A DNA stretch of 20,000 bases from an uncultured virus (IMG/VR IMGVR_UViG_3300048762_000476). Lineage: Duplodnaviria > Heunggongvirae > Uroviricota > Caudoviricetes. A model generated the notes under the pieces. It made no database searches and had not been told where the DNA came from. It was given only the letters and a program-made list of their open reading frames with translations. This document shows positions 1 through 20,000 of this stretch, piece by piece. Position 1 is the first letter of the stretch. Each line of letters starts with the position of its first letter. The stretch lies in IMG/VR virus record IMGVR_UViG_3300048762_000476; one strand, written 5' to 3'. The translations under genes were made by a program, and so were the position numbers.

Positions 1-55
1 GTCCTTTCGCTTGCGCGCGCTCGAGGCCACGGGGCCCGGCGAGCGCTCGGCGGAT

Positions 56-697
56 TCAGTGGCCGGTGCGGGCGCTCAGTCGCCCCATTGAATTCTCCTC
101 AGCTGCTGAGAACTCGAGCGCGGCGATGAGCGCCTGATCGGCGGCGAGTCCGTCGTCGGTCTGCTCGAAGTAGACGCGCTGCGCGGAGGTCGTGACAACG
201 CCCTGTTCTTCGAGCCAGGCGACCGTCTCGTTGCGCTTGGCCTGCTCCACGCAGGCGCCGGCGATGTCGAGCAGCCCGTCAGGCAGCGTGGGCTCGCTGA
301 AGCGCTCGAGCAGCGCCTGGGCGTGCGCGCCGTCGCGGACGGCGGCCTCGAGCTCGGCGAGGCGGATCAGCCGCTCGCGGGTGAGCGGGTTGATCAGCCA
401 GCGCAGAGCCTCCCCGCCCGCCGCCCAGAGCTCGCGGCGGGCGACGATCGCCGTGTCCTCGGCGAGGTTCTCGGAGAACACGTTGAGGCCAAGCCCGTGC
501 AACGCGGCGATCAGCAGGTCGTAGGAGTGGATGCCGTCGGCGGCTTCCTCTGAGTCGATGGCGAGCACACGCCCGACGCCGCTGAGGGTGAACACCTCGC
601 CGTCGGCGTCGGCGATCAGCTCGCGCACCTCGTCGGTGAGCTCGTCGAGCGCGGGCATCGGGTATGCGCGAACGCGCGTTTCGGCACGGTCACTCAT
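56..697 (-). CDS. Hypothetical protein, 213 aa
   Basis: Protein-like composition; GGAGAG RBS; ATGA overlap with the stop of 694..1071. Confidence 0.8.
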   Translation of the reverse strand: MSDRAETRVRAYPMPALDELTDEVRELIADADGEVFTLSGVGRVLAIDSEEAADGIHSYDLLIAALHGLGLNVFSENLAEDTAIVARRELWAAGGEALRWLINPLTRERLIRLAELEAAVRDGAHAQALLERFSEPTLPDGLLDIAGACVEQAKRNETVAWLEEQGVVTTSAQRVYFEQTDDGLAADQALIAALEFSAAEENSMGRLSARTGH

Positions 698-1071
698 CGT
701 CCGCTCTCCTCGCCGGCGCCACCCTCGGCCGTGGACTCCTCGGCTGCCCGCGTGACGAGCTCGATCACGCTGGTCGGCACGTGAACGGTGCCGTCCTCTT
801 GCAGGTAGCGCGGGTTGACTGCCTCCGGGTGGTCGAGGCGTATCTGCACACGCTGTCCGGTGGCGGGTGCTGCGACGACGCCGGTCTGGCCTTCGATGTA
901 GCGAGGCTTGATGCGTCCGATGCGCACGCGGTCGCCGATGCGAAGCGACGCAGCGAGCTCGGCGGCGAGCTGCTCGCGGCGTACGCCAGCCGTTCGGACG
1001 ACGCGGTCGAGGTCGCCGCCGGTCTTGATGTCGAGGATTGCGTTGAGGGTCTCGTTGATGGTGGTGGACAT
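694..1071 (-). CDS. Hypothetical protein with KOW/SH3-like motif, 125 aa
   Basis: AGAAAGG RBS; LRIGDRVRIGRIKPRYIEGQTGVV resembles a KOW/SH3 beta-barrel. Confidence 0.8.
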   Translation of the reverse strand: MSTTINETLNAILDIKTGGDLDRVVRTAGVRREQLAAELAASLRIGDRVRIGRIKPRYIEGQTGVVAAPATGQRVQIRLDHPEAVNPRYLQEDGTVHVPTSVIELVTRAAEESTAEGGAGEESGR

Positions 1072-1156
1072 TGGAAGCCTTTCTGGCCCGATAGCGGACC
1101 GTCTATTTGGTGTCGTTAGGAGTGCTGCGCGGCCGCCGGTGCTGGCCCGCGTGGGT

Positions 1157-1776
1157 TTAGTGGCGCGGCGCGAGCAGGTCGAGTGGGCAGACGGAATCGC
1201 GGCGCGCGGCGTCGAGCAGGGCGGCGTTGCCGATGCCGCGGTTGTAGGTGGCGAGCGCGAACTCGCCGGCGGGCATCACGATGGACGCCAGCGAGCCGAT
1301 CAGGATGATGTCGCGCGCTATGCCGCTTGCTGATGGGTGAGGCGGACGCGCTCCTCGAGCGCGGCGTAGAGGTCTGTCACCTGGGCGCGGCCGAGCTGCG
1401 CCGCTTTGCCGGTCTCGGCACCGAATACGCGGCGGAGCACCGAATCCTCGACGGGCCCGAGTACGTCCATCCAGTCGTTGCCGGCGTCCTCGCGTTCGAG
1501 GTCGTCGAACTGCGGGTATTCGCCGTCCTGCTCGGGCGGCGGGATCTTCACGCGTCCGATACGGCGCGCCTGGCCGGCGACAGTCCTCGGCTCGTAGCCG
1601 AGGCTGAGGAGCCGCGGGTGCGACGCGAAGATCCCGGCGATCCGGGCGAGCAGGTAGTCGGTCCCAGCACGCAGCGCGAGCTCGCCCTCGGGCGCGAGGC
1701 GTGCGATCTCGCGCAACTCGAGCGCGAGCGGTGTGTGAGTTTCTTCCTCAGCGGCGCTAAGGGGCAGGTACCGCAT
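1157..1776 (-). CDS. Hypothetical protein, about 206 aa, with an apparent -1 frameshift near 1320-1335
   Basis: GAAAGGA RBS. ORF 1318..1776 stops at TAG, but a coding-like frame (IARDIILIGSLASIVMPAGEFALATYNRGIG...LLAPRH*) continues to TAA at 1157. The span is 620 nt (3n-1). Confidence 0.65.
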
Positions 1777-2086
1777 GAATTCGTCCTTTCGTTCGTGTTG
1801 GCTCAGCCGCAGGCGGTGCCCGCGAACTCAGCGTTGGCAGGCGAGCGGACGAGCACGCCGGCTCGCCCGCCTGCTTCTAGCTTGGAAGCGTCGGGTCATC
1901 TGCGGGGTGGGGCGCTCCGAGTTCGACGCGCGGCGGCGTCGAGGCAGAGCCCGGCGGCGGCGAGGTGAGACCCGCCGCGGGAGCGCGCCGATCAAGAACG
2001 CGCTCAAGCGGCTGGATCGGGGTCTCTCTCAACTCGCCCGGCAGCTTCTGCGGCCCGCGCGGGCGCAGAGCCTCGCGGGCGCAGGG

Positions 2087-2755
2087 TCAGCCGCCGAGCA
2101 GCAGTCGCTCGGCGTCGCTTGGATCGAGCGGGCGCCGCGTCCAGCGCGCGAGGCGCGCGGGCACGATCGCGCCGCGTGGTGCTGAGAGCGGGCCGTGGCG
2201 ATCGGCCCACCAGACACCGTCGAGATCGCGGTGCTCGTCTTCGACGAAACAGAGGAGCAGCGCGTCGAACGCGTCGAGCTCCGGTGGCTTCATCGCGATG
2301 CGCTTTTCGAGCGTCTCGGTGGCGAGGTAGGCGACGACGCGGCGAATCTTCTGCTCGCTGTCGCCGTCCGCCTGGGCGAGCGCTTCGGCGCGTGTGGCGT
2401 GGTGGGTGGTCAGCGTGTCTTCGAGTTCGCTGTCCCAGCAGCGGCGGGCGTGCAGGAAGCGGCGCTCGACGAGGCCGCGGCCGAGACCCCACAGCGCGAC
2501 CCGGAGCCGGGACTTTTCACGGAGCGCCCAGTAGTCGAGGAACGCGCCGCCTGCCCGCTCGAGCAGATGCCACGGGCGGCCGCCGAGGCGGCCGATCGCC
2601 TCCCACTCCTCGGGATGACGCGACACCGAGAGGGCGTGCGCCTCCCAGGAGAAGGCGCCCTTCTCGGCGGGGTCGAGGGTGCCGATGTGGCAGACGCGCG
2701 AGAGCCGCACGATCGGCGGGCGCAGAAGCGGCGCGCCCACATATCCGGTGCCCAT
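2087..2755 (-). CDS. Hypothetical protein, 222 aa, possible ADP-ribosyltransferase-like fold
   Basis: Starts 4 nt after the stop of 2760..3353; motifs CHIGTLD, LSVS..P..W. The fold call is speculative. Confidence 0.75.
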   Translation of the reverse strand: MGTGYVGAPLLRPPIVRLSRVCHIGTLDPAEKGAFSWEAHALSVSRHPEEWEAIGRLGGRPWHLLERAGGAFLDYWALREKSRLRVALWGLGRGLVERRFLHARRCWDSELEDTLTTHHATRAEALAQADGDSEQKIRRVVAYLATETLEKRIAMKPPELDAFDALLLCFVEDEHRDLDGVWWADRHGPLSAPRGAIVPARLARWTRRPLDPSDAERLLLGG

Positions 2756-2759
2756 ACGG

Positions 2760-3353
2760 CTAGGGCTGATTGGAGCGCACGACGCTTTCGAGATGCTCTT
2801 TGATCAGCGTCGAGGCCCGCTCAGCGATGTGCTTGCTCCACGCGTGCGCGCGCGCGAGCGCGACGTCGAACGGCACGGCTTCTCTCTCGGCGATCCCGCC
2901 GACGTCCTCCTCGGTGAACACGCACCGGATGAGTTCCGCCGGGGGGCTGGCGAGGATCTGGAAATCGACGAGCACGCGGGCGACGCGACCGACAAGGAAG
3001 TCCTCGCCGTCGACGTCGCTCGGCTCGCTGATCTCGGCGTAGACGGGGTAGAGGCCGTCGCCGACGCCGGTGGATACGGCGACGGCGGTGCCGAAGCGCT
3101 CGTCGGGTGCGCCGCGTTGCGGTCCGAGGATTCCCGCGCGCTCGCGCGAGCTTTTCGCGACCCAACATGCCTCGCGCGAGAACGGCAGCTCAGGAGCCGC
3201 GTGCTCGCGCATGTGGTTGAGGTCGGGGCACCCTGACGGCAAGAGGTCGTCGAGGTTTGTGGTGGTTGAGTCGAAGGTCGCGAGCACCGCGGGATCGGCG
3301 AGCACGACGCACGCGCTGTCGATCGCGAGATGCCCGATGAGGACTCGCTTCAT
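2760..3353 (-). CDS. DUF4241-like protein, 197 aa
   Basis: AGGAG RBS; IGHLAIDSACVVLADP and STGVGDGLYPVY match the DUF4241-type VDSG...D / SGxGDGxYPVY motifs. Confidence 0.7.
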   Translation of the reverse strand: MKRVLIGHLAIDSACVVLADPAVLATFDSTTTNLDDLLPSGCPDLNHMREHAAPELPFSREACWVAKSSRERAGILGPQRGAPDERFGTAVAVSTGVGDGLYPVYAEISEPSDVDGEDFLVGRVARVLVDFQILASPPAELIRCVFTEEDVGGIAEREAVPFDVALARAHAWSKHIAERASTLIKEHLESVVRSNQP

Positions 3354-3466
3354 GGTTCTCTCCTGTCGGTAGGGGTGGATGCCCGTCCAGCGGCACGCAG
3401 CAGCACGGCGGCGGCGGCGGTCGTGTCCGGGGAGGGCGTTGGGCGGCCGGCGTGGATCGCGTGCGC

Positions 3467-4281
3467 TCAGCGCAGCGCGATCGTGTCGTCCCAGGTGGTG
3501 GCGTGGACTCTGCGAGCGAGGTCGACGAACCCACGTGGCGCCCGAGCGTCGGCCGTGTGGGCGACGAGGTCAGTGGCGTGGGCGCTCAGCTGGATCTCTG
3601 CTCGCCGGATGCGCGGCTGGGAGCGCCGCCGACGGCGCTGGCGGCGATCAGGTAGACGTCTTCGTCCCCGAGCTGGTAGTGGTACGGGATGCCGCTGCGC
3701 AGCGCGGCGGTGATCTCTGCTAGGTCAGCGCCGTCAACGTCCCCGAGCGCGTCAGCGATCTCCTCGTATGAGAGGAAGCCGGCGCGCACGGTGCGCTCGG
3801 GGGCAAGGTCCGCTTGGTGGTCGACGATCAGGCGAAGGATCGCGGGCTCGCTCGCTGTCGTAGCCGCAGCGCCGAGCCCTGCGTGCGCGAAGACGCTGCG
3901 TAGGCGGTCGAACTCTTCGTCGGTCTCGTGGTTCGCGCTCTGCTCGGTCTCGGCGTTCCATCCCTCGATGAGCGCGAGGAGGCAGCGCTCGACCTGGGCG
4001 CAGACGGCGAGCCCGATCGGCGCTTCAACCTGCACGTAGGACGCGCCTGCGTTTTTGGTGTGGAAGTCGACTTCGACGACGCGCACGCCGCACCACGGGC
4101 GCTCGTGTCGCGCGGAGCATTCGCGGTCGAAGTAGTCGATGATCGAGACGACGACGCCCTTGGCGCGTTCCTCTGTGGTGAGGATCTCGGCTTCGATCCA
4201 GCGCTCGAGGTACCGGATCGCCTCGCGGTAGTTCAGCGGTGCGGTTGGCTGCGCGCGGGTAGTTGATGGCATCTCAGCCAT
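3467..4281 (-). CDS. Hypothetical protein, about 271 aa, with an apparent -1 frameshift near 3600-3630
   Basis: AAAGGAG RBS before ATG 4281 (MAEMPSTT). The ORF stops at 3586, but the frame EIQLSAHATDLVAHTAD...WDDTIALR* continues to TGA at 3467. The span is 815 nt (3n-1). Confidence 0.65.
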
Positions 4282-4366
4282 TTGTGCTCCTTTCCTTTGT
4301 AGTTGCGGTTGGGGTTGAGCGGACGCGCTCACGGCTCGGGTTCATGGCAGCGTGGGGCCGCGGAGC

Positions 4367-4636
4367 TCAGACTGCGTTGCTTGCGGCGCGCGCGACGAGC
4401 CGGCGTCTGCGGCCGAGACGCCGGCGGCGCCAGCCGGCGGCGCTCGGGTCCTGGGTGGCGGAGTGCCAGCGGTAGATGACGCGGCGTCAGGTTGCAGCCC
4501 TCCAGCCGATCTGCTCGCCTGGCGTGATGATCTCTGCGCAGTGCGCGCGGAGGACGAGATCGCTGGCGAGTGGTGTTGCGCGGGTGAGCGCGCGGCCGCA
4601 GTGGTAGCAATTGCCGCAGGTGATGGTGATGCGCAT
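4367..4636 (-). pseudogene. Small Cys-rich protein with an in-frame TGA at 4487-4489 (49 aa to the first stop, 89 aa read through)
   Basis: GAAAGGG RBS; MRITITCGNCYHCGR...IGWRAAT*RRVIYRWHSATQDP...SNAV*. Not in the ORF track. Confidence 0.55.
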
Positions 4637-4678
4637 CGCGCCCTTTCTTTCCGTGGTTGGGTGTGCTCGCCGCGGCCG

Positions 4679-5587
4679 TTAGATGCCGAGGGTGAGCTGG
4701 ACGTCGGGGGCAGGGGTGTCGCGTGCCTGTTCGGCGGCGAGTCGCGCGCGTTCGCGGCGATGAGCCGCGAGCAGCGCGTCAAGGTCAGCGACTTGCCACT
4801 CGCGCTCGGTGACGCGGCGGTGGATCTCTGCCGCGAGCCCGTGAGGGCCGCCAGCGTCTTTGACCGCCCACATGAACTGCCGCGCATGGTCGTCGACCTG
4901 CAGCAGCCCTTTTGCGTGCAGCACCAAGAGGGCCTGGTAGTCGGGGTTGGTGCGCGCGAGCAGCCAGAGCGTTTCGACGCCGCGTTCGCTCGCGGATTTC
5001 GGCTTGGGCCAATCGCGGCGCAGCGCCTCGGGGAGGTCCGCGAGCGTCGCCTTACGCGTGCCCGCCGGATTCCACTCGGTGGCGCCTGTCGGGATCCGAA
5101 GGACCTCGCCGGTGTGTACGTCGACTGCTTCGGTGCCGCCTTCGACGGATCCGCCGAGGTAGCAGACGAGTCGCTGGCCGCTGTCGCGCTGCTCAAGGCG
5201 CCAGATGCTGTAGAGCGCTCCGGGGCCTTCGTCGCCCCAGGGCAGGTGACGGTCGCCCCAGCGTCGCGTCCACACGGCCTCTGCTCCGCAGGCGGGGCGC
5301 GGGATCTCGCACTCGCGGCGCTTGCCCTCCTGCTCGCCGTATTCCCACGGGCTGAAGCTCAGGCTGCGGATCCCGTCTCCCGGGCGGTGGCGTTGCCGGC
5401 AGCTGCCGCACTCGTAGAGGCCGTTCTCGTCGGTCGCGGGCGCCGGGCAGCGGCTCGGGTCCTCGATGTCGATGAACGTGCCGCCGAGCCCCCAAGAGGG
5501 TGTCACCTGGCCGTTGGTGTGCTCGCGCCAGTAGTGCCCGGCGGAGCAGCGATGCTCGAGCGTGTCGTTGCTGAACGCGTCGATCAT
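4679..5587 (-). CDS. Hypothetical protein with Cys/His-rich (zinc-ribbon-like) N-terminus, 302 aa
   Basis: TGATG overlap with the upstream gene; CSAGH, CGSCRQRH, CEIPRPAC. Confidence 0.8.
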   Translation of the reverse strand: MIDAFSNDTLEHRCSAGHYWREHTNGQVTPSWGLGGTFIDIEDPSRCPAPATDENGLYECGSCRQRHRPGDGIRSLSFSPWEYGEQEGKRRECEIPRPACGAEAVWTRRWGDRHLPWGDEGPGALYSIWRLEQRDSGQRLVCYLGGSVEGGTEAVDVHTGEVLRIPTGATEWNPAGTRKATLADLPEALRRDWPKPKSASERGVETLWLLARTNPDYQALLVLHAKGLLQVDDHARQFMWAVKDAGGPHGLAAEIHRRVTEREWQVADLDALLAAHRRERARLAAEQARDTPAPDVQLTLGI

Positions 5588-6417
5588 CAGGTCTGCGCGA
5601 CGAGCCCGCGCACGAGCCCGGCGAGGTCGCTTCGGGCGAGCGCACCGATGAACGCTTGGCGCCCGGCAGCCTCTACGCCGTGGCGCTCGGCGGTGTCGAG
5701 CAGCAGTTCGCCGAGGCGCGTCGCGGTGAGGACTCTCGAGTCGCTGACGTGACCGGTTGTGGGGGTGCCTTCGGCGGCGAGGTCGAGCCAGCCCTCGACG
5801 GTCCCTGCGAGCTCGTACAGAGCGTCGTGCTCGGCGTCGTTGCTGTCGCCGGCGAGCGCGCGACGCGCTGGTGCGAGTGCGGCTGCCAACTCGGTCGCGG
5901 TGATGAGCAGCGCCGGGGCTCCGTCGGGCGGCGTCTCGGCGCGAGCGACGGCGGAGGTGATCATGTCGAGCATGCCCTGGAGGCGCTGGTCCTCGTCGTA
6001 GCGCAGGACGCCGAACACGAGCTGTGGCGTGGGCAGGTCATAGTGGGTCGCGTGTGTCTCGACGCGGTATGACGGCTTGCGCTCACGGTCGATCGGTGGT
6101 GCCGCGTGCTCGAATACCTCGCCGCAAAGCGTGATCGAGCAGTAGCGCGGTTGGAAGTTGCACGCGATCGCGAACAGCGTCGTGTTGGCCGGCGCGCGGC
6201 GGACGTAGAGGGTGCGGTCGGATGTGGTGATGCACTCGACGTTCTCGGCTCCGGGGCCGGCTGTTGCGGCGCGCTCGATTCGCTCGAGCAGGTGGGACTC
6301 GACCTGACGCGCGAAGATCGGCTTTACCGCCTGGTAGTCCGGGCGCGGGCTTCGTGCAGCGCGAGCAGCGCCGCGCGCCTGGGCGCGCGAAAGCAGTTGC
6401 TGTGCTTCGGTGTTCAT
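5587..6417 (-). CDS. Hypothetical protein, 276 aa
   Basis: AAAGGAG RBS; globular-looking sequence; contains the motif LAGDSNDAEHDAL. Confidence 0.8.
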   Translation of the reverse strand: MNTEAQQLLSRAQARGAARAARSPRPDYQAVKPIFARQVESHLLERIERAATAGPGAENVECITTSDRTLYVRRAPANTTLFAIACNFQPRYCSITLCGEVFEHAAPPIDRERKPSYRVETHATHYDLPTPQLVFGVLRYDEDQRLQGMLDMITSAVARAETPPDGAPALLITATELAAALAPARRALAGDSNDAEHDALYELAGTVEGWLDLAAEGTPTTGHVSDSRVLTATRLGELLLDTAERHGVEAAGRQAFIGALARSDLAGLVRGLVAQT

Positions 6418-6623
6418 GGCGCTCCTTTCTTGGGCCAGGGCGGAGAGCCCGGCCGCGAGCGGTCAGGGGTATGGACGACGGCGCAGGCAGCACCTCGGGT
6501 GGCCGGTGCGCCGATGCTCTTGTGAGCAGCGAGGCTGAGCTCAGGCGCAGATGTACTTGTGTGGGTGCTCGCCGGGCCGGTGGTCCCAGCAGGGCGCTTG
6601 GCCCTCATGGATGCAGGGTGAGT

Positions 6624-6652
6624 ACGCGCGGCGGCACGCGGCCGCCGCGCGT
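6624..6652. terminator. Perfect 12-bp inverted repeat immediately downstream of 6661..6879
   Basis: ACGCGCGGCGGC-N5-GCCGCCGCGCGT; no U-tract, so terminator function is inferred. Confidence 0.5.
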
Positions 6653-6660
6653 GTGATCCG

Positions 6661-6879
6661 TCAGGCGGTGCGCGCGACCGCTAGGCCGCCGCGCTGGCGT
6701 CGGTCGAGCAGGGTGCGAACGGCCAGCCGCGCCTGCGAGGGCGTGAGATCCTCTCGCGGGCGGCCGCCGAGCTCAGCGATCTGCGCCAGTTCCGCGGCCG
6801 ACGCGCGTGGGCTGAACCCGGATTGGGCGCCGTAGCCGCCGAGCGGCCGCCGGATGAACGGGGTGTAGATGGTCTGCAT
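6661..6879 (-). CDS. Small hypothetical protein, 72 aa
   Basis: AAGGAG RBS; helical C-terminal half (ASAAELAQIAELGG...LTPSQARLAVRTLL). Confidence 0.7.
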   Translation of the reverse strand: MQTIYTPFIRRPLGGYGAQSGFSPRASAAELAQIAELGGRPREDLTPSQARLAVRTLLDRRQRGGLAVARTA

Positions 6880-7109
6880 GGCTGCTGCTCCTTCTCTCCG
6901 GGCCGGGCCCGGCGATTCGAATGTGTGCCGCGCGCGAGGCGGGCGGCATTGATGGAGACCGCGCCGCAGGCGCGGTCAAGACGCGAGGACGGCGCTAAGC
7001 CGCCCTCATGGGTGCTGACGGTTGGCGCTAGACGCGCAGGGTCCACGCGGTGAGTCCCGCGCGTTGGTGTCGGCGGCCGTGTAGCGCGTTGATTCCTCGC
7101 GCCTACGGG

Positions 7110-7158
7110 CCCTTGAAACCGACGAGGCGCCCGCGCCCCTGGGAGAGGGCCGGGCTCG
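7110..7158 (-). terminator. Intrinsic-terminator-like hairpin, family copy 1
   Basis: Minus strand GAGCCCGGCCCT-CTCCC-AGGGGCGCGGGC followed by GCCTCGTCGGTTTCAAGGG. Confidence 0.6.
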
Positions 7159-7220
7159 CTAATTTGCTGCTCCGCCAGTCGCAGGTCCTGGCATAGGGTC
7201 GTGGCGGCTGACGGCGCTCA

Positions 7221-8189
7221 TCAGCTCCCGGTCGGGCGGCCGAGGTAGCACGCAAAGCGCGGACACATCACGTTCGCGCACCTCCATCCCGCGGCCTCCT
7301 CGCAGCACGCTGCGTGTGCCGGCGCGCCGTCAGGCGCGCTCTCGCGCAGCTCGATGAGGTCTTCGCCTCCGAGCAGCTTCGGCTCGCCGGCACACGCCGG
7401 GCAACACGAGGGAAGCGGGCCACGCTCGAGGATCTCCAGCACCGCACCGAGCGTGGACGCATAACGCAGCGGCAAGCCGCACGTGGAGTCGCCGTTTGCG
7501 ATCACCGCACACGCCCCGGCGCGGAACGCGGCCGTGGCGGCCTCTGAGGCATCGCCGACCGGGTTGACGCTCCCGTCCGCGGCGAGCTCACCGGTGAGCG
7601 CATGCGTTGCGAGGCGCTCCGGATCGATCTGGCCGTCGGCGGCGAGAACGGCACAGGCGATCGCGAGCTCGACGGACGGCCCGACCAGCGAGGCCGTGTC
7701 GGAGGTGACGCTCACGTTGATCTGCCCTACTGGCAGCCCGTACCCACTGCTCCTGAGCGCGTAACTGAGACGCTGAGCGAGACTCGCAGCCGCTGTGCGC
7801 CCGATGCCCTCGATCGTGAGGCGCGGCGAGGCGCGCCTGACGACGGCGTCGACGGTGACCGGACCGCCCGCGTCGGCGGCGAGCGCGCGTGCAACACCGA
7901 GCTGTGTGCGGCGCGAGTGCGACGGTGCCGGGCGTTCGACGGCGTGTCCGGTACCCTTGAGGTAGGCGAGCGTCCCGGTCGTAGGGATGTCGGCGATCGG
8001 GTGTGACCAGATCGGTGGGCGCGCCGTGATGTCGTCGTCGTCGGCACCAACCCACCAATCGGCGTGCCAGTCGCTGAAGACCGCGGCCCAGCGGTTGCCT
8101 GTTTGCCACATCCAGCGGTCGGCGCGAAGCGGCGCGGGAAGATCCTCGCGTTCGTGCTCGCTATTGGCGTAGATGATCGTGTTGTTCAT
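7221..8189 (-). CDS. ComM/YifB N-terminal Lon-like (ChlI-type) domain protein without the AAA+ ATPase; Trp-rich N-terminus and Cys-rich C-terminus, 322 aa
   Basis: PVTVDAVV...LTIEG...RLSYALRSSGYGLP...INVSV...ELAIACAVLAADGQI...GELAADGSVNPV parallels the ComM N-domain. No Walker A. GAAAGGA RBS. Confidence 0.8.
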   Translation of the reverse strand: MNNTIIYANSEHEREDLPAPLRADRWMWQTGNRWAAVFSDWHADWWVGADDDDITARPPIWSHPIADIPTTGTLAYLKGTGHAVERPAPSHSRRTQLGVARALAADAGGPVTVDAVVRRASPRLTIEGIGRTAAASLAQRLSYALRSSGYGLPVGQINVSVTSDTASLVGPSVELAIACAVLAADGQIDPERLATHALTGELAADGSVNPVGDASEAATAAFRAGACAVIANGDSTCGLPLRYASTLGAVLEILERGPLPSCCPACAGEPKLLGGEDLIELRESAPDGAPAHAACCEEAAGWRCANVMCPRFACYLGRPTGS

Positions 8190-8308
8190 GAGCAGGGTCC
8201 TTTCTGCAGCGGTTGAGCTGCGATGGGATCGGGCCGCGGGGTTCGCGGCGGGTGCTGCCGGTTGGCGGCACGGGAGGTGCCCGGCGGGGCGAGGGCGTAG
8301 CGCTTCAT
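8186..8308 (-). CDS. Possible 40-aa leader peptide/small protein
   Basis: AAGGAG RBS before ATG 8308; stop overlaps the next start (ATGA). The sequence is Pro-rich and not clearly protein-like. Confidence 0.3.
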   Translation of the reverse strand: MKRYALAPPGTSRAANRQHPPRTPRPDPIAAQPLQKGPCS

Positions 8309-8504
8309 GGGCGGCTCCTTGGTTGATGGGATGGCCGATGCCGGCGGCGGCTGTGGTGTGTGAGGACGCGGCGCTTGCCGCTGGCGACGGCTGTCTGGGC
8401 GCCGTGACGAATGCGAGCGATGTGTCGATGTCGCGGCGGGCGCCCGATCCCGCTGTGGGGTCGGGCGCTCCGCTCGCGTGTCGCTTAGCGCTCGCCGTGT
8501 GGGG

Positions 8505-8765
8505 TTAGAGCTGGCGCAGTTCGGTAGTGAGCTTGAGCTCGTTGCCGAACGCGCCAGCGCGACCGAGCAGCGCACGGAACGCGGGCATGCGGGCGAGCTC
8601 GCTGGCACCCGCGCCCGCGGCGGCGGCCTGGTCGACGAGCTTCTGCAGCTCGGTGTGCGCGCGAGCGAACGAGTCGAGCGCGCGTGTGTGGCGCATGGAG
8701 GTGCGCTCCAAGCGAACGCCGTTGTGGTGGGGTGACTCGGTCCAGCTGGTCATGTTGGAAGTCAT
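8505..8765 (-). CDS. Small helical hypothetical protein, 86 aa
   Basis: GAAGGAG RBS; coding-like codon usage. Confidence 0.75.
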   Translation of the reverse strand: MTSNMTSWTESPHHNGVRLERTSMRHTRALDSFARAHTELQKLVDQAAAAGAGASELARMPAFRALLGRAGAFGNELKLTTELRQL

Positions 8766-8819
8766 TTGAATTTGGCTCCTTCGGTTTCAGTGATGGCACG
8801 TGTCCGCCGCGCCGACGAC

Positions 8820-8865
8820 CCCTTGAAACGACGAAGGCCCGCCCCCGGGGGTAGGGGCGAGCTCG
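8820..8865 (-). terminator. Intrinsic-terminator-like hairpin, family copy 2
   Basis: Minus strand GAGCTCGCCCCT-ACCCCC-GGGGGCGGGCCTTCGTCGTTTCAAGGG; tail nearly identical to copy 1. Confidence 0.65.
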
Positions 8866-8908
8866 GTGACTTGCGTGCGCGCGAGGCGCGCGGCAGGTCG
8901 GGTGTTGC

Positions 8909-9097
8909 TCAGACGCCGGGCAGGTACGTCGCGCGGCGCAGCAGTTCCGAGAGCGGGTCGTGCAGGTTGTGGCTGACGCCGCGCGCCGCGCCACGGCATG
9001 TGAAGAGCTCGCTGAGGTCCGGCTCGACGTTTCGCGGGCCGCCAATGTCCTGCTGGGCGGTCGTGCTGTTGCTAGTGGTTGTCTCTGTGGCTACCAT
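8909..9097 (-). CDS. Small hypothetical protein, about 62 aa
   Basis: GGAG RBS before GTG/ATG (9100/9097); lies between two terminator-like hairpins. Confidence 0.5.
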   Translation of the reverse strand: MVATETTTSNSTTAQQDIGGPRNVEPDLSELFTCRGAARGVSHNLHDPLSELLRRATYLPGV

Positions 9098-9154
9098 CAC
9101 TGGCTCCATTCACTTGTGGTTTGGAAAAGGGCGCCGCTGGAACCGGCGCTTGTA

Positions 9155-9197
9155 GGACGCGAAAGAGCCCGGCCTCCGCGAGGAGGTACCGGGCTCG
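9155..9197 (-). terminator. Intrinsic-terminator-like hairpin, family copy 3
   Basis: Minus strand GAGCCCGG-TA-CCTCC-TCGC-GGAGG-CCGGGCTC-TTTCGCGTCC. Confidence 0.65.
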
Positions 9198-9331
9198 ATC
9201 GTTTTTGCGGCCTCAGTCGGCCGCGTGGCTTGTCTCATTCAGCGTGCGAGGAGCCACCTCGCAACGGACGCACCCCCACGTCAAGGGGCGCGTTTCGACA
9301 TCAGCTCGCTCACGAGACTCCGGCGGCGGCG

Positions 9332-9940
9332 CTAGGGCGCGGTGCGCTCTGAGGCTTCGCGGGCATGTGTTTCCTCGATGATCTCGCTGAGGCGGCGCGG
9401 CTCGAAGCCGAGGTCGCGCTCGATCGGCAGGGGCGAGCGGAAGGTGGCGAGTTCCTGCATCGAGGAGTCGCCGAAGCTGCTGCCCGGCAGCGGGCCGATC
9501 TGAAAGCCGGTGAGTACCAGCTGCCCGCTGTAATCGGTGACGGCCACGACGTAGTAGACGAGCCCGCTGAGCGGGTGAAACAGCCTGATCTTCGCGATCA
9601 CCCGCTCGCTGCCGGGCAGATCCTCGTAGGTTGGGAGCCGGTCCTCGGGGCGCAGGTAGCGGTAGGCGGGGCCGCGAAAGCGCCGGTCGGGCTGCTGGTA
9701 GGCCGGGGAGAGCGCCGGCGCGGGGAGCAGCTCGGCGGCCTCGAGCAACCGCACGAGCTGCCCGCGTGATTGCTGTCCGTCGAACGGGGCGCCCTCATCG
9801 GTGCCGGGGGCCGATAGCGCAATGCCGAACGCGGTGTAGAACACACTCACGTTCCCGGACGCTGTTGTCAGTGTCGTCTCGCGGATCGGGACGCCACTGA
9901 CTCGCAGCTCCCGAACCTGTTTAGCTGGTGTCTCAGGCAT
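9332..9940 (-). CDS. DUF2958 domain protein with N-terminal extension, 202 aa
   Basis: KIRLFHP...YYV...G...FGDSSMQEL...LPIERDLGFEP matches the DUF2958 pattern; AAGGA RBS before ATG 9940. Confidence 0.75.
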   Translation of the reverse strand: MPETPAKQVRELRVSGVPIRETTLTTASGNVSVFYTAFGIALSAPGTDEGAPFDGQQSRGQLVRLLEAAELLPAPALSPAYQQPDRRFRGPAYRYLRPEDRLPTYEDLPGSERVIAKIRLFHPLSGLVYYVVAVTDYSGQLVLTGFQIGPLPGSSFGDSSMQELATFRSPLPIERDLGFEPRRLSEIIEETHAREASERTAP

Positions 9941-9963
9941 TGAGGTAAATCCTTCCTTTGTCG

Positions 9964-10214
9964 TTAGCGGCACGCGTCTGTTTGGGGAGCGCGGGCTGTG
10001 GCGGAAATTGATGTCGCTGCCGCGGATTGCTGCTGGGGTGCGGCCGCGGGCGGGTTCACTACTCCCCGGCGGAAGTGCAGCCCAGCGGCGCTCGTGCTCA
10101 GCGGGCACTCACGCCGGTGCTCTGGCCACGCTGTTCGCCGCGGCGGCGCCAGCGCAGCCAACAGCGCCCCCACCAGCCGCGGGTACGGCGGGCGAGGTTC
10201 TTCCCGGTGTTCAT
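9964..10214 (-). CDS. Small hypothetical protein, about 83 aa, with an apparent -1 frameshift in a G5 run (plus-strand 10167-10171)
   Basis: ATG at 10214 after purine-rich AGAGAAAGAGAG. One extra G gives MNTGKNLARRTRGWWGALLAALAPPRRTAWPEHRRECPLS...; as sequenced it gives a 38-aa peptide. Confidence 0.45.
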
Positions 10215-10239
10215 CGAAATGCTCTCTTTCTCTGGTGGG

Positions 10240-10286
10240 TTGAGAACGGCAAAGGCCCGCCCTCAGAGGTGAGGACCGAGCCTTCG
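10240..10286 (-). terminator. Intrinsic-terminator-like hairpin, family copy 4
   Basis: Minus strand GAAGGCTCG-GT-CCTCA-CCTC-TGAGG-G-CGGGCCTTT-GCCGTTCTCAA. Confidence 0.65.
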
Positions 10287-10369
10287 CGTGCGGGCGAACG
10301 TGCCCGCGAGGGTGCTGGCGCGCCGCGCGTATGGCGGGGTGCGTTGCGGCGCGCGAGCGGCCGTGACTA

Positions 10370-11049
10370 TCAGCTGCTCAGCTGGCCGGTACTGGTGAGC
10401 GACGCGTCGAGTGAGAACCACAGCGCCGCGATCGGCAGCGAGGGGTCGCTGGCGTCGAGGGACCCGCGCGCTTCGAGTTTGTCTCTAACCTCGCCGTGCT
10501 CGCGGTCAAGGGTGCTCTCGAGGTCCCGCACTGGCCGCCCTGGCGTGCAAGCGCGACGCGATACGCGCGCCTGCCCAGGGGCGGCTAGCTCGAGGCCGCT
10601 CCGTCGCGGGCGATGCCGGCTTCGAAGCCGTCGCTGAAACGCACGGCGACGTAGCCATCGGGGAGCGCGATGACATCGCCCAGGCTGACGGTCGCGTAAT
10701 GGCTTGGCTCGTGAAGGCGTGAGCGGAACAGTCGTGCAAGGGCGATCCCCTTTGCGGCCGTTGGGGTCTCGCCTGCGGGCGGTACGACGCGCTCCTGCCC
10801 TTCGGCGCGGTGGGCCAGTTGGGCGAGGCGGCCGGCGAGGCTATCGCGAAAGACGAGCGTCGTGCGGATCTCCGTTGAGGTGCCGAGCAGCCAGGAGGCG
10901 AGCTCAGCGAGCGAGTCCGATGGCTGGCTGGCCGGATCGCAGCTTGGGATGGGCCTATCGCTGCTGTGCAACCGCTCGCTCGCACGAAACTCGGTGAGCG
11001 CGACCACAGCGAGCACGCCGCCGGGGGACACGCGCATCTGGCCACTCAT
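10370..11049 (-). CDS. Hypothetical protein, about 226 aa, with an apparent -1 frameshift near 10600
   Basis: ATGA overlap with 11046..11276. The ORF stops at 10585, but the frame GLELAAPGQARV...RDLESTLDREHGEVRDKLE...QLSS* continues to 10370. The span is 680 nt (3n-1). Confidence 0.65.
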
Positions 11050-11276
11050 GCCTCGTCTGCCCGCTGGTCGTATTCGCGGGCTTGCTGCTGGGTGCGCTCG
11101 CATTGCTCGCACGCCTCCCCGGCGTGGTTTGTCCACGGATGGTCGTGCTCGGGCTTGGGCTGGCAGCTCCAGCGCAGCCCGGCGCGCTCGGCGAGCTCGT
11201 CCAGCAGCGCGAGCTCGTCGTCTTTGGCGACGTCGTACATCTGCGCGACCTGGTCGCGCTCGCTATGAAGTGTCAT
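11046..11276 (-). CDS. Small putative Zn-binding protein, 76 aa
   Basis: AAAGGAG RBS; AGLRWSC...HDHPWTN...CEQC. Confidence 0.8.
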   Translation of the reverse strand: MTLHSERDQVAQMYDVAKDDELALLDELAERAGLRWSCQPKPEHDHPWTNHAGEACEQCERTQQQAREYDQRADEA

Positions 11277-11397
11277 CGGGTACTGCTCCTTTCATTGAAG
11301 GTACGTGAGGCCGCGCGGGCTGCCCGGCCTGGCCCGGCGGCGCGCGGGTGGCTGAACGCGGGCGGCCCGGGGATGGAGCGCCCGCCGCGCCTGCTGC

Positions 11398-11691
11398 TCA
11401 GACGGGCGCGAGGACCCGGTAATCGACCATCAGCGCGCGCAGCGCGTCGTCATCGAGCGGCTCGTCGAACGAGGTGAGGTCGTCCCGGTCGGCGTACATG
11501 TCGACTTCCTCGCCGGCGAGGACGTGCGCCGTGTAATCGACACTGACGCCGCTCGTGTCATTCCAGTGAATGGTCGTCTTGGTCACCTTGACCCCGTCGA
11601 TCTCGCGCTCACGGGTCTCTTCACCGAGGATGCGTGTTCCCGGTACGGGCATCGCGTCCTGCCTTCCTGTAGTAGTGGTGATCTCGCTCAT
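11398..11691 (-). CDS. Small acidic hypothetical protein, 97 aa
   Basis: ATGA overlap with the upstream gene (MSEITTTTG); the N-terminal part of track ORF 11398..12018 is not used. Confidence 0.75.
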   Translation of the reverse strand: MSEITTTTGRQDAMPVPGTRILGEETREREIDGVKVTKTTIHWNDTSGVSVDYTAHVLAGEEVDMYADRDDLTSFDEPLDDDALRALMVDYRVLAPV

Positions 11692-13013
11692 CGCGGCACC
11701 GCGCCCGCGAGTGCCGCTGTGACCGCATCGGGCTGGGGGAGCGCGAGCTGCTCGTGCTCGAGCGCCGCCCACCAGGCGCCGAACGACGGCAGCGCCTTCT
11801 CGACGGCGCCGGCCGGGCCGGCGACCACGAAGGACTCGCGTGTCGGCAGCCGCTCGCCGCGGCGCAGCCGGTAGACGCGCTCGATCCCGTCGTGCGTGTG
11901 TACCGGTCCGAGCGAGCGCACGCGGGCCTCGCACTGCGACCTGGAGCCGTGGGCGAGGATCCGCAGGTCGCGGTTTGCCATGTGCACCTTCAGCGGGTCC
12001 TCCCGCTTCGGCCGCCACAGGCGGCGGACCTCATACACCGAGTGCGCCACCGTGTCGAGGTGCGCCCGGAACCGCTCGACGATCTCAGGGCGCTGCTCGG
12101 CGAGCAGGTCGATCAGCCGCTCGCCGGCGATCAGCCCGCCGCGCGGGTTCAAACACAACGCGCGCCACTCCAACAGCAGCGCTTCGAGCGCGGCCTGCGG
12201 CCGGGTGTCGTAGCGAACAACAATTCGCTCCCTTCCAGCCTTCGAGGTCATGGCAAACGGGCAAAAGAAACACGCCGACTTTGGCCAATCCGCGACGCCG
12301 GTGATCTGCTCGATGTAGCGCCGGCACGCCTCCCGGTCCCATCCCCAGTTGATCAGCGGGAACTCGGCGACCCGGTGCGGCGTGTCGTATTCGCTGGCTT
12401 GGCGGGCGCGGGCCTGCTCGCCGATCTCGAAGCCGAACGCGAGACGGCCGGGCATGTGACGCTGGCAGTCATCGGCGCGGCGCTGCTCACCGATCTCAAA
12501 GCCGAACGCGTGCCGGACCGCCAGCGGCGCGAACTGCTCCAGGTAGGTGTCGATCACCCATCCCTTGAACTTCATGCTGCACCGGCGGGTGCCGCCGACC
12601 TGTGGGACGGTCCCGGCGACGGTCAGCTCATCAGAGAGCTTGTAGGCGCCATCGAGATAGGCCCGGGAGGGTTCGGTGGTGTCTGAGAGGACACGGATCC
12701 CTTCGGCTTGTCGGCTGCCTGCCCGGGCGAGTTGCGCGTAACGGACGCCGGCGGCGCACAACCTCGGCAGGATGTGTTCTTCGACGAGCTTCCCGGTGCG
12801 CGGCCACTCATCCCCGGTCATCGCGGTCACGATGAGCAGCTGGTCGAGTGGAAAGTCGCGGCTCGAGGGATCCTCGAGAAATCTCAGGAGGACGGCCGTG
12901 CTATCTACCCCCAAGCCGTAGCTCAACACGACTTGGGCGCCGGACGGCGAGCCGACATCACCGCTGACCCGCGGCTGGCGGGGGCTGGCGGCAGGGGGAC
13001 TGGACGTGCTCAA
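11688..13013 (-). CDS. PP-loop (adenine nucleotide alpha-hydrolase) PAPS-reductase/DndC-like protein, about 441 aa
   Basis: SYGLGVDST (PP-loop variant), RRCSMKFK, GFEIGE..RA, FPLINWGWDREAC, KSACFFCPF. TTG start 8 nt after AAAGGAG. Confidence 0.75.
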   Translation of the reverse strand: MSTSSPPAASPRQPRVSGDVGSPSGAQVVLSYGLGVDSTAVLLRFLEDPSSRDFPLDQLLIVTAMTGDEWPRTGKLVEEHILPRLCAAGVRYAQLARAGSRQAEGIRVLSDTTEPSRAYLDGAYKLSDELTVAGTVPQVGGTRRCSMKFKGWVIDTYLEQFAPLAVRHAFGFEIGEQRRADDCQRHMPGRLAFGFEIGEQARARQASEYDTPHRVAEFPLINWGWDREACRRYIEQITGVADWPKSACFFCPFAMTSKAGRERIVVRYDTRPQAALEALLLEWRALCLNPRGGLIAGERLIDLLAEQRPEIVERFRAHLDTVAHSVYEVRRLWRPKREDPLKVHMANRDLRILAHGSRSQCEARVRSLGPVHTHDGIERVYRLRRGERLPTRESFVVAGPAGAVEKALPSFGAWWAALEHEQLALPQPDAVTAALAGAVPR

Positions 13014-13157
13014 GGGGCACGCTCCTTTCATCGGGACGTGGTGTCGGCGCAGCGGTGGTGGGGTCTGGCTGCGGCGAGCGGAGTTGGAGGGCGTCGAGCG
13101 GCCGCGTCGCCCTGTCAGCGACTTGCTTCGCAATCACCAGCGGACGCGCCGTGCATC

Positions 13158-13390
13158 TCACGCGGCTTTCTCGGTCCGGGTGCCCTTGGGCGTGTAGATC
13201 TCGACGCGCGGCCGGTCGCTCTCTGTCCAGCGCCACGTGCGGCCGGTGTCCTTCAGGCGAAGCGCCAGCTCTTCCTCCTCGTCGTCGTACGCGAAATCAG
13301 GCGCGCGGCTCATCCGCGCGCGCAGCTGCGCGATCGAGAGGTGCGCGAAGCGCCTGGGGGCGCTGTGGGATCAGTACCCGTTTGTGGCAT
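13158..13390 (-). CDS. Small hypothetical protein, 77 aa, with an apparent -1 frameshift in a C5 run (plus-strand 13356-13360)
   Basis: GAAAGGA RBS. One extra C gives MPQTGTDPTAPPRRFAHLSIAQLRARMSRAPDFAYDDEEEELALRLKDTGRTWRW...EKAA*. Confidence 0.7.
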
Positions 13391-13493
13391 GGCTTCCTTT
13401 CTCACCCGGCGGGTGGGAGGACGTGGATCGCTGCGGCCTGTGCCGCAGGGTGGCGCCCGGGCAGCACCAGCGGCGCCCTCGGCGGCGGCGCGC

Positions 13494-14462
13494 TCAGGCC
13501 GCAAGCGCGCCTGGGGTGCTCTGGCCGATGTCGGCGGCGAGCGCCGGCTCGGCCGCGAGGATGAAGTCGCAGGCGCGCTGCGCTTGGCTGGCGGCGAGAA
13601 CTAGCAGCTTCGGGTCCTCGCGCAGTTTGCTCGTCCATGAGGCGATGTAGGCGGCGGTGTTGATCTCCAGCGACGGCACGGCGATGTCGGCGATCGCGCA
13701 CAGAAACGCGGCGCCCATCTCGGCGACGAGCTCCTCGCGCGAGTACCCGGGCCCGGCGAACTCGCTGATCTGCATGATCTCCTTGCGGGCGAGCCGCCGA
13801 CGATGCCCGGTGGCGTGGACGTGCTCGTGGTAGGAGGTCGCGTAGTAGGCCTCGGAGCTCTCGAAGCACTCTGGCTGCGGGAGCCCGACCGTGTCCGTGG
13901 CGGGCCGGTAGTAGGCGCGTGAGCCGCCGTGAATGACGCGCGGCGGGTCGGGCATCTTCGCCAGCAGTGAACGCGCGGCCTCGAGCGGCGCGAACGCCTC
14001 CGGGGCCGGCGGCGGCGGGATCCGCTCGTCAAGGCCGTCGCACTGCTCGGTGTTGAATACGTTGTAGTGGCGCAGCAGCGGGATCCGCCTGGGGCGCTGC
14101 TCGTCATCGTCATCTGAGGGAAGCAGAAGCTGCTTCCAGAAGACGATCATCGTGCTCGTCTCGCCGCGGCGCACCGCACCGCCGAGCGCGATCGCCTGGC
14201 CAAAAGTCACCCAATAGGGTGAGGTGTAGCCCTCGGTGGCGGCGGTGAGGTCGAGTAGCAACGTGTTCACGCCGCGGTAGCGCTTCTTGGAGGCGAGGTT
14301 GAGATGGGTGTAGCGGTCGCTGTCTGTGTGGCGCGCGACTCGCCAGGGCCGCCGCCAGGGGACGACGCCCCGCTTGAGCGCGGCCAGGATGCGGCCGGTC
14401 ACCTCGGCGTAGATGTCGCGCGACGGCCGACCGGAGCGCTTTTTCGCGCGGGTAGAGCTCAT
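13494..14462 (-). CDS. ardC: ArdC family antirestriction protein (ssDNA-binding N-domain plus zincin-like/MPTase domain), 322 aa
   Basis: VPWRRPW, YRGVN, WVTFGQA..GGAVRRGE, VFNTEQCDG, AYYRP..D.V.LP, HEHVHATGH, YSREELVAEMGAAFL, AYIASW; AAAGGAG RBS. Confidence 0.93.
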   Translation of the reverse strand: MSSTRAKKRSGRPSRDIYAEVTGRILAALKRGVVPWRRPWRVARHTDSDRYTHLNLASKKRYRGVNTLLLDLTAATEGYTSPYWVTFGQAIALGGAVRRGETSTMIVFWKQLLLPSDDDDEQRPRRIPLLRHYNVFNTEQCDGLDERIPPPPAPEAFAPLEAARSLLAKMPDPPRVIHGGSRAYYRPATDTVGLPQPECFESSEAYYATSYHEHVHATGHRRRLARKEIMQISEFAGPGYSREELVAEMGAAFLCAIADIAVPSLEINTAAYIASWTSKLREDPKLLVLAASQAQRACDFILAAEPALAADIGQSTPGALAA

Positions 14463-14583
14463 GTGGTTCTCCTTTGTGAGATCTGCGCTCCCCGTGGCGC
14501 AACGGAACAGCCAGATGGCAGTCCGTGCGGGCGGCGAGGCGTGTTCGGGCGCCTTGCGGCGAGCCCTGTGCGTTACGGTGCGC

Positions 14584-15000
14584 TCAGGCGGCGAGCAGCG
14601 GCGAGAGCTCGCTGCCGCCGTGCCGGCGCCTGGGGGCGCGCTGTGCGCAAGCGGCGTTCACCAGCACCACCAAGGCGAGGCCGTGAGCGGCGATACGGTC
14701 GACGTGCAACTCGACGGCGAGCTCCCGCGCCTGCTCTTTCCGCACGCCGTCCCTGGTGAACAGCGCGTCGGCAAGCGCACGGCCCTCGCTCTCACCACGC
14801 ACGTCGCTGAACCGCCGGGCGATGAAGCGGTATATGCCGCGACGCTGCGTTTTGAGCTCACGGATCGCGCGAGCGAGTTGTGTCTCGCCGACCGGCTGGC
14901 CTGCGAGGAATCTCTCGAGCAGCTCGCGTGCCTCCTTGCCGCGCTCAGCGCGAGCGCGCTTGTACACCTCGGTCGCGACCGTCTCGTTGGTGTCCTTCAT
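14584..15000 (-). CDS. Helical hypothetical protein, 138 aa
   Basis: GAAGGAG RBS before ATG 15000. Confidence 0.75.
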   Translation of the reverse strand: MKDTNETVATEVYKRARAERGKEARELLERFLAGQPVGETQLARAIRELKTQRRGIYRFIARRFSDVRGESEGRALADALFTRDGVRKEQARELAVELHVDRIAAHGLALVVLVNAACAQRAPRRRHGGSELSPLLAA

Positions 15001-15229
15001 GTCCGACTCCTTCCGTTTCGATTGGCGCACCCTTTAGGCAGTTCGGCGTGGGCCGAAGCGCAATTGGTGCGAGGTCTTCGAGCCGCGCACCCCCACAGGG
15101 GGGCCGGCACATCTGGCGCAGCTCCTACGTCCCCCGTTGGGCGTGAGACTCGAGGCCCGCCCAGAGCGGGGTTGACGCGAACACGACCACCACTCGGTAG
15201 ATCGCGGACAGCTGCGAGTCATTCGGCGT

Positions 15230-15943
15230 TTACACGGCCGTCTGCTGCTCGCCTGCGGCTGGTGTGAAGATGTCCTCGAGCTCGCCGAGGTGGCGCTCGA
15301 TGCGACGCAGCGCGACAGCGGCCTCGTCGCGACGGCGCCGGCGCTCATCGAGCGTCCCGTCTGAGAGGCGCTGCTGGTGGCCGACGGTGAGCAGCGACTC
15401 CAGGCGCGCGAGCTCGGCGCGTTGGGCCACGCTGGCGGCGCGAGTGCAGTCGAGTGTTTCGACCTCGAGGCGATAGTGGCCCGGTGCCTGCCCGGCGAGC
15501 ACCGCGGGGCAGTCGCGGATGTTCGTCAGGAACGCCGAGAGCGGGTCCTTGCCGTTGACCGCGTAGCCGGCCGCGAGCGTCCGCTCATACCACTCGCGGT
15601 AGTGGATCTCCTCACCGGCGCGCTGCGCCCACAACAGTTTCCCGGCCTCCCGGCGCAACTCGACGCCGCCAACCGCACCGGCCGGTGGCGCTGCACCTCG
15701 ACCTGTGGCTGAGGGTGAAGGTGGTTGGTCGCCGCACAACTCGGCGAGCACGCCTCTGCGCCGCTCGCACTCGGCGATCTGCGCGTCGAGGTCAGCGAGC
15801 TTCGCGTGTGCGGCGTCGCGGCGGTCGTTCAGCGTCCTCATCGTTCGCTGCATCCTCGTGAGCTCGCGGCTTGCACAGCGAGCCATCGCGACCGACACGT
15901 GCGGCCCTGCCTTACGGCCACCGCTCGCGGGCTCGGCGGCCAT
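15230..15943 (-). CDS. Coiled-coil protein with central HARE-HTH-like winged helix, 237 aa
   Basis: TGATG overlap; IHYREWYERTLAAGYAVNGKDPLSAFLTNI resembles the HARE-HTH GK.P.AT pattern, flanked by heptad-like helices. Confidence 0.7.
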   Translation of the reverse strand: MAAEPASGGRKAGPHVSVAMARCASRELTRMQRTMRTLNDRRDAAHAKLADLDAQIAECERRRGVLAELCGDQPPSPSATGRGAAPPAGAVGGVELRREAGKLLWAQRAGEEIHYREWYERTLAAGYAVNGKDPLSAFLTNIRDCPAVLAGQAPGHYRLEVETLDCTRAASVAQRAELARLESLLTVGHQQRLSDGTLDERRRRRDEAAVALRRIERHLGELEDIFTPAAGEQQTAV

Positions 15944-16251
15944 CAGCGCTCCGCCCACCAGCGGCGCACGAATACGAGCGTCGCGACCGCGCCGGCGCCC
16001 GCGACCCAAGCGCCGCGTTCCCCAAGCTGCCACGCGATCACCCACACCAGCGTGAGCGCGAGTGGCACTGCGATCGCCGTCGAGCGACGCGAGCGGCCCT
16101 TGCGGTCGCTCGCCAGCAAGACGAGGAGCGTGGGCAGCACCGCCTTGGGCGGTTGCACGCCGCCCGTCGTCTTCAGCCACAACAGCGCCTCCGCGATCGC
16201 CATCGCGATCACCAGGCGCCACAGCACAGACGGCCGGTCACTCTCGGACAT
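15943..16251 (-). CDS. Small membrane protein (about 4 hydrophobic segments), 102 aa
   Basis: AAAGGAG RBS; four hydrophobic stretches. Confidence 0.8.
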   Translation of the reverse strand: MSESDRPSVLWRLVIAMAIAEALLWLKTTGGVQPPKAVLPTLLVLLASDRKGRSRRSTAIAVPLALTLVWVIAWQLGERGAWVAGAGAVATLVFVRRWWAER

Positions 16252-16669
16252 CGCCCTGCCTCCTTTCGGTCGGGTCGGTCGGGGCCGGCTGCGCGATCAG
16301 GCCATAGCGCTCGAACATCGCGGTGGCGATCTGCGCTTTGGCGTCTGCGACGGACACGCAGTCCGCGCAGACCGTCACACCGTCAAGTACCGCCAGGTAG
16401 CGGCAGCCCCCGGTTTCGGCGACGGTCGCTTCGTGGCGCCCGACGATGTCCGAGCCGGGCTCGCGGAACACGACCCGGCGCCGGCGGCGGTGCGGCGAAG
16501 CAGCGCCTCGAACGAGCCAGGCGCCCTCCTTGCAACGACCGCACAGGATCTCAAGCGTGACGCCGTGCAGCGTGCGCACGACACGCGCTCCCGGGACTGG
16601 GATCCGCTCGACCTCGATGATCGGCGGGCGCCGCCCCGTCGCGCTACTCGTTGTCTTGGGCGCGCTCAT
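16238..16669 (-). CDS. Putative Zn-binding hypothetical protein, 143 aa
   Basis: ATGA overlap with the upstream gene; CGRC and CADC pairs. Confidence 0.7.
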   Translation of the reverse strand: MSAPKTTSSATGRRPPIIEVERIPVPGARVVRTLHGVTLEILCGRCKEGAWLVRGAASPHRRRRRVVFREPGSDIVGRHEATVAETGGCRYLAVLDGVTVCADCVSVADAKAQIATAMFERYGLIAQPAPTDPTERRQGDVRE

Positions 16670-17343
16670 GAGCGGCTCGTCTCGGGCGGCTCGCTGAGCG
16701 CGCCCGCGTCGAGCGCTCGGCGTTGGATGCGTTCGATCCAGCGTCCGCCGCCGTGCGCCCAATCGTGCCCGTGCTCGTCGAGGTCGACGCTGCCGTAGAA
16801 CAACGGGCCGGGGTCGGCCGCGATGAGCTTGCGAATCGCGTCCGCGTCGTGGATCTCGCAGCCGCGGGCGCGCAACAGCGCGATCCCCTCGTCAGGGTCG
16901 CTGTATTCGATCCGCTCGCCGATGAACTCCTCCCCGGTGCGCAACGCGACGCGGTCGCGGTAAAGCTGGTTGGCGTACTCGCACAGACGCGCGAGCACGA
17001 GCTCTGACCATTGCGGATTGGCGAACCCAAACTCGTCGTCGGTGATCAACAGCGAGGGTTCGACGATGACGCTAAGGGCGCGCTGGGCCCCACCGGTGCT
17101 CTCGGGATCGCGCAGCTCAACCTGCACGCTGGTACCGCCACGGAAGGGGACGGCGCGGACGAGGAGCGCGAGCTCGCTCGGACCGGCGATGCGTCGCCCG
17201 CGCTGCAGGAACACGCGTTCGACCGCGCCTGCCGGCGCGTCGGCTTGAGGGCCTCCCGGCAGCGTCGCATCGGCGGGCGATGCGGGCGGCGTGAGCGTGA
17301 ACGGCTCCTCGTTGGCGGCGGGTGATGTGGATGGTGTGGACAT
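16666..17343 (-). CDS. Hypothetical protein, 225 aa
   Basis: AAGGAGGT RBS before ATG 17343 (MSTPSTS). Confidence 0.8.
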   Translation of the reverse strand: MSTPSTSPAANEEPFTLTPPASPADATLPGGPQADAPAGAVERVFLQRGRRIAGPSELALLVRAVPFRGGTSVQVELRDPESTGGAQRALSVIVEPSLLITDDEFGFANPQWSELVLARLCEYANQLYRDRVALRTGEEFIGERIEYSDPDEGIALLRARGCEIHDADAIRKLIAADPGPLFYGSVDLDEHGHDWAHGGGRWIERIQRRALDAGALSEPPETSRS

Positions 17344-17479
17344 CGGATGCGACCTCCTTGAACGTCTGTTGCGCAGGATGCGTAGGGGTATGGGTCTCGG
17401 TCCGGCGGTGGCTGGGCTGACCGGCTTGGGCTCGTCGCCGCCTGGTGTGGAGGTGTGGACTTCGGGATTGACCTCCTTG
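17322..17479 (-). repeat. Degenerate direct repeat of about 38 nt covering an RBS and start region (17322-17360 and 17443-17479)
   Basis: CAAGGAGGTCGCATCCGATGTCCACACCATCCACATCA versus CAAGGAGGTCAATCCCGAAGTCCACACCTCCACACCA. Confidence 0.7.
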
Positions 17480-17758
17480 GGTCGCTGATGCGCGGCACCC
17501 GGATGGATGCGCGCGGTTGGCACGGGCAGGCCACCCGCGCACTTCAGTCGGTGAGGTGGCGGCAGGCGTGTTGCCCGCCGCCGTCGGGGAGACGCTGGCT
17601 AGAGGCGGTGGACCGGCAGCTCCGAGTCCACCAAGATCCGCCGGGTCCTTGCCCAACGCGTGCGCGATCTTTCTTCTCTCGCCCGTGGACCCCTGGAGGG
17701 CGGGCGAGACATCAATCGCGGGTGACGGTTCGGGCTCGGATCTCGTGCCGAGGGAGCG

Positions 17759-18094
17759 TTACGGCAGTGGCGTGTATGGGTCATACGCGGCGTTGCCCCA
17801 GTCCAGCTCGAACATCTCCACCAGCTCGAGCAGCGCCTTTGGTGGAACGCGGTAGAGGGCGCTGAGACAGTCGCGGATGCCGCTCAGCTGGCCGGCGGGG
17901 CCGGGGATGAACTCCGACTCGTGTTCGGGCATCTGATCGATGTGACGGATCGAGAAGCCCCGGTGAAAGCCGGCCTCCTCGAGCTCTTGCAAGCTGCACC
18001 GGTATTGCACCGTTGAGATCCCCCCTCCCAGGCCCTCGTCCTCCTGCTCAACGATGCTCTCGGCGGGCTCGACGGGATGCTTGCTGGCGGTCAT
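17759..18094 (-). CDS. Acidic hypothetical protein, 111 aa
   Basis: AAAGGCAGAG before ATG; coding-like. Confidence 0.75.
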   Translation of the reverse strand: MTASKHPVEPAESIVEQEDEGLGGGISTVQYRCSLQELEEAGFHRGFSIRHIDQMPEHESEFIPGPAGQLSGIRDCLSALYRVPPKALLELVEMFELDWGNAAYDPYTPLP

Positions 18095-18184
18095 CGTTCT
18101 CTGCCTTTCAGTTGGGTGAACGGCGTTTGCACTGCGGTGCGCCCCTCCGCTCGGCGCTTGCCGAGCGGGGTGGCTGGCTGGCGG

Positions 18185-19441
18185 CTAAAGGACTTCACCC
18201 ATCGCACGTCGGAAGTCCCGCTTGGCTTTCTTGAACGTCTCGGAGGACGCGGCGAGCTGATCCCCGGTCGGCCCGCCCTCAAGCGCAGAGGCCAGGTCCA
18301 CGCCTGACCAGCCCGCGCCGCAGCCGTGACAGCGCCACCCGTAGCGCCCGACGCTGCACGAAGCAACCAAGTCCTCGTGTGAGGCTGAGGGACAGTTGAT
18401 GTTCCCCCTCGCGGGCAGGTCGATCCCGGCGAGCCGCTTGAAGTACACCTCCGGCGGGATCAGCTTGTACGCGTCGTAGCTCAAACGGTGAGGAACGCTG
18501 CGCCGCTGCGCCCGCGCGCTCGGCGGGTCGCACAGATCCCCGACGAGCAGCTCCGGCGAGTACGCTGGCAGCCACAGGTCAATGCGCGCGATCCGCGCAT
18601 AGCGTCCCGTCTTGCCGTTCACCGAACCGGCGAGGCGCAGCACGCGGGCGCGCTCCGCGCACTGCCGGTCAGCGAGGTGGACCCGCTCGCCTTCACGGTC
18701 CAGAACGCCGAGGGCGTGGATCAGCCGGCGGTTCGTGCGCTCGATCCAATGCACCGGTTGGCGGTCGGTGATGACCTCCCCGCTATCCGGGTCGCGGTAG
18801 CCCACCAGCCGCGTGCGGCCCGTCTCTGCGGTCGGCTGGCGTACTTCCGCGGGGTTACGGATCACACGCCCATCCGCCAGGGTGATCGTCCTCGCGTACA
18901 GCGGCCGGGAGAGCAGCCAGTAAAGGTGCCTGCGCGGCTGCTCTGAGCCGCCGGACTCGATCTCGATATGCGCAGGCTTGCCGGCCAGCAGCCGCTGCAC
19001 CTGGCCTGCCTCGTCGGGCTCGTCGATGTCGACCCACGCCCACTGGCTGTAGTGCACGAACTCCTTGCCGGCGCGCCGCTCGCTACGCGGCGCGAGACCG
19101 ACAAACAACTCCTGCCCCTGCTGGTGGTGGCGTGCCGCGAGCGCCGTCAGTGGGGCAGGCCAGTCCGGGCCGGCGATCCCACCCCCAGCCAGGAAGTGGT
19201 CGGGGTGCCGGCGGGTATAGATCGCAAGCTCACCGTTGCTGTCGCGGTGCCCAGCGGCGAGCTCCACATAGCCTCGACTACTCCTGTGTAGGAAGCCGAT
19301 GTGAATCTCGCGATGCCGCGACGCCGGGTACTTCCGGTCTACCTCGCGGCCGTCAGGCAGACGGACGTTCATCGGGAGGGTTGGCTCTGCGCGCTCGGCG
19401 CGGCGTGCTGCCGGCGGACGCTCAGCTGTGGCTGTTGCCAT
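18185..19441 (-). CDS. RepB-type DNA primase (AEP superfamily) with C-terminal CHC2 zinc finger, about 418 aa
   Basis: WVDID (motif I), SGG...HLYW (motif II), RVLRLAGSVNGK; CPSASHED...WRCHGCGAG; AAGGAG RBS. Confidence 0.8.
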   Translation of the reverse strand: MATATAERPPAARRAERAEPTLPMNVRLPDGREVDRKYPASRHREIHIGFLHRSSRGYVELAAGHRDSNGELAIYTRRHPDHFLAGGGIAGPDWPAPLTALAARHHQQGQELFVGLAPRSERRAGKEFVHYSQWAWVDIDEPDEAGQVQRLLAGKPAHIEIESGGSEQPRRHLYWLLSRPLYARTITLADGRVIRNPAEVRQPTAETGRTRLVGYRDPDSGEVITDRQPVHWIERTNRRLIHALGVLDREGERVHLADRQCAERARVLRLAGSVNGKTGRYARIARIDLWLPAYSPELLVGDLCDPPSARAQRRSVPHRLSYDAYKLIPPEVYFKRLAGIDLPARGNINCPSASHEDLVASCSVGRYGWRCHGCGAGWSGVDLASALEGGPTGDQLAASSETFKKAKRDFRRAMGEVL

Positions 19442-19466
19442 CACGCTTCTCCTTCCGCTCGCGGGT

Positions 19467-20000
19467 TTATGCGGCGAGCCGCTGAGGCTCTGCCTGGTTC
19501 TGCAGTGCGGCTCGCTGCTGCTCAGCGAGGTCAATCACCCGCTCGAGCCATGCCGCGTTCCTTGGGTCGCTGCCGCGCTGACGGTCAGCTTCAGCGGCTC
19601 TCAGCGCACGCTCTGCATCGCGTCGCACCTGGGCGACCTCGGCCTCCTGCGGCCTGCGGGGAAACGGGCTCTCCGGGTCGTGGCGTTCACCCACTTCGCT
19701 GTTGTGGAACGCGACCTGTGCCTCGACGTATGTGACGAGCACACCGAGCGCCGCGCCGAGGCGCTCTCCAGCCCCGGTGAGGTGCTCCACGACCACGCCT
19801 GTGGGCAAGTCAACGTTCTCGCCCGAAGCGTCACCGTGCTCGGCCGGAATGTCATAGACCGTCCACAGGTTGTTCACGTCGACCGCGATCACTACGGCCC
19901 GGATCTCGCCGTCACTTTGGCGATAGGTGACGCTTAGCTGCACCGGCCTGCCTTCCGGCGCGCCGACGCTCTCCTTGAGGTTGTGGGTTTGCGTGGTCAT
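19467..20000 (-). CDS. Hypothetical protein, at least 177 aa (ATG at window edge)
   Basis: Open, coding-like frame; RBS would lie outside the window. Confidence 0.7.
   Translation of the reverse strand: MTTQTHNLKESVGAPEGRPVQLSVTYRQSDGEIRAVVIAVDVNNLWTVYDIPAEHGDASGENVDLPTGVVVEHLTGAGERLGAALGVLVTYVEAQVAFHNSEVGERHDPESPFPRRPQEAEVAQVRRDAERALRAAEADRQRGSDPRNAAWLERVIDLAEQQRAALQNQAEPQRLAA

Follow-up and report, generated by a model that had tools for sequence, protein, structure and literature searches.

A maintained three-module protein carrying a ComM/YifB-type Lon-like domain without its motor, encoded on a putative conjugative-type element

We analysed a 20,000-nucleotide stretch of DNA (hereafter the window) from the uncultured virus record IMGVR_UViG_3300048762_000476 of IMG/VR, and focused on one open reading frame on its minus strand (Table 1). 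This ORF is a genuine, conserved gene encoding a three-module protein, in which a Lon-like domain is flanked by an N-terminal module (N-module) and a Cys-rich tail. The start of the ORF agrees with that of its homologues, which are 322-325 aa long and begin with MNNTIIYAN or a similar sequence, and the GC content at third codon positions (GC3) is 0.82 in its own frame, whereas the two alternative frames of that strand give 0.59-0.69. A protein identical to the 322-aa product is present on 10 contigs, the longest of which is 232,498 bp. An earlier note on this DNA had given the gene a ribosome-binding site and a terminator of its own. The ribosome-binding site is plausible (GAAAGGA, 8 nt 5' of the ATG), whereas the terminator could not be upheld: a consensus scan of positions 6400-9400 returned 0 terminator-like sites, and the hairpin 3' of the gene lacks a T-tract and does not exceed shuffled sequence in stability (z = -0.63).

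Table 1. Features of the three-module gene and of two annotatable neighbours in the window.
Feature	Coordinates	Strand	Basis
Whole gene, 322 codons plus stop (TGA 7221-7223)	7221..8189	minus	ORF list
N-module, residues 1-95: acidic, Trp-rich, beta-rich	7905..8189	minus	Family alignment, AF2 model
Residues 97-261: Lon-like ChlI domain (PF13541) of YifB/ComM N-terminal origin	7407..7901	minus	Pfam, fold, tree
Cys tail, residues 262-322, CPxC...GEELVELR...APxDAPAH...GWRCxNVxC, zinc-ribbon-like Cys4	7224..7406	minus	Family alignment
GAAAGGA, likely ribosome-binding site, 8 nt 5' of ATG	8198..8204	minus	Direct sequence reading
PAPS-reductase-like gene	11688..13133	minus	phrog_424 at 4e-11; no Pfam match
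ArdC-type anti-restriction gene (ArdcN + zincin-like metallopeptidase)	13494..14657	minus	Pfam ArdcN 1.8e-31, MPTase-PolyVal 7.3e-33; phrog_7245 anti-restriction protein 7.1e-77

The three-part architecture described in the earlier note is retained in four full-length homologues of 322-325 aa, which share 96, 57, 52 and 47% identity with the target protein and have invariant residues in all three modules; a further relative (P0008) has no tail. Judged by protein conservation and coding signature, the gene is maintained under selection. The note had named decaying comM fragments at integration scars as a finding that would speak against its reading, and the N-terminal domain is indeed all that remains of YifB in this protein. 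Such an origin can be dismissed almost entirely. The gene is not a comM scar because the four homologues, the most distant of which is 47% identical, retain all three modules at equal length and in the same arrangement. The frame is intact with coding bias present, the most conserved parts of the protein fall outside the YifB-derived region, and the modules added at both ends also occur on other proteins. No AAA+ remnant was detected by tblastn in any frame of the window using five full-length YifBs as queries, since matches reached no further than YifB residue 119 and all others had E > 0.1.

The reading of residues ~97-258 as a diverged ComM/YifB N-terminal domain was borne out by sequence and structure comparisons. 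Pfam ChlI (PF13541) matches residues 114-230 with E = 3.2e-13 (50.1 bits against a cut-off of 27), while Lon_C falls just short of its cut-off (3.4e-4; 20.7 bits against 21.1), and the NCBIfam YifB models are matched only at their positions 12-141 of 506. Residues 97-261 superimpose on the Lon domain of Legionella pneumophila ComM (8rxd_F) with Z 19.9 and an rmsd of 2.6 over 163 aligned residues, and Foldseek gives E = 1.5e-11. A sequence match to ComM in the PDB (E = 2.8e-9) pairs target residues 107-235 with ComM residues 15-143 without a gap. The Lon-like part is 42-45% identical to full-length YifBs of high GC content, and the best match among full-length proteins is a member of a cluster labelled YifB (Solirubrobacterales). 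In an unrooted tree of 66 rows and 111 columns, the 8 family rows form a single clade (support 100/96) nested among YifB N-domains. Three rows of this tree (P0047, P0018 and P0039) stand for non-ChlI proteins that were drawn in by misaligned columns and have very long branches; the family clade is independent of them. These comparisons indicate that the Lon-like core was captured once from a YifB/ComM-type gene.

The remainder of a ComM/YifB protein is missing, as the earlier note had observed for the AAA+ module. Neither PF01078 (AAA+ Mg_chelatase) nor PF13335 (Mg_chelatase_C) is matched at E ≤ 10 in the target protein, which stops 61 residues past the Lon-like domain, and there is no Walker A motif anywhere in its 322 residues. 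In L. pneumophila ComM, the Lon-ring pore residues K43, K46 and K64 contact DNA (PMC11612176). The target protein has A135, A138 and Q156 at the aligned positions, and the five family members show A/A/A/R/P, A/A/K/A/E and Q/Q/H/H/Q, so that these positions are non-conserved and mostly non-basic. Lacking AAA+, Mg_chelatase_C, Walker A and a basic pore, the target protein cannot be a helicase.

The fold would also be compatible with an active Lon-type (S16) serine protease that works without an ATPase, as in LonC or CalpL. Lon and CalpL structures match with Z 14-18, and Ser172 aligns with the serine of the Lon GPSAG motif, which we take to form the catalytic dyad with the lysine of GGxKEK (positions assigned by alignment to LonA chains). 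However, the position of Ser172 is Ser in two and Gly in three of the five family members, none of the five has Lys at the positions aligned to GGxKEK (S215/A217 in the target protein), and the Lon_C score lies under the Pfam cut-off. A protease is therefore very improbable. Together, the absence of the Ser-Lys dyad and of the ComM pore lysines argues against protease activity and against ComM-style threading of DNA.

Comparison with known Lon-fold systems places the target protein nearest to ComM/YifB, with which it shares an N-terminal Lon-like ChlI domain by sequence, fold and tree placement. It differs from them in having no AAA+ domain, no Mg_chelatase_C, no embedded CxC...CxC finger and no pore lysines, and in having an additional N-module and Cys tail. 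A working definition of comM, given in a preprint (bioRxiv 10.1101/2024.02.06.579203), calls for PF13541, PF01078 and the Mg-chelatase C domain together. RadA/Sms also pairs a Cys4 zinc module with a ring domain of the Lon-like type (Z 17.1-17.5; RadA domain list: PMC11612176), but a RecA-like ATPase lies between its N-terminal zinc finger and its C-terminal Lon domain, whereas the target protein has no ATPase and is nearer to ComM in sequence. Lon protease (S16) shares the proteolytic-domain fold (Z 14.5-17.9; Foldseek E 1e-10 to 1e-8), although the conserved Ser-Lys dyad is missing from our family. The C-terminal domain of BrxL (Z 16.2) and CalpL (Z 14.4) have the fold in common with the target protein, which differs in having no AAA+ or SAVED partner and in its sequence affinity to YifB.

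The Trp-rich N-terminal domain of ~95 aa proposed in the earlier note is a conserved feature of the family, with seven Trp residues; in pairwise comparison, family members are on average 60% identical over it. Of 163 proteins retrieved, 37 contain the N-module. Nine of these belong to the family or cluster, and in the remaining 28 the module stands alone (85 aa) or joins unrelated sequence at either end. All 37 proteins are acidic (pI 4.05-5.99). In Pfam scans of 32 module-bearing proteins, no family passed its curated cut-off. Modelled alone with AF2, it reached a pLDDT of 87.5 and a pTM of 0.78. Structural comparison with VIA against 48,161 PDB chains gave a best Z of only 2.5, Foldseek searches of the PDB and BFVD gave 0 matches each at E ≤ 0.001, and the best E-value in a PDB profile search was 0.75. 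The N-module is thus predicted to fold confidently, yet it resembles no solved structure. A word-index profile search with the N-module recovered four proteins, far below the yield of the exhaustive search, and is uninformative.

The Cys-rich tail was likewise found to be genuine and conserved. It has the highest mean pairwise identity of all parts of the protein (65%), and C263, C266, C304, C309 and C314 are invariant in all five family members, including two pairs at fixed spacing, CxxC (263, 266) and Cx4C (304, 309). This pattern suggests that the tail binds a metal, presumably zinc. The module also forms the C-terminus of three proteins that are unrelated in their other parts (P0039, P0059 and P0150); two of them keep both Cys pairs, while P0150 is without the first Cys. 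No sequence relatives of the tail were found in the PDB. We considered and rejected an equivalence with the zinc finger of ComM, which has the pattern CxC...CxC and lies at residues ~345-372 of full-length YifBs, so that both pattern and position differ. The alignments that extend beyond the Lon domain are linker matches of low confidence. The N-module and the tail are each independent and common to unrelated proteins, which suggests that the target specificity of the protein resides outside the Lon-like domain.

Searches of IMG/VR, PLSDB, phage records and species-representative genomes found neither the protein family nor the N-module. Searching genome, viral and metagenome contigs by sequence pattern for loci of the family gave no confirmed locus, and the same approach with the N-module in viral contigs gave none. 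One weak N-module match in genome contigs (L001) was taken as false, as a profile search of that genome did not support it. In tblastn searches, the N-module matched nothing in plasmids and phages, and the whole protein gave two weak matches in plasmids, both in Neisseria records and confined to the ChlI domain. PHROGs and PADLOC contain no match for the target protein. The ESM Atlas returned no feature matches, and its structure rows, which derive from a poor Atlas model, had TM ≤ 0.5 only. The literature that we searched holds no account of a stand-alone ComM-type Lon domain protein, nor of a protein inhibitor of ComM.

The window contains ~22 co-oriented ORFs that are almost without family matches, and nearly all of the supported ORFs lie on the minus strand. 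The exceptions to this lack of annotation include a PAPS-reductase-like gene and an ArdC-type anti-restriction gene, which is on the strand of the target gene and 5.3 kb away from it. The true start of the ArdC gene is probably internal to the ORF, as homologues with 73-77% identity are ~327 aa long. Relatives of ArdC occur in 3,130 PLSDB records, and 1,756 of these are classed as conjugative. The claim of the earlier note that the gene lies on a mobile element is supported only indirectly, by the co-oriented ArdC gene, and no relaxase, type IV secretion system (T4SS), integrase, replication or virion gene and no oriT were found in the 20 kb window, and the window DNA has no match in PLSDB or the phage collection. 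Rfam models matched nothing in the window, and repeats were limited to low-identity, GC-rich matches. A defence island was considered and rejected, since PADLOC identified no system in the window and a single match of E = 0.0011. The source is probably an uncultured, high-GC element of conjugative type, and probably an actinobacterial one.

Anti-defence genes and uncharacterised genes that share one orientation are reported to be over-represented in plasmid leading regions (PMC11541004). The target gene resembles leading-region anti-defence genes such as ArdA, ArdC and PsiB in being co-oriented with ArdC among small, mostly unannotatable genes. It differs from them in that its product has no homology to known anti-defence proteins and in that the window has no oriT or relaxase.

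A closer parallel was found on Streptomyces plasmids. NZ_CP134608.1, NZ_CP086103.1 and NZ_CP108662.1 each encode one 316-aa protein (P0300-P0302) with an N-domain, a ChlI domain and a His/Cys tail, and without Walker A. Examples are named "magnesium chelatase domain-containing protein" (WP_311301405.1, WP_228184000.1 and WP_266430189.1; also WP_109383738.1 and WP_086859844.1), and our literature searches retrieved no paper carrying this product name. These proteins resemble the target protein in their ATPase-less ChlI domain and three-part order, with an N-domain of ~110 aa, a short His/Cys tail and a similar length (316 against 322 aa). They differ in that the ChlI domain alone is detectably homologous (28% identity over 175 aa); BLASTP of the target protein against P0300-P0302 gave no significant match over the N-domain or tail, the sequences of which differ. 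In the same unrooted, 111-column tree, two Streptomyces proteins (P0075 and P0079) form the sister clade of the family (97/86) and a third (P0088) joins next (95/89). P0300-P0302 are outside the tree; their identity is 39% with P0075 and 28% with the target protein.

The genes of the plasmid counterparts belong to arrays that run in one direction and also encode ParB-N proteins, orphan methyltransferases, PAPS reductase and metallopeptidases, and in NZ_CP108662.1, the only plasmid examined further, the accessory array abuts T4SS-type transfer genes. None of the neighbours, the PAPS-reductase-family gene included, is detectably homologous to genes of the window. As only ChlI is shared and the neighbours show no homology, what the two cases have in common is their architecture and setting. 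The presence of similar motor-less proteins on conjugative plasmids of Streptomyces suggests that the target protein probably aids a mobile element in a new host.

One way in which it could do so is as a decoy, which was the leading proposal of the earlier note: a motor-less domain that inserts itself among the subunits of host ComM/YifB or RadA rings. It might also compete for a ComM partner, for example the nuclease YraN, and in either case would block branch migration on incoming single-stranded DNA. The domain does come from a YifB-type gene, with the identity to full-length YifBs given above, and it has kept the ComM Lon fold while losing the pore lysines, as a poison subunit might. Its gene is also accompanied by that of ArdC, a protein that works on incoming DNA in the recipient cell (PMC7213743), and the comM preprint identifies YraN as a protein partner of ComM (bioRxiv 10.1101/2024.02.06.579203). 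Mobile elements are further known to hinder transformation by other routes: AbaR does so by inserting into comM, and silencing is described in Legionella. However, the Lon-Lon interface of ComM has been argued to be small and non-specific, with hexamerisation requiring ATP and DNA (PMC11612176). Of the four ComM interface residues named in the same study, only E22 is kept across the family (as D/E), the other three being non-conserved. A decoy would also leave unexplained the occurrence of the N-module and tail on many proteins that have no Lon-like domain. To our knowledge, moreover, hosts of this kind have no known natural transformability, which we also count against it. We consider a decoy unlikely.

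Alternatively, the protein could handle the DNA of the element itself as an accessory to replication, partition or transfer, forming a zinc-ribbon-bearing ring or clamp on element DNA. Zinc ribbons frequently bind nucleic acid, and the Streptomyces counterpart lies among ParB-N-domain proteins and adjoins transfer genes, both of which would fit such a role. The Lon-like rings of RadA and ComM encircle DNA (PMC11612176), but the basic, DNA-contacting pore residues of ComM have been lost here, and the whole protein (pI 5.09) is acidic, as is every module (the Lon-like part has a pI of 4.86 and the tail one of 4.84). There is also no replication or partition gene adjacent to the target gene within the window. 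On balance, a DNA-handling role seems rather improbable.

The reading that we favour, tentatively and with a probability of roughly 0.45, is that of a maintained three-module accessory protein of a conjugative-type element, which would act during establishment as a multimerisation scaffold that has no motor. It corresponds to the fallback suggestion of the earlier note, a repurposed ring scaffold, which fits best. Under this scaffold model, the protein would work neither as an enzyme nor as a DNA motor, and the Lon-like domain would serve as a platform for multimerisation that presents several copies of the N-module and zinc tail. When the element enters or becomes established, the displayed N-modules and tails may bind and block, or sequester, a host factor. 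The host pathway for incoming single-stranded DNA (YifB/ComM and partners) is a candidate target among several. Points against the scaffold model are the absence of hallmark mobile-element genes from the window, the lack of matches to the window DNA, the family and the N-module in the collections searched, and the Lon-Lon interface of ComM, which is described as weak and as dependent on ATP and DNA.

Here we defined a group of unstudied ATPase-less ChlI-domain proteins on conjugative plasmids of actinomycetes, and a Trp-rich domain of 85 aa, confidently predicted but lacking structural relatives, that recurs in many metagenomic proteins. A bolder and quite unlikely generalisation is that actinomycete conjugative elements carry motor-less rings, derived from host YifB/ComM, that inhibit ComM-YraN-DprA-RecA handling of incoming single-stranded DNA in the recipient, with the Trp-rich N-module as a new general-purpose host-targeting domain; if true, these would be the first protein factors known to act against ComM. 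Many bacteria with no known capacity for transformation have conserved YifB/ComM. If the target protein acts on the YifB/ComM pathway, a protein consisting of the ring domain without its motor would be a natural probe of the role of YifB/ComM in non-transformable bacteria. The ATPase-less ChlI group and the N-module are concrete targets for structure determination and for the genetics of plasmid establishment in Streptomyces.

The target gene is a real gene by third-position GC bias: its frame has a GC3 of 0.82, comparable to that of neighbouring genes, in DNA of 70% GC, and GAAAGGA sits 8 nt 5' of the ATG. The earlier note had also given the gene a terminator of its own, which is unsupported: a consensus scan returned no terminator-like site near it, and the hairpin downstream has no T-tract and does not exceed shuffled sequence in stability. 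The protein anatomy described there held up. A Pfam search placed ChlI (PF13541) at residues 114-230 (E=3.2e-13), with Lon_C slightly below threshold, and the NCBIfam YifB models match over only the first ~140 of ~500 model positions. In a confident AlphaFold2 model (mean pLDDT 86.3, pTM 0.67; 97-sequence alignment), the best structural match to residues 97-261 is the Legionella ComM Lon domain (163 residues at rmsd 2.6 Å, Z 19.9; Foldseek E=1.5e-11), followed by RadA, Lon proteases, the BrxL C-terminal domain and CalpL. The protein has no Walker A motif, and five full-length YifBs, searched against the window in every one of its six frames, matched only via their first ~119 residues (other hits E>0.1), leaving no AAA+ remnant.

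Target and ComM align without gaps, ComM residue n corresponding to target residue n+92. In the ComM pore, three lysines contact DNA (excerpts of PMC11612176). These align to A135, A138 and Q156 of the target, where the family does not keep basic residues, and among the four named ComM interface residues E22 alone is kept, as D/E. The position aligned to the active-site Ser of Lon is Ser in the target and in the relative of 96% identity and Gly in the other three family members, and none has Lys at the positions aligned to the catalytic lysine motif; an active protease is contradicted by both and is highly improbable. Assignment to Lon protease or to RadA was likewise rejected. Because the pore lysines are not kept, the Ser is variable and the Lys is missing, the domain can be taken neither as a protease nor as a channel for DNA in the manner of ComM. 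It retains the fold on which the planar hexamers of RadA and ComM are built. Since the Lon-Lon interface of ComM is described as small and non-specific, and its rings as requiring ATP and DNA (excerpts of PMC11612176), self-assembly of the target into a ring or multimer is an assumption.

In a maximum-likelihood domain tree of 66 rows and 111 columns, which includes three non-ChlI proteins that were misaligned and sit on long branches, all eight rows of the family form a single clade (100/96) that nests among YifB-type domains, so a single capture would fit the origin of the family's Lon-like domain. The nearest full-length YifB lies in a cluster named Solirubrobacterales. The sister clade (97/86) comprises two RefSeq proteins of 250 and 181 aa from cultured Streptomyces, annotated "magnesium chelatase domain-containing protein", whose sole Pfam domain is ChlI; the next branch, protein P0088, has ~165 additional residues without an ATPase. 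Composition, nearest named YifB and sister proteins together indicate a high-GC host, probably of the Actinomycetota. The Lon-like core is evidently a captured piece of YifB, with the motor, the catalytic dyad and the DNA-binding pore all lost. The target also fails the working definition of comM as PF13541 plus PF01078 plus a Mg-chelatase C domain (excerpts of bioRxiv 10.1101/2024.02.06.579203).

HMMER, run exhaustively over 1.84 billion representatives, gave 2,093 hits at E<=0.001, nearly all of them ordinary YifBs matching the ChlI part; target residues ~4-90 match a separate protein set. This N-module is present in 37 of the 163 fetched proteins (nine family or cluster members and 28 otherwise unrelated), and in the unrelated carriers it is stand-alone (85 aa) or at either end of diverse sequences, with many of its unrelated fusion partners rich in Cys or strongly acidic. 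CxxC pairs are also seen in several partner sequences (proteins P0011, P0022 and P0143). The carriers looked up are all metagenomic, and contigs bearing the non-target N-module proteins span 47-86 kb. No Pfam family for the carriers was found at the curated cut-off in 32 proteins scanned. Folded alone, the module gives a confident model (pLDDT 87.5, pTM 0.78), whose best match among 48,161 PDB representatives reaches only Z 2.5; Foldseek at E<=0.001 returned nothing in the PDB or in viral models, and a sequence profile identified no solved relative. The ~85-aa Trp-rich module is its own family. All 37 proteins are acidic (pI 4.05-5.99), and the acidity of the target, together with its lost pore lysines, argues against a part in the element's own DNA handling, which we consider unlikely.

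In the family alignment the Cys tail reads CPxC...GEELVELR...APxDAPAH...GWRCxNVxC, with four invariant Cys at zinc-ribbon-like spacing, and it recurs at the end of three unrelated proteins. It is not the zinc finger of ComM, a CxC...CxC cluster within the AAA+ domain. Two of the three modules, the N-module and the Cys tail, thus appear portable, and neither has a second copy in the window. Protein P0161 (333 aa), from the cluster of P0004, carries an 8-residue tandem duplication, ELLGGEEL, within the tail that the 325-aa members of the same cluster do not have.

Large protein collections yielded four full-length relatives (322-325 aa; 96, 57, 52 and 47% identity), one of 268 aa with the N-domain and ChlI domain and no tail, and one C-terminal fragment. 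Invariant residues are found across all three modules. Mean pairwise identity is at its lowest, 34%, over the N-terminal half of the domain derived from YifB and highest in the N-terminal domain (60%) and Cys tail (65%), the opposite of what decay would be expected to leave, so that a decaying comM remnant was rejected as barely credible. The full-length relatives share the three-part architecture and are not the comM scar fragments that the earlier note had considered; by these alignments the target is evidently a maintained modular protein. A protein identical to it is recorded on 10 contigs, the longest of 232,498 bp, and the longest contig of the 47%-identity cluster is 233,608 bp. Both maxima lie near 233 kb, perhaps a sign that a complete element of about this length is present in different samples.

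Features of the window discussed here
Feature	Position	Strand	Remarks
Target gene	7221-8189	-	open frame, 322 codons
N-module	7905-8189	-	~85 aa, Trp-rich; other carriers P0010-P0026, P0033-P0050, P0074, P0084, P0107, P0143, P0149, P0164
ArdC-type anti-restriction gene	13494-14657	-	ArdcN 1.8e-31, metallopeptidase 7.3e-33; phrog_7245 7e-77
PAPS-reductase-like gene	11688-13133	-	phrog_424
Small phage-family match, function unassigned	2760-3569	-	phrog_5209 7.5e-8; sub-threshold DUF4241
Small phage-family match, function unassigned	13158-13370	-	phrog_31172 2.5e-6
449-aa ORF	18185-19534	-	marginal PADLOC match, 'RTasDnaG-like' DRT model, E=0.0011, residues 369-418

The window is a single run of ~22 co-oriented ORFs, almost all without any family match, and no relaxase, T4SS, integrase or virion gene was found within its 20 kb. 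The ArdC frame has 387 codons from stop to stop versus 327 aa in its closest relatives (73-77% identity), so its true start is probably internal and the overlap with the upstream ORF at 14584-15033 may be spurious. ArdC relatives occur in 3,130 PLSDB records, 1,756 of which fall into the conjugative type, at identities never above 42%. The PAPS-reductase-like gene contains two 50-nt copies (12405-12523; 82% identical, 69 nt apart), an in-frame duplication of ~23 codons (family D5). The 449-aa ORF has no Pfam or NCBIfam match, and its PADLOC match may reflect a primase-type motif. Anti-defence, methyltransferase and uncharacterised genes in a common orientation are described as over-represented in the leading regions of plasmids (excerpts of PMC11541004).

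Querying PLSDB with the Streptomyces sister protein recovered a 316-aa gene of the same layout (N-terminal domain of ~110 aa, ChlI, short His/Cys tail) on each of three Streptomyces plasmids: a circular one of 103 kb, one of 318 kb, and a linear one of 180 kb, the last two typed MOBF. On all three its surroundings are hypothetical genes arrayed in a single direction, with ParB-N-domain proteins, orphan DNA methyltransferases, a PAPS-reductase-family protein and metallopeptidase-domain proteins. The gene occupies the same offset in the conserved array on NZ_CP134608.1, NZ_CP086103.1 and NZ_CP108662.1 (loci L006, L007, L008 and L009), whose members include DUF6573, DUF3560, YgjP-like metallopeptidase, PAPS reductase, cytosine methyltransferases and ParB-N proteins. 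The array of the linear plasmid passes without a break into genes for T4SS-type transfer and for a replication-relaxation protein, and it leads on to a Tad-pilus cluster. The target has counterparts within plasmid accessory arrays. Because only the ChlI domain is common to both (28% over 175 aa) and the neighbouring genes are non-homologous, the parallel is one of architecture and setting.

The earlier proposal of a decoy for host ComM or RadA, a specific case of a binding scaffold, draws on the YifB origin of the domain and its company with ArdC, but the Lon interface of ComM is weak, its residues are unconserved in the family, and the parts that are conserved best and shared most widely lie outside the Lon-like domain, so we regard it as rather unlikely. 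A limited literature search found no publication on ATPase-less ChlI-domain proteins of this kind or on any protein inhibitor of ComM. The target is best filed in an unstudied group, the ATPase-less ChlI-domain proteins of actinomycete plasmids. We tentatively favour, at a probability of roughly 0.45, a protein that would act through binding rather than catalysis, in which the Lon-like domain may serve as a multimerisation platform presenting the N-module and zinc tail to a host factor when the element enters or becomes established.
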